Part shown: positions 1 through 64,000 of the stretch, in pieces
Numbering within the stretch: the stretch's first letter is position 1
How the letters are laid out: every line of letters begins with the position of its first letter
Notes under the pieces: generated by a model
Databases searched by the model: none
What the model saw: the letters and a program-made list of their open reading frames with translations, nothing else
Told to the model about the DNA's origin: nothing
IMG/VR virus record: IMGVR_UViG_3300033069_000781
Location: 1 to 64,000 of that record
From: a virus
Lineage: Duplodnaviria > Caudoviricetes
Length of the DNA: 64,000 nucleotides
Strand: one strand, 5' to 3'
Program-made: the position numbers and the translations under genes

Positions 1-2
1 TT

Positions 3-932
3 TTGGGTGAAAGAGGTAAAGGTGGATCACAAGACGGTAAATACACAGCCCGTGAGTATCGTAGACGATATAAGTATAAACTGAAGACTGATCCAGAGGA
101 AATCAGAGGTATGCTTGATACTAAGGTCTCCATGAATGGAACTCATGATACCTATAGTGATAGTAAGCACTCCAAAATCAATACCAATCCACTGGAGAGG
201 TATCTGAGGTCCAGGGTTGGTGATGACTGGGATCAGGTCTACTCGGACATCAAAGAGAAAACCAAGAATTACTGGGCCGGTGGGTATAGCTGCAACGGTA
301 CCATCGATGATCTCATGCGTAGGTTTCTAATTACAGATACCTACATGGAGGGTGATGTCTTAATGTCCCTAGATTACTTGGGAAGGCCCTGTAATATCTG
401 GAAGTGCTACTGGGGACCATTCTACGTTGATCCCAGAGATAAGACCTTACAAGTACTACCTACTAAGGCTAAATGGTGGAGATATAGACATAAATTAGAA
501 CCAAATAAAGATAGGTATATGGATAGCAATAATCCTCTAGTCCAATACCACAAAATTAGCGGACAATGGTATGAGATTAAACTCCGTGATTCAACCCAGG
601 ATGAGACAGAGAGACGCCAATTTGGAGCCTACGTAAAAGAGTGTGGTAGAGAACAAGTCTGGAGTGAAATCTACGGTAGCCAAATAGTTAATTCTATTCT
701 ATGGAGCCAGGGTAAGATACCACGTGGCTGCTCAGTACTCACGATGAATGAAAATCTATGGTTACATTGCCATAAACTATTCAAGCCTGCCTACTGGGAC
801 ATAGGCCCAAAATACTCCACAAAGGATAAGGATTCCAGGCCTAATCTATTTCCACTTAGTAAGCGGCAACCCTCAACCAAAGAGACCAGGCAGGTTCTCA
901 AGTTAATCGAAGAAAGGGATAAAGATGACTGA
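3..932 (+). CDS. hypothetical protein (may be 5'-truncated by the window edge)
   Basis: 309-aa ORF that overlaps the next start; no recognised motif. Confidence 0.7.
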   Translation: MGERGKGGSQDGKYTAREYRRRYKYKLKTDPEEIRGMLDTKVSMNGTHDTYSDSKHSKINTNPLERYLRSRVGDDWDQVYSDIKEKTKNYWAGGYSCNGTIDDLMRRFLITDTYMEGDVLMSLDYLGRPCNIWKCYWGPFYVDPRDKTLQVLPTKAKWWRYRHKLEPNKDRYMDSNNPLVQYHKISGQWYEIKLRDSTQDETERRQFGAYVKECGREQVWSEIYGSQIVNSILWSQGKIPRGCSVLTMNENLWLHCHKLFKPAYWDIGPKYSTKDKDSRPNLFPLSKRQPSTKETRQVLKLIEERDKDD

Positions 933-1551
933 TGCAATTATTGAAACTCCGACTCAAAAGCGAATCCGTGAAGCAAATGAAGACTTTGAGCGAATGACCC
1001 CAGATGAGCGTAGAGTGGCAATCGCCAAGGATGCTAAGCAGCAGATCTTAGCTTATAAATATCTGGCACGATGCGGTATCTATTGTGAGATGGCAATTCC
1101 TGGATTGATTAATTACAGTAAGGAAGCTAGAGAGCGTGAATTATTTGAAGTAATTGATGATGCACCAACTCACGGTTGCGTAGTCTGCGCCAGGGGTGCA
1201 TTATTCCTGTCTGCGTGCTCTCAATTTAATAACTTCAAAGTAGACGATATTACGTGGTGGACGCCGACTAATGTTGATAACCCTGACTCAACTGAAATCG
1301 GTATCCGTGAGTCCACTCTGGTGCCAGTTGAGGCCCGCTTCTTCACTCCATTACAGATCGGTAAGATTGAGGCTATGTTTGAGGTATCAGGGTTTTGCCG
1401 ATCTAGGGCTATACTAGATACTCAAACATTAACAGCTTGCTATAAGTACGGTAAAAGCTTAGACTCTCCAACTAAACGACTCATAGAGATCTGCGATAAC
1501 TTTATCAGAAATGAAGGCGACTTTGTGGTTCCTGCGGAATTTTTGGAGTAA
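925..1551 (+). CDS. hypothetical phage protein, paralog of 13453-14058
   Basis: Shares RVA.AKD, YC, C.VCA.G..F, IE..FE and NEG.F motifs with the ORF at 13453. Confidence 0.8.
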   Translation: MTDAIIETPTQKRIREANEDFERMTPDERRVAIAKDAKQQILAYKYLARCGIYCEMAIPGLINYSKEARERELFEVIDDAPTHGCVVCARGALFLSACSQFNNFKVDDITWWTPTNVDNPDSTEIGIRESTLVPVEARFFTPLQIGKIEAMFEVSGFCRSRAILDTQTLTACYKYGKSLDSPTKRLIEICDNFIRNEGDFVVPAEFLE

Positions 1552-1554
1552 ATA

Positions 1555-1767
1555 ATGGAAAGAATGACTGACCCGGAATTTACTGAGAAAGCTTATGAAT
1601 TACTGAAAGATCTGCCCGCACCTATACAGAGCGCCATTTCATATTGGGCCTACGAGCAAGGACATGCCTATGGAAATGAAAGTATTCTTGAGCATATCCA
1701 GGGCCTAAGTGAAGTAATTGAGAGTTTCAAATCTTACCTGGTAACTAAGGTAGTAATTAAACAGTGA
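1555..1767 (+). CDS. hypothetical protein
   Basis: GGAG RBS upstream; tightly packed with the previous gene. Confidence 0.7.
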   Translation: MERMTDPEFTEKAYELLKDLPAPIQSAISYWAYEQGHAYGNESILEHIQGLSEVIESFKSYLVTKVVIKQ

Positions 1768-1803
1768 TAATTGAATAATTTGGTATAATCAGTACTAGAT
1801 AGA

Positions 1804-1875
1804 TAGGTGATGGTGTAATTGGTAGCATTGGACGTTGTGATCGTCCGGGTACGAATTCGACTTTCGATCACCTGA
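1804..1875 (+). tRNA. tRNA-His(GTG)
   Basis: Acceptor TAGGTGA/TCACCTG; D arm GTGT..GCAT; anticodon arm GGACG-TTGTGAT-CGTCC; T loop TTCGACT; no encoded CCA. Confidence 0.85.
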
Positions 1876-1881
1876 TTTATA

Positions 1882-2229
1882 GGGGGCCATCTGGAATCGA
1901 TTCATAGTGTAGAAGGATAAGTGCGAGCCGAGTAATGCAAATTGAACTCGTTAATAACTATAGGCAAAACCTAATTGCTGACAATAGCAATCTCCGTATG
2001 GCGGCCTAAAAACCCCTCGGCTAAGTCCCCTAGACTCCAATATGGGGTGACTTAGAAGCATTGGATATATCTAAGGAACTTTGATTAGTTAGTCCTTAGA
2101 TGAACACAGAACTAGTTGCTGGTGGGTAAAGTGCTGATCGATAAACCACCCCAAGACATAGATCAGATACGCTCGTAGTACTTGCCAACGAAACTGATGA
2201 ACACGAGGGTTCAAATCCCTCGGCCTCCA
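1882..2229 (+). ncRNA. ssrA: tmRNA (transfer-messenger RNA); tag reading frame 1977-2009 encodes ADNSNLRMAA*
   Basis: 5' GGGGGCC pairs with 3' GGCCTCC-A, giving the G3:U70 alanine determinant; T arm GAGGG-TTCAAAT-CCCTC; tag ends in AA before TAA; about 350 nt. Confidence 0.93.
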
Positions 2230-2254
2230 TTGACAGAGTTCTTGCTGTTGGGAA

Positions 2255-2290
2255 CGAGCTTTATCTGGGTAATTCCGGATAGAGCTTTTT
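2255..2290 (+). terminator. intrinsic terminator after the tmRNA
   Basis: GCTTTATCTGG..CCGGATAGAGC hairpin followed by TTTTT. Confidence 0.7.
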
Positions 2291-2316
2291 GAATTAAACA
2301 ACCAAAGGAGCCATAT

Positions 2317-2610
2317 ATGCTGATGATGTGTACCAGGTATACTAGGGTGGATGATGTCGGGGTTCGGCTTGGGTATGGTGATTTATGCTTGGCTGAAGTC
2401 TTCGCCATAGATGAGATGACCAATGGTAAGAACTCAGTAAAGGTGCCATGTGTATTCATTGAGTACTTTGAGGGCGATAGAGCCAAGGTTCTAATTGAGA
2501 TGGGTAACTCTAAGTTAACCGTTATCTCAAAGAAGTATCTATGGGTAAATGAAGGCACCTTTAGGTATAAGGCCCCCAAGGCAAAGAAGGCCAAAGAGGT
2601 AGCTAAATAA
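2317..2610 (+). CDS. hypothetical protein
   Basis: AAGGAG RBS upstream. Confidence 0.7.
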   Translation: MLMMCTRYTRVDDVGVRLGYGDLCLAEVFAIDEMTNGKNSVKVPCVFIEYFEGDRAKVLIEMGNSKLTVISKKYLWVNEGTFRYKAPKAKKAKEVAK

Positions 2611-2690
2611 ACGTCAAATATGTGTCATATTATAGTGCTAAGCATTAGCTCTCTTGTTGAGTGCTAATATTGGCATAAAGGGTTACAGTC

Positions 2691-2924
2691 ATGACCAGCT
2701 CCAAGCGTATCGTTGTCTGTTCGTTCGCGGTCCTGGCGATCATCGCCTTTGGGACTGGTTGCCACAGTTGTGGGCAGCAGGCCCAACTGACCGCCGATAG
2801 AAAGGCCGTGCAGGCCTGGAAGGCGCATCAGTTTGCGTTGGAGTTTGCGAAAATCCGCGAACGCGATGTGAAAGCCAATCAGGAAGTCATTATGATTTCC
2901 GACCGCGCAAGCGGGATCAAGTAA
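2691..2924 (+). CDS. small membrane or secreted protein
   Basis: N-terminal hydrophobic segment; followed by a terminator. Confidence 0.6.
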   Translation: MTSSKRIVVCSFAVLAIIAFGTGCHSCGQQAQLTADRKAVQAWKAHQFALEFAKIRERDVKANQEVIMISDRASGIK

Positions 2925-2942
2925 ACCCATCAAACGGGTCTC

Positions 2943-2976
2943 AACAATTCCTCGCTTAATTGTGAGGGGTTGTTTT
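2943..2976 (+). terminator. intrinsic terminator
   Basis: AACAATTCCTCGC-TTAATT-GTGAGGGGTTGTT hairpin followed by TT. Confidence 0.6.
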
Positions 2977-3025
2977 ATAGGGTTATAGTGATAGTCAGTA
3001 GTAGTCCACATAAAGGAATAAAGAG

Positions 3026-3244
3026 ATGACTACGATTCACTCAGCTTTCGCTTGGGATCAAGCCTGCAGGGCGCAGCTCAAGAGGGATGCAGCTGCAAAG
3101 GCGGGTCGGGTGGAGGTGGCGGTGGAAAAGAAGAGGAGGGAAAGGAAGAAGTTTGCCACTCCCCCCTCCACCTTGTTCCATGAAGCGCCGGAGTTCTGGG
3201 ACAGGATCTATAAGGCACTGATCCAGATGCGTCACGGAGCTTAG
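3026..3244 (+). CDS. hypothetical basic protein
   Basis: AAGGA RBS upstream. Confidence 0.65.
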   Translation: MTTIHSAFAWDQACRAQLKRDAAAKAGRVEVAVEKKRRERKKFATPPSTLFHEAPEFWDRIYKALIQMRHGA

Positions 3245-3480
3245 TCATAGGATTCATGTTGAAGTCCTCGCGTCGGGACTCTACTCAATAAAATGAGTAT
3301 GTGAATGGGAATGGTACACCTTTTGCGAAAGGTGTAATTGTCCATGAGCCCAAGGCGCACAGTTAATCCGGGGCGACTGTGAAGTACGCGGAGCGTTCGC
3401 AACAGAGTCGATGGTTGCGGGCAGTTGTGACTAGCACGTTATACCAGAAATGGTATAACGGGGCTTTGTGTAAATGACTA
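3245..3480 (+). ncRNA. structured ncRNA containing copy 1 of a repeated pseudoknot motif (3364-3432)
   Basis: ORF-free on +; several hairpins (TACACCTTT/AAAGGTGTA, CGTTATACCA-GAAA-TGGTATAACG); motif shared with 7190-7257. Confidence 0.6.
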
Positions 3481-3512
3481 AAGATGCTTCCTGACACAAA
3501 GGAACCAACGGT

Positions 3513-3743
3513 ATGATTAGAGACCCCGAATATAACAGAGGCTATAACGATGGCCTCCAAGGCAAGGAGTTCAAAGAGGCAGATTATGGTGGTCCCTACG
3601 GGATCGGCTATAGGGTCGGTAATACTGGGCTTGATTACATGAAGTATCAAAGCAAAAGCTGGACTGATGGGGAGCGCAAAGCCTACGCAAATGGCTACTC
3701 ACTGGGAGTACAGCATAAAAATCAGGGACGATTGTTAACGTAA
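3513..3743 (+). CDS. hypothetical protein with repeated Y..GY..G motifs
   Basis: AAGGAA RBS; YNRGYNDG, YGIGYRVG and YANGYSLG repeats. Confidence 0.7.
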   Translation: MIRDPEYNRGYNDGLQGKEFKEADYGGPYGIGYRVGNTGLDYMKYQSKSWTDGERKAYANGYSLGVQHKNQGRLLT

Positions 3744-3760
3744 AGCATAGAGGAGTCTAA

Positions 3761-4009
3761 ATGAAGATGGCACGTAGTGGTTTCACGTTACTAGAAGCGC
3801 TAATTGTTTGGGTAATAGTTGGTGCAGTATGGTGTGGCCTAGCGGCCCTATTAGCCCTATGGACTCAATGTGAGCTAGAGTTCTGGGTATCATACGTCAA
3901 AGGGGTTCCAAGTACTGTTCCGTTCTGGAAGGCTTGGGTGTGCTCTTTGCTTATCCCACCCTGTTTAGCTGCTAATATCATTTCGGAAATAGTGAGACTT
4001 TTCGTATGA
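3761..4009 (+). CDS. small membrane protein with a prepilin-type (class III) N-terminal cleavage motif
   Basis: RSG|FTLLEALIV followed by a hydrophobic helix; GAGGAG RBS. Confidence 0.7.
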   Translation: MKMARSGFTLLEALIVWVIVGAVWCGLAALLALWTQCELEFWVSYVKGVPSTVPFWKAWVCSLLIPPCLAANIISEIVRLFV

Positions 4010-4296
4010 TGCAATGGTTGTCATGGTCCAAAAAGAAAGCTAAACCTATGGAGCCCACACCCACAAAGATAATCCATTCACTACTTACTATGCAGGATGA
4101 TATTAATGATGGCGAAATTACCTTAGATCTATCTCAGGTAAGAGCTGTTACTCGAATAGGTAAGGATATCTTTATAAGCTATATAGGACTTTTAACTTCT
4201 GATGAACCGACATTGATTCACAGTAGTAGAGAGGGAGCTTTAACTCGTCATCAAGAGATAGTAGCGGCTTGGTTGAAGTACAAAAATAGAAAGTAG
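4006..4296 (+). CDS. hypothetical protein
   Basis: ATGA overlap with the upstream gene. Confidence 0.65.
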   Translation: MMQWLSWSKKKAKPMEPTPTKIIHSLLTMQDDINDGEITLDLSQVRAVTRIGKDIFISYIGLLTSDEPTLIHSSREGALTRHQEIVAAWLKYKNRK

Positions 4297-4304
4297 AGAA
4301 CTAA

Positions 4305-4766
4305 ATGCCGTGGGATAGGGATAGAATTGCTTCGGGAGAAAGAATGAATCGAACAAACGCGGAAACAAATCGTATTTTAGCCAATATTGGCTGTACCATT
4401 ATTCTCTTAGTGATACTGATCCCGATCATCTTTGGGATCAGGGGCTGTGCCGCCGGAATCAACCCCACCTATGAAAAGGACATGACCGTAATTGGTATTG
4501 TGACCACTATAGGTGAGAAGGGTTACTTCTGGACCTGCAATGAAGGTCATTGCTATGTCGGAGCATACGCCGACAACATCAATACCCAAATGAATATGAA
4601 TGCCCACTCCTGGGATTTCTCGGTCCCGGACCCAGAAGTAGCCAAGAAGGTTAAAGCACTCTCGGGTAAGAGAGTTAAGATCACCTATAATAGATGGTTT
4701 AGTTCACCTATATCCCAGGATACGCCGTATACAGTAACAGGGATCGAAGAAGATAAAGGAAAATGA
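4305..4766 (+). CDS. membrane-anchored hypothetical protein
   Basis: TM helix IILLVILIPIIFG; packed in an operon. Confidence 0.7.
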   Translation: MPWDRDRIASGERMNRTNAETNRILANIGCTIILLVILIPIIFGIRGCAAGINPTYEKDMTVIGIVTTIGEKGYFWTCNEGHCYVGAYADNINTQMNMNAHSWDFSVPDPEVAKKVKALSGKRVKITYNRWFSSPISQDTPYTVTGIEEDKGK

Positions 4767-4999
4767 AAGAAGAATCAGCCAAAGAAAGAAATAAGTGGGT
4801 ATTAGATCAGGATATCGGTGAATGTTTTACACGCGAAGACTTCAAACAGTACTGCATCGATAACTGGTTCATAGATGATGATGGCTTTGGGTACTATCTG
4901 GACCAAGACTATGGTAGAACCCATATAGTGTGCAAACCGTCCGAAATAGCCAATGGAATCGAACATCCCTATCCCTATGTGGTATGGTACAATGAATAA
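4763..4999 (+). CDS. hypothetical protein, tandem paralog 1
   Basis: F.DDDGFGYY and YPYVVWYN motifs shared with the next ORF. Confidence 0.75.
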   Translation: MKEESAKERNKWVLDQDIGECFTREDFKQYCIDNWFIDDDGFGYYLDQDYGRTHIVCKPSEIANGIEHPYPYVVWYNE

Positions 5000-5230
5000 A
5001 TGAGTAACAAGAACTACAAAACAAGACCCGTAACCGATTACGGCGATGTCATGACAACCAAATCATTCGTCAATGCCTGTATAGAGGGTGTATTCACTAA
5101 TGATGACGGGTATGGCTTCTATATGACTGATGCTAAAACCATGACCGATATCTACGTGGACTGCTATACCCCGAGACAACAGGAAGAACCAGTTCCTGAC
5201 TTTCCATATGTGGTGTGGTACAATAAATAA
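5000..5230 (+). CDS. hypothetical protein, tandem paralog 2
   Basis: FTNDDGYGFY and FPYVVWYN motifs. Confidence 0.75.
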   Translation: MSNKNYKTRPVTDYGDVMTTKSFVNACIEGVFTNDDGYGFYMTDAKTMTDIYVDCYTPRQQEEPVPDFPYVVWYNK

Positions 5231-5241
5231 AGGAAATAGAA

Positions 5242-5451
5242 ATGCCTAATGTCATCAAGGTAGGAGACAAAGAGAAGCATGTTATGATACCTGATGATTA
5301 TGAGCTTGTAATTCGATCGGATCTAGAATACGTAAAGGAAGGGGATAAATTCCTTAATCTGTTCAACAACCGATGGGATGATGTGGAATCTGACGATATC
5401 GGCATGCCTACTTCTCAGTTTGATTTCTTGATTCGAAAAGTAAATAAGTGA
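5242..5451 (+). CDS. hypothetical protein
   Basis: AAGGAAATAGAAATG initiation motif. Confidence 0.75.
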   Translation: MPNVIKVGDKEKHVMIPDDYELVIRSDLEYVKEGDKFLNLFNNRWDDVESDDIGMPTSQFDFLIRKVNK

Positions 5452-5455
5452 AATA

Positions 5456-5629
5456 GCCAGTGTAGCTCAAGAGGAAGAAGTGGTTCCATGGAAGCCACAA
5501 GAGCAAGTGAGAGCTGGATTAGAAGAAGCCTAACTCGAAGGCTTAGGGATTCACAAGCGCAAGGTCCAAGAGTTGGAGTGGCGTTAAACCCAATCCACAA
5601 GGTTGCATGTTCGAATCGTGCCAGTGGTG
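5456..5629 (+). ncRNA. expanded tRNA-like RNA with no canonical anticodon arm
   Basis: Acceptor GCCAGTG/CAGTGGT; TA-GCTC..GAGC D stem; T arm GCATG-TTCGAAT-CGTGC; about 100 extra nt in the D loop and anticodon position. Confidence 0.65.
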
Positions 5630-5654
5630 TTTGGTTTAAATAAAGGAAATAGAA

Positions 5655-5816
5655 ATGAAACATGAATTCTTTACCACAACTGATCTTGAAGAAAAAGGAA
5701 AGTCTGAGTATATCCTCGTTAAACAGATCACTAAGCGATCTATGTTGTGTCGGAACTCAAAAACTGGCGAACAAAGAATCTTCCTGAGTAATGGATGGGT
5801 TATCACATCTAAGTAG
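5655..5816 (+). CDS. small hypothetical protein (53 aa, not in the ORF track)
   Basis: AAGGAAATAGAAATG initiation motif; translates MKHEFFTTTDLEEKGK...ITSK*. Confidence 0.6.
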   Translation: MKHEFFTTTDLEEKGKSEYILVKQITKRSMLCRNSKTGEQRIFLSNGWVITSK

Positions 5817-5866
5817 CAATTACTTGTTGTAATTGCTGATTGTTTGAGTTTAAAGGAGTTAAAGTA

Positions 5867-6547
5867 ATGCGAATTCGAAATGTAATCGCGCTTGTTATGG
5901 GTCTCTGTCTCGGTTCAGTTCTGGCCATTGCACAGCCCATTGCGGGTCTCAGTAAGATCTCGGAGAATGAGGCGGACCCATGTGCCAATATTGGTACGCC
6001 CAGCAATCCCTATACAATGGGAAATTGCTGGAACTGCTACACCTCGAAGATCAAGGACTGCGATAGGCAGTTCGGTGAACCCGCTGCGAGACAGGCCTGC
6101 TATACCGGGGCTACCTCTCTGCTGACCTTCTGTCTTAATCAGACCGTTCCAGCGAATCCATCGACCCCAAAACCCAAGGGCCATGTGGCGCTTACTGGAC
6201 AAGCACTGACCTATCAAGTTCAGTTTGAGTATGAAGTACTCCCAGGAACCATCCATGTCCTCAGGGCCCAAACGGGTCGTGAGGTTCCGGCTCATGTTTG
6301 GTACAACGGAAACGAAATCACCGTTACCGTTGATGAGGAGAATCTGCCCGGAACTCCTGGAATCGATTTCGGCTTGATTACTGCTGTGAGTAACGGACAG
6401 GGATTTATTGGAGCCGAGGCCTGGACTTACAGGACCTATTCACCAGCGGATCTCGATCTGAATGGGGTTGTTGATATGTCGGATCTGGTCATTGCGATGG
6501 ATTCAGACATCAACTTCGAGGCCTTCTTCGATGAGTTCGTGAGGTAA
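5867..6547 (+). CDS. secreted Cys-rich protein with a C-terminal dockerin/EF-hand-like domain
   Basis: AAGGAG RBS before ATG 5867; signal peptide; C-terminal PADLDLNGVVDMSDL...NFEAFFDEF. Confidence 0.7.
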   Translation: MRIRNVIALVMGLCLGSVLAIAQPIAGLSKISENEADPCANIGTPSNPYTMGNCWNCYTSKIKDCDRQFGEPAARQACYTGATSLLTFCLNQTVPANPSTPKPKGHVALTGQALTYQVQFEYEVLPGTIHVLRAQTGREVPAHVWYNGNEITVTVDEENLPGTPGIDFGLITAVSNGQGFIGAEAWTYRTYSPADLDLNGVVDMSDLVIAMDSDINFEAFFDEFVR

Positions 6548-6624
6548 GGTTAGATAGAAGGATTACAGCACATGTAGGCTGCGTTGATGCTATAAAAATC
6601 CTATAGTGAGCAGCTTACTTTGAT

Positions 6625-6709
6625 GGGGTCGTCGTTTAGCCTGGCCAATAACAGAGCACTCATAATGCTCCGGAGCAATCCATCGTAGGTTCAAATCCTA
6701 CCGGCCCCA
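6625..6709 (+). tRNA. tRNA(CAT), Met or lysidine-Ile2, with an extended variable arm
   Basis: Acceptor GGGGTCG/CGGCCCC-A; anticodon arm GAGCA-CTCATAA-TGCTC; variable hairpin GGA-GCAA-TCC; T arm GTAGG-TTCAAAT-CCTAC. Confidence 0.85.
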
Positions 6710-6832
6710 TTTGCAGTTTATGGTTATGTAACTCAGAGTGACAGTTTAGACACATTGAATAAGCCTCCTCCCCTTCATGAACTTTGTGATTCATAAATGA
6801 AGGCACTAGTCTAGAATCACGACAAGACACGC

Positions 6833-6870
6833 ACCCATCTCTTGGTTTTATTACCGAGAGATGGGTTTTG
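6833..6870 (+). terminator. intrinsic terminator
   Basis: ACCCATCTCTTGGT..ACCGAGAGATGGGT hairpin followed by TTTG. Confidence 0.65.
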
Positions 6871-6906
6871 TTTGATTCATATAAACCAATTAAAGGAGAA
6901 ATAGAA

Positions 6907-7146
6907 ATGAAGATAACTGTTGAAGCCTTAACAACTGCGCAGAGGCATTTGATCTTAAATGCAGCTTTGAAGGACAGTACCTTTAGAGCTGATGCCAATT
7001 ATGGGCTACTTAACCATTTTGGTCAAGAGGCCTTCAAGAACGCTCAATTCGGACTGAAGATGGCTGGACTCATGAATGCAGACTACTCATTGACCACAAA
7101 GGGCAATGAATTGTTCAATAAATTAAGGGACGCAGAGGGCAGATAA
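6907..7146 (+). CDS. hypothetical protein
   Basis: AAGGAGAAATAGAAATG motif places the start at 6907 (MKITVE...). Confidence 0.7.
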   Translation: MKITVEALTTAQRHLILNAALKDSTFRADANYGLLNHFGQEAFKNAQFGLKMAGLMNADYSLTTKGNELFNKLRDAEGR

Positions 7147-7154
7147 AACGACAC

Positions 7155-7780
7155 ATAATTCGGTGAAGTAATTCACTGAGTTATGGAGGTAATCCGAGCG
7201 CCTTAACAAGTCTTGGAGCGCTTACAGCAGGGTCGATGGTTGTAGGCAGTAGCGACCACCTCCACTAGGGCCGAAAGGTCTTAGTCGAGTTTAGTCTCTT
7301 TATCTAGCGGACTCTAAATGAGCTAGATAACTCTACGTTGCCCATAGCGTAGGTTAAAGTCGGATTATCCACATGGGATATAGTCGGTACTAAGTATGCT
7401 CTGGTGTCGATTGAACTTAATACATGCTAAGACAGTACTGGGTATACTCAGTCAGTACTGGTAATACTTGGGCTGAGTTATTTTGATCGAGTCCGGGGTA
7501 CCTTTGATCAGGTATCTCGGATTTTCACAAGTCCACTTATCCGAAGGACTATAAAGAATAAGGATAGGCGATCCCAGGTAAATAACACGTATAGTAAACA
7601 TTTACCATATAACATTGTCGAACATGCCGCTCACGGGAAAGACACATCACCTACCCTGATGTAAATAATGGGTAACTGGGCCTGACAACCCTTTTAATCG
7701 CTTGGTCTGGGTCACGTAAGCTCCAGCTGTCTCTGGAAAAGTGGACCCAGTTTAATTGGTGGAGACATCAATACAAGTTT
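7155..7780 (+). ncRNA. block of structured ncRNA(s) including copy 2 of the pseudoknot motif (7184-7264)
   Basis: About 620 nt with no + ORF; near-continuous hairpins (CTAGGGCC-GAAA-GGTCTTAG, TTATCTAGC/GCTAGATAA, TCCGGGGTACCT/AGGTATCTCGGA+TTTT, CTGGGTCAC/GTGGACCCAG). Confidence 0.6.
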
Positions 7781-7812
7781 TGCCAATAATAAAACCATAA
7801 AGGAGCATAGAG

Positions 7813-8157
7813 ATGAAAGTAGTAGCAGGAGCTGTATTTGGAGAATGGACAGTACTAGCGTATATGAATGCAGAGGAGGTTCACTGTCGGTGTAGTTGTG
7901 GTACATTGAGCTGTCTAGGGGCGGGTAGCCTAAGAAATAAAAAGAGCACAAGGTGTTTTGAGTGTGGAAATAAGTTACGAGGTCAGAACGCCACATATAA
8001 ACCAAGGAAGTACAAAACCAGCGCACGCAGGATAAGTGAAATATATGACTTAAACTATACATACGTTTTAGATTGCTTTCGAAGACTCGGGGAGATTGAG
8101 ACATTAAAATACCTAGAACAAAAAAGGATTCAAAAGTATGAACGCGCTATCAGATGA
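7813..8157 (+). CDS. Cys-containing protein resembling the N-terminal module of phage HNH/AP2 endonucleases
   Basis: FG.WTVL..C.CSCG..L..KST.C..C pattern; AAGGAG RBS. Confidence 0.6.
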   Translation: MKVVAGAVFGEWTVLAYMNAEEVHCRCSCGTLSCLGAGSLRNKKSTRCFECGNKLRGQNATYKPRKYKTSARRISEIYDLNYTYVLDCFRRLGEIETLKYLEQKRIQKYERAIR

Positions 8158-8365
8158 TCTGGTTGTACGAGGATTCGCAGATCAAGGCATTTTTGATTAC
8201 TATTTCATTTACCCACAAACACTATGTGACAAAATGAGACTGAATCAGAGATCGCACATTGAGCTAGAGAACTGGTCAAAGGAGATACCTGAAATAGTGA
8301 GATTGCGTTCGTTTGGAGAGGTTCAACAACATCTGCGTAAGGTACTAAAGGAGACAAAGCAATGA
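8138..8365 (+). CDS. hypothetical protein
   Basis: Overlapping start and stop with neighbours. Confidence 0.6.
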   Translation: MNALSDDLVVRGFADQGIFDYYFIYPQTLCDKMRLNQRSHIELENWSKEIPEIVRLRSFGEVQQHLRKVLKETKQ

Positions 8366-8547
8366 AGAAGTTTGGTTTGAGTCTGATAGCTCTGGTTGGT
8401 TTGACCTGTCTGTTCTCGTATTTGTTGGGAACAAGGCATTCACAGACAAAGACCACGGAAGCTCCGAAGTTGGTGCAAGCAGATGACTGGCGAGAGTTCG
8501 AGATCCACAAGGATGGATATGTATATCACATCAGATATACGAAGTGA
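8362..8547 (+). CDS. small membrane-anchored protein
   Basis: AAGGAG RBS; N-terminal TM segment. Confidence 0.65.
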   Translation: MKKFGLSLIALVGLTCLFSYLLGTRHSQTKTTEAPKLVQADDWREFEIHKDGYVYHIRYTK

Positions 8548-8559
8548 TTGAGTAGTTTG

Positions 8560-9405
8560 TTTAAGCTAAGTAATTAGCATAATTAACTGCTTAACGCATA
8601 ACTGCATTAAGCTAAGTTTTCGACCTTTCATGGGAAGTGCGCCTTCAGTACCATGAGAGGAATATTAAAGGCGATACAGTCGAGGAGATCGCGGGAGGTT
8701 CTCGAATAGAGCTTAAGTCTGCCGATGCTGTTCAGTGGCTATACCCTAGCGCTGGGCCTAAGATAGGACCGGGACTCCCGCTGTAGTCTTTAATAAAGGC
8801 TATTACGGGAGAGACCGGTTCACTAGGGTTACTAGGTCTCCGGGTATCGCACGGTACCCGGAGATTTTTCAGCCGTTGCTCTAGCCATTCAGTAACGGTA
8901 ACGCAAAAGAGTGGATCACTACACATAGGAGTATAGCGATAACAATGTGTAGGAAATGTACGTTAGCGAAAACCAAGCTAAACGATTATCGCTTAGTACG
9001 GCACTATTAATGGAAACATTGGTAGTGCTTTTAATCAAATTAGATGGGACGATACGGGTCTAGCCCCGTTATGCGGTAAATCGCATATGGTGTAAGCCGA
9101 AAGGCCAGAGTAACATCCTCCCCAGGAATGGTAGAAGCCTTAGTTACCCCGAGCGGACGGAACTCTGCTATTCGAACCCGAGAGAGAATCGGGAGTGTAT
9201 CTCGCTGACCCTAAACAAGTCAGCTTATCTTATACCTAAATGTACCGCCGGACTAGGGCCCTAGTCTATACGGGCCTAATAGCCCGTGGCGGTATTTTAA
9301 TAGAACTGCTTTATATGAATAGGTTTCGAATGCTCGATTGGGACTACAACAATGTGATGTTACCAACGTCTCAGTCATTACTTGTCGAGACCTATTCATA
9401 CCTAG
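8560..9405 (+). ncRNA. large structured ncRNA block (one long RNA or several tandem small RNAs)
   Basis: About 850 nt with no credible ORF; more than 10 hairpins, several followed by T-runs (near 8865, 9030, 9295). Confidence 0.6.
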
Positions 9406-9416
9406 CAGTCTAATTT

Positions 9417-9488
9417 ATGGGGGTAGCTCAATATATAGAGCGCTCGGAGCAATCCGAGAGATTAGGGGCGAAAACCCCCTCCCCCCAC
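9417..9488 (+). ncRNA. tRNA-like RNA with a GCAA tetraloop in place of the anticodon loop
   Basis: GGGGG/CCCCC acceptor; TA-GCTC..GAGC D arm; CTCGGA-GCAA-TCCGAG arm; T-like arm AGGGG-CGAAAAC-CCCCT. Confidence 0.6.
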
Positions 9489-9498
9489 TTTGGTTACG

Positions 9499-9567
9499 TG
9501 CAGGTTGGCTTAGCCTGGTTCAAGGCTGCGTTCAGCGTATTCACTGGTTCGAATCCAGTAATTGCAG
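9499..9567 (+). ncRNA. tRNA-like RNA with a truncated anticodon arm (loop TTCAG)
   Basis: Acceptor TGCAGGT/AATTGCA; D arm GCTT..AAGGC; TGCG-TTCAG-CGTA arm; T arm ACTGG-TTCGAAT-CCAGT. Confidence 0.65.
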
Positions 9568-9579
9568 TGTCAGTTTTTG

Positions 9580-10332
9580 TTAAACTAAATATCTACTTTT
9601 TCTTAGCTTACTTTCAAGATCTGCATGACAGTTTAAACATAGTAAATCACATTTGGATAATTCACTTTGTAACGTAGCTTCTGGACAACTACAAAAAGTT
9701 AAAATGTCTAATTTGAAGGATTTTAACTGAGGATCTCTGTGATGAAAAGATAAGCACCTAAGAAGTTTATTGTAACCACACATAGAGCACCCACCACCTA
9801 GCTGATCTACAACTAATTGTTTGCGTCTAGCTCCTTTTGTTCTTTGGTTATTTTTGTGCTTATACGAAGCTTCAATTCTATGCTCTTCTTCCATGTGACA
9901 ATTTTTGCATAATAGATCACACTTAGCTAGCTCTTGTAATACCAAAGACCAAGGTTTACCCCTAATAGCTGTAGTACTCAATCCGAAGCTTTTAAGTTTT
10001 CTTTCTCTGTGGTGGAAAGTTAAAACAGCTAAGTTGTCCGAGTAACCACAGGCATAGCATTTACCCCCTAAGAGGTTAACAATTCTTCGCTTCAGTCTCC
10101 AACCCCGAAGTGTTACACATTTTCGATTACGTGCTTTTCGTTTCTCGGTCCACTTTCTGTAGGCTCTTTCTTGCTTAACAACGGTGACAGGGGAATCGGA
10201 TATGTCAGGTCTGGTGTTGTGGAAACCAAAAGGTGAGCAAGTTAGGCAGAATTTCCTTCTCTGAAGATTCCTACGCTTTCCGTCAATGATTATATGAAGC
10301 GGAATTTTAGTATCGCACTTATTGCAATTCAT
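9580..10332 (-). CDS. HNH endonuclease with two tandem HNH domains
   Basis: LGG.C..CGY...L.FHHR...EL.KCDLLC.NCH occurs twice; likely start ATG 10332, with TATAAT 6 nt upstream. Confidence 0.85.
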   Translation of the reverse strand: MNCNKCDTKIPLHIIIDGKRRNLQRRKFCLTCSPFGFHNTRPDISDSPVTVVKQERAYRKWTEKRKARNRKCVTLRGWRLKRRIVNLLGGKCYACGYSDNLAVLTFHHRERKLKSFGLSTTAIRGKPWSLVLQELAKCDLLCKNCHMEEEHRIEASYKHKNNQRTKGARRKQLVVDQLGGGCSMCGYNKLLRCLSFHHRDPQLKSFKLDILTFCSCPEATLQSELSKCDLLCLNCHADLESKLRKSRYLV

Positions 10333-10362
10333 ATGATTATTATACACTAGTAAAGGAATTAT

Positions 10363-10647
10363 ATGAAGTATAGACAGTGTGTTAGGAGTGGTTTCTGCTG
10401 TAAGCAAGGCCCATGTTGGCACGGAGAATCTATATCAAATAGTAATCCTCAGTGCAAGTTCCTAGAAATAGAGAGTACCCAGAAAATAGGAGATGAGGAG
10501 ATCACTCTTCATAGGTGCGGAATATATGAGCAAATTAAAGATCTCCCAGGAGCCGATGTCAACCCCGCCTTCGGAGCTGGCTGCTGCTCCACAATGTTCA
10601 ACCGAGACCGGGACAGAATTATCGCCCTTACTATCTCTCCCAATTGA
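10363..10647 (+). CDS. YkgJ-like Cys-cluster (Zn/Fe-S) protein
   Basis: CVRSGFCC, C.FL, C.IY and GCC motifs; AAGGAA RBS. Confidence 0.65.
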   Translation: MKYRQCVRSGFCCKQGPCWHGESISNSNPQCKFLEIESTQKIGDEEITLHRCGIYEQIKDLPGADVNPAFGAGCCSTMFNRDRDRIIALTISPN

Positions 10648-10876
10648 TAGAGTAACAGTACTCATATTGTTGGCTGCACTAGATAGTCTATGTAAAGAAG
10701 TAATGAGTGGAGATAAATGGTACCTAGCCATGGGAGCTGCTCAGGATAAACTAATAGCCATGGGTCTATCGGAAGAAAAGGTTACCGATACCTTGAACAA
10801 AATACTGGAGCATAGGTATAAGCGTAGTCAATCCAATCCCATGAAGGATATGTACGATTAATAAAAGGAGGTAGAA

Positions 10877-11005
10877 ATGCCACTGAAAAGAGGTAAATCG
10901 AACCGAATCGTGTCCTACAATATCAGGGAACTCAGAAGAGCAGGTAAACCCCAGAAACAATCCATCGCTATTGCACTTCGTAGTGCAGGTAAGGCGAAGA
11001 AGTAG
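10877..11005 (+). CDS. small basic phage protein [42 protein letters not shown] (not in the ORF track)
   Basis: Strong AAGGAGG RBS; matches a recurrent small phage family pattern (MPL.KG....IS.NI.EL...G.PQKQ..AIAL). Confidence 0.75.
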
Positions 11006-11016
11006 AAAGGAGTTAA

Positions 11017-11256
11017 ATGCAAGAAGTAGCCCAAGAATACGAAGACGCACAGAGTATAAGAGAAGAGGGCGACGGCTACAGCTACGGCGACGGCTACAGC
11101 AACGGCTACGGCTACGGCGACGGCTACAGCAACGGCTACGGCTACGGCTACGGCGACGGCTACAGCAACGGCTACGGCGACGGTTACGGCGACGGTTACG
11201 GCGACGGTTACGGCTACGGCTACGGCTACGGCGACGGTTACGGCTACGGCTGGTAA
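11017..11256 (+). CDS. Gly/Tyr/Asp low-complexity repeat protein (GDGYGYG)
   Basis: AAGGAG RBS; tandem GACGGC/TACGGC codon repeats at 11068-11250. Confidence 0.7.
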   Translation: MQEVAQEYEDAQSIREEGDGYSYGDGYSNGYGYGDGYSNGYGYGYGDGYSNGYGDGYGDGYGDGYGYGYGYGDGYGYGW

Positions 11257-11304
11257 TAATTTACCCGCTACAAATGTAAAATAAAGAAAGGTAGATGTAC
11301 AGTA

Positions 11305-11589
11305 ATGGCGACAATTGATCGACGCATCGTGGTACTTCAGAGGGGTTGGGTAGCTGTGGGTAATTACAGTGAAGTTGAAACTAATAGAATCCAACTGGAT
11401 AACTGTAATATTATTGAATGTTGGGGTACAACTGAGGGGCTTGGACAGTTAGCCCTAAAGGGCCCAACCGATAAAACAAAGCTACGACCATGCGGAACTA
11501 TCAAGACCCATCTTGGGGCAGTGATCCTGACAATTCCTGTTCTTCCGAAGGCTACCACTGTTACAGTTTCCGATGGATTCGTGATTTAG
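11305..11589 (+). CDS. conserved small phage protein commonly paired with GDG-repeat genes
   Basis: IVVLQRGWV.VG...WGTT.GLGQLAL.GP pattern. Confidence 0.75.
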   Translation: MATIDRRIVVLQRGWVAVGNYSEVETNRIQLDNCNIIECWGTTEGLGQLALKGPTDKTKLRPCGTIKTHLGAVILTIPVLPKATTVTVSDGFVI

Positions 11590-11946
11590 ACATATCTAGC
11601 CGCGTAGGCTGAACAAATAGGAGATAGAAATGTTTGAACTAGAAAGTTATAGCTGAACGTTGCGGAGTCGCTCTCCGTGGCCTAAGCTCTTATCGACACA
11701 AAAAACGTCCCGAAGTACAAGGGAATGGTTGGCTATGTGTTGGTATGAAAAATAATACAAGCAGGCCAATAGTGAGTTCTTGGGGACGCTCAAGGACTCG
11801 CTTTCATGAACATAGGTGGAAAAATGGCGCACCCCTGATGTAGCCATCGGGGATACTGTGAGAGGAACCTAACTGTAGGTGTAAAATCCAGCCCTAGTTG
11901 TTGCAACGGCTAAAGGCAAACATACAGTCTATGTTCAAGTTTTGAT

Positions 11947-12059
11947 CTCAACCTGTAGACCTGATCGGAAGTTCCATGACTAATGTGAAAAGTTGGTCAG
12001 AACAGATATGCACTTATGAGAATAAGGTGCTGAGTGGGTTAAAGTCCCATATACAGGTT
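11947..12059 (+). ncRNA. class II tRNA-like cloverleaf RNA
   Basis: AACCTGTA/TACAGGTT closing stem; arms TGACTAA/TTGGTCA and GCACTTAT-GAGA-ATAAGGTGC; T arm GTGGG-TTAAAGT-CCCAT. Confidence 0.5.
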
Positions 12060-12677
12060 TTTGTTTGTTAAATGCATTATATCTAGTATGTAATTAAGGT
12101 ATGGCAACCCAGAATTAGGGGTGAATCTTTTGAGATCTGATACGTCGATGGTATGTAGTGATACTCCTGCCTTCAAGCAATCATCTACCTTCTTTACGTC
12201 ATTAGTTTGAATCGAGTTTAACTTCTTAACCCCATATATAGGCTTATAGTGAAATATACCGTTTAATTCAAAGGCTAGATGTAATACGGGAATGTAGATG
12301 TCTAGCTCAGACCCTACCGTATCTTTTCGGTTAAAGTGTATGTCACAATCTGGGTATAGTCTGCTCAACTCCTGTTCTAGGTACAACTCAAGTTTACTTC
12401 TACGCGTGCCGTAAGTTTTATTTCGATTGTTATAGGTGGCAGCACAAGACTTTGAGCAGAAATTATTCGGACTAATATAACTTGGATGGCGTAATAGCTT
12501 AAGATTGCAGGACTTGCAGAATAATGTATGCATTGGCTGCCTATTGTATAGACCTTGACATACCCCAGAGCAGAATGTATGTTTGTCTCCTCTCTTCATA
12601 CTTGCGTCATGTTGGGCTTTTACCCTTTCGATTGGTTTTGCGCAATGATCGCAAGTTAATTGTATAGTTGTTAGCAT
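12039..12677 (-). CDS. Zn-finger plus Vsr/DUF559-like endonuclease (free-standing homing-type)
   Basis: FCS..C repeats, SKLE, ELDIYIP..LAFELNGIFHY; likely start 12677 downstream of TGCTATCAT. Confidence 0.8.
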   Translation of the reverse strand: MLTTIQLTCDHCAKPIERVKAQHDASMKRGDKHTFCSGVCQGLYNRQPMHTLFCKSCNLKLLRHPSYISPNNFCSKSCAATYNNRNKTYGTRRSKLELYLEQELSRLYPDCDIHFNRKDTVGSELDIYIPVLHLAFELNGIFHYKPIYGVKKLNSIQTNDVKKVDDCLKAGVSLHTIDVSDLKRFTPNSGLPYLNYILDIMHLTNKNLYMGL

Positions 12678-12700
12678 ATAACTGTATGATAGCATAAACA

Positions 12701-12790
12701 GGTTGAGCCGGAAACATGGGTGCGAATCCCATCTTGGGCTAGATGCCCATGTCGTCTAGTTTCACCAGGACACCGGGTATTCTAGTAAAC
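12701..12790 (+). ncRNA. circularly permuted tRNA-like module (YrlA/Y-RNA-like topology)
   Basis: Order is CCGG, T arm (ATGGG-TGCGAAT-CCCAT), closed acceptor (CTTGGGC-TAGAT-GCCCATG), D arm (GTCT..AGGAC), CCGG. Confidence 0.65.
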
Positions 12791-12793
12791 CAT

Positions 12794-12849
12794 ATAACCC
12801 ATATCTAATTGAGCTATTTTTAGTTCAAATCGATATGGGTTATTTCGTT
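12794..12849 (+). terminator. long hairpin terminator
   Basis: ATAACCCATATC..GATATGGGTTAT followed by TTCGTT. Confidence 0.6.
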
Positions 12850-12888
12850 CACACTTGATTGAAGGAGTGCTTACTTTTAGCTATTAAT

Positions 12889-13170
12889 ATGAGTACGAAT
12901 AACTATCACTGTAAATGCAGAGGTGGGTGTGTATGCCCACCACCCCCTAAACCTAGAATTGTCTATAAGGAATTAGATGCTGAAACATTTAATCGCAAAG
13001 CCAATGCTATAGCTAGATCCTTCTGTCCAGAAATATATGAATGTAAGAAATGTGGTAATCCATGTGTTGATGGGTATTGCTGCATGAGTTGTGGTGACGG
13101 TTGCCCAAGGCTAAGCGAGGAGCAAGAGAAAGAGCAAGAAAAGAGATATGCAGAGCAAAACAAACGCTGA
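12889..13170 (+). CDS. Cys-rich zinc-finger protein
   Basis: C.C..GC.C and CKKCGNPC..GYCC..CG motifs. Confidence 0.6.
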   Translation: MSTNNYHCKCRGGCVCPPPPKPRIVYKELDAETFNRKANAIARSFCPEIYECKKCGNPCVDGYCCMSCGDGCPRLSEEQEKEQEKRYAEQNKR

Positions 13171-13452
13171 TCCCACTAAATTCGAGTGGGGTAAGCCACA
13201 AATACATCGTGAGATTTTTGAGATCAGAGATGCAGAGGGTAGATATATAAAAGATTTCGAGATAGCAATAGATATCGATAAATCAGATCTAGGCACTAGT
13301 CTCGATATAGCCATTGCCGATGATCTCTCATATACCCAGCAGAGCCTTTACTAGATATGATACAGAGCACGACAATACTCCCTATAAAACAGAACTAGTC
13401 ATATATGCTAAGGCCCTTGTCAGGGGTTATATCTATAGGTTGGAGTTAACGC

Positions 13453-14058
13453 GTGAAGCGACATGGGAATATGGATGCGAAATACATGAGTACAAATAAA
13501 ACTAAAAAGAAAAAATTAACTAAGGCCCAGATGAGGGTAGCGGTTGCTAAGGATGTCATTGCTCAATTGAAGAGCAAGAAACTAATAGCCAAGGCGGGGA
13601 CTTATTGTGATTTACACACCGCAATAATGCCCGAAGATAGGGATCGCCAGGTCAACGAGGTCCTGAAGAACAAGACATGCAGTGTCTGCGCCTTAGGTGG
13701 CATATTCGTAGCTCAAGTAAATCGATTTAATGATCTAAAGGTCTGTGACGTACCTAATTTAAGGTATAGGTTTGATAATGGCAGTTACGGCGAGAACACC
13801 CTATACGATGATCAAATCAGAGGTTATATCCGTAAGGTATTTACCCCTATCCAAATGAGTTTGATCGAGACCGCTTTTGAAGGCAGAGTAATACTCGATG
13901 ATGCATTAGATGGATCAGAATCATACTATGAGGGCTCCTCTAAGTTCCAGCAAGCTGAAGGTATGTACTTTGATGGCGGCAGAAATATATCTGATAAAGA
14001 ACGAATGATCCTAATTATGCAGAACATTATCGATAATGAAGGTACCTTTATACCTTGA
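13453..14058 (+). CDS. hypothetical phage protein, paralog of 925-1551 (true start probably 13486)
   Basis: Shared motifs with 925-1551. Confidence 0.8.
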   Translation: MKRHGNMDAKYMSTNKTKKKKLTKAQMRVAVAKDVIAQLKSKKLIAKAGTYCDLHTAIMPEDRDRQVNEVLKNKTCSVCALGGIFVAQVNRFNDLKVCDVPNLRYRFDNGSYGENTLYDDQIRGYIRKVFTPIQMSLIETAFEGRVILDDALDGSESYYEGSSKFQQAEGMYFDGGRNISDKERMILIMQNIIDNEGTFIP

Positions 14059-14075
14059 ATAGATAACTCAAATCC

Positions 14076-14143
14076 GGGCTGGGCTGTTGCTCTTCCTATT
14101 ACTATCCATCAGGATACTATAGAAATGAGCAGTAGCCCAGCCC
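14076..14143. terminator. long inverted repeat between convergent genes; probable bidirectional terminator
   Basis: GGGCTGGGCTGTTGCTC pairs with GAGCAGTAGCCCAGCCC. Confidence 0.65.
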
Positions 14144-14187
14144 TTAGTTATTCCATTAGTTATTGGTTAAGTTTACTTTTAGGTATT

Positions 14188-14213
14188 ACCAATTCTTGCA
14201 GGCCTGCAAGAAT
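14188..14213. repeat. palindromic repeat, copy 1
   Basis: ACCAATTCTTGCAGGCCTGCAAGAAT, identical over 26 bp to 46944-46969. Confidence 0.9.
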
Positions 14214-14897
14214 CTAGATCTTGGAGTATTTAGAATAGATCTCATCCCAAGTCTTCTGATTTCTATTACTAATCGGAACCTCGTTTAATTGCCCAATTAG
14301 GGCCTTAAGGTTAGCTTTAATATAGGTCTCAATATACTCGGTATCTGAGGCCTGCTTAGTACTCATTGCCGATATAAAGGTGGTATCAGTACCCATCCCC
14401 GAATCCATTTGGTCCGGCATGATAGCTACGGCTAATACATCCATAGGGTTCCGGATCCCGACTTGGTCCAAACAAATCCCAAGATATCTACGGGTACTAT
14501 CTGAGAAGAGTGGTCTATCTGAGTTATCGAATAATAGCGCAACCTCAGTTATTCCCCAGGCGAACTGCTCCGGTGAGCAGGTATCGATTACTTCGGGTTC
14601 AATAGGATCATTATTCAAACACTCACAGGTAGTATTGAAACAATACCAATCCTCAAAGAATTGATCAGTGGTTAGAGCGGTAATCATGGCCTGTAACTTA
14701 TCCATGTTTAGTTGCGAGAGAACTATAGAGAAGTCATCCCAGAGTTCAGTCTCTAGGGTAGGTATCTCCCAGTTCAAACACTCAGTGCCATAGAGATCTA
14801 ATACTATAGTTAATAGTACAAAACCATAGGTCTCATCGTTAGTTAAATATTTAGCTAATGTAGCCTTATTGCTAGGGGTATGCGAAATAGTCGGCAT
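14214..14897 (-). CDS. hypothetical protein (possible morphogenesis role)
   Basis: 227-aa ORF co-oriented with the terminase. Confidence 0.75.
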   Translation of the reverse strand: MPTISHTPSNKATLAKYLTNDETYGFVLLTIVLDLYGTECLNWEIPTLETELWDDFSIVLSQLNMDKLQAMITALTTDQFFEDWYCFNTTCECLNNDPIEPEVIDTCSPEQFAWGITEVALLFDNSDRPLFSDSTRRYLGICLDQVGIRNPMDVLAVAIMPDQMDSGMGTDTTFISAMSTKQASDTEYIETYIKANLKALIGQLNEVPISNRNQKTWDEIYSKYSKI

Positions 14898-14900
14898 AAC

Positions 14901-15998
14901 TTAATTGAATACTTCGATATCGAAGGGCAACTCAGACTTAGCGATCTGCATTGTTTCAGCTAACTTATCTACCATATCGGCCTGATTCCTAGAGAGTCCG
15001 CTCATAGCCAACTTAAGTTTGGCATCATCCAACATTCCAGCCACCTTCACCAATGAGTTATCTATAATGGCTAGGTTAATCAGTTTATTAGCCATCTTAG
15101 TCACATCGGAATAGCTATAGACGGATCCATTAGCTAACTTAACAAACTGACTAATAAAGGCAGCGGCGTCCTTATAGAGAATGGAGTGACAATCCTCTTC
15201 TGGTAGTGGAAGCCCTCTGGCATAATCCTTATAGAGTGCGCTCTCGGTATCAATTCTAGCTAAAGCTGAGGCGCACTTCTGACAGAGCTCCTTGGTCATT
15301 TTTTGCTTAGTAATAGTCTCAGCTAGCTTATCCATTTGCTTAGCTAAATCGTTCCTCTTATGTGCTCTTAGTAACTCAGCTCTCTTTGTAAAGATTGAGC
15401 CTAAACCACTAGGAGTAGTTATACCCTTACCGGCGGCCTTAGCTACATAATCTAGGACTTGTTCATCAATTGAATCAATTGAGTATTCCGCAAATTTCTC
15501 ATGTAGCTTGGTAGCGATTTGAGCTCTCCACTCAATGGGCATTAAATGTCTATTATCATAGAATTGATGGGCCGCTAGCTTAGTGGTCTCCTCATCTATG
15601 ACGGGATAAAGTCTAACTTTTTCAGAGCCGTCGTGCTCAATTAAAGCGAAGTCAGAATCCGCTAAATCATTCACTGAATTAATTACATGGGCCTTAGCTA
15701 CTTTAGCTAAAACTTCAGATTTAAGGTCACTAGTTATCTTCCACATCTCAGCCCGCTTAAGCAGCTCTTTACCTATTTCAGGAGAACCAGCAGGATTTAA
15801 GATTTCAGACTCCCAGAACTGCAGATTGCTCATGTAGCAGGCTGCCTTGGTATGGCAGGGCCATTTGCGGTTAATTGGATCCGCAAAGGCTTGACTGGGT
15901 AGACCATTGGAATTAATATTGACTAAGTCGAACTCTACTACATAACTTGGTAAGTTATAAGTATTTGCAACTCTATTAAATTCCGAACTTTTTATCAT
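14901..15998 (-). CDS. hypothetical protein rich in K.A motifs (possible virion/head protein)
   Basis: Long ORF; first ATG at 15998. Confidence 0.75.
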   Translation of the reverse strand: MIKSSEFNRVANTYNLPSYVVEFDLVNINSNGLPSQAFADPINRKWPCHTKAACYMSNLQFWESEILNPAGSPEIGKELLKRAEMWKITSDLKSEVLAKVAKAHVINSVNDLADSDFALIEHDGSEKVRLYPVIDEETTKLAAHQFYDNRHLMPIEWRAQIATKLHEKFAEYSIDSIDEQVLDYVAKAAGKGITTPSGLGSIFTKRAELLRAHKRNDLAKQMDKLAETITKQKMTKELCQKCASALARIDTESALYKDYARGLPLPEEDCHSILYKDAAAFISQFVKLANGSVYSYSDVTKMANKLINLAIIDNSLVKVAGMLDDAKLKLAMSGLSRNQADMVDKLAETMQIAKSELPFDIEVFN

Positions 15999-16000
15999 AT

Positions 16001-18649
16001 ATGGCAACTCCAGCTATCACTATCGAGCAATCAATCAATTTTATAGATCTAGCTAATATACTTGATATTGAGATCTACCCCACTCAAATTCCGAGTTGTC
16101 TCTGCAAAAACTGTACAACAGGTCAAATGTATATCTTCCAGAACTTGGAGAATGGAGGATATGAGTATTGGTGTTCTAATTGTAATTGGTCAGGAACCTC
16201 TATTCAAGTATACCAATTATACAAGAATATCCAAAATATATCTGTGGCTACGGGGTGTTTAGCCAACGATTTAGGTCTAATAATACCAAGTAATGCATTA
16301 CAGGATTTAATTCTGGAATTTGAGGAGTATGTTAAGGACCGTCAAGAGCTCAATCAAGTAATTAATCGGGCTAAAGGACTTTTTCAAAAAGATCTACCAG
16401 CTAAGACTACGGAACTACTTGAAGGTTTGGGACTCTGGGGACTAATCAAAGTGGCAGCTAAGACTTCTCCTAGCAGTCAGGATCTAGGTGTCCTAACCAA
16501 TTATTCCTTTAACGATTTAGCTCGATATATCAATACTAATGGTTTATCTAGGGCTAACTTCAAGTCGAATGGCTCCATAGTTATGCCCCTAGAAACAATG
16601 CCAGGTTATATTGGGGCTGTATTATTAATGGATAGTACTAGACGTAAGGTCATCAAAACCTGTACTACTAGTTATAAGGATGGCGGTATCGCTAATCTAA
16701 GTTCACTCTATAGAGCTAAGAGATCCAGAGTTTACTGTCTACTAGATCCTATTGCTTACTTAAGTCTTAAATCTAAATGGGAGTTAGATAATACAAAAGA
16801 GGCTCCGTTTCTATATGTACCATCGGTGCGAAGGGGCCTAGAATGCCCAACTACCACTACTTGGAGATTTATACCAGATGAAACCGAGGTAGTCTTCTGG
16901 GACTACGATTACTCAGTGGAGTTGATTAACTATGCTCGTAAACTTGGCTCTAGAGGGCTAATTGCTACTAAGCCAGAGTTGAAGAGTGTGGCTAAGGATA
17001 ATCTAATAGATCAAACTATCTATCTCAATAACTTAATGAGTAGTTGGGATAGATCAGCTAAACATTGGTCTGTGGTAATAGGTGAATGGCTAAACAAAAT
17101 GGCTGTTATTGAGCAGCAGAATTTTGTTAGAAACTTGAACCCACCACTGAATCAAGAGGAGTTAGGGTTAGTAGAAGATAGTTGTGATAACTGGGAGAAG
17201 CTAAAATTCTGCTTTGCCTATCAACCCTATATTGAGACCTTCAAATGGAATGAACTAACTTTTATAGTTAGACCTAATGCCGGACTCTATAAGGTTAATA
17301 ATAAATCAAATACAGAGGAACTAATCTCTGATGCCTACTTAGTAATCAATGAGGCCGTAGTAATGGATTCCGAGATCTATTTGTCAGGCCAAATAAGGTA
17401 TGAAGACGCTGTTATAGACTTTATTGAAAGAGAGTCTATTATTCGTAAGGATCCTGGAGCATGGGTCTCTAAGATCTGTATGACCAACTTCGGGGTACCA
17501 ACGATAGCTACTAAGTACCGTAAGTTTCTATTAGACATAGCATTCGCTTACAAGAAGCCTGAGATTAAAAGAGCGGTGGAGAAAATTGGTTATGACCCTG
17601 AAGCTATGAAGTGGATCTTCCCGGGCTTTGATATCGATAATTCCGGTAAGGTTATATCTAGAGGTAATACGTCCAAGTTATTACTTCCTATGGCTGAGGT
17701 GCCAGAAACTATCGAGTTTCCTGGCATATTAGCCTTAGAGGAGATTACTAAATTAACTGCTACCAATGAGTTATTCTTGAGTCTATATGTCTGTATATTA
17801 GCTAATCTACTCTCTGCTAGGTTTGGTAAGAGGCCACGGGGTATCTTGGTCATTAACCCCTCACAGACCTTTCATAGAGTCCTGACCTTTGTGGCCACTA
17901 CCCTCAATCTAACTAGCTTCCAGAATCATAAGGTCGATAAGGACTCAGTTGAGAAGTTGGCCCAACTGGAACATAAATACGATGTGCCTGTAATTATTCG
18001 GAATACAGATTTCGATAGTAAGCACTGGCAGGCCTGGATGACTTATCTGGGACCTCGTAATTGTGTAGTAACTCCAGGTATAGGGGATGCTATCAATATG
18101 TTTAACTTCAATGATTGGTTCATAATCAAAGCCAATATCGATGATGATAATAAGCTGGATAAGGAACATCTAAGGGTCCTAAACTCTTTGCCAGGTCTAC
18201 TCTCTCGACTAGAAAAGAATAAGCTAACCATAGATACTTCGCTGTCTATCGTAGGCAACTCGATTAGGTTGCTTAAAGATTACTTAACCAATGCGGGTCA
18301 GTTATCTACACTAAATACTAGAATATTTGATAGGTTGCTTGGGCTTATACATATGAACTCAACTTCATATCTAGATCGAGTACTATTTACTATTGCGTAT
18401 TTAGAGGCCAATCAACTATTGAAGTTAGTAGATATTGATAGAGATCTAGCCATAGTTGCTATGAACACTAAGAATCTCTACATTAATTGGAATAAGTTAA
18501 ATACACTATGTAATAAGCATGACTTAGTTATCCCAGACATAGAGCAAGTGATAGAGAACAATAGAGCTGAGATAGTAGATAAAGCCGTGGTGGTCGATAG
18601 ATTATTATTTGAGATTCAAAGGAATATCTACCACTCACTAATGACTTGA
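16001..18649 (+). CDS. large hypothetical protein with an N-terminal Zn finger (possibly replication or packaging related)
   Basis: 882 aa; C..C...YWCSNC zinc ribbon resembling primase N-termini. Confidence 0.75.
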   Translation: MATPAITIEQSINFIDLANILDIEIYPTQIPSCLCKNCTTGQMYIFQNLENGGYEYWCSNCNWSGTSIQVYQLYKNIQNISVATGCLANDLGLIIPSNALQDLILEFEEYVKDRQELNQVINRAKGLFQKDLPAKTTELLEGLGLWGLIKVAAKTSPSSQDLGVLTNYSFNDLARYINTNGLSRANFKSNGSIVMPLETMPGYIGAVLLMDSTRRKVIKTCTTSYKDGGIANLSSLYRAKRSRVYCLLDPIAYLSLKSKWELDNTKEAPFLYVPSVRRGLECPTTTTWRFIPDETEVVFWDYDYSVELINYARKLGSRGLIATKPELKSVAKDNLIDQTIYLNNLMSSWDRSAKHWSVVIGEWLNKMAVIEQQNFVRNLNPPLNQEELGLVEDSCDNWEKLKFCFAYQPYIETFKWNELTFIVRPNAGLYKVNNKSNTEELISDAYLVINEAVVMDSEIYLSGQIRYEDAVIDFIERESIIRKDPGAWVSKICMTNFGVPTIATKYRKFLLDIAFAYKKPEIKRAVEKIGYDPEAMKWIFPGFDIDNSGKVISRGNTSKLLLPMAEVPETIEFPGILALEEITKLTATNELFLSLYVCILANLLSARFGKRPRGILVINPSQTFHRVLTFVATTLNLTSFQNHKVDKDSVEKLAQLEHKYDVPVIIRNTDFDSKHWQAWMTYLGPRNCVVTPGIGDAINMFNFNDWFIIKANIDDDNKLDKEHLRVLNSLPGLLSRLEKNKLTIDTSLSIVGNSIRLLKDYLTNAGQLSTLNTRIFDRLLGLIHMNSTSYLDRVLFTIAYLEANQLLKLVDIDRDLAIVAMNTKNLYINWNKLNTLCNKHDLVIPDIEQVIENNRAEIVDKAVVVDRLLFEIQRNIYHSLMT

Positions 18650-20520
18650 TCTCTTGGTTCCTGGGATAGCTCAAACTCAGAACCCATGGAAATACCATAT
18701 TTTGAAGCCAACAGGGGATAGACTTGGGATGTATACCAGCCCGCTGTACAGGCCAGATTCAAGGAGTGACAGAAGTCATCGGGCTGCTTAGGATTCTTGG
18801 AGATAAGAACCATATCGGAACCAACATCCCGCTCCTTACGATTCTCGATCAAGGATAAGAAGTCTTCATACAGCACAGGGGTACCGTCATCATTACCAGC
18901 GGGCCACTGTGGAAACCTAATCTGATCTGAGTTAATAACAGCACACATCAACTGAAGTGATCTAGACTTATCTAAGGCGTAGTATGATCTAGGATTAGTC
19001 TCGCTGGGACCATGCCATTCAATAATTGATCTACGGGGCTGATGGGTATAAGTACAGGGCATAATACGATCCACAGGGAATCCGGCTTGGATAAGCATAG
19101 TCTCCCGAAGGAAGCCAGCTCCACCGTAGTCATGGGCTAACATATTGGCTTGGAACTTATGATATAACTCAATGATTCTTTCACCCTCCCTAGTAGGTGC
19201 TAGATCTATTGCTAATCTTTCAGAGTAGATTAATTCAGGTAAGTAACTGTTTGGAGCAAAGCCAACAATAGAGATAACGGTAAATGAGGTTGATCCACCT
19301 TCAACAATTAACTGATTTCTACGCTTCTTAACTGTTCCACCGGCCCCACCGCCCCAGTCCACCCCAACACAAATAGAAGCGTATGGCCTACTGAATCTAG
19401 CATTTAAGGCCTGATCGAGATTCATACCCCACGGTAGATTAGCTACCTTCATTAATTGAGTTCGAGAGACTAACCTGGATCCGACATCACAGGCTTCTCC
19501 TAGCACTTCGTTATAGAATCTAAATTTGGGCCATCTAATACTCTTATTATAGAGTTGTAACCACTTCCTAGGATTACCGTAATGCATGGGCATTATAGTC
19601 TGGGGTATATGCCAGCCAGGATTATTGTTGGCCCTATCCTTATACATGTGGTAATAGAACCCAGCTGCAGGATTCAGTAGGGCACCACATTTCTTACAGC
19701 AGAAGCCTTCCTTACGAATCATCTTCTCTAATCCAAAGGCTATACCAGCGATATTATCGTCGGAGCATGAAGTACACTTAGTGACCCAGTGGGCCTGTGA
19801 GGATTGCTCCCACTTGAAGTGCATAGCATTATCGGTAGTTTTAGGAGTCCCCGAATACTGAGTCATCCCGATGTGGGAGGCCGCCAAGCAGGACTCTAAG
19901 ATAGGGATAAACTCTACATCGATATCCTGGAGCTCGTCGATGTTTAGGATATCAGCAGCGATACCACGGGCCCTCTCTGCATCTAGGAATGCAAAGGTAA
20001 AGAACATGTTGGATTCATTAGCAAAGGTTCGCTGGAACACCGATGAATCCCTACGAAAGCCCTCACCAACCAATATACTCTTGATAGGTGAGTTCTCTAT
20101 GAAGGGGCGAACATAGTTATTGCTGAACCTTCGGATCTGCTCAAAGAGTGGCGTAACAAAGAGCTGATTGAGATAGGGTTGATAGCCACCATTAATGACC
20201 CCTAGGGCCGCTAGGGTAGTAGACTTCGAGACCTGTCGCCCACACATCATTATTTGATCCATTGGAACATCTCTGTATTTATAGAGTGGTTCTAGTGGGA
20301 AGTGATTAGCTAGATTAAATGGCTTACCCTCTAGTCTAAGGAAGAAGGGTAATAACATAACTAGACTAGAACACTTAGTCTCTTTATACAGAGAGGATAA
20401 TAACCGAAGGCCTCTAGCTACACTTTGGGGGCTCTCGGAGTCCTGAGAAGCCTTCCAGTCCTGAAATTCTAACTGTAACTCCTCGACCAAATTTGTAGGG
20501 GTATTTGAATTAGTTGGCAC
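18628..20520 (-). CDS. terminase large subunit (lambda gpA-like)
   Basis: Walker A-like GRQVSKST; IDELQD; SGTPKT; Zn finger; F.NEVLG; nuclease GVDWG and DDFCH motifs. Confidence 0.88.
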   Translation of the reverse strand: MPTNSNTPTNLVEELQLEFQDWKASQDSESPQSVARGLRLLSSLYKETKCSSLVMLLPFFLRLEGKPFNLANHFPLEPLYKYRDVPMDQIMMCGRQVSKSTTLAALGVINGGYQPYLNQLFVTPLFEQIRRFSNNYVRPFIENSPIKSILVGEGFRRDSSVFQRTFANESNMFFTFAFLDAERARGIAADILNIDELQDIDVEFIPILESCLAASHIGMTQYSGTPKTTDNAMHFKWEQSSQAHWVTKCTSCSDDNIAGIAFGLEKMIRKEGFCCKKCGALLNPAAGFYYHMYKDRANNNPGWHIPQTIMPMHYGNPRKWLQLYNKSIRWPKFRFYNEVLGEACDVGSRLVSRTQLMKVANLPWGMNLDQALNARFSRPYASICVGVDWGGGAGGTVKKRRNQLIVEGGSTSFTVISIVGFAPNSYLPELIYSERLAIDLAPTREGERIIELYHKFQANMLAHDYGGAGFLRETMLIQAGFPVDRIMPCTYTHQPRRSIIEWHGPSETNPRSYYALDKSRSLQLMCAVINSDQIRFPQWPAGNDDGTPVLYEDFLSLIENRKERDVGSDMVLISKNPKQPDDFCHSLNLACTAGWYTSQVYPLLASKYGISMGSEFELSQEPRDQVISEW

Positions 20521-20954
20521 TAATACACTATAATCTAGTAATGGTTATTTTACTAACTGCTATTAGATATCTCCAACGCAAGCATATCTTACCGACAGGT
20601 CATGCCGAAGCCAGATTTGAGACAGATTCTTTGAGGACCCATAGGAGACCGATTAATCGGCCCTATCTAAGAGGTCCCAGTTATCTAGACGAATCCGGCT
20701 TAACATCCGCTTGGCCCAACAATATCAAACTTACCGCAGACTGATTAACCTATATAAATGATTCCAAAAGACCAAACCATATATCTCGTATTGATCGCTA
20801 TATTACTCGCCTGTACGGGACTAATAGGTGGAGCCTTTATAATCGCGCTAATTCTAGGCTTAGATTACATAACTGAGCAAAGATTGATAGAACAACTAAA
20901 GGTAAAATTACCTATCCCACCAAAGGACTAAATTCACTATTAATAGATTCGAAC

Positions 20955-20980
20955 AAGTACGCCTAACCGCGTACTTTTTT
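20955..20980 (+). terminator. intrinsic terminator
   Basis: AAGTACGC-CTAACC-GCGTACTT followed by T-run. Confidence 0.65.
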
Positions 20981-20998
20981 ATTTATAGCTAGCCAGTC

Positions 20999-22012
20999 AT
21001 GATTACTACGGAACAAATCAAAGCAGATACTAATTTCACAAGCTATATAAGCACGGGACAGATCAAACTAGGGCACTTAAACGCAGAGGAGCGAGAGGTT
21101 GCGAGTGGTTACCTACAAGTAATGAAGGATAGAGGATTCAATCCTCATAAGATTGGGATCTCTCCTCATACAAAAACAATTGATTCAGAATTAGCTGCAT
21201 ATAAGGCTACTCATGCCCAATTTGGTTTTGAGGGCTCCATTCAATCCCAGGTCCGGCAGATCTATAAGTTAATGAGGATTAGGGTTAGGTCCGCAATTAA
21301 TTACTGGACTCAGTATAGATGGCAGGAGCTCTACTATGACGATAGGAATTGCATTACTGGTGAAGCCGTAATAAAGCAGTTACTTAAAGTAATTCAGTGT
21401 AGACCAGCGGGTGGCCGATTCACAATTGATTTTGATAATCAGGATCGAAACAATAAGTATAGATGTGACGCGGTCTGTGGACTCTATAAGATCTGTCCCT
21501 GGTGCTTCTACCGAAAGTTCTGTGAGTTACATGAGTCTCTACTAGAACTTGATACTAGGGTGCCCGCCAATTCGATGTGGACGATTTCTGAAGCATTTCT
21601 AAAGGGCGGGCGGGCAGTTCACCTCGTAGTCAACAAGAAGCTCAGGGATTGGTTAAATCGAACCAAGGGCTATCGTGAATATTGCATGCTCCAAGTAGCT
21701 TCAGGTAACTCGCTACTCAGTAGTAAAACAACTAATAATGGCAGGATATATGAAGCCTCAATTCGATTAGTTTTAATTGCCCCTAGTGGACTGAGTCTAT
21801 GGGATTGGCCCGGAATACATAAGCTTGAAATGGCTAGATTACCTAGTGGTAAAGGATATACCAATACCATGAATAATGTAGCGAACACTATGTTACCTAT
21901 AGCTTACTCATTTCCCTATGTGCTCTATAAATATGGCTCACCTGAGATAATTGGCGAGTTCATAAGACGAACCTATATGACTCATGTAGTGACAACCCGA
22001 GGAATTGAATGA
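20999..22012 (+). CDS. hypothetical protein with a Cys cluster
   Basis: 337 aa; C...C....ICPWC motif. Confidence 0.75.
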   Translation: MITTEQIKADTNFTSYISTGQIKLGHLNAEEREVASGYLQVMKDRGFNPHKIGISPHTKTIDSELAAYKATHAQFGFEGSIQSQVRQIYKLMRIRVRSAINYWTQYRWQELYYDDRNCITGEAVIKQLLKVIQCRPAGGRFTIDFDNQDRNNKYRCDAVCGLYKICPWCFYRKFCELHESLLELDTRVPANSMWTISEAFLKGGRAVHLVVNKKLRDWLNRTKGYREYCMLQVASGNSLLSSKTTNNGRIYEASIRLVLIAPSGLSLWDWPGIHKLEMARLPSGKGYTNTMNNVANTMLPIAYSFPYVLYKYGSPEIIGEFIRRTYMTHVVTTRGIE

Positions 22013-22284
22013 TTTCAATCAAAACTAAATTAGAGGCATATAACCCTAGAACCGGAAGCACTATAGAAGGTTACAGAACCCCAGAGGGGTGGAAGTATAG
22101 ACATAGGTTGTCATTACAACCCAAACATAGATGGTCTAAATGGATAGAGTTCTACGGGGATACCTTTCCTGCTAATGAGTTTATGAATGCTATAGCTCAT
22201 TTATTTACAGTAAATGAGGTTATCGATATTCGTTATGCAATGGAAAGGTTAACTAATACAGTATCATCTGATATATTTGATTAA
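22009..22284 (+). CDS. hypothetical protein
   Basis: ATGA overlap; GAGGA RBS. Confidence 0.65.
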   Translation: MISIKTKLEAYNPRTGSTIEGYRTPEGWKYRHRLSLQPKHRWSKWIEFYGDTFPANEFMNAIAHLFTVNEVIDIRYAMERLTNTVSSDIFD

Positions 22285-22719
22285 TTAATCCCAAAACCCC
22301 TAATATTCGATTAAGAGCTGCACCATGGGTAGCGGGGGTCCTCCCTACTATATATACATTTGCACCATGGGTAGTACTTAAGTACATCACCTTAACTCGC
22401 CAGGCTCGTGTGATGTACCGATGGTCATTCAAGTTCTGGGAGAACTTTCATTTTAACCCATTCGAGTTATGGGCTAGGGGCCTAGCGGCCCAACAGCCCA
22501 AACTCTCTGTATGGGTTATCCCTCTAAATAAGGCCCTCCTCTCCTTCGGAGTCTCTGTCGAGACGGCAATCCTTAGTTTCCGGAGGGAATACCGCGCTCC
22601 GCGCGGGTCGCGCTTCGCGCGAAAACCAGAAAATCCAAAATCCCTAAAAACCAAATGGTTAAAACCAACTCTCTAATTAGTTATAGGTATGAGTATCAGT
22701 ACTAGTAAAGGAAATAGAA

Positions 22720-23079
22720 ATGGTTAAATTAGAGAAGCAAATCAATTCGAATCAGTACAGGAATCATATGAACAAAGAACCACTAGTAAGTGAATCCATA
22801 GTAATACTTCAGTCTAGGGAATACAGAGATACAGGATTTACTTCTGGTGACAACTTTGATCTGATATATCAGGTTAAACCAGTCAAGAGGGTTTCTGATC
22901 TATTCTCAGATGGGATGGTTAATAGCAGTAATATGGATAGGGTAATGCTTCGATTAATCTTCTCCAGAGCAACTAAATATAAGAGTTACGAAGAAGCCTA
23001 CGAATTCGCCCTATCTCTAACCTCTAGTTATCATCCAGTTAATGGGATTGAGTTGATCATTATTCATGATGAGTACTAA
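22720..23079 (+). CDS. hypothetical protein
   Basis: AAGGAAATAGAAATG initiation motif. Confidence 0.7.
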   Translation: MVKLEKQINSNQYRNHMNKEPLVSESIVILQSREYRDTGFTSGDNFDLIYQVKPVKRVSDLFSDGMVNSSNMDRVMLRLIFSRATKYKSYEEAYEFALSLTSSYHPVNGIELIIIHDEY

Positions 23080-23472
23080 ATGACCCAGCACGACCTCAAA
23101 GAATTAGCTTGGTCCTATCTTGAGGTCTGTAAGGCCATAGATAGACCCAATAAACATATCTCATTGATACTCCATAAAGATATAGTGATTTCAGTTGGTT
23201 ATAACCAATGTAAGACCCACCCATTAGCCCTGAAGTATAAGTATCGCTTCTCGGATCAGCACTCTGAGTTATCCGCTTACTTAGGCCTACCTAAGTCAAT
23301 ACGGTATAGTGATAAGTCACCAAAGCTTACATTGTTCAATATTCGATTCAATAGGTTTAATCAGATGAGAATTAGTCAACCCTGTGCGATCTGTACGGGT
23401 TGGTGTACGGGAATCTTCAGAAAGATCTATTACACAACTCCGAGTGGGGAAATAGAAAGGTTAATGTATTAG
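23080..23472 (+). CDS. Zn-dependent deaminase-fold protein (CMP/dCMP deaminase superfamily)
   Basis: GYN...HSE...PC..C motif. Confidence 0.75.
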   Translation: MTQHDLKELAWSYLEVCKAIDRPNKHISLILHKDIVISVGYNQCKTHPLALKYKYRFSDQHSELSAYLGLPKSIRYSDKSPKLTLFNIRFNRFNQMRISQPCAICTGWCTGIFRKIYYTTPSGEIERLMY

Positions 23473-23478
23473 TAATTA

Positions 23479-23727
23479 ATGGACAAAAAAGAAAAAATGT
23501 ATGGTCCCGGGGATCTATGTGGTTACTTCGATGTAACTGTAAAGATGCATATGAAGCTAGCTTTCGCCCTGCCCAAAGCGATGACTGATTACCAATTGAG
23601 ACAGTTCATACTTGAGGAGTGGGAATATGGTATTGATTGTCTAGATGAGAATATCTGGAGTATTGAATCCGTTCAAGGATTTGATTTAGATGATGAAAAT
23701 AAGGATGAAGAGGATACTCCTTACTAA
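23479..23727 (+). CDS. small acidic protein
   Basis: Packed in an operon. Confidence 0.6.
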   Translation: MDKKEKMYGPGDLCGYFDVTVKMHMKLAFALPKAMTDYQLRQFILEEWEYGIDCLDENIWSIESVQGFDLDDENKDEEDTPY

Positions 23728-24843
23728 ATGAGTAAATTTGTATTCACAGCCGATCTACACTTAAAGAAACATATCTGGACCAATAGACCCGAGATAGAGA
23801 ACGATACATTAGTATCTTTTACTCAGATCGTAAATTACTGTATTCAAAATGACTTGGATCTAGTCAGTGGTGGAGATAACTTCGATAACACAAAACCTAC
23901 TGCTAATCTAGTCAGATTCCTACAAGATCAGATCTCTCGCCTTAATAAAATTGGACTCAACTTTTATTCAGTCGATGGTAATCACGACAAAACCACCCCT
24001 AGTTGGCTAGATGTGGTTGGCGGTATCTCACTCAACGATACCCCCTATTATATTGGTGGTATGTGGGTCTACGGATTAGATCATTGCGGTGACCAAGCAG
24101 AACTAGCAGATAAGTTAGTATTTCTCACCAAGGGTAATATTGATGTCTTAGTCTGTCATCAGTTATTAGATTTATCCTGCAAGTTAGAGGGTATGGCTAA
24201 TATGTGTGCCCTAGATGTGCCCAAACGTATTAAGACCGTATTAATGGGTGATTATCACGTCAAGGGTAAATGGACCAATGCTCATGGGACCGATTTCTAT
24301 TATCCCGGATCAATAGCTAAGTTATCGACATCTGAAGCCACGTTTAAGACGTTCTACTTAGTCGAAAGTTTCAGTCTTAACGGTAACCTCTCTATAACAG
24401 AAGTACCAATACTCACTAGACCTTACACTGAATTTATTATTGAGACCGATGAGGATTTAGTAACATTTGCTGATAAGTGTAGGAAGTCCAAAATGTTTAC
24501 TGACGGTAGACATAAGGAACGCGTAGAACTCTGGCCTGAAATAGCTAAGGGTATAGTTCGAATCTTATATCCAGTGGGTAAATCGGAATATGTCACTAAG
24601 GTTAAGGAGCTAATTGGAACTAGTAATCATACAATGTTCCAGCCTATAGTTAAGGATAAAGGAGTTATTCAGGAAATAGATACCCTAGGTAATCTATCCC
24701 CTCTATCCGTTCTAAGAGGAATGATCCACCAAAACGATCAAGAACTCTATGAATTCTGTACCAAGTTCCTGGGAACAAAGGATCAGGATTTCAGAGAGTT
24801 ATTCAACAGCACTAGGACCCAATATGGAGTTGTATTGAAATGA
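23728..24843 (+). CDS. sbcD: SbcD/Mre11-like nuclease
   Basis: ADLH, GGDNFD, GNHD, CHQ, GDYH and YPGS motifs. Confidence 0.9.
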   Translation: MSKFVFTADLHLKKHIWTNRPEIENDTLVSFTQIVNYCIQNDLDLVSGGDNFDNTKPTANLVRFLQDQISRLNKIGLNFYSVDGNHDKTTPSWLDVVGGISLNDTPYYIGGMWVYGLDHCGDQAELADKLVFLTKGNIDVLVCHQLLDLSCKLEGMANMCALDVPKRIKTVLMGDYHVKGKWTNAHGTDFYYPGSIAKLSTSEATFKTFYLVESFSLNGNLSITEVPILTRPYTEFIIETDEDLVTFADKCRKSKMFTDGRHKERVELWPEIAKGIVRILYPVGKSEYVTKVKELIGTSNHTMFQPIVKDKGVIQEIDTLGNLSPLSVLRGMIHQNDQELYEFCTKFLGTKDQDFRELFNSTRTQYGVVLK

Positions 24844-27002
24844 AACTACAAAAACTAATACTCCATAATTTCGCACAACATAAGCATAAAGAAGTTACAT
24901 TTCCAGCCAATGGGGTCTGCGTACTTCAAGGCCACAACGGGAGTGGCAAAAGTAATCTCATAAATGCTCTACGATTTGTTCTGGAGGGTTCTGTACCTGG
25001 GGCCCTATCCAAGGAGCACTTCTTGACCTGGGGGGAAGAGGAGGGCTACGTAGAGCTCTACTTCGAAGCTAATAGTACCGAGTACAGACTCGAAAGAGCT
25101 CTGCACAAATCAGGCTCAAAGCTTAAATGGGGTAAAGAGAGTACTACCTCAAATAAAGAGATTACAACCAAACTAGAGGATCTAATGGGTATCAGCTTCA
25201 AGTTAGCTGATAAGTTTGTATTCGTTAAGCAGGGTCATCTAAATGAGTTAGTTAATGCGACCGCCTCAGAGCGACTCAAACTTCTACATAAGCTATTCAA
25301 TACTGACTGGTACGAGATCATTCATACCAAGCTAGGTGAGGAGTTACAGCGCTCTCAGTCCTATGAAATACCATCGGAATCTTCAGCACAGCTCCAGCAA
25401 CAGCTAGATGAATTAAATAATCAATACACTGCCTTAGTTAGTGCTGTCAATTCAGACCTAGCTCTATATAAAGCATTTGATGCCAAAAATGTAACTGAGC
25501 AATTTAGTTACAATACTCATCTATATAATGCCTATCACCATACTACCTATGGCTATGAAGCCACTAAAGCTAAAATCCCTGCCCAAATCCATATCGATGT
25601 AGCTGAGACTAAGCTAAAGGAATACCAAGCAATCTATGCGAAGTCATCCTCCCTCAGGGACTCCTTAGTTCCAATAATCTCGGATAAGCGAACGGCTAAT
25701 GCTTTACGTGTAGAGCATATTCGTAATAATGAAGAGCATGCCCGATTAGCTAGTGAGCTTGAGGCTGAAAAGGCTAAGTTACAGACACTCAAAGCACCTA
25801 CACCACCTTCTACATCCGGTGTAGATCCTACAGAGCTCAAGGAACTGATAAATGAGACTAGGCGTAAATATGATAACGCCTTATCATTCATAAGTAAGTT
25901 CAAACCTACAGCGGGTACCCCCCAGTGCCCTACCTGCTCTACATTCGCTATTGTTACTATCAATAACGAACTAGCTCCACTATCCAGTAAAGTAGCTGAA
26001 TATGAATATCAGCGCGATAGCCTTCAGCAACAGCTACAAGAGGCAAACGAGTTATGGGAGACCTGGGATCGTGAAGCCAAGGCTTACTTAAAAGCGGAAG
26101 CGCTATTTAACACGCAACGTACTGTACTGGAGCGAACTATTGAGCATATCTCTCAACAGATAGCTAATAAACCCAAACTCTTCTCAGTACCTGCTAGTAG
26201 TATCGAAGATATCTCTGAATTAGAGAAACAATATTCACAGGCTGCCTGTACAGCTGCTGATGCTACTAATCAGATCGCCCATTATCAGCAGAACCTAATA
26301 CTCCTTACCAGTACTAGGACTGAGCTACAGAAGCAGTTACAAAAGTTCGAAGAGAACTACAACATAATACGTAAATACGATTTTGGTACAGTGCAGCACA
26401 AGATTGATGATTACACCAGATTAGGTGCCTCAATCAACTTCAGACAGGGCCAGATACTTCAATTGGAGGCTGTAATTCGAGAGAAGAAAGTTCTCATAGG
26501 TAAAGTTCAAGAGATAGAAAAGGACCTAGCGGCTAAGAGGGCTTATAGTGCAGTACTATCAAAAGCTAGAGATATCTTTCACAGAGAGAACTTTCCTACC
26601 AAACTTGCTCGAATCTACTTCGGACAAGTCAATGAGACCTGGAATGAGATGCTGGAGCTATTCGATGTACCCTTCCAAGCCTATCTATCTGACGATCTTT
26701 CTATTAGATTAGAGTTCGCTAATAGTTCTGCATTGGTTGAACAGGCCTCAGGGGGCCAGCAATCCTGTGTATCTCTAGCCTTCATCCTAGCTATATCGAA
26801 GCTATTCACCTCTAACACAGGTTTCTTAGTTCTAGATGAACCCACCTATGGAGTTGACTCAGATCATATCGATAGGGTGACTGATACTCTCCAAATAATG
26901 GATTCCTATGCGAAATCCAATGATACTCTAATATTGCTCGTAACTCACGAAGAGATAATAAAGTCCCGCTTTTCGCAGACAATAGAAATTCAAGCAGCTT
27001 AA
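24840..27002 (+). CDS. sbcC: SbcC/Rad50-like SMC ATPase
   Basis: GHNGSGKS; coiled coil; CPTC hook; SGGQ; LDEPT; VTH. Confidence 0.92.
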   Translation: MKLQKLILHNFAQHKHKEVTFPANGVCVLQGHNGSGKSNLINALRFVLEGSVPGALSKEHFLTWGEEEGYVELYFEANSTEYRLERALHKSGSKLKWGKESTTSNKEITTKLEDLMGISFKLADKFVFVKQGHLNELVNATASERLKLLHKLFNTDWYEIIHTKLGEELQRSQSYEIPSESSAQLQQQLDELNNQYTALVSAVNSDLALYKAFDAKNVTEQFSYNTHLYNAYHHTTYGYEATKAKIPAQIHIDVAETKLKEYQAIYAKSSSLRDSLVPIISDKRTANALRVEHIRNNEEHARLASELEAEKAKLQTLKAPTPPSTSGVDPTELKELINETRRKYDNALSFISKFKPTAGTPQCPTCSTFAIVTINNELAPLSSKVAEYEYQRDSLQQQLQEANELWETWDREAKAYLKAEALFNTQRTVLERTIEHISQQIANKPKLFSVPASSIEDISELEKQYSQAACTAADATNQIAHYQQNLILLTSTRTELQKQLQKFEENYNIIRKYDFGTVQHKIDDYTRLGASINFRQGQILQLEAVIREKKVLIGKVQEIEKDLAAKRAYSAVLSKARDIFHRENFPTKLARIYFGQVNETWNEMLELFDVPFQAYLSDDLSIRLEFANSSALVEQASGGQQSCVSLAFILAISKLFTSNTGFLVLDEPTYGVDSDHIDRVTDTLQIMDSYAKSNDTLILLVTHEEIIKSRFSQTIEIQAA

Positions 27003-27030
27003 TTTATCAATTATATGTCCCTTCTAATAC

Positions 27031-27846
27031 ATGGACCAAGGTCTCGTAGTTGTAAATAAAATCAAACCAATTCAGGGCCTTGTCATATACGAGGGACCCT
27101 CTTTACTGGATAGTAATCCAATAGTAGCCATTGCTACAGGATTTCAGAATCGTAGTACCAATCGTAAGACTGGAGCAATGATTCAAATCTTCATTATTTG
27201 TCAGGAACAGAAACCAACCTCAGCCTGGGCTAGTAATGCCTATAAAACAGTCTGTGGTGATTGTAAGCATGGGCATGCCCACGGTAATAGTTGTTATGTA
27301 GATCTAGCCCGGGATGGGGTCAATGGGGTCTGGGCCGCTTATCAGCGTGGATCCTACATGAACTTAGGTCCAGCCCTACTCCATATGTTCGAAGGGGAAT
27401 CAGTTAGGTTTGGAGCCTATGGAGATCCCGCAGCTGTTCCCTATCATGTCTGGGATCCTATCCTAGAGATATTAAAGAGAACTGGAGGTCTATGGACCTC
27501 ATATACGCATCAATGGAAGAATTGCGATTCCTCGTATAAGGATTTCTGTGTAGCTTCAGTAGATAGTCTTCAGGAACTACAAGAAGCTAGATCAATGGGT
27601 TGGAGAACCTTCCGAACCATAACAGATCAGGATGTACTACAAAAAGGTGAGTTTAATTGCCCCGCCACAGATGAGGCTTGGCTCAGAACAGGCCGCAAGG
27701 TACAATGTATAGATTGCGGAGCCTGTAATGGTATAGCTGATAAATCTGTTAAAAGAGGATCAGCTGCCATACTAGTTCATGGTACTAAATGGAAAGTCCA
27801 AAACTATATTACCCTAAGGAATCAGACCGAATTAGTGCATGTATGA
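27031..27846 (+). CDS. conserved Cys-rich phage protein (possibly Fe-S binding)
   Basis: NRKTG.MIQ, VCGDC.H, CYV, RFG.YGDPAAVP, YTHQW, CPA and C..CGACNG motifs. Confidence 0.7.
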   Translation: MDQGLVVVNKIKPIQGLVIYEGPSLLDSNPIVAIATGFQNRSTNRKTGAMIQIFIICQEQKPTSAWASNAYKTVCGDCKHGHAHGNSCYVDLARDGVNGVWAAYQRGSYMNLGPALLHMFEGESVRFGAYGDPAAVPYHVWDPILEILKRTGGLWTSYTHQWKNCDSSYKDFCVASVDSLQELQEARSMGWRTFRTITDQDVLQKGEFNCPATDEAWLRTGRKVQCIDCGACNGIADKSVKRGSAAILVHGTKWKVQNYITLRNQTELVHV

Positions 27847-29354
27847 GCAATGTCGTAATACAAAGATCAGGTAATCTACTATCAATAGAGACTGATCCTG
27901 AATTGAATAATAGATTAGTTCCTGTGCTGGACTCCTTGCTATCATATAGCCATCGAACCTGGTTCCAAGGAATGGATCTATTTAATAGACAGCAGCAGAA
28001 GAGACATTTCCCGCAATCTATCCTGAGGCCTGAGTTTGAGGATCAGGTTCGTAGATTATACGAAACTATTGAAGGCAAGATCTATTGTAGTGCTGGGCTC
28101 AAATCAAAGATCATTAGAGCCCTAGAGGTACTCAAGTTATCTTACGTCTACGAAGATTTAAGGCGAGATGTATTACCACCAGCGGATTACTCTAGATTAC
28201 TAGATATACCTGATTTAAACTTCAGGTATAGACAGGAAGAGGTAATCACTACAATTGACTGCGCCGAAGGCGGCTTAATCAATGTTCCCACTGGTTACGG
28301 TAAAACTCACATAATGACCCTTCTATGTAAGCTTTACCCTCGCTCTAGAATAGCTTGTATGAGTCCGGGTTTAGATCTCATCAAGAGTACATATGAACGA
28401 TTAAACTCAGTTATACCTGGAGATGTCGGTAGAATAGGCGGTGGGTTCTATGAACCCGAGAGAAGAGTAATTCTATGCTCAGCAGATTCAATACATAGAT
28501 TGGATATGTCTAAGATGTCGCTCATTATTTGCGATGAGGTCCACGCCTTCGCTACAACTGAGAGATCTATTGCTTTATGTGCTCAGTATACAGAAGCCAA
28601 AATGTTTGGGCTATCTGCCTCTCTGAACTCTAGGGCCGATGGGGCCGACGCTATACTAGAAGCGATCTTTGGTCCCATTCTACTAACCATAACATATGGC
28701 GAGGCAGCGGAAGCTGGAGTTGTATCAGCAATTAATACCAGAATGGTTTCGGTACCCCCAGCCTTTGGTCACCCTGTATTGGGGACCAACGCTGTCAGTA
28801 ATAAACGATTAGGTTATTGGCAGAATAAAATTCGAAATCAAGTAATAGCTAAGACTTGTGCCGATGCTATCAAGGAAGTTGAATCTGAGGATATCGCGGA
28901 GCCCCAGATCTTAGTAATGGTTGATACGGTGGAGCATGTCTTTGAATTAAAGCGCTATCTACCCGACTATGAAGTAGTCTACGCTAACATGAGCGATGAT
29001 TTGAGGGCTAAACTACTCAAAGCTGGTTTAATTACTCCAGACGAGATCATGACCCCTGAGAGACGTTCTGAGCTTCTGAAGAGGTTTGAAAAGGGTAAGC
29101 TAAAGAAGGTTATAGCAAATCATTGCTGGAAGCAAGGAATTGATCCGATCCATCTAAATATCTTTGTTAGGGCCGATGGAGGAACCTCTGAGATAGCTGG
29201 TATACAATTACCTGGTAGGTTAAGTCGAGTAACCAACGCAAAGAAAGAAGGGTTACTCATAGACTTCTGGGATGAGTGGGATAACTGGGCTCTAAATAGA
29301 TCAAAGAAACGCAAAGCTTCCTATAAGAAAAATGGATTCAATTTGATCGATTAG
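27843..29354 (+). CDS. SF2 helicase (UvsW-like)
   Basis: PTGYGKT, DEVH, SAS, QGID and Q.PGR..R motifs; ATG 27843 overlaps the upstream stop. Confidence 0.88.
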   Translation: MSNVVIQRSGNLLSIETDPELNNRLVPVLDSLLSYSHRTWFQGMDLFNRQQQKRHFPQSILRPEFEDQVRRLYETIEGKIYCSAGLKSKIIRALEVLKLSYVYEDLRRDVLPPADYSRLLDIPDLNFRYRQEEVITTIDCAEGGLINVPTGYGKTHIMTLLCKLYPRSRIACMSPGLDLIKSTYERLNSVIPGDVGRIGGGFYEPERRVILCSADSIHRLDMSKMSLIICDEVHAFATTERSIALCAQYTEAKMFGLSASLNSRADGADAILEAIFGPILLTITYGEAAEAGVVSAINTRMVSVPPAFGHPVLGTNAVSNKRLGYWQNKIRNQVIAKTCADAIKEVESEDIAEPQILVMVDTVEHVFELKRYLPDYEVVYANMSDDLRAKLLKAGLITPDEIMTPERRSELLKRFEKGKLKKVIANHCWKQGIDPIHLNIFVRADGGTSEIAGIQLPGRLSRVTNAKKEGLLIDFWDEWDNWALNRSKKRKASYKKNGFNLID

Positions 29355-29361
29355 ATAATCA

Positions 29362-29907
29362 ATGGTTACTGACCGCAAAATAAATGAGTTAAAGGCTCAC
29401 TATACAGCTTTTAGACAAAAGCAATTTCCTCAATTCAGACTTGATGAAAATAAGTGGCCCTATCAATTTTGGGTTGATGTAGCCACTATAATAGATAGGG
29501 TAGGAACTACACCTAAGGAATACGTTAAATCTGTATTTGATAAGTATGGTAATGGTTCCTCGGCCCCACCACCAAATTTCTTAAAGGCTAAACCCATAGT
29601 TGAATTATGGGAGTCAGGGGCTTTTAAGTCCGCAGAAAGAGAGGAGGCTAGACAGAGTATTAAATTAATGGTTTCACTATTTAACTCCTATATAGCCTCC
29701 GGTAGATCCGCCGAGGCAACTATTAAAGATCACACTCTATATCTTAATGACCTCATGAGGTATGTCTGTGCCTACAACAATCAGCTCTATGATTTAGCTA
29801 ATGTATATTTAGCTGGAGCTACACAGTTTGTGAACACCTTCCCTGTCTATCTAGAACTACTGGGTAAGTTGTTACCGGAAGAGTTTAAGCGAGGTGTAAT
29901 TGTATAA
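29362..29907 (+). CDS. hypothetical protein
   Basis: Lies between the helicase genes in an operon. Confidence 0.7.
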   Translation: MVTDRKINELKAHYTAFRQKQFPQFRLDENKWPYQFWVDVATIIDRVGTTPKEYVKSVFDKYGNGSSAPPPNFLKAKPIVELWESGAFKSAEREEARQSIKLMVSLFNSYIASGRSAEATIKDHTLYLNDLMRYVCAYNNQLYDLANVYLAGATQFVNTFPVYLELLGKLLPEEFKRGVIV

Positions 29908-31342
29908 TCAATTAGCCCCTCAACAACAATTCAATCAGGACTGGCAGGCCGTGGTAACTACCAAGTTTACAACGGCTCAGTTAGATCTGATCTTGATCCA
30001 TCTGATTAGATCCCCTAAGGTAGCGTTAGCTGCCCTAAACAAACTAAAGCCTGACCTGTTCAATCAGCCCTTAGAAGATGCTTACAAATTGATATGGGGA
30101 ATAGCCCATAATTACTACTTAACCTATAATCACTGCATATCTCCACTATCACTAGCTACCGAGATAGATAAATGCATGGGTCAGGACTATAACTTATCTA
30201 TTCAGAGAGAAAAGATCCTGGGATTACTGGAATGGATGTTCAGGGTCGATGATACCTTACTAGCTCCTGAGTATGTACTAAAGGAATTGGTCCAGCCATT
30301 CCTGGATGAGAGGGCAGTAGCCCCAGCGGTTGCTACCTTTAGTGGCAAACCAATTGAGTACTTAGATGAATTAACTAAGGTAGTCAGTAATACCAGAGTA
30401 ACTACAACTCAGGCCATTAAGCTCTTTGATACTACCAGAGAATCCTTGGATCAGGAGGTAATGCTACCGAGTCCAACCGGATCGGCTGTGTTTGATTACA
30501 TGACTGACGGTGGAGCCCGTAAGTCACATACCACTGGGATACTGGCCCCATTTGGTGGCGGTAAGACTGGACTCTGTATTGATATATGTGTCAATAACGC
30601 TAAGCAGAAGAAACGGACCCTATTCCTACAATATGAGGAAGATCTGGAAGTAGCTATCCAGCCCAGGATCTGGAGTGCTGCCACGGGTCTCCCTGTCAAG
30701 TTACTATTTGAGACTAAGTATAAGGATCTACCCACTGAAGCTAAGACTAAGATTAAGGAGTATGAATATCTAAATGATTACCTCATCTGTATACCAATGC
30801 AGGGCGGCAATAATGGCTGTGGAGGTATGCGAGAAGTGGGATCGATTCTACATGATTATGCTTCTATGGGCACTCCAATTGAACTAATCTGTTTGGATTG
30901 GCTTGGGGCCATGATCAAGCGGTACGCTGCTGCCAATAATCTCTCGTACCAGGAGTATATGTATTCACTCTATAGCGAGATGCTGACCCTAGCTCGCTAT
31001 AACATTGCTAATGATAATAAATGTGAGTTAGTGATTACTCACCAATTAAACGGTGATGCAGGTAAGAGGGGTCCAGCTTCAAGAAGTTCAATGTATGATG
31101 CATCTGAGTTCAAGAAATTCGCTGAAATGTTTAACACCTGTATCATTATCGGTAAGGCGGACCCAAATGGTATAGCCTCTATCTATACTGATAAGAACAG
31201 AGGTATATCAGCTGACACCCACATGAGAATCAGATCTGATGTCTGTAAATTTGATTTGCTTAATGATCACATGATCCCGAGCAGTGATGCTCATGGTCGA
31301 ATAACTTTCGTTAACCCCGGTGAAGTAGAATTGAGTATGTAG
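29900..31342 (+). CDS. dnaB: replicative DnaB-like helicase
   Basis: APFGGGKT, LDWL, THQLN and DKNR motifs. Confidence 0.75.
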   Translation: MYNQLAPQQQFNQDWQAVVTTKFTTAQLDLILIHLIRSPKVALAALNKLKPDLFNQPLEDAYKLIWGIAHNYYLTYNHCISPLSLATEIDKCMGQDYNLSIQREKILGLLEWMFRVDDTLLAPEYVLKELVQPFLDERAVAPAVATFSGKPIEYLDELTKVVSNTRVTTTQAIKLFDTTRESLDQEVMLPSPTGSAVFDYMTDGGARKSHTTGILAPFGGGKTGLCIDICVNNAKQKKRTLFLQYEEDLEVAIQPRIWSAATGLPVKLLFETKYKDLPTEAKTKIKEYEYLNDYLICIPMQGGNNGCGGMREVGSILHDYASMGTPIELICLDWLGAMIKRYAAANNLSYQEYMYSLYSEMLTLARYNIANDNKCELVITHQLNGDAGKRGPASRSSMYDASEFKKFAEMFNTCIIIGKADPNGIASIYTDKNRGISADTHMRIRSDVCKFDLLNDHMIPSSDAHGRITFVNPGEVELSM

Positions 31343-31344
31343 TA

Positions 31345-31668
31345 ATGTTGAAATTGAATAGATGGTATAAAGACTTAGCCCCAAGTGAGCACTGTGGATG
31401 GCGTAAGGTTTTGAAATTAGCTGAAGGTAAACTCTATATTTATATTAGGCAACGATTAAGCGGTACCTGGAACTACGATGTCTACTGGTATAGATCTGAC
31501 ATCAATCAGGACAGGATAGTAACAGGTAGGAACGAGTACTGGGAAAACCTCAATGCTGTAGTAGTTAATATACTAAGTGAGTGCCAAATCTATTTTGATA
31601 ATGAGCCGTATAAAATGAAGTTAGAACGAAATGTATACCAGATCGCTCAGGAGAGGTTTACTTATTAA
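31345..31668 (+). CDS. hypothetical protein
   Basis: Packed in an operon. Confidence 0.6.
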   Translation: MLKLNRWYKDLAPSEHCGWRKVLKLAEGKLYIYIRQRLSGTWNYDVYWYRSDINQDRIVTGRNEYWENLNAVVVNILSECQIYFDNEPYKMKLERNVYQIAQERFTY

Positions 31669-31726
31669 TGTTAGAATTTTTCATAGTTAAACTTAGAGAT
31701 ATAGATCCTAATCCAAATGTAATCTA

Positions 31727-32947
31727 ATGCTAAACCCATTCCTGTATGACAAACTAACCAAGGCTTGCTATAAAGGTATGCCGAAAGGGCTCGGGGGTGG
31801 GAAGGTTCTCATTAAGGACCAGGGCGCTAACCTACAGGGTTCCTATGTAATGGACTATGCCCAAACCCCACCCCGTAAGAAATTGAACATTGTTGCCTGG
31901 GGTGAGACCTATAGGGTTTGTTGTCCCTATTGCTCCGATACCCGCCATAGGCTCTACATTAATCATAGATGGAATGAGAGAGACCCAGAAACTAAGTCAA
32001 TGAATAGGGGGCTAATTCATTGCTTCAATGAGAACTGCGAGAAGTTACCTGACTTCTATGATGATTTAGTCTCACGACTAGATGTACTGCAGAATATGCT
32101 TGGCAAGCGTAATGCGGCACCGATCATTACTAATATTAATCAGGTCCCTAAGCCAATTAATTGGCCAGGTGAAATGATTAAGCTTAGCCAGTTATCCGAT
32201 CTACATCCCGCTAAGGTCTATCTAAAGAAAGAGAACTTTAATCCCGATCACTTAGAGAGTAACTTCAATGTGCAGTGGTGTCAGGATTCTAATCTAGTTC
32301 AGGCCCGTCACCGACTAGTTGTGCCCGTCTATCACAATAAAGAATTAATGGGATGGCAGGCTAGATATGTAGACATGAATGGGGATGGCAACTGTTCGGA
32401 TCTCTATCTCTGTCAGAACCGTTTATGCCAGTACCAATGGCGATTTAGTTCCGAAGGTAAACCTAAGGCTTGTCCCAGTTGTGCCTACTCAGAGGTCCCA
32501 CCCCAACCAGTAGTGAAATGGTACACATCCCCAGGTGCTCACTTTGCCTCCTTACTCCTGAACTATGATAACGCGAGGGCCTGGCCCTTTGTTGTAGTAA
32601 TGGAGGGCCCCAAGGATGTCTGGAGACTTGGAACACCCAAGAGACAAGCCGAACCGGGACCAGGGGTCTGTGTGTTCAAGCATATTCTATCCCAGCCCCA
32701 GTTAGTTAGATTACTGCCATGGCAGAAATCTAATGGTCCTATATTTCTATGTTTCGATGATGATGTCTTCGAGAAAACTATCACTCAAGCTAATGCTTTG
32801 AGGCCCCATTTCCCGGGCGGTGTAATTCCAGTTAGATTACCAACTGGTAAGGATCCAGGTGATATGAATCACAAAGAGTTATGGAACTCCATCCGAGCAG
32901 CGGCCACGGAATATAAATGTGGACTATTTGAGGAGTATAAAATCTAA
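31727..32947 (+). CDS. dnaG: DNA primase (Zn finger plus TOPRIM)
   Basis: CPYC.D..RLY, HCFN, GWQAR, EGPKD, FDDD and KDPGD motifs. Confidence 0.85.
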   Translation: MLNPFLYDKLTKACYKGMPKGLGGGKVLIKDQGANLQGSYVMDYAQTPPRKKLNIVAWGETYRVCCPYCSDTRHRLYINHRWNERDPETKSMNRGLIHCFNENCEKLPDFYDDLVSRLDVLQNMLGKRNAAPIITNINQVPKPINWPGEMIKLSQLSDLHPAKVYLKKENFNPDHLESNFNVQWCQDSNLVQARHRLVVPVYHNKELMGWQARYVDMNGDGNCSDLYLCQNRLCQYQWRFSSEGKPKACPSCAYSEVPPQPVVKWYTSPGAHFASLLLNYDNARAWPFVVVMEGPKDVWRLGTPKRQAEPGPGVCVFKHILSQPQLVRLLPWQKSNGPIFLCFDDDVFEKTITQANALRPHFPGGVIPVRLPTGKDPGDMNHKELWNSIRAAATEYKCGLFEEYKI

Positions 32948-33291
32948 TGGATTACTACAGACCGCCCATATATGAAGTTGATTCATCGATCTATTTCTAT
33001 GAGTGTGATGATCCTCGAAGATTGTTGCATACTAATGAGTCATTACCACTGACTATGCGGTATCTAGAGAATAGACCACATATCCTGCAATACTATCCAA
33101 TAAAGAAATCATTACCTTATATGAATCATAAGGGCATTACTATGTGTGATGCATTACCACAAATTAAACAATGGACGAACAACCCATACAACCTGACACC
33201 AGAAACCGATCCATACGACCAACTAACAATGATGGATCCTCCATGGCAGCCACCATGGCACCAAACATTGGGCCACTACAGAGTGAGATGA
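32947..33291 (+). CDS. hypothetical protein
   Basis: TAATG overlap with the primase stop. Confidence 0.55.
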   Translation: MDYYRPPIYEVDSSIYFYECDDPRRLLHTNESLPLTMRYLENRPHILQYYPIKKSLPYMNHKGITMCDALPQIKQWTNNPYNLTPETDPYDQLTMMDPPWQPPWHQTLGHYRVR

Positions 33292-33520
33292 TTGCTTTTA
33301 TGGAAGAGGCAGTAAAAATAGTTGGGTCTTGGCCTAAATGGAAGAGGGAGGTATTTCGTGGAAAAGCAAAACCCAGTACCTAGATCCAAACTAACTGAAA
33401 GCGAACTAGAAGCTAAAGATAAAGCCTTTATGGCCCACTTAGAGTATGCCTCAAAGATAGTTCAGTCATGGCCTGCATGGAAACAGGAGATATTAGGCGG
33501 TAAAGCAACAATAAGACAGA

Positions 33521-36093
33521 ATGAAACAGATAAACATCAATATAAGCTCTGGGAGTAATGAAGAAGAATACATAGATCCAGATAATATCGAAATTAGTAT
33601 AAATGGTAGAACAGTTAAGGCCGAATTACCCGATCTAGGTGATTCACTAGATCAAAGTAGCACTGATAGTGATTATATTAGCATTCGTGAGCTTCTCGAT
33701 AATCTTCCAAATGAGTCAATAAAACTACCTGCTGTAGATAATAAAGAAGCCATAGTCCTAGCTCCTCCTATTGGCGGAATAATTTACAGAGGTTCCCAGT
33801 TAATGGATATGCCTCTAGCTAAGTTTGTTGATTTGGTTCTATATAATCAAATCAACTTACCACTAGATGAGAAGTCCACGGAAATAGTTAAGTTTATTCC
33901 GGGGCATACTGTGGCTGGAACAATTGGGCCCTCTAGTCAGTGTGATGTACTAGTTCTAGGTAAGATGCCTAACACCCAGGAATCAAACTATGGGCAATTT
34001 CATCCAGATAAGATAGGGAATGTATGGAAGCCTTATCTCAAGGCTAAAGGGCTCAATATTGATAATTGGTTCCTTTACTGTGTTGTACCATTTAAGGTAC
34101 CGGACCATTTAGCTGGTAAAGGTGCCCTAAAGCAATGCTATCTTAATGAGACCTACTGCTTACTCAGTGAGGTCTACGCCCGAGTCAAGCCTAAGTTTGT
34201 GTTATGCTTCGGTGCTGATGCTCTAACTGCTCTCTATAAACTCTTTGACGCCAAGAAGTATAAGTCAATTAAGTTCACTAACTCTAGGGGATCAGTCATA
34301 ACCTTACCGGATGGTACCAAGGTTATTTGCTGTAACTCACCTGGTATGATCCTCAAGGATCCAAACCAAACCGAGGAGTTCAATAAAGATTTAGACCTAC
34401 TAGTTGAAGTAATCGGGACCGGGGGAACCTCGGAACGTAGGCTTAGTTGTGGTTATCAGCTCATAGATACCTGGGAGAAATTAGAGACCTATGTATATGC
34501 AGAGCAGAAGTTTCAGTCCCAAGGTAAACACAAGAAGTACTCATTGGATATGGAATGGGGCGCTAACGAAACCCTAAGAACAATTCAATTAGCTACCTCT
34601 AATGACTATGCTACTGTTATTCACTTAAGTAGCGTAAACTTAGAACCAACCGAGCTAGGTAAAGACTTATCCAATGTATTGCGTATACTGGGATTAATAC
34701 TTAAACCCAAGGGAATTGGTATTGTTGGGCATAACGTTAGGGGAGATATCAAGATCTTGAGACGTATGGGTCTCGATCTAATGCCTAACTTCATCGATGA
34801 TGGTTTTGACACCATGATCTCGTATCACCTAATACCTGGCAATGAGACCTTAGATAAGCAATTAGAGTTAGTGGCTATCAAGATGCTTAATGTCGGCAGA
34901 TACGATAAGCCATTAAGGGATTGGCTTGCCCAGTCCGGTATGTCAGAGAAGGATAAGGAACTTCTAGGTTATGGCACTATTCCAGATGAGATCTTGATTC
35001 CATATGGTGCCATGGATGCTTGTGTTTCCTATGAGCTCTATGAAGTAATCAGTAAAGAGCTACCTAAGTATCCCAAGCTTGAAGAGCTTTATTACAAATA
35101 TCAACATGTCCTGAATCTACCCATCCTAGAGATGGAAGAGGGTGGCATGCTGATAGATCAGTTAAGACTCAAGGATCTCACCAGACTCTTCCAGACCAAG
35201 GTAGCTGAACTACTCCTAGAGTTGCAACGTAAGGTTAACTGGGAAGCCAGAACTGTTATAGAAGAGAAGACAGTCCGCAATAAGACTAAGACTGTCGCGG
35301 TCTCCTATGATGGGTTTAATCCAGATAGCCCCGATCAACTCAAAGAGATCTTGTTCGGTATGTTTAAGGAGAAGAAGGGTGTTATTACCCGCAAGGCTCC
35401 GCAGGATGCATTAATCCTTAATCTAGTTCCAGTGAAGGCTACCGATGATACGCCATGGATGGATGTAATGGCCAAAGGTAAACAGGCCTCTTATAGCCCA
35501 TCAACGGATTCTGAGTCCCTAGGCATCCTCTCATCAGAACATCCATTAGCTAAAGATATACAGAGATATAAGTTTGTATCGCAGATCACTAAGAACTTCT
35601 TGAGGCCCTTTGAGGAATTGCCCGATGGTACCACTGTTTATGATAGTGGACTAGGTGGTTCAATTGGCCCAGATGGTAGATCTAGGACTAGCTTTAGAAC
35701 CGTACTAGAGACGGGTAGGTACTCTACATCCCCCAACTTCAATAACCTACCTAAGAAGCAAGAGAAAGAACTACAGGCTCTATTTACTAGTAATGGAGTA
35801 GTGAATCCTGGACTCAAATCAATTAAATCAGTATTCATTGCTGATCCCGGTTGGGTCTTTATCGAGAGCGATTATAACCAAGCAGAATTGTGGACACTAG
35901 CGTACGTTTCCAGGGATAAACAGTTCTTAACTGCACTGACTAGCTCAGATTTACACACCTATAATCTACAGAGAATGTTCTCTACTAAGCTATATAATGG
36001 TAAACCTATTAGCGAGTACACTGTAGACGAATTAAATAAAATAAGAAAACAAGTCAGTGAAATAGAAAGCCTTAGAGTAGCCAGCAAGTCGGT
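33521..36093 (+). CDS. polA: DNA polymerase family A, exon 1 (UDG-like N-terminal domain, 3'-5' exonuclease, polymerase motif A)
   Basis: LDME, GHN..GD, DTM and YGAMDA exonuclease motifs; TGRYSTSPNFNNLP; DYNQAEL; DLH; R..SK start of motif B. Confidence 0.92.
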
Positions 36094-37244
36094 AAAATAA
36101 GCCAAATAATTTCAATTTGCTATAATAGAGTTATATGCAACGGGCATGTGCCATTTGTTCTACTTTATTCGAAGTTTACCACTACACCAATAAGTGCTGT
36201 AGTGATTCCTGTAAGGAGCTATATAGATTAAAGCGTCATAGCTTTAACTGTATAACATGTAATAAAGAGTTTACAGGATCATGTAAGATTCGAAAGTACT
36301 GCAGCCGTGATTGTGCCAATAGTGCCCCAACCCGTATTATTCCTGAGCCTAAGATAGTTCTAGTTTGTATTGATTGTAAATCTGCGATTAAGGCAAAGGT
36401 ATACCGTAAGGTTAAGCGTTGCGCAGCTTGCAGATATAAAATCAAAGGTATTAAAGAGAAGCTTAGGTACAAGAAACTACCAAAGTATGCTAGGAGACCC
36501 AAGTATACTTGTGTGGTATGTAATGAGATCTTTAAATCTGATCGATTGCAGTTCCGTAGGCCTCAATGCAAGGAATGCAGACGTAAACGATCTTATCGAA
36601 ATCAATTAAATCGAGGAAGAATAAAGAATCCAGGAGTTGGTGTAGGCGGTAATCCTCCTACACACGGTCACCTCAGAGGCCCGGCACATCCTAGATACAA
36701 TCCTGACTCTCCTTATCACGGTAAGGATGTTAAGGGATACACTAAGGCATATAGAAAGAAGTGCTTTAAGTGTTACCCAAAGAAATGTGTTGTTTGTAGT
36801 AAAACAAAGCACATTCAGGTACATCACATAAACGCAGTTCGAGATGATTGCAGACCTACTAATCTTGTGCCTTTATGTAGAAAGTGTCATGGCAAAGTAC
36901 ACAGAGGTAAGCCCAGAAAGCCAGAAGATTACATTAATAATCTGAAAGCTATGTGGCCAGCATACGATTCGAAAATAGCAGAAATTGAAATGAGATGCCG
37001 ACTTAAAATTGCGGAAACGAACGAGAAACTCTCACGAATATTAGAGACAACTCGATCTGAAGTATCTCCGTCACAAGAGTTACAGGTGCAGAGCATAGGA
37101 ACTGAAACTCTTACATAAGAGAATATAATGTTCCCACGAGGCCGCGACAATTGTTCATTCATATGAATCATTGAAAATTTATGCCCAACTTACTAGGTGA
37201 CTAGTAGAAGCTTTTGATAAAAAACTAAAGCGAAAAGAAACAAG
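36094..37244 (+). mobile_element. group I intron in the DNA polymerase gene
   Basis: Exon ends GGT and pairs with GCC in P1 (U.G at the splice site); intron ends in G; core AAATTGCGGAA, GAGCATA/TATGCCC (P7) and P9 hairpins; splicing restores KSVSFGIPY. Confidence 0.85.
36135..37118 (+). CDS. intron-encoded HNH homing endonuclease with multiple Zn fingers
   Basis: Several C..C repeats; C..C....IQVHHI....DC...NLVPLCRKCH..VH motif. Confidence 0.88.
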   Translation: MQRACAICSTLFEVYHYTNKCCSDSCKELYRLKRHSFNCITCNKEFTGSCKIRKYCSRDCANSAPTRIIPEPKIVLVCIDCKSAIKAKVYRKVKRCAACRYKIKGIKEKLRYKKLPKYARRPKYTCVVCNEIFKSDRLQFRRPQCKECRRKRSYRNQLNRGRIKNPGVGVGGNPPTHGHLRGPAHPRYNPDSPYHGKDVKGYTKAYRKKCFKCYPKKCVVCSKTKHIQVHHINAVRDDCRPTNLVPLCRKCHGKVHRGKPRKPEDYINNLKAMWPAYDSKIAEIEMRCRLKIAETNEKLSRILETTRSEVSPSQELQVQSIGTETLT

Positions 37245-37842
37245 GTCCTTTGGCATTCCGTATAGCAGAGGTGCGGCGGCTATTGCCCGCGAGATAAAAA
37301 AAGAAGGAGTAACAGTTGATCCAAACGAAGTTAAAGAATGGATCGAGGCCTTCTATACAAACTACCCAGACGTCGCGATCTATCTACAGAACTGTAAAGA
37401 TGCTGTAACTGATCCTGGCTATCTACAGAATCCCTGGGGCAGATATAGATACTTCCCAGTTAGCCAGGATAACGGAGTAATTGCCGGATTCCAGAGAGAG
37501 GCCCTGAACTTCAATATTCAGTCCACAGTTGCAGATACATTAACTGCTGCTTTAATTAACTTCTATTACTACAGACAGATTAGGCCTGAGATTGAGTTCA
37601 AACTATGTCTCTCTAATCATGACGCAATTATCGTGCAATGCCCAGCTAAACATGTCAAAGTTATGTGTGAGGAAGTGATTCCGTTCTGCATGTGTGAGGC
37701 TTGCGAAGTACCAGGTATTGGGTTAAAATATACACTTGGCGAGTTCGATGTATCAACTCGTTGGGGTGAGCATACCACACCAGAAGAACTACTAGCCCTT
37801 GGGGTTGATAGGAAATATTGTGGATTCAAAGAGAAAAAGTGA
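37245..37842 (+). CDS. polA: DNA polymerase family A, exon 2
   Basis: FGIPYSRG, GR.RYF, REALNFNIQSTVAD and HDA (motif C); in frame with the track ORF 37633-37842. Confidence 0.9.
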
Positions 37843-37996
37843 AGCTAACATACAGCGATCAATATTTGTACCAATCAAAGACTATGAATTATGTGAAATT
37901 GATATAAGTGAATTAGAGAAAAGTGTAATTGAGTACTATAGAAAACTTGGTAAGTTGAAAGATTTTTTAGAATCATTTAAGTCAGATTAAAGAATT

Positions 37997-39610
37997 ATGA
38001 ACATTAATGACATGCGAGGTAACGGCGGGTCTGCTCTAGAGGGTGTCGAGTTTGTGCAGGAGTCATCAAAGCTGCATCCCTATCAGCTCTCCTGGAAGAA
38101 GCCTACTATATTTAAGCCATTTGGCTGTCCAACAGATGACGGGCAAGGTATTCAGCCTCAGTTTGATCCAGCTAATCCTGGCCAACTAACTGACTGGATC
38201 ACATCGGCCCCAATCGCTAGATCCGTGGGCCAAATGCGAAAGATCACGTTTAATACGGATCTACCACGGGATGAGCAGTCTCAGTTTAATGAGACGCCTT
38301 ATGAACGCTTCTATCGAGTACTCAAAGAAGCTTCAAAGAAAGATAACCGGATCGAGACACTTCTCTTTAAGGGTGGTAATGGTACAGGGGCCTGCGTACC
38401 CCGAGCAGCTAATTGTGGGATAATGCAGGGTGTGCTCTATATGCACAATGGTAAGGATTTCACCCAGCAGGGAAATAGCGCTAAGGCTAATATCTGTATG
38501 CTCCTGTCTGCATCAGCTACGGGGGCCCTAGCCAATCTAATTGAGTGGAAGAATCCAGATGGGTCCGTGATGATTAAGTCGCTATTTGGTAATCAACCCA
38601 ATATTAGCTTCTATTTCACACAGTCCGATACAGCAACTATGTTACCCCCGGGCTGGCAGGTCTTTGTGGATATGGAGGCTCAACAGGGTCCAAATCCTAG
38701 TGCTAAGCAGAACTCATCGGGCTTCCAGAGCTATACCTGTAAGGCTGTTGTACCACCCCCTCATATCCAGGTACCTACAGTACAGTATAATCTGGCTAAT
38801 TGGAAGCCTTGGAATAAGGTTGTTAAGGTGATGGGGGCTCAAGAGCAGATCAATCTGATCGCTACTGCCTTTGATCCTGCAATTGTAATGATGGCCTTCG
38901 AGGGGTCTGAATTTGAGGCCTATGTACCCGCATTCATCAAGAATGCTAGTAGGGTAATCAACTTCAATATGCAACCCATAAGTTATCAACAGCAGCCACA
39001 GCAGGGTCAACAGGGACAACCTCAGCAGGGTTACTACAATAACCCTAATCCAGCTTATTCACAGCCAATGAACCAACCTCAACAGACCTGGCAGAATCCT
39101 CCGCAGGGGTATCAGCAGCCCATGCAGGGGTATCAGCCACCAGCTGCGCCAATGCAGCCCGGTCAACCGGTATGGCAACAGCCTCAAGTTCAGGGCCAGC
39201 CCACTACATATACTAATGTCCCCCCTACCAACGGGTCAGTTCCGAATGGTATGACTCAGATGCCAAATCAATACCCACCCCCTGGTAATAGCAATCAGTG
39301 GCAACCACCGGTCCAGCAGGTACCACAAGGCATGCCATTCAATATGCCAACCGGTGGCGATGAGGAAATGCAGGGTATGATGCCTCCTATGAATGCGCAG
39401 GTACCCATGTCTATACCCATGAATCAACCTGGAGTATTCAATCCTAATTCAGCTATGACAAACCTGAATACAAGTGGTCCAGTTGGGGTAATCGATCCCA
39501 ATAGATTAAATGATGCTCAATCTAGGCTACAGAGTGTATTAGCTCAGCAAGCTATGAGAAATAATAGTCCAGCTACTACTCAGAATTTTAATCCTGCCGG
39601 TGTTCGATAA
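37997..39610 (+). CDS. putative ssDNA-binding protein with a long Q/P/N/G-rich disordered tail
   Basis: Sits between the polymerase and the recombinase; last ~210 aa are low complexity. Confidence 0.5.
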   Translation: MNINDMRGNGGSALEGVEFVQESSKLHPYQLSWKKPTIFKPFGCPTDDGQGIQPQFDPANPGQLTDWITSAPIARSVGQMRKITFNTDLPRDEQSQFNETPYERFYRVLKEASKKDNRIETLLFKGGNGTGACVPRAANCGIMQGVLYMHNGKDFTQQGNSAKANICMLLSASATGALANLIEWKNPDGSVMIKSLFGNQPNISFYFTQSDTATMLPPGWQVFVDMEAQQGPNPSAKQNSSGFQSYTCKAVVPPPHIQVPTVQYNLANWKPWNKVVKVMGAQEQINLIATAFDPAIVMMAFEGSEFEAYVPAFIKNASRVINFNMQPISYQQQPQQGQQGQPQQGYYNNPNPAYSQPMNQPQQTWQNPPQGYQQPMQGYQPPAAPMQPGQPVWQQPQVQGQPTTYTNVPPTNGSVPNGMTQMPNQYPPPGNSNQWQPPVQQVPQGMPFNMPTGGDEEMQGMMPPMNAQVPMSIPMNQPGVFNPNSAMTNLNTSGPVGVIDPNRLNDAQSRLQSVLAQQAMRNNSPATTQNFNPAGVR

Positions 39611-39617
39611 GTAATCT

Positions 39618-40937
39618 ATGGCTAAGAAAGCTAAAACAGAGATAGAGACAAATTCAAGTTCTGAAGCTTCCTTTTTCTCCCTCGCCAATAATTCCACAGA
39701 GTCTACTACTGAATCTACTGTTCCACAAAAGCCCACATCTACACCAGCCCCCTTCTTCACTAAGCTCCTAGATGCTAATAGAAAGAAGCATGGATCTAAA
39801 ACATTGATGGTTGGGTCGGAACAGAGAGTAATTGGTTTAGAGCCCTATAGTATTGCATTACAGTACATAATGGACTTGGAGGTTGTACCCCTCCAAGCCA
39901 TTATTAACATTGCTGGCGAAGAGAAGACCTATAAGACATCTATTGGTCTAGAGTTCTGTAAGATGTTCTTAGATCTACAACCCGTGCAAGGTATAGCAGT
40001 AGTGAATAATACTGAAGGTAAATGGTCACCCAGTAAGTCTAGATCAATGCTGGGCCATCACAACGATGTACTACAGGTAATCCAGAACAAGTCAGTAGAG
40101 GAATGGCAGGCTTCCGCTACATCTAACCTTCTACTAATGCAGGAGATAGTTGATAAGAAGAAAGATGCTATAGCTAAGAAGGCTAAAACTTCTGAGTATA
40201 AGGACATGGTTATTCCACCAATGATTATCATGGTGGATTCATTGACTGGTTCTCAATCCGATAAGATCGTTGAGACCGTACAGACCGAGGGCTTCGGATC
40301 CAAGACCTTCCAGGACCGTGCCTTGATTAATCATCAATTCTTCTCAACCTGGGGTTCTAATCTAATCGGAATGCCAGTAACAATTGTTATCACCAATCAT
40401 TTAAAGATTAAACTAGATGGTCAGCCAGGTATTAAGCAATATACCACTAGTGGTGGATCGGGGCCCAGCTTTATGTGTTCCATGGAGATTAGGGTCAAGA
40501 GAATCGGTGAGATCGATAAGACTTACATAGAGGGCGCTAAGCTTCTATGGAAGATGCATCACAATAGTCTAGGTAGGGATAAGAGACAGATCGAAGTCCA
40601 CTATATGGAAGGCTATGATGCAGAGGATAACCAGAAGGCCTACTTTGATTGGGATTCCACTCTAATCATGTGTCTTCTGGAGCGTCTAGAGGAATCAGCT
40701 TATAAGGACAGAATACTAGGAGTCCTAGGGGAATTCAATGAGTATCCCAAGGCTGGCTTTGGTAAGGTCTATAGTTGCGGCAGATTGGGTATAGATAAGG
40801 ATAAGGCTATAGATGAGGGAGTGGGAGCCACTGAGTTGGGCCGCATGTTGCAGACCGATCCAGTCATCCGGGAAGAATTAAAGGCTGCACTAAGAATACA
40901 GAAGGCAACTAAATGGACGCCTGATATCGAGATGTAG
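39618..40937 (+). CDS. recA: RecA/UvsX-like recombinase
   Basis: Divergent Walker A GEEKTYKT; TEGK; VDSL; TNHLK; SGG motifs. Confidence 0.75.
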   Translation: MAKKAKTEIETNSSSEASFFSLANNSTESTTESTVPQKPTSTPAPFFTKLLDANRKKHGSKTLMVGSEQRVIGLEPYSIALQYIMDLEVVPLQAIINIAGEEKTYKTSIGLEFCKMFLDLQPVQGIAVVNNTEGKWSPSKSRSMLGHHNDVLQVIQNKSVEEWQASATSNLLLMQEIVDKKKDAIAKKAKTSEYKDMVIPPMIIMVDSLTGSQSDKIVETVQTEGFGSKTFQDRALINHQFFSTWGSNLIGMPVTIVITNHLKIKLDGQPGIKQYTTSGGSGPSFMCSMEIRVKRIGEIDKTYIEGAKLLWKMHHNSLGRDKRQIEVHYMEGYDAEDNQKAYFDWDSTLIMCLLERLEESAYKDRILGVLGEFNEYPKAGFGKVYSCGRLGIDKDKAIDEGVGATELGRMLQTDPVIREELKAALRIQKATKWTPDIEM

Positions 40938-40939
40938 AT

Positions 40940-41278
40940 ATGACAAGAGCAGAAGCGATCGCAAATGTGAATAAAGAGGTCACGGTTTGGAATAGCCGTG
41001 ACCTCTTATACGAATTAGCCGTAATAACTGAATATAGGGCTGATGAGAATAGCTGTGAAGTAGAATTAGTCAGGGACGGTAGAGAACTAGTACTAACCCT
41101 TAACAATCTACACCTAGCTTCTCCGGAAGAGTTATCAGTTGATCTAGTCTCTGATGTCTCAGTGGAGACAGTGGAACTTCCCGATAACTTCGATAAAATC
41201 GATAGCGATGATTTTGATAGTACTACATGGGATGGGTTCTCGATGGACACAGAGGAAGACGAGGTAGATGCAGATTAG
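40940..41278 (+). CDS. acidic hypothetical protein
   Basis: Packed in an operon; acidic C-terminus. Confidence 0.65.
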   Translation: MTRAEAIANVNKEVTVWNSRDLLYELAVITEYRADENSCEVELVRDGRELVLTLNNLHLASPEELSVDLVSDVSVETVELPDNFDKIDSDDFDSTTWDGFSMDTEEDEVDAD

Positions 41279-41765
41279 TTCAGAATTCATAAATCACTTC
41301 AAAAAACATAATCTCGAATTTCAAAATAAGGATGAGAGATACTCGGAAACATTAGCCAAGAAGGTCCTAACCTCGCTTGGTTATATGACTTATAACAGGG
41401 ACAAAGATACACTACTCACAATCAATAATGATATCTTGACGGATATCGCATTAGACTCAAAAAAGGTATCGAAACCAATTACTCTAGATCAATTCGTCAA
41501 TGTAAAGTTTGCTAAGACTCAATATGTCAAGGCTTATGATGAGTTAAGACAGAACTGGCCTGATCGTGATAAGTTCGCTTTGATATTTGATTATCATGGT
41601 GATTCCATTGCAGACATGGTAATGCATAACTCAGCTAGTCTAGTACCTGAGGAGTCCAATACTTGGTCCTTCCGGTTAATTATTGGTGAGGACTCCTACT
41701 ATATCCAATCATTGAAGTCCTTCCTAGTAACATTTGGTAATAGGTACAAGAAGCACACAGATTGA
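41268..41765 (+). CDS. hypothetical protein
   Basis: Overlapping start; GAGG RBS. Confidence 0.7.
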   Translation: MQISSEFINHFKKHNLEFQNKDERYSETLAKKVLTSLGYMTYNRDKDTLLTINNDILTDIALDSKKVSKPITLDQFVNVKFAKTQYVKAYDELRQNWPDRDKFALIFDYHGDSIADMVMHNSASLVPEESNTWSFRLIIGEDSYYIQSLKSFLVTFGNRYKKHTD

Positions 41766-41780
41766 TTAAGGAGTATACGT

Positions 41781-42095
41781 TTGACCGATAATGAAGATCA
41801 AAAATTTGCGCAAGGTATTGTACTAAGACTACTTAATGAGGCCCATGGGTTGGATGCTATTGCTATAGAGGCCTTAATGGATAATAGGGTACATACCAAC
41901 AAGGAAATGGCTAACCATCCACACATAATAGTCGGTGGTACCGAGCAACGCCCTAGATTAGGCTCTATGGGTGTAATAAACGGCATTCTATCAGCCCTAG
42001 GAATTCCACTAGTTGCTATTGAGTACGATTACGAACATCCAGATGAGATAGTGAAATTTGTCCCATATGTGAAACCAGTACTAACCAATGGCTAA
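41781..42095 (+). CDS. hypothetical protein
   Basis: AAGGAG RBS with TTG start. Confidence 0.7.
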   Translation: MTDNEDQKFAQGIVLRLLNEAHGLDAIAIEALMDNRVHTNKEMANHPHIIVGGTEQRPRLGSMGVINGILSALGIPLVAIEYDYEHPDEIVKFVPYVKPVLTNG

Positions 42096-42987
42096 GAAAC
42101 CCAAAGAAATCGCAGTAACCAATAAACCTAAAGATGAGCTAATCCTAGAAGCAGTTAAGACTGCTAGAGGATTGGTCTGGCAACATATATCAAATACAAT
42201 TCAGTTATATTGGTCACTAGGTAAACTAGTGGCTGAACTAGATAGTGGATATGGTAAATCAGCCGTTCAAGAGTTTGCTACCAAGTTATCGGAATCACTT
42301 GGAAGGGAACAGGAGTTCGATGAGTCTACTCTATATAGGGCCAGACAATTCTTTACTAAGTTTGGAGTTGATCTACGAAATAGATTTCAAGGTAGTGGAG
42401 TCAGTTGGACCCAAGTAACTCAGGTCCTACCTGAAGATACCACATTAGTCATAGCCGCTATGAACCAGCTAGAAGAGGGTAAGATCAAAAGCTCTCAATT
42501 AGCTGCTACAGTTAGAGCTATGAGGGCTGGTGACGGTGATCCCGAAGCTAATAAGCAATTACAAGCAAATGATCCAGAATCAACCGATAGAGCAATCCTG
42601 GATTCTACAGACCTCACCTCTGATACAGCTGAAAATAACCCAACCGACTCAGTTGGTTCAGGACAGTCCGCTAAGTCCTCTGAAATGGATGATAGTGGGA
42701 CGCAAGGAGATAACACTCCAGATCGAAGAGAGGATCATAAACCTGAGTCCCCAGAGGATAGATTGGGTGATCCAGCAACATTTGATCGAGAAGTAAGAAA
42801 GGCTGAGGCCTCTATTACAGGTGTGATTGACGTAATGGGCACCCTATTTATATTGCTCGATAAATTCAATAAGTTCGATAAGGATATCCAGAAGAAATAT
42901 AAGAAAGATCTTGTTGCTCTTCGTGAATCCCTGAGTAACTTAAGCCAGTCCGCTGGTCCGATCTACAAGGCACTCCAAGCCCTATAA
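42088..42987 (+). CDS. DUF1016 (YhcG) N-terminal-like domain protein
   Basis: LYWSLGK...GYGKSAVQEFATKL...F.ESTLYRARQF pattern. Confidence 0.65.
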   Translation: MAKKPKEIAVTNKPKDELILEAVKTARGLVWQHISNTIQLYWSLGKLVAELDSGYGKSAVQEFATKLSESLGREQEFDESTLYRARQFFTKFGVDLRNRFQGSGVSWTQVTQVLPEDTTLVIAAMNQLEEGKIKSSQLAATVRAMRAGDGDPEANKQLQANDPESTDRAILDSTDLTSDTAENNPTDSVGSGQSAKSSEMDDSGTQGDNTPDRREDHKPESPEDRLGDPATFDREVRKAEASITGVIDVMGTLFILLDKFNKFDKDIQKKYKKDLVALRESLSNLSQSAGPIYKALQAL

Positions 42988-42989
42988 AT

Positions 42990-43340
42990 ATGAAGATAGC
43001 TGAAATAGAGAAGCTGCCGCCCCAGGAGAAACTACTCCTGATTAAGACTGCCCTAGATATACTTCAAGGTCTAGACCTACTCTATAAACAGAACTTGAGA
43101 TTAAATAGTGATCTATTGGATCCAAGGACTGTAATGGATATCACTAATCTACAGGGTACCCTTTTGGGGATAAAGAATAGGTATATCTCAATGAGAGATC
43201 AGAACAGAAAGCAGGTCAATCCATCTGTTGTGATGAAGGATATTAAGACCTATAGATTTGGTGATTACACGCTTACTGACGAGGAGACCGATGAGCAGAT
43301 CTATCTATTGCTCACTGATAGTAAGGATAATCTGTTCTAA
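42990..43340 (+). CDS. hypothetical protein
   Basis: Packed in an operon. Confidence 0.65.
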   Translation: MKIAEIEKLPPQEKLLLIKTALDILQGLDLLYKQNLRLNSDLLDPRTVMDITNLQGTLLGIKNRYISMRDQNRKQVNPSVVMKDIKTYRFGDYTLTDEETDEQIYLLLTDSKDNLF

Positions 43341-43341
43341 A

Positions 43342-43941
43342 CTAGATCTCTTTAGCTAGTTGAATCTCTAGTTCACCAATAATTCCAATGACTTTATCGT
43401 AGACCAAATTATCGGGGACTGATTCAGTTATACCCCTAAGCTTCTTATTGAGTAGAACTAGTTCAGGTCTACGTCTACGAATGAATAGTCTACGGCGGGC
43501 TTCATGGTAACTAATCACTACTGGATCGAACTGATCTAGTCTAGAGTTCTTGGAGACTAATCCTCTCCAGTTCGAAAGTGCCGCTCTAGTAGACTTAAAT
43601 ACTTTTAAGGTCTCTATCGATCTAGCGGGTTTATCGAGACCCCTGCCTACATAGAAGTAATGATTATTACTATCAATGAATTGTAATAGATAACCCTCTT
43701 CAGGTTTTTTACTTATATCCAGCTTTAGGCATTTATCTATCTTTGTTTCGATACGAGTAGCAATAGAATCACACATAGATAATACAACTACTCGATTAGC
43801 GATATCCATGGAGACGACAACTGCTATATAAGCATCTAATTCAGAGTCATCTTCAACCATATATAGCACAGGATCATTAATCTTTATTACATTACCCATA
43901 GGGTCGAATAGATCTAAATTAATCTGAGTATTAATGTCCAT
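43342..43941 (-). CDS. hypothetical protein
   Basis: 199-aa ORF filling the gap; TAGACT -10-like box 7 nt before the ATG. Confidence 0.7.
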   Translation of the reverse strand: MDINTQINLDLFDPMGNVIKINDPVLYMVEDDSELDAYIAVVVSMDIANRVVVLSMCDSIATRIETKIDKCLKLDISKKPEEGYLLQFIDSNNHYFYVGRGLDKPARSIETLKVFKSTRAALSNWRGLVSKNSRLDQFDPVVISYHEARRRLFIRRRRPELVLLNKKLRGITESVPDNLVYDKVIGIIGELEIQLAKEI

Positions 43942-43971
43942 ATGTATTAGTCTAATCTCAAAGGAATCAAA

Positions 43972-45432
43972 ATGACAACCACCAAGACGAAAATCAAATC
44001 AAAAAAGAATTCTGTTCCCGTGAATGATATCTCTAATTTTTTCCGAATTCATTGCGAGGGACGAAAGGCTGAGCTACATAAACTTGGAGCAGTAATTGGC
44101 CAATCCGATATTATTCGTTTCGCCAAAATTAAGCGGTATTATGATCTATATGATATGCTTCTTAATACCCACGAGAATAGGGACGGCTATGTAGTAGAAG
44201 ATGCTGACGGTTATGTGTCGGATGAATCAAATCTAACTAGTCTGCCTCGATTCCTGCCTAGCTTTAATTCATTCATGAAGAATGGAGAGATGACGGGCCC
44301 CGCAGTTATCCTGGACTCGACCTATCTTGCGTTTAAGTACTGCAATGACCGCGAGAACATCGTGTTTGTAAATATCCACACTAATACAGTCCATGGTGTT
44401 GTTAATCTATTTACGGATAAGATGAGTCATTCATCGTTATCAGACATAGCTGAGTTTAACGGCGAGTTTTCTAAACAATTCGCCCCCGAGGGCGTGCTGG
44501 TCCAGATGAAGGGTCAGAAGGGTTACTCATTGCTCATTAATGCCGATCAGGATAGTCCTGATATGAATGTGTATGCTGCGAATAATGATTTGCTTGGGCG
44601 TATTTCAGGGGCCACAGTAAGCTTTAATTGTATTGGTCGCTTCTTCGACTCCAAGGAAGGTAACGATGGGTATGAAGGGTTCGTTGAGGCCGCCCTGGAT
44701 GCTCTATCCGATGGTGGTCTAACTCTACTGGATTACACAAATGATTCCGAGAAGGTAGCGCCAAAGGAGGCCGTCACCTACTTTAATTCACACAATGAAG
44801 CAGATGAAAATTTCTCATGGGCTAGCAGAATGAGGCAGCTAGTGCTCAAGTTCCCGGGGGCAGTCAAGGATGGTTACAGTTTTGTTAGTGGTGGCGCAAA
44901 TGGGCATGAAAATGATCCAATTAGACTTCATAGGTGTGGTTATTGCCTCTTCGCACTCTCAAACGGTAATCGGGTAATCTTCGGGCAAGATGAAGGCACC
45001 TACTTCGGTTCAGAATTCCCCGGTGAAGCTACAACTGTTACCCAAGCACTAAAGGAGCTCAAGCCCCTAGAGATTCGAAACACCACTGGACTCATGCGTC
45101 AAGGCGAATGGTTCCTTGAGCCAGTAGCCGCTGATGATGTTCCCCATACACCCCAGACCATTGCTATGGATCTATCCGATGCCAAAGTCGGTGAGGATGA
45201 AGGGGTAATTCTACCCAAGGATAGTCCCGACTCAGCAGATCACAGAATTGAGAGCTCAGATCAGGTGGTTGTTGGTAAGGATGGGTTTGTTTATGCCTTG
45301 AATCCCACTCTTACCCATATGCATGTTGATAGTGGCGATTCCGATCATGCCCCCGTTACCTATAGCGATGGCTGGGTCAGATTCCTTCGTAATACCGCTA
45401 CTCGCTCCTTCTCAGTTAAGGGCGTCGATTAA
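43972..45432 (+). CDS. hypothetical protein with an RQGEWF motif
   Basis: 486 aa; AAGGAA RBS. Confidence 0.8.
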   Translation: MTTTKTKIKSKKNSVPVNDISNFFRIHCEGRKAELHKLGAVIGQSDIIRFAKIKRYYDLYDMLLNTHENRDGYVVEDADGYVSDESNLTSLPRFLPSFNSFMKNGEMTGPAVILDSTYLAFKYCNDRENIVFVNIHTNTVHGVVNLFTDKMSHSSLSDIAEFNGEFSKQFAPEGVLVQMKGQKGYSLLINADQDSPDMNVYAANNDLLGRISGATVSFNCIGRFFDSKEGNDGYEGFVEAALDALSDGGLTLLDYTNDSEKVAPKEAVTYFNSHNEADENFSWASRMRQLVLKFPGAVKDGYSFVSGGANGHENDPIRLHRCGYCLFALSNGNRVIFGQDEGTYFGSEFPGEATTVTQALKELKPLEIRNTTGLMRQGEWFLEPVAADDVPHTPQTIAMDLSDAKVGEDEGVILPKDSPDSADHRIESSDQVVVGKDGFVYALNPTLTHMHVDSGDSDHAPVTYSDGWVRFLRNTATRSFSVKGVD

Positions 45433-45435
45433 TCT

Positions 45436-46386
45436 ATGCGGAAAAACTATGAATGGTTGAATGGTTATAACCCAGAAGTTACACATACAAAGCCAGAAGC
45501 AGTAATGTATGACGTAATGTATGGGGATGCTAGGCAGGAGATCAAATGCCTAGACCACGGATTTGTAGCTCTAATAGATGTCATGCCTAGGCTTGTGCCA
45601 GTAGGCAGGACCGCTGATTCAGCAGCGGTTCAAGCTGCCAGGGTAAGTTATGGTAATGGTACAAAGCAAGTCTCAGATGATACTGGCCTAAGTCGGTACC
45701 TACTTAGCAATGATCATAACACACCAATTGAAATGATCGAGTTCAAGTTTCACTTGGCTATGCCGCTCTTCATTTGCCAGCAATGGCTACGACACCGAAC
45801 TGCCTCCGTTAACCAGCAGTCTGGGCGTTACTCAGTTATGATTGATAAGTTCTATAGACCTGAAGTTGTCAGGGGCCAAAGTAGTACCAATAAGCAGGGT
45901 AGCTCGGGTATAGTTGGCGAAGAGGAAACTAGATTCTATTTAGATTATCTTAATCGGGCTGAAGATCTTTACTACCGATATGAGCAATCAATAGAGGATG
46001 GGGTAGCCCGAGAACTAGCCCGAATAGGGCTACCGGCCTCAATCTACACCGAGCTGTACTGGAAACTGGATCTACATAACCTGCTACATTTCCTTAGGTT
46101 AAGGATGGATACCCATGCCCAAGAAGAGATTAGAGTCTACGCTGGAGCAATCCTACGATTAATTGAACCAATTGTTCCAGTACTAATTAAAGCATTCTTT
46201 GACTATAGGCTTAATTCAATAAGCTTCTCAGATCCAGAATTAGCTATAATTAAGGAAATCTGTACAATTAGTCTAAGTAATGAGTTAATCTCAGAGCAAT
46301 ATAAAGACTCGATAAGTAAACGAGAAATGATCGGATTTTTAACTAAGTTGGACGATCTATCTACTAGATCAAAATTGGAGAAGTAA
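45436..46386 (+). CDS. thyX: flavin-dependent thymidylate synthase
   Basis: AARVSY, H.TP.E, RHRTAS.NQQSGRY, ARELARIGLP, NLLHFLRLR and HAQ.EIR motifs. Confidence 0.95.
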   Translation: MRKNYEWLNGYNPEVTHTKPEAVMYDVMYGDARQEIKCLDHGFVALIDVMPRLVPVGRTADSAAVQAARVSYGNGTKQVSDDTGLSRYLLSNDHNTPIEMIEFKFHLAMPLFICQQWLRHRTASVNQQSGRYSVMIDKFYRPEVVRGQSSTNKQGSSGIVGEEETRFYLDYLNRAEDLYYRYEQSIEDGVARELARIGLPASIYTELYWKLDLHNLLHFLRLRMDTHAQEEIRVYAGAILRLIEPIVPVLIKAFFDYRLNSISFSDPELAIIKEICTISLSNELISEQYKDSISKREMIGFLTKLDDLSTRSKLEK

Positions 46387-46389
46387 TAT

Positions 46390-46644
46390 ATGGCACGTAC
46401 AAAAGTTGAAGTCAATAAATCAGAACTACAGGCGCAGATCAATACAGCTGAGGCCAATGGTGCCCTAGCCGGCCTCTCAGAGCTATTCGATAAGATAGCG
46501 GCTACGGAATGGGCGACCTCTAAGAACTATACTGCATCAATTCTTAGAGCTCGTACAGTCGAGTTTAATATCCCAACAAAGACCCTGAAGGGTAAGCCGG
46601 GCCGTAAAGCGAGCACTGCGCCAGCCCAGGCTCCCACTACTTAA
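46390..46644 (+). CDS. hypothetical protein
   Basis: Packed in an operon. Confidence 0.65.
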   Translation: MARTKVEVNKSELQAQINTAEANGALAGLSELFDKIAATEWATSKNYTASILRARTVEFNIPTKTLKGKPGRKASTAPAQAPTT

Positions 46645-46932
46645 TTGATGCCTAAGCTATTGAATCCTACATCTATGGATGTAAACTTTGAACCCAATAT
46701 ACCTGAGTTGGCAATAAATAAACTAAACAATGGTCCCGGAGTAGTCAAATACGATGTGACATTGGTTAGGGGTAAATGGCCATCTAATACTGATTTGATC
46801 GATATATGTGATAAGGGCATGGATCCGTTAACTGGCCAACCATTAATCAGGAATATGCACTACGGAGGGCAGGTTCATAAATATATGGAACATGGCAAAG
46901 ATAAAGCATTTGTTGAAGTCTATATAGAGTAA
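46645..46932 (+). CDS. hypothetical protein
   Basis: Packed in an operon. Confidence 0.65.
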   Translation: MMPKLLNPTSMDVNFEPNIPELAINKLNNGPGVVKYDVTLVRGKWPSNTDLIDICDKGMDPLTGQPLIRNMHYGGQVHKYMEHGKDKAFVEVYIE

Positions 46933-46943
46933 TTAATGCATTC

Positions 46944-46973
46944 ACCAATTCTTGCAGGCCTGCAAGAATTGGT
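46944..46973. repeat. 30-bp perfect palindrome, copy 2
   Basis: ACCAATTCTTGCAGG|CCTGCAAGAATTGGT. Confidence 0.9.
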
Positions 46974-47251
46974 CTCTATTTTTGGATCACTAGAGGAGTA
47001 AAAAATGATAGAAACTAATCAGTCCTTAGAAAAGTCCTCGAAATGTCCCACTATTAATCCTAAGCTCAGATATAGATATAGATTTCATAATCAACTTGGT
47101 CTAATGGTTCTCTCTAGACCTAGACCAAGCAATATCTTTGCGAAGTATAAAATAGATCGTAATCGATCATTTATTTGAAGTAATATGAATAGATAGATAT
47201 AAGTCTGGGTGTTCTAGCGAATACCCAGACTTTTGAGGACCAATACCATAT

Positions 47252-48448
47252 ATGGCACTTGTCAATAGATATATCACAACCACTGGTAATACTGCATCTG
47301 GTAACTCGGAGGCTAATGCCTGGAGCCCGTATACAGATGCTACTCACGGGTTTCAAAGTACTGCGATTAAGGCTACGACTACCTCAGAGATATTAGCTAT
47401 GAGTGCCGGTGATATCTACTGTATAAATGTAAAAGCTGGAGCCTATTCGACATCAGCAGCTTTTGCATTGGTCGCTGCACATGGTACTACCTCATATCTA
47501 AAGCCTATCTGGTTAAGAGGTTATAAAACAACTCCTGGGGATCTCGATTATTTAGTCTATGGCGGGCCCTCTCAGACCTTTCCTAGTGGATCCTCTGAGA
47601 TTCCGACATTTACCAATAATACTAAATTTGGCGTCGATGTATCCTCACCAATAAATAACGTAATTATCACCGGATTCGATGTGACAGGTTCACAAGGCAG
47701 CTCATTAGCCTATGTTCATGGAACCTCACTAATTGCAGGATGCAAGGTCACAAACACAATAAGTAATGCGAGTGGTGGAGCTATTGGTTTCCAAGCCAAT
47801 AGTTATGTAGTTAGCAATAGAGCGATATGTTCTGGTACCACAATAGGATCAGCATATGGGGCTATACAAGGTGCTAACTTTGGGTATGTAATTGGCAATT
47901 ACATCGATGCTGGTTATCTCTGTGGTATAGGTGGAGCTAACGCTGGCCTAGTCATACTCAATAACGTAATTAAAGGTTCAGTTAATAGTGCTAATGGTAT
48001 CAGTCCCGGTGTAACTGCGGCTAACCTCACAATTATAGGTAACACTATCTATGGCTTTACGCATGCAACTTATGGGATAGGCATAAATTTAGGTAGTGCA
48101 TCTGCTTCAGGTGCTGGTATCTCCTTAGTAATGAACAATAAGATCATGGATTGTAGACTAAGGATCAATGCTAATACTACGGGTGGTGGATATGATATTA
48201 TCGAGATAAATAATCTCTATAGATCATCGGGCACAAACGTTCCTGGATTCATGCCATCACAATTTAATAACTCGACTACCAGTAGTGGTTTAGCTTTTGA
48301 TTTTATTAATGCTAGTGGTGGAGATTTTAGACCAGTCATATTGGGCGGTTCTGGGCTCAATGATTCGATGTTCCTTGGAGCAGTTGGGGCCTTACAATTA
48401 CCTCCTAGAGCAGGTATAGGAATCCCACGCTATCTCAGCAGAGGCTAA
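47252..48448 (+). CDS. right-handed beta-helix (pectin-lyase-like) virion/fibre protein
   Basis: G/N/I-rich periodic motifs (IGNYI, ILNNVI, IIGNTI); ends GAVGALQ. Confidence 0.65.
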   Translation: MALVNRYITTTGNTASGNSEANAWSPYTDATHGFQSTAIKATTTSEILAMSAGDIYCINVKAGAYSTSAAFALVAAHGTTSYLKPIWLRGYKTTPGDLDYLVYGGPSQTFPSGSSEIPTFTNNTKFGVDVSSPINNVIITGFDVTGSQGSSLAYVHGTSLIAGCKVTNTISNASGGAIGFQANSYVVSNRAICSGTTIGSAYGAIQGANFGYVIGNYIDAGYLCGIGGANAGLVILNNVIKGSVNSANGISPGVTAANLTIIGNTIYGFTHATYGIGINLGSASASGAGISLVMNNKIMDCRLRINANTTGGGYDIIEINNLYRSSGTNVPGFMPSQFNNSTTSSGLAFDFINASGGDFRPVILGGSGLNDSMFLGAVGALQLPPRAGIGIPRYLSRG

Positions 48449-48459
48449 CCTAATCCTAT

Positions 48460-50736
48460 ATGGCAAAAATTACCCCATCTGTTGCAGCTCCGTTATTCTA
48501 CGTAACATCTGTAGATACTACTGATACAAGTGGTACTGATGCTAATGGACTAAACCCACTCGGAAAGCAATTCGATACCTCTGCTGTTGGAGCTAGAAGC
48601 AATGTAGTTCTAGGCTATTGGCCTCTAGAGTACAATCCACCCTATAGTGTACCGAGCTTTTCAAACGGAGATTTCTATCCCGTTCCATGGAATAATGGTA
48701 GTGTAAGTTATTGGGATAATACAACAAGTCCTCATCAGACCGGAATAGGTAGAGTTACTCGCGGATTCACGGGACTCACTGGCCCCGGTGGTATAGTCTA
48801 TACCAATAACACAACTAATAATAACAGAGTTAAAGGTACTCAGTTGCAATGGACCACTCCTAGTACACTTGGGTATCGCTGGGATGATAGATCCAAAATA
48901 GGTACATATAATGGTACTACGTTATTTGGTGCTGCCCACTCCACCTATACAGCTTATACAAATCAATGGGTAGTTAATATACAAAGACTTGCAGGAGCAG
49001 TAGCTAGACAGTGTGCTGATTTCTATTACTTCCACGGATACCTAAAAGGGACCGGTACTCATAGTGGGTCATATTGGAATGGGTCTTCCTACGATCTAAA
49101 TGTAGCTAACTCATACATGGGTTGTCTAACCTTCAGGGTTGGATCACATCGCAATAATATCCAGACCGATATAACTAACCTATTTGTACATCCATTAGAT
49201 GCTGCCACTCCAACTGCAGATACTTATAATTTGGGCGATGTAGGCTCAGATGCTAGTGTGGGTGGAGATACGCGCCCAATTGGAGAACTCTTTCCACCCT
49301 GGACAAGAACTGGTCAATCCAATGCAGGTGCAGATTGGCCCGTAAGTAGAGCGCGTTATACACCTTGGTGTACTAACGGTATCACAGAGACCAAGATATT
49401 CTATGATGCGTTATTTACTGAGATGCTAGCTCAGTTCACCACTTACTTACCCTATCCAGAGATATCGGGTGGATTAACTACTACTTATCAACTCTGCTAT
49501 CCCGCTATGATTCTGCTCGATTTCGAGGAGCTCAATAATAACGAGTTCTTATATGAGATCGATACTACCCATAGCAATAAGCAGAGAGGGGCGATTGCTG
49601 CAGTTATTGCAGATGCGAAGAGTGGGACAGAGACAATATTTAAGGATAGCTCAAACTCTAATAGAACCTGGAATCAAGAGTATACGGCATATCAGGCCTC
49701 TACCCCATACGCTCATAGTGCCGCAGATAATGCTGACTACACCTATAAAAGTAATGGATTAGTTACGCCATTCTTTGGTGCCTACAATAACGGTAATTCA
49801 CCCCTCTATGATTTCCTATATAACGTCTACTCAACTGCCTACGATTACGCTATAAATGAGGCAATCTATAAACCAGCCAGAGTTGCTTTCCCGACAGTTA
49901 GATGTAGTAATTATGGTTTCTATAGATCAGATCCAACCAATGGGAGGGGGACCTATGGTGGATGGCCCTGGAGTAACCCTAGACAGAGTATGTGTCAAGG
50001 GGATATCTATTCTCCAGTTCTCTATCCAACTTCCCCTAGACAGGCTAAACAGGGTTATAGTAGACTACAGAGCGCCGACTCTGGTTCTATGTTCCCTAGG
50101 GTGACTTCAGCTACAAGTAATACACTGACCGTAAATAACTCCATAAAAGTTCAAACAACCCACTCTGCCGCTAATGCGACCGCGAGTGCTAGCTATGCCC
50201 AGACCATTCAAGAACTAGCTTCGGAATGGGTATATCCAACCAAGACCTATAAACTAGATTATTTCCGAGGTTTATATGTCAACATAATCTCTGGTACAGG
50301 ATCTGGTCAATCTAGATTATGTATGAACTTTGACGGCTCCACAACAACCTTTACGGTGACCCCACCATGGACGGTTACTCCAGATAATACAAGCTGTTAT
50401 ACAGTATCAACCGAACCAGTTGAGGCTGGGGTTATCAGAAACCATACTCAACAGGTCGAGGCTATATATAAGGATAAAGCTGTAGTTCCTTGGATGTGGT
50501 CACCGGGGTCTTTCCAGGAATTCGGAACTATACATAGTCATGAATTTATGGGTGATGTAATAGTTAAATTAACCAATAAAGGTATATCTGAGTATATAAT
50601 CTGGGGATACAATGCATCCTTTGACAACTTCACAGCGCCTACATTAGATAACTTTATCGGCGACGTAACAATATCCATAACTAGGCATATAGCAAATAGT
50701 TCAGTTGGCGGTGGATTTGTAGTCGGTGGGTTATAA
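48460..50736 (+). CDS. putative virion fibre or carbohydrate-active protein
   Basis: 758 aa, T/S/G/Y-rich; GTGSGQSR module shared with the next gene. Confidence 0.55.
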   Translation: MAKITPSVAAPLFYVTSVDTTDTSGTDANGLNPLGKQFDTSAVGARSNVVLGYWPLEYNPPYSVPSFSNGDFYPVPWNNGSVSYWDNTTSPHQTGIGRVTRGFTGLTGPGGIVYTNNTTNNNRVKGTQLQWTTPSTLGYRWDDRSKIGTYNGTTLFGAAHSTYTAYTNQWVVNIQRLAGAVARQCADFYYFHGYLKGTGTHSGSYWNGSSYDLNVANSYMGCLTFRVGSHRNNIQTDITNLFVHPLDAATPTADTYNLGDVGSDASVGGDTRPIGELFPPWTRTGQSNAGADWPVSRARYTPWCTNGITETKIFYDALFTEMLAQFTTYLPYPEISGGLTTTYQLCYPAMILLDFEELNNNEFLYEIDTTHSNKQRGAIAAVIADAKSGTETIFKDSSNSNRTWNQEYTAYQASTPYAHSAADNADYTYKSNGLVTPFFGAYNNGNSPLYDFLYNVYSTAYDYAINEAIYKPARVAFPTVRCSNYGFYRSDPTNGRGTYGGWPWSNPRQSMCQGDIYSPVLYPTSPRQAKQGYSRLQSADSGSMFPRVTSATSNTLTVNNSIKVQTTHSAANATASASYAQTIQELASEWVYPTKTYKLDYFRGLYVNIISGTGSGQSRLCMNFDGSTTTFTVTPPWTVTPDNTSCYTVSTEPVEAGVIRNHTQQVEAIYKDKAVVPWMWSPGSFQEFGTIHSHEFMGDVIVKLTNKGISEYIIWGYNASFDNFTAPTLDNFIGDVTISITRHIANSSVGGGFVVGGL

Positions 50737-50770
50737 TAGTAATAGATATAGATATAAATAGGTAATTAAT

Positions 50771-51655
50771 ATGGCTCTAATAAAAGCAACCGCTAATCAA
50801 CATGTATATTTCTATGCTATTGATTTGACCACTGGCCTACCTAAAACTGGTCTATCTGATATAGCGGTAAAAATAAAGAAGCAGAGTATTGGAGCATTTA
50901 GCGGTACAGGAGTTAATGTAAATGCTGGTGCCAGTAATGCAATCGAGATCGACGGTACAAACCTGAAGGGTTGGTATTATCAGATCCTAGATGCCACTGA
51001 TACCAATTGTGACTATTTGATCTATAGTGGGGTTTCAGCTACCTCAAACGTAGCTGTTACGGGTGGTTCAGTTAATCTATCTGCCGTTACACCTGATGTA
51101 AACGTAGCTCAAGTCAATGGATCCACAACTTCAGCCGCAGGCTTAGCCGCAATGGGGCTCTTTGTTCACGGTACCTGCCAGGGTGGATCCTCCACTACGC
51201 TTCAATTAGAGGGTGGGGCGGCATCGTCTACTAACTCGATTTATGTAGGTCAAAGCATAGTATTGACAGGTGGTACTGGAGCTGGTCAAGTACGAGTAAT
51301 TACAGGTTACTCATTCTCATCCAGTATTGGAACTGTTACTGTCGATCCTGCCTGGACCACAACTCCTGTTGGGGCATCAACTCAATATATACTAGTACCA
51401 GCGGCTCCAACACCAGCTAACTTAGTTGCAGCTATTTGGGATTCCGCTACATTAGCTTCTAAGATGCCCGCAAATGCAAACCTATCAAGCCTAACGATGG
51501 GTCAGGCCATGGCTTTGGTCCATCAGCGCTTCTTTGGTAAAGTAATCAAGAGCCCAACATCTATTGTGGTTAAGGCTCAGGATGCCGTTACCACGATAAC
51601 TACTCAAACGTATAGTTCATCCGGCGGTACCGATACAGTCAACAATAGATCGTAA
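50771..51655 (+). CDS. putative virion fibre/baseplate protein
   Basis: G.PKTGL, GWY...L...DT and GGTGAGQVRVI motifs. Confidence 0.6.
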   Translation: MALIKATANQHVYFYAIDLTTGLPKTGLSDIAVKIKKQSIGAFSGTGVNVNAGASNAIEIDGTNLKGWYYQILDATDTNCDYLIYSGVSATSNVAVTGGSVNLSAVTPDVNVAQVNGSTTSAAGLAAMGLFVHGTCQGGSSTTLQLEGGAASSTNSIYVGQSIVLTGGTGAGQVRVITGYSFSSSIGTVTVDPAWTTTPVGASTQYILVPAAPTPANLVAAIWDSATLASKMPANANLSSLTMGQAMALVHQRFFGKVIKSPTSIVVKAQDAVTTITTQTYSSSGGTDTVNNRS

Positions 51656-51658
51656 TAT

Positions 51659-51811
51659 ATGGACATATTCTCAATCTTTAATATATGGCTACCCTTCCTA
51701 CCCAGTGGGTCTGAGGGGGGTGGTAGTGGTGGTGGCGGAACTGTATCTGATGGCTTGCTTAGAGGTTTTCGCAATATAAGGATTAGTAGATGGTTTCGTA
51801 GTCGTAGGTAA
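51659..51811 (+). CDS. small protein with a Gly linker and Arg-rich C-terminus (not in the ORF track)
   Basis: Translates MDIFSIFNIWLPFLPSGSEGGGSGGGG...RNIRISRWFRSRR*; fills the gap between genes. Confidence 0.55.
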   Translation: MDIFSIFNIWLPFLPSGSEGGGSGGGGTVSDGLLRGFRNIRISRWFRSRR

Positions 51812-51836
51812 ATAGCTAAATAAAAGAAAGAAATAT

Positions 51837-52448
51837 ATGCCAGAAATATCAGCATCAAGCCAACTCAGACTAGGCGATCCAGTCACTAATGCCAATTTCG
51901 TGATTACATATGCCGATGCTAGAATCTCACAAGAAACCCTAGATGGCTACTTAGATGATGGGGTATTCTTAATTCCATTAGCCTCTGGGTCAAGTGTTAG
52001 AGGTGTAAGTAGACGTGAAAGGGGTGTTATCATCACCTTTTACGGCACAGGAGCTGCTGGCACTACATTTACGTACCAGGCATTTATTGGAAGGTATTGC
52101 TACGGCAAATCTACAGATGATGCTGAAACAACCAAGGAAATTGAAATAAGTACCGCAATGACCGGGGGCGGACTATTAGCCAATATTCCAGGATCTAGCA
52201 CAACCTCTTGTATAAAGAGTACAGAGAAATGTGGTAGTGAAATAACCAAAACCGAAACGACAGACTTTGGAGTCCTAGAAAGTTGCTTCGGTTCACCTGG
52301 GGCCGATGTATGTGCTGAATCGGGCAAAATCGGAAGACTGATTATCCCTGAGTGCTTTGGGTCCTCATTTATACTAATTGATACTAAGGCCTCTGGGTCC
52401 GGTGGTCAAGCCAGCTCCTGTGGTGTAGTCTATGAACTAATTGACTAA
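51837..52448 (+). CDS. hypothetical (possibly virion) protein
   Basis: 203 aa, G/S/T-rich. Confidence 0.7.
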   Translation: MPEISASSQLRLGDPVTNANFVITYADARISQETLDGYLDDGVFLIPLASGSSVRGVSRRERGVIITFYGTGAAGTTFTYQAFIGRYCYGKSTDDAETTKEIEISTAMTGGGLLANIPGSSTTSCIKSTEKCGSEITKTETTDFGVLESCFGSPGADVCAESGKIGRLIIPECFGSSFILIDTKASGSGGQASSCGVVYELID

Positions 52449-52470
52449 TAGTACTAGATAATTAAACTAG

Positions 52471-52497
52471 AAGCTGCTCATATGAGCAGCTTATTTT
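52471..52497 (+). terminator. terminator-like palindrome
   Basis: AAGCTGCTCATATGAGCAGCTT followed by ATTTT. Confidence 0.55.
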
Positions 52498-53025
52498 ATG
52501 GAAATAGATATAGAAATAGATACTAATAGACCACTCTATAGATTATGTACTGATGGTGGCTGTTTAGGGCCGAATAAAATCGGTGCCTGGGCTTTTGTCT
52601 TAACCGATCTGTCAACCAATACCAAACTTGAATTATGCCGTGGCTGTAATCAGACAACTAATAATAGGATGGAATTACTCGCCGTTATAAGAGGCCTTGA
52701 AGCTATAAACTGTGAAGCAGCTAATGTTGAGTTAATTAGTGATAGCCAATATGTAACAAAGGGTATAACGGAGTGGTTACCTACCTGGAAACGTAAGAAT
52801 TGGAGAAGGTCTGGGACAGGCCAGGTCTTGAATGTAGATTTATGGAAGACAATAGACTTCCTAACTAGAAAACATCAAGTCACTACTATATGGGTCAAGG
52901 GTCACAATGGTCACCCCGAGAATGAACTATGCGATAAGCTATGTACCGATAAAATCGAGGAATTCAAGTTAAGGAGTTTGTTTACAAATGGGTTATCTCA
53001 GCAGATTGAAAACAAGGTTAGCTAG
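52498..53025 (+). CDS. rnhA: ribonuclease HI
   Basis: TDGGC, TTNNRMEL, SDSQYV, NVDLW and WVKGHNGHPENELCD motifs. Confidence 0.95.
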   Translation: MEIDIEIDTNRPLYRLCTDGGCLGPNKIGAWAFVLTDLSTNTKLELCRGCNQTTNNRMELLAVIRGLEAINCEAANVELISDSQYVTKGITEWLPTWKRKNWRRSGTGQVLNVDLWKTIDFLTRKHQVTTIWVKGHNGHPENELCDKLCTDKIEEFKLRSLFTNGLSQQIENKVS

Positions 53026-53094
53026 CTACGATTCTTCAATTAGTTTTATGTTGTTGTTACTACTAACTGTACTATTCGCATTGACAATTAATCT

Positions 53095-53598
53095 ATGAGT
53101 ATCAGAGATGATGGATATTTCGGTCTATGTATGTTTATGCTTATTATAGTATCGTTGAGCATACTCTTTAAGTCATGCTCACTTCACATATCAAGTAAAT
53201 CCATAAAAGATCAAACAGTTATTAGTCAGCGAGATAGTGACCTAAATAAACTGGAGCCTTTACTGGATGCGATTGAACATGTAGAGGGTTGGGACCGTGT
53301 AACTCAGTTAGGTATAAGGGGTGAAAGGGGGCCATATCAAATTACAAAGGATTATTGGATCGATAGTCGGATACCGGGGGATTTTGAAGATTGTGACATT
53401 AGGTCATACGCAAAAGAGGTTGTATTAGCCTATATGTATCGATACTGCCCAGAAGCTATCAGGAATAACGATTACGAAACAATAGCTAGAATTCATAATG
53501 GAGGACCCCTAGGGGCTACTAAGTTCTCAACTAAACAATATTGGTATAGAGTGTTCTTTTATATGGACAAGAAGGCAGAAGAAGGACTAACTAAATGA
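53095..53598 (+). CDS. i-type (destabilase-like) lysozyme with an N-terminal TM segment
   Basis: AI..VE, GPYQI..YWID, Y..RY and ARIHNGGP.G motifs. Confidence 0.75.
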   Translation: MSIRDDGYFGLCMFMLIIVSLSILFKSCSLHISSKSIKDQTVISQRDSDLNKLEPLLDAIEHVEGWDRVTQLGIRGERGPYQITKDYWIDSRIPGDFEDCDIRSYAKEVVLAYMYRYCPEAIRNNDYETIARIHNGGPLGATKFSTKQYWYRVFFYMDKKAEEGLTK

Positions 53599-54170
53599 AT
53601 AATAATCCAACTGGAACTTTAAAAGAATTTATGGAACAGGCCATGATAACCGCAACTACCTCTCAACCAGATCCAATCGATACCGAGCTGCCAATTGTAG
53701 AGTTTCAGTATGATCCCGTTGCGATTCAGTTTGTAGCTGAGCTCGCTAAACGGCATACAAACCCGCCTATGGGAGATGCTGCCAAGCAGGCAATGCTGGT
53801 AGCTCTGGACCAGGTTATCTCGGAGCTAGATACAAGTAGTCCCGATTTCCCTACTCAACTCGCAGGAGTATTATGCTCTAAGCAGAAGATTAGGATCAGT
53901 GATGTCTACGCCAAGAAGTATACGGGTGGCAAGAAGATCGCAAACCCTGTTCTAGGTGAAGCCGATGTGGCGTGGCTTCGTGAAACCTTGGAGCGAGTCT
54001 TGGGACGAGAGGTCGCCCCTTCCTGGGAACTCATTGAGCCAGGTTATAAGGATATCAAAAAAGAAGAATCGGCAGATGAGTGGGATGACGAAGATGAATT
54101 AGGCGAAGCTGAGTGGGATGAAGATGATGATTTGGGTGAGGGGGATGACGATGAGGATTATGTCCCCTAA
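53595..54170 (+). CDS. hypothetical protein with a highly acidic tail
   Basis: C-terminal DEWDDEDELGEAEWDEDDDL. Confidence 0.7.
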   Translation: MNNNPTGTLKEFMEQAMITATTSQPDPIDTELPIVEFQYDPVAIQFVAELAKRHTNPPMGDAAKQAMLVALDQVISELDTSSPDFPTQLAGVLCSKQKIRISDVYAKKYTGGKKIANPVLGEADVAWLRETLERVLGREVAPSWELIEPGYKDIKKEESADEWDDEDELGEAEWDEDDDLGEGDDDEDYVP

Positions 54171-54175
54171 GTGAT

Positions 54176-55345
54176 ATGACTATAGATGAGTTGGTTATAG
54201 ATAAACCAATAGTAATAGCTGTAGAGGCTAAACCCAAACCGATATTCACCTTAACTGATGAGCAGGCCAAGGTAGTAGATACCCTAGTTGACTGGGCTTC
54301 AGATAAGAAACAGACCACAACAGAGAAATCAGTTGGCGGCTTCGCTGGTGTCGGTAAGACAATTACAATTAAAGCTATCATAGATAAGTTAGACCTAACT
54401 GATCTATCGATAGCGGTAGCCTCATTTACTGGTAAGGCCGTATCCGTTCTAAAACAGAAGGGTATCTCTAGAGCTCAAACCTTACACAGCCTACTCTATA
54501 ACTTCGATCCAGTCACAAAGGAGTTCAGATTAGTACCAGAACTTACCTGTGATGTTATATTTGTAGATGAGGCCTCGATGGTTAATAGGGCCCTCTATAA
54601 CGATCTATTAAGATTTAAGAAAAAGCTTATATGGGTTGGCGATATGGGTCAGTTGGAACCTATTGGGGATAACCCCAACTTAATGGCTAGGCCGGATCTT
54701 GTATTAACCAAGATCCATAGACAGGCTGCCCTATCCCCCATTATTCAATTCTCAAGGATCCTACGAGAGGGTCAGACCTATGGTTATGGGTGTATACCCC
54801 CTATATGTCCAGAGGGTGAGAAGCCCCAGCTAGAGATAGTTGGATATAACTACTATCCAAACTATATCTATAGTTGTGATCAAATCATATGCGCCTTCAA
54901 TAAAACTAGGCATGGTATTAATCGATTATTAAGAGAGCATAAAGGGTTCACTAACCAGCTCGAAGTTGGTGATAGAGTGATCTGCCTCAAGAACAACAAT
55001 AAGGTTGGAGTCTATAATGGACTGGTCTGTACAGTTGCGCGAATAGTAGATGATTTCGGCAAAACCTATATCTGTGACTTAATAGATGAGGTGGGTACCA
55101 AATATACAGATATCTGTATGTATAAGGCTCAGTTCGGCGAGAATAAGATTGATGATATGGGAGTAAGCTCCAAGAGTTCTATTACTTACTGGGATTACGG
55201 CTACTGTATCACATGTCATAAAGCTCAAGGATCGGAATGGGCAGAGGTAGTAGTGATCGAGGAGCAATCTACCTTATGGGATATGCGTAGATGGTCCTAT
55301 ACTGCGGCAACTAGGGCTAGTAAGAGATTGGTTTATTGTAGATGA
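54176..55345 (+). CDS. SF1B Dda/RecD-like helicase
   Basis: GFAGVGKT, TGKA, DEASM, GD..QL.P, HRQ, T.HKAQGSE and YTA.TRA motifs. Confidence 0.9.
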   Translation: MTIDELVIDKPIVIAVEAKPKPIFTLTDEQAKVVDTLVDWASDKKQTTTEKSVGGFAGVGKTITIKAIIDKLDLTDLSIAVASFTGKAVSVLKQKGISRAQTLHSLLYNFDPVTKEFRLVPELTCDVIFVDEASMVNRALYNDLLRFKKKLIWVGDMGQLEPIGDNPNLMARPDLVLTKIHRQAALSPIIQFSRILREGQTYGYGCIPPICPEGEKPQLEIVGYNYYPNYIYSCDQIICAFNKTRHGINRLLREHKGFTNQLEVGDRVICLKNNNKVGVYNGLVCTVARIVDDFGKTYICDLIDEVGTKYTDICMYKAQFGENKIDDMGVSSKSSITYWDYGYCITCHKAQGSEWAEVVVIEEQSTLWDMRRWSYTAATRASKRLVYCR

Positions 55346-55352
55346 GTAACGT

Positions 55353-55985
55353 ATGACAATAAGTGATCAGATCGCTAGGATTGATAAGATGGGTTTCCCT
55401 AAATCATGGAGACAAAAGTATTCATTTAACCAAGATCAAGCTCGCTATAAACAACCCTTTACATATAATCACCAGCGCTTCGATTCCGCTAAACTAACCG
55501 CATTTAGATTTGATAGAACGTTTGAGAACATCGAGAATAAGCGAATCGGAACGGAATGGACCAGTTATGTCACTGAGGCCTTCAAACAGCGCTGTCTATT
55601 AGAGGAGCATGCCCTAATAGCCAAGTTGAAACAACTAGAGCTTAGTAGTGAGAAGTCAAATCCTTACTGGGGGTTTGGTGGACTCAAACTATACTACAGT
55701 ATATTTACGCAAGAAACAGAACTAACTAAAAATAGCTACGATTATGAGGCCTCTCGCTGCCCATTAGAGATCGATGCCTACATTAGTGGTAAGCGACTCT
55801 ACATCTTTATGTGTATAAGTGTAACCAGGGAAGTTAATCCTGACTGGGTGCATAGATTCCCATCTTTTATTACGCCATATATAGATGAGGATAAGATACA
55901 GGATACACTCAAACCACTTAGAGACCAGTTCAATGAAATTAGTAAAAAAGAAAACGAAACCCAAGAAGAAGCAGCCCAAGTCTAA
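55353..55985 (+). CDS. hypothetical protein
   Basis: 210-aa ORF. Confidence 0.7.
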   Translation: MTISDQIARIDKMGFPKSWRQKYSFNQDQARYKQPFTYNHQRFDSAKLTAFRFDRTFENIENKRIGTEWTSYVTEAFKQRCLLEEHALIAKLKQLELSSEKSNPYWGFGGLKLYYSIFTQETELTKNSYDYEASRCPLEIDAYISGKRLYIFMCISVTREVNPDWVHRFPSFITPYIDEDKIQDTLKPLRDQFNEISKKENETQEEAAQV

Positions 55986-56376
55986 TAAACAAGCAGCACT
56001 GGCAGTGCCCTATGATAATGAGATGGCTTTAGCTCAAATAATAAAACAGCTAGGCGCAATCCTTACTGAGTTACAGTTTGTGAGCCAACATATCATAGAG
56101 CAGATGAATAAGTCGCCTGCACCTATACCTGAGCCTAGTAAACCTCAAGTATTACCTAAAGAACCGTTTGATTGGTTTAAGGAAATAGAAAGGAGGCGTA
56201 AAGAAAAGGAACAGGAAGAGGAAGTATGGCCTTATCGCATAGGTGATCCATACCCACCCTATCCTAGATGGCCTACACCAGCTGATCCTTGGGTACCGAC
56301 TACCCCTGATACTTATCCCTACCCAGATAAAAAACAACCAATAATTACTTGCAATACTCCTAATCCATTGTCATAA
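55933..56376 (+). CDS. hypothetical Pro-rich protein
   Basis: Likely start ATG 55933 (MKLVKKK). Confidence 0.6.
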   Translation: MKLVKKKTKPKKKQPKSNKQAALAVPYDNEMALAQIIKQLGAILTELQFVSQHIIEQMNKSPAPIPEPSKPQVLPKEPFDWFKEIERRRKEKEQEEEVWPYRIGDPYPPYPRWPTPADPWVPTTPDTYPYPDKKQPIITCNTPNPLS

Positions 56377-56383
56377 TGGAGGA

Positions 56384-57097
56384 ATGGGAAGTAATAAGAG
56401 GCTACGTAAATCTAAATCAAATCTATGGCCACGTACAGAAGTGGAGCTATGTCAGGAATTAATTAAGTGGATGAGTGCTGAGGGTTGGGAGGTCTTCCAA
56501 GAGGTAAAGTCTCCTAGAGGATATGGGGTAGCTGATATAGTGGGTCGCAAGGGTACACTGACCTGGATAATTGAGTGTAAGAAGAGTCTTAATCTCAAAG
56601 TAATTGCCCAAGCATTTAATTGGTTGAGATTAGGCCACTATGTCTCAATCGCGGTTCCTAAATACATGTTCAATAGTAGGAACGGTAATGTGCCTGGAGT
56701 GGCCTGTAAGATCTGCGAGACTCATGGAATTGGCGTACTATCCGTTGAACCAGCACTGACAACCGAACGAGTTCCAGCTAAACTACATCGTAAGAACCAT
56801 AATTCCAGTAAAGCGATATCCACTACCCTTACTGAGCATCACAAAACGTTCACTCAGGCGGGCTCAGCAACCGGTAGCCATTGGTCACCGTTCAAACAGA
56901 CAATAGAGAATCTAATTGAAGTTATCAAGAAACACCCAGGCATATTAATGAAGGATGCTATCAAGCAAATCAAACATCACTACAAATCATCTCCTATAGC
57001 AGTGAACTCGATCTGTAAGCATATTCAGACCGGAGTAATTAAAAGCATTAGGACCCAGTGGACCCCAGCAGGAATCAAATTATATGTCCAAAGCTAA
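56384..57097 (+). CDS. PD-(D/E)XK family nuclease-like protein
   Basis: QEV....ADIVG....IIECK motif. Confidence 0.7.
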   Translation: MGSNKRLRKSKSNLWPRTEVELCQELIKWMSAEGWEVFQEVKSPRGYGVADIVGRKGTLTWIIECKKSLNLKVIAQAFNWLRLGHYVSIAVPKYMFNSRNGNVPGVACKICETHGIGVLSVEPALTTERVPAKLHRKNHNSSKAISTTLTEHHKTFTQAGSATGSHWSPFKQTIENLIEVIKKHPGILMKDAIKQIKHHYKSSPIAVNSICKHIQTGVIKSIRTQWTPAGIKLYVQS

Positions 57098-57818
57098 GGT
57101 GGGGATTTCAACCCTAACTGCTCATGATTTAGATAAATACAGAGCTCTTAAACTCTTCAAGATCTCAAAGAGCCTAAATATACCACTTAATGAGTGGTTG
57201 GATCGAGAAGTAGATATTCCACTAGAATTACTCCGAAGAGATATCATAGATGGTGATTATGAAGCCGGCTTCTATTCTGGGGTGATCGCTAGAGCTAGAT
57301 CGAATGATGATATATCTAAGCCAATTGCCCATTCCTGGATTAGGTTGAACTGTGGGACCATCCTAGATCCAGTTAGATGGTACTTAGAGAATACTGTACC
57401 TTATATGTATGTTGGAGACTCTCAAGGCTATATTACAGGATCAGAATACCGAAAGAACTTGGATCCTTGCCCACCCGACAGTGATGGGTCCTATCCAATT
57501 GTTACTGAGTTCTATGACATAGTTGGCGAGCCCACCGCTACTGCTGTTAGAGCTCTATTAGGCGTAGCTGATAAGAATGAGTCAATAGATACAAATCAAT
57601 TATCCTGGTTGCTTAGATTACCCCTAGCTAAATTGGGATCGGCAGAGCTAGCTGAGACTATATATCAAGCCACTATCCATTGTGGCTACAGTAACCTATT
57701 GATTAACGAGAATTATCGAGAAGTATTCAATGAGGACCTAATCGTAGTGATCGATCAAGCTAGAAAGAAAGCCAAGAATGGACCAGGTATCGTCTCCTAC
57801 AGAATCCCCAATAAATAG
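57084..57818 (+). CDS. hypothetical protein
   Basis: 244 aa; HSW...G.I.DP motif. Confidence 0.7.
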   Translation: MSKAKVGISTLTAHDLDKYRALKLFKISKSLNIPLNEWLDREVDIPLELLRRDIIDGDYEAGFYSGVIARARSNDDISKPIAHSWIRLNCGTILDPVRWYLENTVPYMYVGDSQGYITGSEYRKNLDPCPPDSDGSYPIVTEFYDIVGEPTATAVRALLGVADKNESIDTNQLSWLLRLPLAKLGSAELAETIYQATIHCGYSNLLINENYREVFNEDLIVVIDQARKKAKNGPGIVSYRIPNK

Positions 57819-58281
57819 TCTAAAGATTAGAGATCACTTTAAAACAGTAGCACCGGATACTAGTGTCGATTGTGCAATATGTCCGGATGGTTCTGTACTA
57901 ATCGAGTTAAATCAAATCGATACTGGCCAGACTGATACGCTCCTGAGGACCTCATTCACTTTTGAGAAGGAGCATGCCAGGTATTTCACCTTTAACTTAG
58001 CCAAAGAGTTACATAAATCTACAAAGAGTCTAGATAGGGATTTTGACTCCACTATTCGCTATAATCCTAATACTAGAGCATTACAATCAATAAAAGATAG
58101 AAATGAGGTATGGGTAAAAGTTAAACCTATACTTATGGACTTCTATATTGCACGCAATTATATAAGCCTTTTTGAGGGCAGCTTTGAATTACTATTTAAA
58201 GCTTATATGAGATTTAACCCAAATCTATCAGAGCATACACTTCTATTGAGATCAATTTTAGCGTCTATAGTCTGTAATTAA
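57778..58281 (+). CDS. hypothetical protein
   Basis: 167-aa ORF. Confidence 0.6.
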   Translation: MDQVSSPTESPINSLKIRDHFKTVAPDTSVDCAICPDGSVLIELNQIDTGQTDTLLRTSFTFEKEHARYFTFNLAKELHKSTKSLDRDFDSTIRYNPNTRALQSIKDRNEVWVKVKPILMDFYIARNYISLFEGSFELLFKAYMRFNPNLSEHTLLLRSILASIVCN

Positions 58282-58307
58282 CAAAGCACGCACAAAGGAA
58301 ATCACAA

Positions 58308-59411
58308 ATGACAAAGTCAAAAGCGAATCAAGTTCGACCGATTCACCGTTCCGAGATCACTGTACTCACGGACACCTTCGCTAAGGTGTACCCACAGATC
58401 AAGCGAAATGGACTCTCGAAGAAAGCTGCCCTACCCATCTTCAATAAGCAGCTCAAGGCAGATCTAAATAGTGCCAGAGCTAACAGTACCAGCTATCAAT
58501 GGGAGGTACTCAATAAGCACAAAAAACTTAACTCACCTAATCAACTCGATACCCTATTCCGTGAATATCAGGCACGCCAAGATATTTCCAGCCCTGACTG
58601 GACATGGCCTATTCATGGTAACGGTAATCGATTACATCTTGAGCGCTACTTGGTTGAGAATAAGCAAACTATTTTGCATAACGCTATGACCCGATCGAGA
58701 GTAGCGGATAATATCGATCGAGAGCTTGGTATTCGGTACACCGATGGAATGATCCAGGATTGTGCCCGTGAGGTTGGAATTGTTTGGAGGAACGGTAAGG
58801 CTGTCGATAAGGCTACTACCTATGCTACCATTAAGCCTTACGAAGTTCCCGCTAAGGCCTCACCCAAGGCTGAATATGCCTGGCAGGTATCATTCGATAA
58901 GGATCTCTCTAAGGACCCCGTGATTACCCAGACTATGTCCGCAATGGAGCAGACTAATGCTATTAATGCAATGAAGTCCCAGGTAGCTAGCTATATCACC
59001 ACTATTGAGCAACTGGTCCGTGCAGTTGAGTCTATTCAGCTCCAGGTTACTCGTTTGAATCAAGTCAATTTTGCTGGTACCCAGCTCGTTGATTATCCAC
59101 ATGCACCAGTTACAGATCCCACCAATGTCGTAGTTCCATCCGAACTGCCCGTAGTAACTGCCCCTAACCCAGAGGCCACTAGTCCACTCTCAGCTGCTCT
59201 TAATAGATTCAAGTTCGACATCGAGACCTCGAAGCTAACCCCTATAGCTCCAGTAGGTCTAAAGGTCAATGAGACGCCCAGTACGAATAGAACTGAGGTT
59301 GCTGAACTAGCCCATGTAGGTATGCATACAGATCATGACAATACCCCTAATCCCCGAAGAGACTGGTGGGATTCTAATTATGCTAATGTTGGATCACAGG
59401 GCCCATTCTGA
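58308..59411 (+). CDS. hypothetical protein
   Basis: AAGGAA RBS; 367 aa. Confidence 0.75.
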   Translation: MTKSKANQVRPIHRSEITVLTDTFAKVYPQIKRNGLSKKAALPIFNKQLKADLNSARANSTSYQWEVLNKHKKLNSPNQLDTLFREYQARQDISSPDWTWPIHGNGNRLHLERYLVENKQTILHNAMTRSRVADNIDRELGIRYTDGMIQDCAREVGIVWRNGKAVDKATTYATIKPYEVPAKASPKAEYAWQVSFDKDLSKDPVITQTMSAMEQTNAINAMKSQVASYITTIEQLVRAVESIQLQVTRLNQVNFAGTQLVDYPHAPVTDPTNVVVPSELPVVTAPNPEATSPLSAALNRFKFDIETSKLTPIAPVGLKVNETPSTNRTEVAELAHVGMHTDHDNTPNPRRDWWDSNYANVGSQGPF

Positions 59412-59416
59412 ATTAA

Positions 59417-61453
59417 ATGAAGACAAAAACAAGTGTTAGTCCTAAGTCAGCACAGACTAGACTAAAAGAACTTAAGACCATGATCAAGAGTGCTGATGAG
59501 GCCTACTATCAGCAATCAGATCCGATCCTAACGGATCCGGAATATGATGCCTTGATTAGTGAGCTTAGAGCACTAGAGAAGGAGAATCCGGATCTAATCA
59601 CCCCGGATTCTCCTTCTCATAGAATAGGGGAGAAATTGACCGCTGGGTTCTCTCAGCATAAACATCTCTATCCAATGTTGTCTATTGATAACGTCTATAC
59701 CTATGAAGACCTAGATAAATGGTATAAAGACATAATCGAGCTAGTAGGTGTAGGTAATGATTATGTCATTGTTCAACCCAAGATTGATGGGATAGCGATA
59801 TCACTGACCTATAAGAATGGTAAGCTTATCAGAGGTACCACTAGGGGTGACGGTGAAGTAGGTGATGATGTCACCGCTAACTGTATGGCTGTTCTAGATA
59901 TTCCTCTAACTATCTCCTACAAAGAGGAGATAGAGGTTAGGGGTGAGTGCTATATCTCTATCTCTGACTTTGAGAGGATTAATATACGTGAGGAAGCTAA
60001 CCATAAGAATCCACGTAACCTAGTCAATGGGACCATGAAGAGCCATGATCCTATACAGGTGCGCAATAGAATGGTTCGGTTCATATGTCACAGTGTTGGA
60101 CATCTCGGAGTTAGTATGGAGTATGACACTCTAAGTTCAATACTACGTATGCTGGTTAAGAGTGGCATGATCATAGCGGCGTGGTCTAGGACCTCAGGAT
60201 TTCTAGAGTTCAAATCCCTAGTCGATGGCTATGTATCGGGTAATGAAAATAGAGATATTCCAGTAGATGGAGTAGTGGTTAAGTTAGATAGTATTGATGC
60301 CCAGACCCACCTGGGACATGGCTCTAAATACGTTAAATGGGCAATTGCTTATAAGCCCCGTGAATCCTACGCTGAAACCACCCTGGAATCAATAACCTGG
60401 ACTGTTGGTAAGAACGGTAAACTAACCCCAGTAGCTAACTTAACCCCTGTAGATCTCGACGGCACAACCATTACTCATGCCTCACTACATAATCATATGA
60501 TCATGTATGAGCTGCAAATTGAACCTGGATGTGTAGTTAGACTAGAGAAAGCGGGGGAAATAATTCCCCAGATAGTAGCTAGAGTAAACACTAGGCATAA
60601 AGATACTTCAATAGATTATTATGCGCCAATGGTATGCCCTATATGTAATAGTACATTAGAGCTAGTTGGCCCAAATCTCTTCTGTAGGAACTCGTCATGC
60701 CCAGGTCAGACCTCTTCAAGCCTTAAGCATTTCGTAAGTAAAACTGGATTAGACATCAAAGGTATAGGTGATGTATTAATCGAGAGAATAGGTGGGATAG
60801 TTATCTTACCTGAACATCTCTGGACCCACTACAATCAATATATACAAATGCTAGAGGGCCTAGGCAACTGGGGTCAGAGGAGTACAGATAAATTGTACGC
60901 TGGACTACAGGAGGCTAAGAGTTGTGGTCTAGAGAAGTTCCTGCGAGCCCTAGGTATCCCAAAGCTGGGTAAGACCCTATCCAAGGCTCTGGCTGCTAGG
61001 TATGACGATATCGATGATTTATGCCAAAACATAACAATAGACAAACTAAAGGAAATAGAACATATAGGAGATACCATTGCTGAACTGGTTTACCCAGTCC
61101 TATCGAGTCCTAGTTTTAAAGCTCGTGTTGATGTATTCAAATCTCAAGGATTTAATCTACGAAGCTTATCACGGCAAGCTCCCGAGGTAATAGATATGGC
61201 CAATAAAGCTAAACAATCAAAACTAACAGGAAAATCTATATGCGTGACCGGTTCCGTTGAAGGTTACACCCGTGCAGAGCTAGAGGCTAAACTGACCGAG
61301 CTAGGAGCCAGCTTTAATTCAGGAGTATCTAAGAGTACTGATATACTGGTCATAGGAGATGACCCCGGTAGCGCTAAGATCGAGAAGGCTAATAAGTATA
61401 ATATTCCCACTATAACTTCAGATGAATTACTTAAGCTATTCAGTTCCCCATAA
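59417..61453 (+). CDS. ligA: NAD-dependent DNA ligase
   Basis: YY..D.EYD, KIDG, TRGDG, EVRGE, DGVVVK, AIAYK and AGEIIP motifs; Zn finger, HhH and BRCT domains. Confidence 0.96.
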   Translation: MKTKTSVSPKSAQTRLKELKTMIKSADEAYYQQSDPILTDPEYDALISELRALEKENPDLITPDSPSHRIGEKLTAGFSQHKHLYPMLSIDNVYTYEDLDKWYKDIIELVGVGNDYVIVQPKIDGIAISLTYKNGKLIRGTTRGDGEVGDDVTANCMAVLDIPLTISYKEEIEVRGECYISISDFERINIREEANHKNPRNLVNGTMKSHDPIQVRNRMVRFICHSVGHLGVSMEYDTLSSILRMLVKSGMIIAAWSRTSGFLEFKSLVDGYVSGNENRDIPVDGVVVKLDSIDAQTHLGHGSKYVKWAIAYKPRESYAETTLESITWTVGKNGKLTPVANLTPVDLDGTTITHASLHNHMIMYELQIEPGCVVRLEKAGEIIPQIVARVNTRHKDTSIDYYAPMVCPICNSTLELVGPNLFCRNSSCPGQTSSSLKHFVSKTGLDIKGIGDVLIERIGGIVILPEHLWTHYNQYIQMLEGLGNWGQRSTDKLYAGLQEAKSCGLEKFLRALGIPKLGKTLSKALAARYDDIDDLCQNITIDKLKEIEHIGDTIAELVYPVLSSPSFKARVDVFKSQGFNLRSLSRQAPEVIDMANKAKQSKLTGKSICVTGSVEGYTRAELEAKLTELGASFNSGVSKSTDILVIGDDPGSAKIEKANKYNIPTITSDELLKLFSSP

Positions 61454-61456
61454 TAA

Positions 61457-61954
61457 ATGAACAGTTCAGAGCAGCCATTAATTAGTACTAATGATAAAGG
61501 TCTCTACAATCAGAACGTCCAGGCTTTAGTTAATTCACTAAACAAATCGGACGTTGAATATGTTTGTCTGGAGGCTCTGAAGACCATTTTGATGCGGGAG
61601 TTAACCCATAGCCTACTTACTCATAGAAAGGGTCATATAGGAATAAATCTCATTGCTGGTAATATTGTTGCTAGTAAAGAGATGAATGCTAAGTTGTGTG
61701 AGCTATTCGAAAATCCTGAGCTGTATGAATTGGATAATAAGCCAATCTTTTACGTAGTTCATATACCCTTCGATAAGTTAGATTCTGACAATATCCACTG
61801 TATATCTGATCTATGCAAACTGAATGATCTAGAACTAAAGTTTGTTCCGAGTTGGCAGGGCTGTACCTCTAAGTTAGCTATATGTATATATAGGCTAGAA
61901 AGTCTAGATCTATTCAATGAGAAGCTAAAGAAACTAGGAGCACTAGTGCAGTAA
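61457..61954 (+). CDS. hypothetical protein
   Basis: Packed in an operon. Confidence 0.65.
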   Translation: MNSSEQPLISTNDKGLYNQNVQALVNSLNKSDVEYVCLEALKTILMRELTHSLLTHRKGHIGINLIAGNIVASKEMNAKLCELFENPELYELDNKPIFYVVHIPFDKLDSDNIHCISDLCKLNDLELKFVPSWQGCTSKLAICIYRLESLDLFNEKLKKLGALVQ

Positions 61955-62550
61955 TGAGTCAATCTAAGATCTGGTTCTCATCAGATTTCCACTTTAATCA
62001 TTCCAACATAATTAAGCACTCTAATAGACCCTTCTCTACTAAGGAGGAGATGGACGATGCTATTATTCATAACATAAATAGCAAAGTACACAAGGATCAT
62101 ACTCTATACTTTCTAGGAGATTTTGCTTGGGTGCGAAATTCATCAGATAACAATATAGAGAGGACTTCTAAGTATCGTAATAGGATTAAGTGTCAGAACT
62201 TCATCTGGACCCAGGGTAATCATGATCCTGACTGGATACCTTGCCAATTAGGTATACGGTTTAATAGAGATATCTTCGAGTTAAAGATATCTAAACAGGA
62301 AATGTATGTTCTATCACACTATCCTATACATCAATGGCACCGTAAACGATACGGTATGATACACCTACATGGTCACTCCCACGGTAAGAGCTTTGGGTAT
62401 GATCCCTGGGCTCTCGATGTCGGGGTCGATACAAATAACTTCCAACCCTATAACCTAGATGATGTAAGAGATATAATGAATGCAAGACGACTATTAAGAG
62501 CCAATGAGATAATCGCTAATGACGACCCTGATGACCCCTCAGAACATTAA
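61954..62550 (+). CDS. calcineurin-like metallophosphoesterase
   Basis: SDFHFNH, LGDF, GNHD, SHYP, HLHGHSH and DVGVD motifs. Confidence 0.9.
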   Translation: MSQSKIWFSSDFHFNHSNIIKHSNRPFSTKEEMDDAIIHNINSKVHKDHTLYFLGDFAWVRNSSDNNIERTSKYRNRIKCQNFIWTQGNHDPDWIPCQLGIRFNRDIFELKISKQEMYVLSHYPIHQWHRKRYGMIHLHGHSHGKSFGYDPWALDVGVDTNNFQPYNLDDVRDIMNARRLLRANEIIANDDPDDPSEH

Positions 62551-63865
62551 TATTGAACAAGACTTAACAATAAGCTATACAGAAGAGGAACTACTAGATC
62601 TAGATGTCCCATTACAATTCAATATTGATGAGTCCAGTAATAGTACCGATCTCTCTGAATTACTAGTTCCAATTGATATTGATGCCCGTAGTTCCATAAT
62701 TGAGACTAGATTATATCAACAAAGAGTAATTGAGAATACTATGAAGGCTATTAAGGAGGGGCATAAGTCCATCCTTATTACTCTACCTACGGGAGCCGGT
62801 AAGTCTATCATAGGCCACTTATTGGCTAAGAGATTAATTGAGGAATATAACTACTCAGTGGGATGGACCTGCATGCGTAGGATCTTGCTCAAGCAGGCTG
62901 AGCTAGAAAATAGGGCTAAGTTTAATGTGCCTATTACTTACTTCTCTACCTTTACCCACCATCTCCCCAAGATCGATGTTGTCATAGAGGATGAGGCACA
63001 GCACTCCGCTTCTAATACCTCTACATCAATTAATTCCCAGATAGGTCCTAAGGTCCATATCGCTATGACAGCGACCCCTTACAGGACCGATCATATGAAG
63101 CTCTGCTTCAGTAAGGTCATTATTGATGCGGGGCTGCGTCAATTAGTAGATGAGGGCTGGTTATCCCCCTATCACCTCTACATAACCAATATGGATTGGT
63201 CACCTAAAACGGTAGCCTCTATATATCTTCAGGATCCCAATAGATGGGGTAAGTCTATCGCTTTCTTCCAGACCAGAGCCCAATGCTATGAATTTATGTC
63301 AATATTGGATGCGGCAGGTCACGCCTCCGATGTAGTCATAGGGGGATCTGTAAAGAAGCAAGAAGAGAAGATAGCTAGGTTCCGGAGAGGTGAAGTTAAT
63401 ATCCTGAGTAATGTATTCGTATTAACTGAAGGATTTGATGCTCCCGAACTTAGGACCGTATTCGTTAGGGATTCAGCTAAGGGTCCCACTACACAAATGG
63501 CTGGCAGAGCATTCAGAAAGCATGCCTCGAAGCCCTATGCCCAAATAGTTCAATCCGATAAGTCTCCCAATATCTTCTCAAATATAGTATCACCGGAACG
63601 CAAGTTCACTGTGGACGAAAAAGATCATACTAAATGGTTTGAGCGGGAAGGTCACTCTAAGCTAATGGAACTGGTGGAGAGGTCATCACTGGCCGCTCTA
63701 TCTCAGGCTCCCGAGGTCAAGATGCCACCATTCATATTGAAGAATAAGTATAAACAACTTAGACGTAGAAGGGTTGAGGAGCGCTTGCCTGAGCCCGCAA
63801 CTGAGCTACCTAGACCTAATCCTACCACTCCTACCATCCCTCCATTACCCAATGCCCAACCCTGA
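62519..63865 (+). CDS. SF2 DEAD/DEAH-like helicase
   Basis: PTGAGKS, DEAQH, TATP.R.D, LTEGFDAP and QMAGR motifs. Confidence 0.88.
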   Translation: MTTLMTPQNINIEQDLTISYTEEELLDLDVPLQFNIDESSNSTDLSELLVPIDIDARSSIIETRLYQQRVIENTMKAIKEGHKSILITLPTGAGKSIIGHLLAKRLIEEYNYSVGWTCMRRILLKQAELENRAKFNVPITYFSTFTHHLPKIDVVIEDEAQHSASNTSTSINSQIGPKVHIAMTATPYRTDHMKLCFSKVIIDAGLRQLVDEGWLSPYHLYITNMDWSPKTVASIYLQDPNRWGKSIAFFQTRAQCYEFMSILDAAGHASDVVIGGSVKKQEEKIARFRRGEVNILSNVFVLTEGFDAPELRTVFVRDSAKGPTTQMAGRAFRKHASKPYAQIVQSDKSPNIFSNIVSPERKFTVDEKDHTKWFEREGHSKLMELVERSSLAALSQAPEVKMPPFILKNKYKQLRRRRVEERLPEPATELPRPNPTTPTIPPLPNAQP

Positions 63866-64000
63866 TATAGATATCAAACCTATAAATCAACATGCGTGGT
63901 TTAATAGGGCCTGTGCTTTAACTCGTTGGGCCCTATTAAATCCAAATACCCATTTACGTGAATTATGTAAGGAAGCAGCTAGGGTCTCGTTACACCTCTC

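Follow-up and report, generated by a model that had tools for sequence, protein, structure and literature searches.

Two diverged copies of an RNA motif of about 75 nt are present in a large uncultured river phage; they lie at 3358-3432 and 7184-7257 on the plus strand of the window (the 64,000-nt stretch of phage DNA that was analysed). Each copy is probably made of two H-type pseudoknots of near-equal geometry, modelled in tandem and separated by a GCG-Y linker. The motif itself is uncatalogued, and tandem H-type pseudoknots have precedents. Self-cutting is our leading but weak guess for its function: the motif may represent an undescribed class of small self-cleaving ribozyme (or of ligand-binding RNA) with two equal-sized knots, which would act in cis and process the long transcripts of a tRNA/ncRNA island. 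We put the probability of this reading at about 0.3.

Identification of the two copies

The first-pass annotation had reported two dispersed copies of a structured motif in ORF-free intergenic blocks, and both statements were borne out. The core pattern matched exactly at 3390-3432 and 7215-7257 and in none of 100 shuffled sequences, and local alignment of the copies gave a score of 53, compared with a mean of 15 and a maximum of 26 in shuffles (0/1000). Taken by halves, the similarity was matched by 0/1000 shuffles for the 3' half and by 25/1000 for the 5' half alone. An alignment test found no homology between the flanks of the two copies, which rules out similarity reaching beyond the motif; since the flanks are unrelated, the motif is a self-contained unit. 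Only these two copies were found in the 119-kb contig, and a partial match at contig position 94535, which would have been a third, was rejected as it lies inside a gene. Neither copy is within a credible ORF; they are dispersed, each following a stop codon and standing between hairpins (Table 1).

Independent contigs cover each copy, one (run X2) spanning 3100-3703 with copy 1 and showing no difference, the other (run X4, from another study) spanning 7141-7489 with copy 2 and showing one difference, so that an assembly artefact is excluded. The plus strand is taken to be the RNA because its G.U pairs become mismatches on the minus strand. The only RNA run in the region covers 5984-6218 and includes neither copy. 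Of the putative promoters, the one listed in Table 1 lies closest upstream of copy 1, and also of copy 2 if there is read-through. The hairpin that precedes copy 2 also runs, with its last bases, into the outer pairs of the 5' stem of that copy.

Table 1. Positions of the predicted elements of the two copies and of neighbouring features in the window.
Feature	Position	Strand	Remarks
Copy 1 pseudoknot A	3358..3392	+	Stem 3358-3364/3375-3381, 7 bp; loop AA
Copy 1 pseudoknot A, second stem	3367-3370/3389-3392	+	4 bp; 4-nt inter-stem loop
Copy 1 pseudoknot A, crossing loop	3382-3388	+	7 nt, with AAGU
Copy 1 linker	3393..3396	+	Conserved GCG-Y between pseudoknots, from alignment
Copy 1 pseudoknot B	3397..3432	+	Stem 3397-3403/3414-3420, 7 bp; loop AG
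Copy 1 pseudoknot B, second stem	3406-3410/3428-3432	+	5 bp; AUG between stems
Copy 1 pseudoknot B, crossing loop	3421-3427	+	7 nt
Copy 2 pseudoknot A	7184..7217	+	Stem 7184-7190/7200-7206, 6/7 pairs, 5 contiguous; loop AA
Copy 2 pseudoknot A, second stem	7193-7196/7214-7217	+	Extendable to 6 bp; 3-nt inter-stem loop
Copy 2 pseudoknot A, crossing loop		+	7 nt, with AAGU
Copy 2 linker	7218..7221	+	Conserved GCG-Y
Copy 2 pseudoknot B	7222..7257	+	Stems 7222-7228/7239-7245 and 7231-7235/7253-7257
Copy-2-only strand	7258..7264	+	Can pair with 7184-7190 (7 Watson-Crick pairs); competes with pseudoknot A
Strong hairpin directly 3' of copy 1	3437..3460	+	Not homologous to the hairpin 3' of copy 2
GAAA-capped hairpin directly 3' of copy 2	7265..7284	+	
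GNRA-capped hairpin upstream of copy 1	3316..3337	+	
GNRA-capped hairpin upstream of copy 2	7154..7186	+	Just past the stop of ORF 6868-7146
Putative phage promoter	2602..2641	+	Sixth copy of a genome-wide repeated motif; promoter function inferred
Orphan 76-aa ORF	3513..3743	+	80 nt downstream of copy 1

The predicted twin-pseudoknot fold

Each knot is predicted to have a 7-bp stem, a 2-nt loop, a 4-5-bp second stem, a 3-4-nt loop and a 7-nt loop. In the 3' half (knot B), both copies retain every pair of the 7-bp stem and of the 5-bp pseudoknot, which agrees with the covarying pseudoknot proposed there earlier. The 5' half, previously described as a hairpin, had been under-read: pairing of its variable part with the 5' flank gives a second pseudoknot, in which 13 of 14 pairs form in a common register (21/20000 shuffles in a joint test of the 5' stem; 3 double changes in the second pseudoknot). 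In the complete twin-knot model 43 of 44 cells are paired with 6 double-sided changes, a result equalled by 1/500 shuffles, and slid registers are only 30-52% paired; this covariation is that of two sequences related by duplication, from which the structure was itself derived. A structure-only descriptor recovered both copies and one low-complexity match in 11.2 Mb and, being built from the copies themselves, speaks for specificity only. When pseudoknots were ignored, isolated units of 91-95 nt folded no better than shuffles (z 1.35 and 0.0). Bases of the loops, inter-stem segments and linker are invariant while the stems vary and the flanks are unrelated.

It is unlikely that the motif is simply a stability or folding module, in which the knots would block exonucleases or be part of a larger RNA as one of its domains (the 7147-7800 block in the case of copy 2), with neither catalysis nor ligand. 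The block at 7150-7800 has a far more stable fold than its shuffles (z -5.3), and the position of each copy, after a stop codon and flanked by hairpins, would suit such a role; however, the unit is self-contained, and a mere barrier would not need invariant linker bases. Under this explanation the RNA could instead adopt a three-way junction closed by 7184-7190/7258-7264, which pairs in 40 of 40 cells but is less well supported than the twin knot, being equalled by 37/500 shuffles. The stem TGGAGGT/ACCTCCA that the first-pass annotation had placed around copy 2 does exist there, but copy 1 keeps only 3 of its 7 pairs, and in a joint test 2960/20000 shuffles did as well; it is specific to copy 2. 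This closing stem excludes the new 5' stem, and in copy 2 the weak 5' stem (hairpin -2.6 kcal/mol) competes with it (duplex -14.4).

That the copies are a relic, a duplicated structured RNA that is non-functional and drifting, is very improbable. Two paralogues would be alike by descent, and no third example was seen in the collections searched. Against this, pairing is preserved by the changes in both 3' stems (chance approximately 0.022 and 0.148) and by 3 of 4 double changes in the 5' stem, whereas no similarity is left in the flanks.

Searches for related RNAs

Searches of Rfam 15 gave no match over either copy at E<=5 (window) or E<=10 (local) except HIV-1_SD (19 nt, E 7.2), which supports the earlier view of a structured RNA matching no known family. 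Searches found no homologue in the JGI metagenomes, among the matches listed for IMG/VR (pattern searches) or among those listed for GTDB, and blastn found none in phage and plasmid sequences. Two covariance models and a mismatch pattern likewise found none in about 50 terminase-related phage records, which are distant (30-58% terminase identity) and mostly incomplete. The host is probably a planctomycete, and the motif was not found in 151-401 Phycisphaerae genomes or 151 Planctomycetota genomes. Three near-matches were rejected, two (L363 and L369) lying inside long ORFs and one (L156) reading as coding. Homologues keeping the pairings, whose absence the annotation had named as a refutation of the structure, were not found in the collections searched, including with covariance models made from the two copies. 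As these models were built from just two sequences, they could miss relatives that have diverged. The phage is also very isolated, its best terminase relatives having only 58% identity, so the lack of homologues weakens the case without refuting the structure.

The raiA motif (RF03072) resembles ours in a GUCG-AU-G segment paired with a YGAY strand and in the 7-nt pseudoknot strand next to this. It differs from ours in order and geometry, and RF03072 did not match the motif at E<=10. Profiles made from 14 real raiA RNAs missed both copies, and a reciprocal search of raiA loci with our model (R1) gave a best E of 1.1, which is not significant. A raiA-derived core was rejected. The raiA motif comprises P3a-AU-P3b with an A-rich bulge, P4, PK1, PK2 and a conserved P1; ours has no P3b, P4 or conserved P1.

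Comparison with self-cleaving ribozymes

As a putative ribozyme, the motif would be transcribed from the plus strand within long phage transcripts, its two knots would pack into one fold, and this domain would cut the island transcripts in cis, freeing the downstream mRNA at copy 1 and the ncRNA block at copy 2. If the analogy to pistol, a loose one, is followed, the general base may be the G of the GCG that comes after knot A, and the cut may fall at the G-U step in the crossing loop of knot B (between 3424 and 3425, and between 7249 and 7250). The size and double-pseudoknot build match known small ribozymes. The copies share no common position ahead of a gene, which we also count in favour, as we do the need for processing of the island RNAs (tRNA-His, tmRNA, tRNA(CAT) and tRNA-like RNAs). 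Small ribozymes are enriched near phage genes (PMC10085705), and HDV-like theta ribozymes adjoin phage tRNAs (PMC10879173). It counts against a ribozyme that a signature-word and descriptor scan found the catalytic signature of no known class in either copy. Conserved loop bases, moreover, are expected from base triples in any H-type pseudoknot.

The signature words of twister, which is built as P1-NAA-P2 with its pseudoknot hairpin enclosed by P2, are absent, and the pseudoknot hairpin of the motif lies outside the UCC/GGA helix. The core words of hairpin, hatchet, twister-sister and glmS ribozymes and of the group I core are absent too, and none of these gave an Rfam match. Hammerheads, including pseudoknot (PMC11300833) and permuted forms, were rejected as CUGANGA and the GAAA core are absent on both strands. 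HDV-like and theta ribozymes are also small, with two pseudoknots and a place in phage tRNA regions, but theirs is a nested double pseudoknot with a catalytic C in J4/2, whereas the knots of the motif are tandem. An HDV descriptor found nothing on copy 1 and one loose match near copy 2 that uses downstream hairpins, not the motif helices. Neither copy is at a tRNA 3' end or adjoins a tRNA, the nearest tRNA/tmRNA ends being at 2229 and 6710.

Pistol ribozymes run in the order stem-loop pseudoknot, GCG and P3 helix, with GCG and GU at recognised positions. With pistol and the pseudoknot hammerhead the motif shares a 5' stem-loop with its loop in a pseudoknot and an A-containing strand crossing the stem; after knot A come GCG, a helix (the 7-bp stem) and a GU step, in pistol order. 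Pistol has a 6-bp pseudoknot, a P2 helix and a CAGA turn before the pseudoknot strand (PMC11300833). The motif has a 4-bp pseudoknot and only a 7-nt connector in place of P2 and the turn, and it departs from pistol on these features; a second pseudoknot also stands on its P3-like loop.

Protein-binding and ligand-binding alternatives

It is possible, though doubtful, that the motif is a protein-binding decoy, offering a host protein a ligand of two units, such as a type III antitoxin mimic that would neutralise a toxin ribonuclease in infected cells. ToxI, CptI and TenpI antitoxins are tandem H-type pseudoknots with a spacing of about 40 nt, and the two units predicted here are spaced 39 nt apart. 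There is a phage-borne precedent, as phage TE escapes ToxIN via pseudo-ToxI repeats (PMC5086642), and two pseudoknot repeats that are not identical occur at some tenpI loci (PMC12283969). However, the two knots have little sequence in common and are not sequence repeats, the 4-nt linker leaves no single-stranded tails, and there is no A-rich stretch or spacer. The copies are dispersed, with no Rfam antitoxin match, no toxin-like neighbour in Pfam/PHROG annotation and no terminator or toxin gene adjoining either one, as a promoter-repeats-terminator-toxin operon would have. Reverse transcriptase and Cas/IscB/TnpB were absent from the top 25 Pfam or NCBIfam families listed (genome 47% complete), and a search for trans-pairing with other island RNAs found nothing specific.

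The H-type pseudoknot with conserved inter-stem bases is a frequent fold among aptamers, as in SAM-II, preQ1 and NAD-II. A ligand-binding aptamer (riboswitch or metabolite sponge), with the invariant inter-stem bases as pocket and copy 1 controlling ORF 3513, is nevertheless quite unlikely. Copy 1 does precede by 80 nt an ORF with a ribosome site enclosed in a hairpin, and the phage encodes NAD salvage and nucleotide enzymes; but this Shine-Dalgarno site (3498-3503) is predicted to be paired with or without the motif core, and copy 2 is followed by about 550 nt free of genes, with no terminator nearby. The combination of a position 5' of a gene and a switchable platform was found at neither copy. 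A bistable switch (7188-7197 with 7361-7370; 3385-3394 with approximately 3463-3472) was rejected, such long-range helices being at chance level (96/200 and 75/200). Unlike SAM-II, SAM/SAH, preQ1 and NAD-II, with which it shares an H-type knot with conserved inter-stem and loop bases, the motif is a twin knot with no Rfam match and no consistent expression platform, and its absence from the sampled genomes of the likely host group also argues against an aptamer.

To our knowledge, the small self-cleaving ribozymes described so far fall into only about a dozen classes. At 75 nt the motif is cheap to synthesise and test. Should it prove to be a new ribozyme class, it would be important to the field of RNA catalysis and useful as a tool; should it instead be a decoy or an aptamer, phages of a host group that has barely been studied would have a new counter-measure or sensor based on RNA.

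Identification and extent of the motif

Both copies of the motif reported in the first-pass annotation were confirmed as described, each approximately 75 nt long. Their alignment scored 53, against a maximum of 26 for shuffled sequences, and the similarity ended at the motif borders. Each copy was also present in independent contigs, and no third copy was found anywhere in the 119-kb contig. Judging by its G.U pairs, the RNA is the plus strand. An Rfam search, permissive thresholds included, gave no match. The motif is thus a genuine phage RNA element absent from the catalogue, described here by a twin-pseudoknot model supported by two sequences, with a function that is only proposed. What the comparison shows is a self-contained, non-coding unit of four helices, present in two copies under selection.

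Features of the motif and the surrounding island (window positions)
Feature	Position	Remarks
tRNA-His and tmRNA	1804-2229	tmRNA tag ADNSNLRMAA
Promoter-like repeat	2602-2641	sixth copy in genome
Motif copy 1	3358-3432 (+)	
tRNA, CAT anticodon	6624-6710	
Motif copy 2	7184-7257 (+)	
HNH/homing-endonuclease-like ORFs	7813-8157, 9580-10422 (-), 12039-12695 (-)	adjoin structured blocks
Degenerate tRNA-like units	9416-9490, 9505-9577	tandem
Small ORF	11017-11256	Gly-Tyr-Gly-Asp repeats

Structural model

The proposed 3' pseudoknot (knot B) was borne out, and every difference between the copies retains pairing. It has the classic H-type layout, with stems of 7 and 5 bp, a 2-nt loop, 3 nt separating the stems and a crossing loop of 7 nt; in simulation, pairing was retained by chance with a probability of about 0.022 in the first stem and about 0.148 in the second.

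For the 5' half, a three-way junction was compared with a second pseudoknot (knot A). The junction is closed by a stem already noticed in copy 2, and paired 40/40 cells (base-pair positions per copy) with 4 double changes, in which both partners differ and pairing is kept. This was equalled in 37/500 shuffles, and full pairing depends on trimming the closing stem to the 3 pairs that copy 1 keeps. The stem is present in copy 2, but its joint test over both copies was at chance level (2960/20000).

In the second-pseudoknot model, the 7 bases 5' of the conserved AAUCC block form a stem with the first part of the variable stretch, and UCCG of the loop pairs with YGGA. The resulting knot A has stems of 7 and 4 bp, a 2-nt loop, 3-4 nt separating the stems and a crossing loop of 7 nt, and nearly equals knot B in geometry. 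Derived from the same two related sequences used to assess it, the model paired 43/44 cells with 6 double changes (equalled by 1/500 shuffles; slid registers, 30-52%), and its new 5' stem gave 21/20000 in the joint test. It also accounts for the divergence of the middle stretch between copies 1 and 2. AGU occurs in the crossing loops of both knots. In 11.2 Mb, a structure-only twin-knot descriptor matched the 2 copies and a single low-complexity stretch. We put the probability of the compact twin-pseudoknot fold at about 70%; the model rests on two sequences and is better defined than the original proposal. Copy 2 may adopt either fold, as its 5' stem is weaker than its closing stem and the two are mutually exclusive.

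The phage and its RNA island

The window covers the opening 64 kb of a linear virus record of 119 kb (completeness estimate 47%) with genes for a terminase, DNA polymerase, NAD-dependent ligase, RNA polymerase subunits, TilS and NAD salvage; this gene set marks it as a large phage that brings transcription machinery of its own. The phage is isolated, its closest terminase relatives being 58% identical. Labelled runs with matching DNA were mostly river metagenomes, and on inspection of the sequence a dockerin-like tail in ORF 5840-6547 hints at a Phycisphaerales host. In run X2, the signal-peptide region of this gene is present as a variant (5882-6040, 17 differences). The initial 13 kb form an island made up of small ORFs, tRNA-His, tmRNA, tRNA(CAT) and long structured blocks without ORFs; tRNA(CAT) may be tRNA-Ile2, since TilS is also encoded.

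Copy 1 lies between ORF 3026-3244 and orphan ORF 3513-3743, downstream of the promoter-like repeat at about 2620. The other repeat copies are at contig positions 80611, 86395, 89625, 92130 and 113823, and no additional degenerate copies were found. A second, palindromic element with four copies (contig 14191, 46947, 74053, 105222) is possibly a late promoter or operator. Copy 2 comes after ORF 6868-7146 and starts a 650-nt structured block (7150-7800, z -5.3). The remainder, 7265-7800, is hairpin-rich, lacks an ORF, gave no Rfam match and has AGUC/GACU words in several places, which bring group I P7 to mind. Both copies are preceded by a GNRA hairpin and followed immediately by a strong hairpin. 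A switch at the motif was unsupported, because the ribosome site of ORF 3513-3743 is predicted to be paired whether or not the core is formed, and the alternative long-range helices tested reached only chance level. A local hairpin at 3480-3520 is predicted to occlude this site and the ORF start.

An 850-nt structured block (about 8690-9235) gave no Rfam match. By eye, a helix with a bulged U can be drawn in it between 8715-8721 and about 9222-9227, which we take to resemble helix P4 of RNase P, and its 3' end presumably resembles the RNase P CR-V word. The likeness may reflect chance or a highly diverged RNA of the RNase P type. Neither ARAGORN nor Rfam picked up a tRNA-like scaffold with large insertions at 5457-5630. 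It includes GGAUUA, the complement of the motif's conserved UAAUCC, but a screen for trans-pairing gave nothing specific.

Relatives and possible function

No third example was found by pattern scans of viral, metagenome and genome collections (in two scans, among the matches listed), by blastn, or by covariance models run against records of about 50 related phages and against several hundred genomes of Planctomycetota. Further homologues are best described as not found in the collections searched rather than absent, since the covariance models were weak and two scans covered only the matches listed.

The motif is no member of the pistol or pseudoknot hammerhead classes, having no P2, CAGA turn or hammerhead core, nor of HDV/theta, twister, hairpin, hatchet or glmS. 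An apparent likeness to the core of raiA failed against real raiA sequences (topology from PMC12968392, PMC11751092). Its mode of action would at most be like that of a double-pseudoknot ribozyme or a two-unit antitoxin, and it has the defining features of neither.

Among possible functions, we tentatively rank self-cleavage in cis first, because of the size, the double-pseudoknot build and the invariant unpaired bases, and because the copies are dispersed, without common gene context, in an island with transcripts that have to be cut. The succession of knot, GCG, helix and GU is reminiscent of pistol, and by this loose analogy the predicted cut would fall between G and U in the knot B crossing loop (3424/3425 and 7249/7250). 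A protein decoy, analogous to a type III antitoxin mimic (PMC5086642, PMC12283969), comes close behind. A stability or folding module appears unlikely, an aptamer slightly more so, and a relic improbable.
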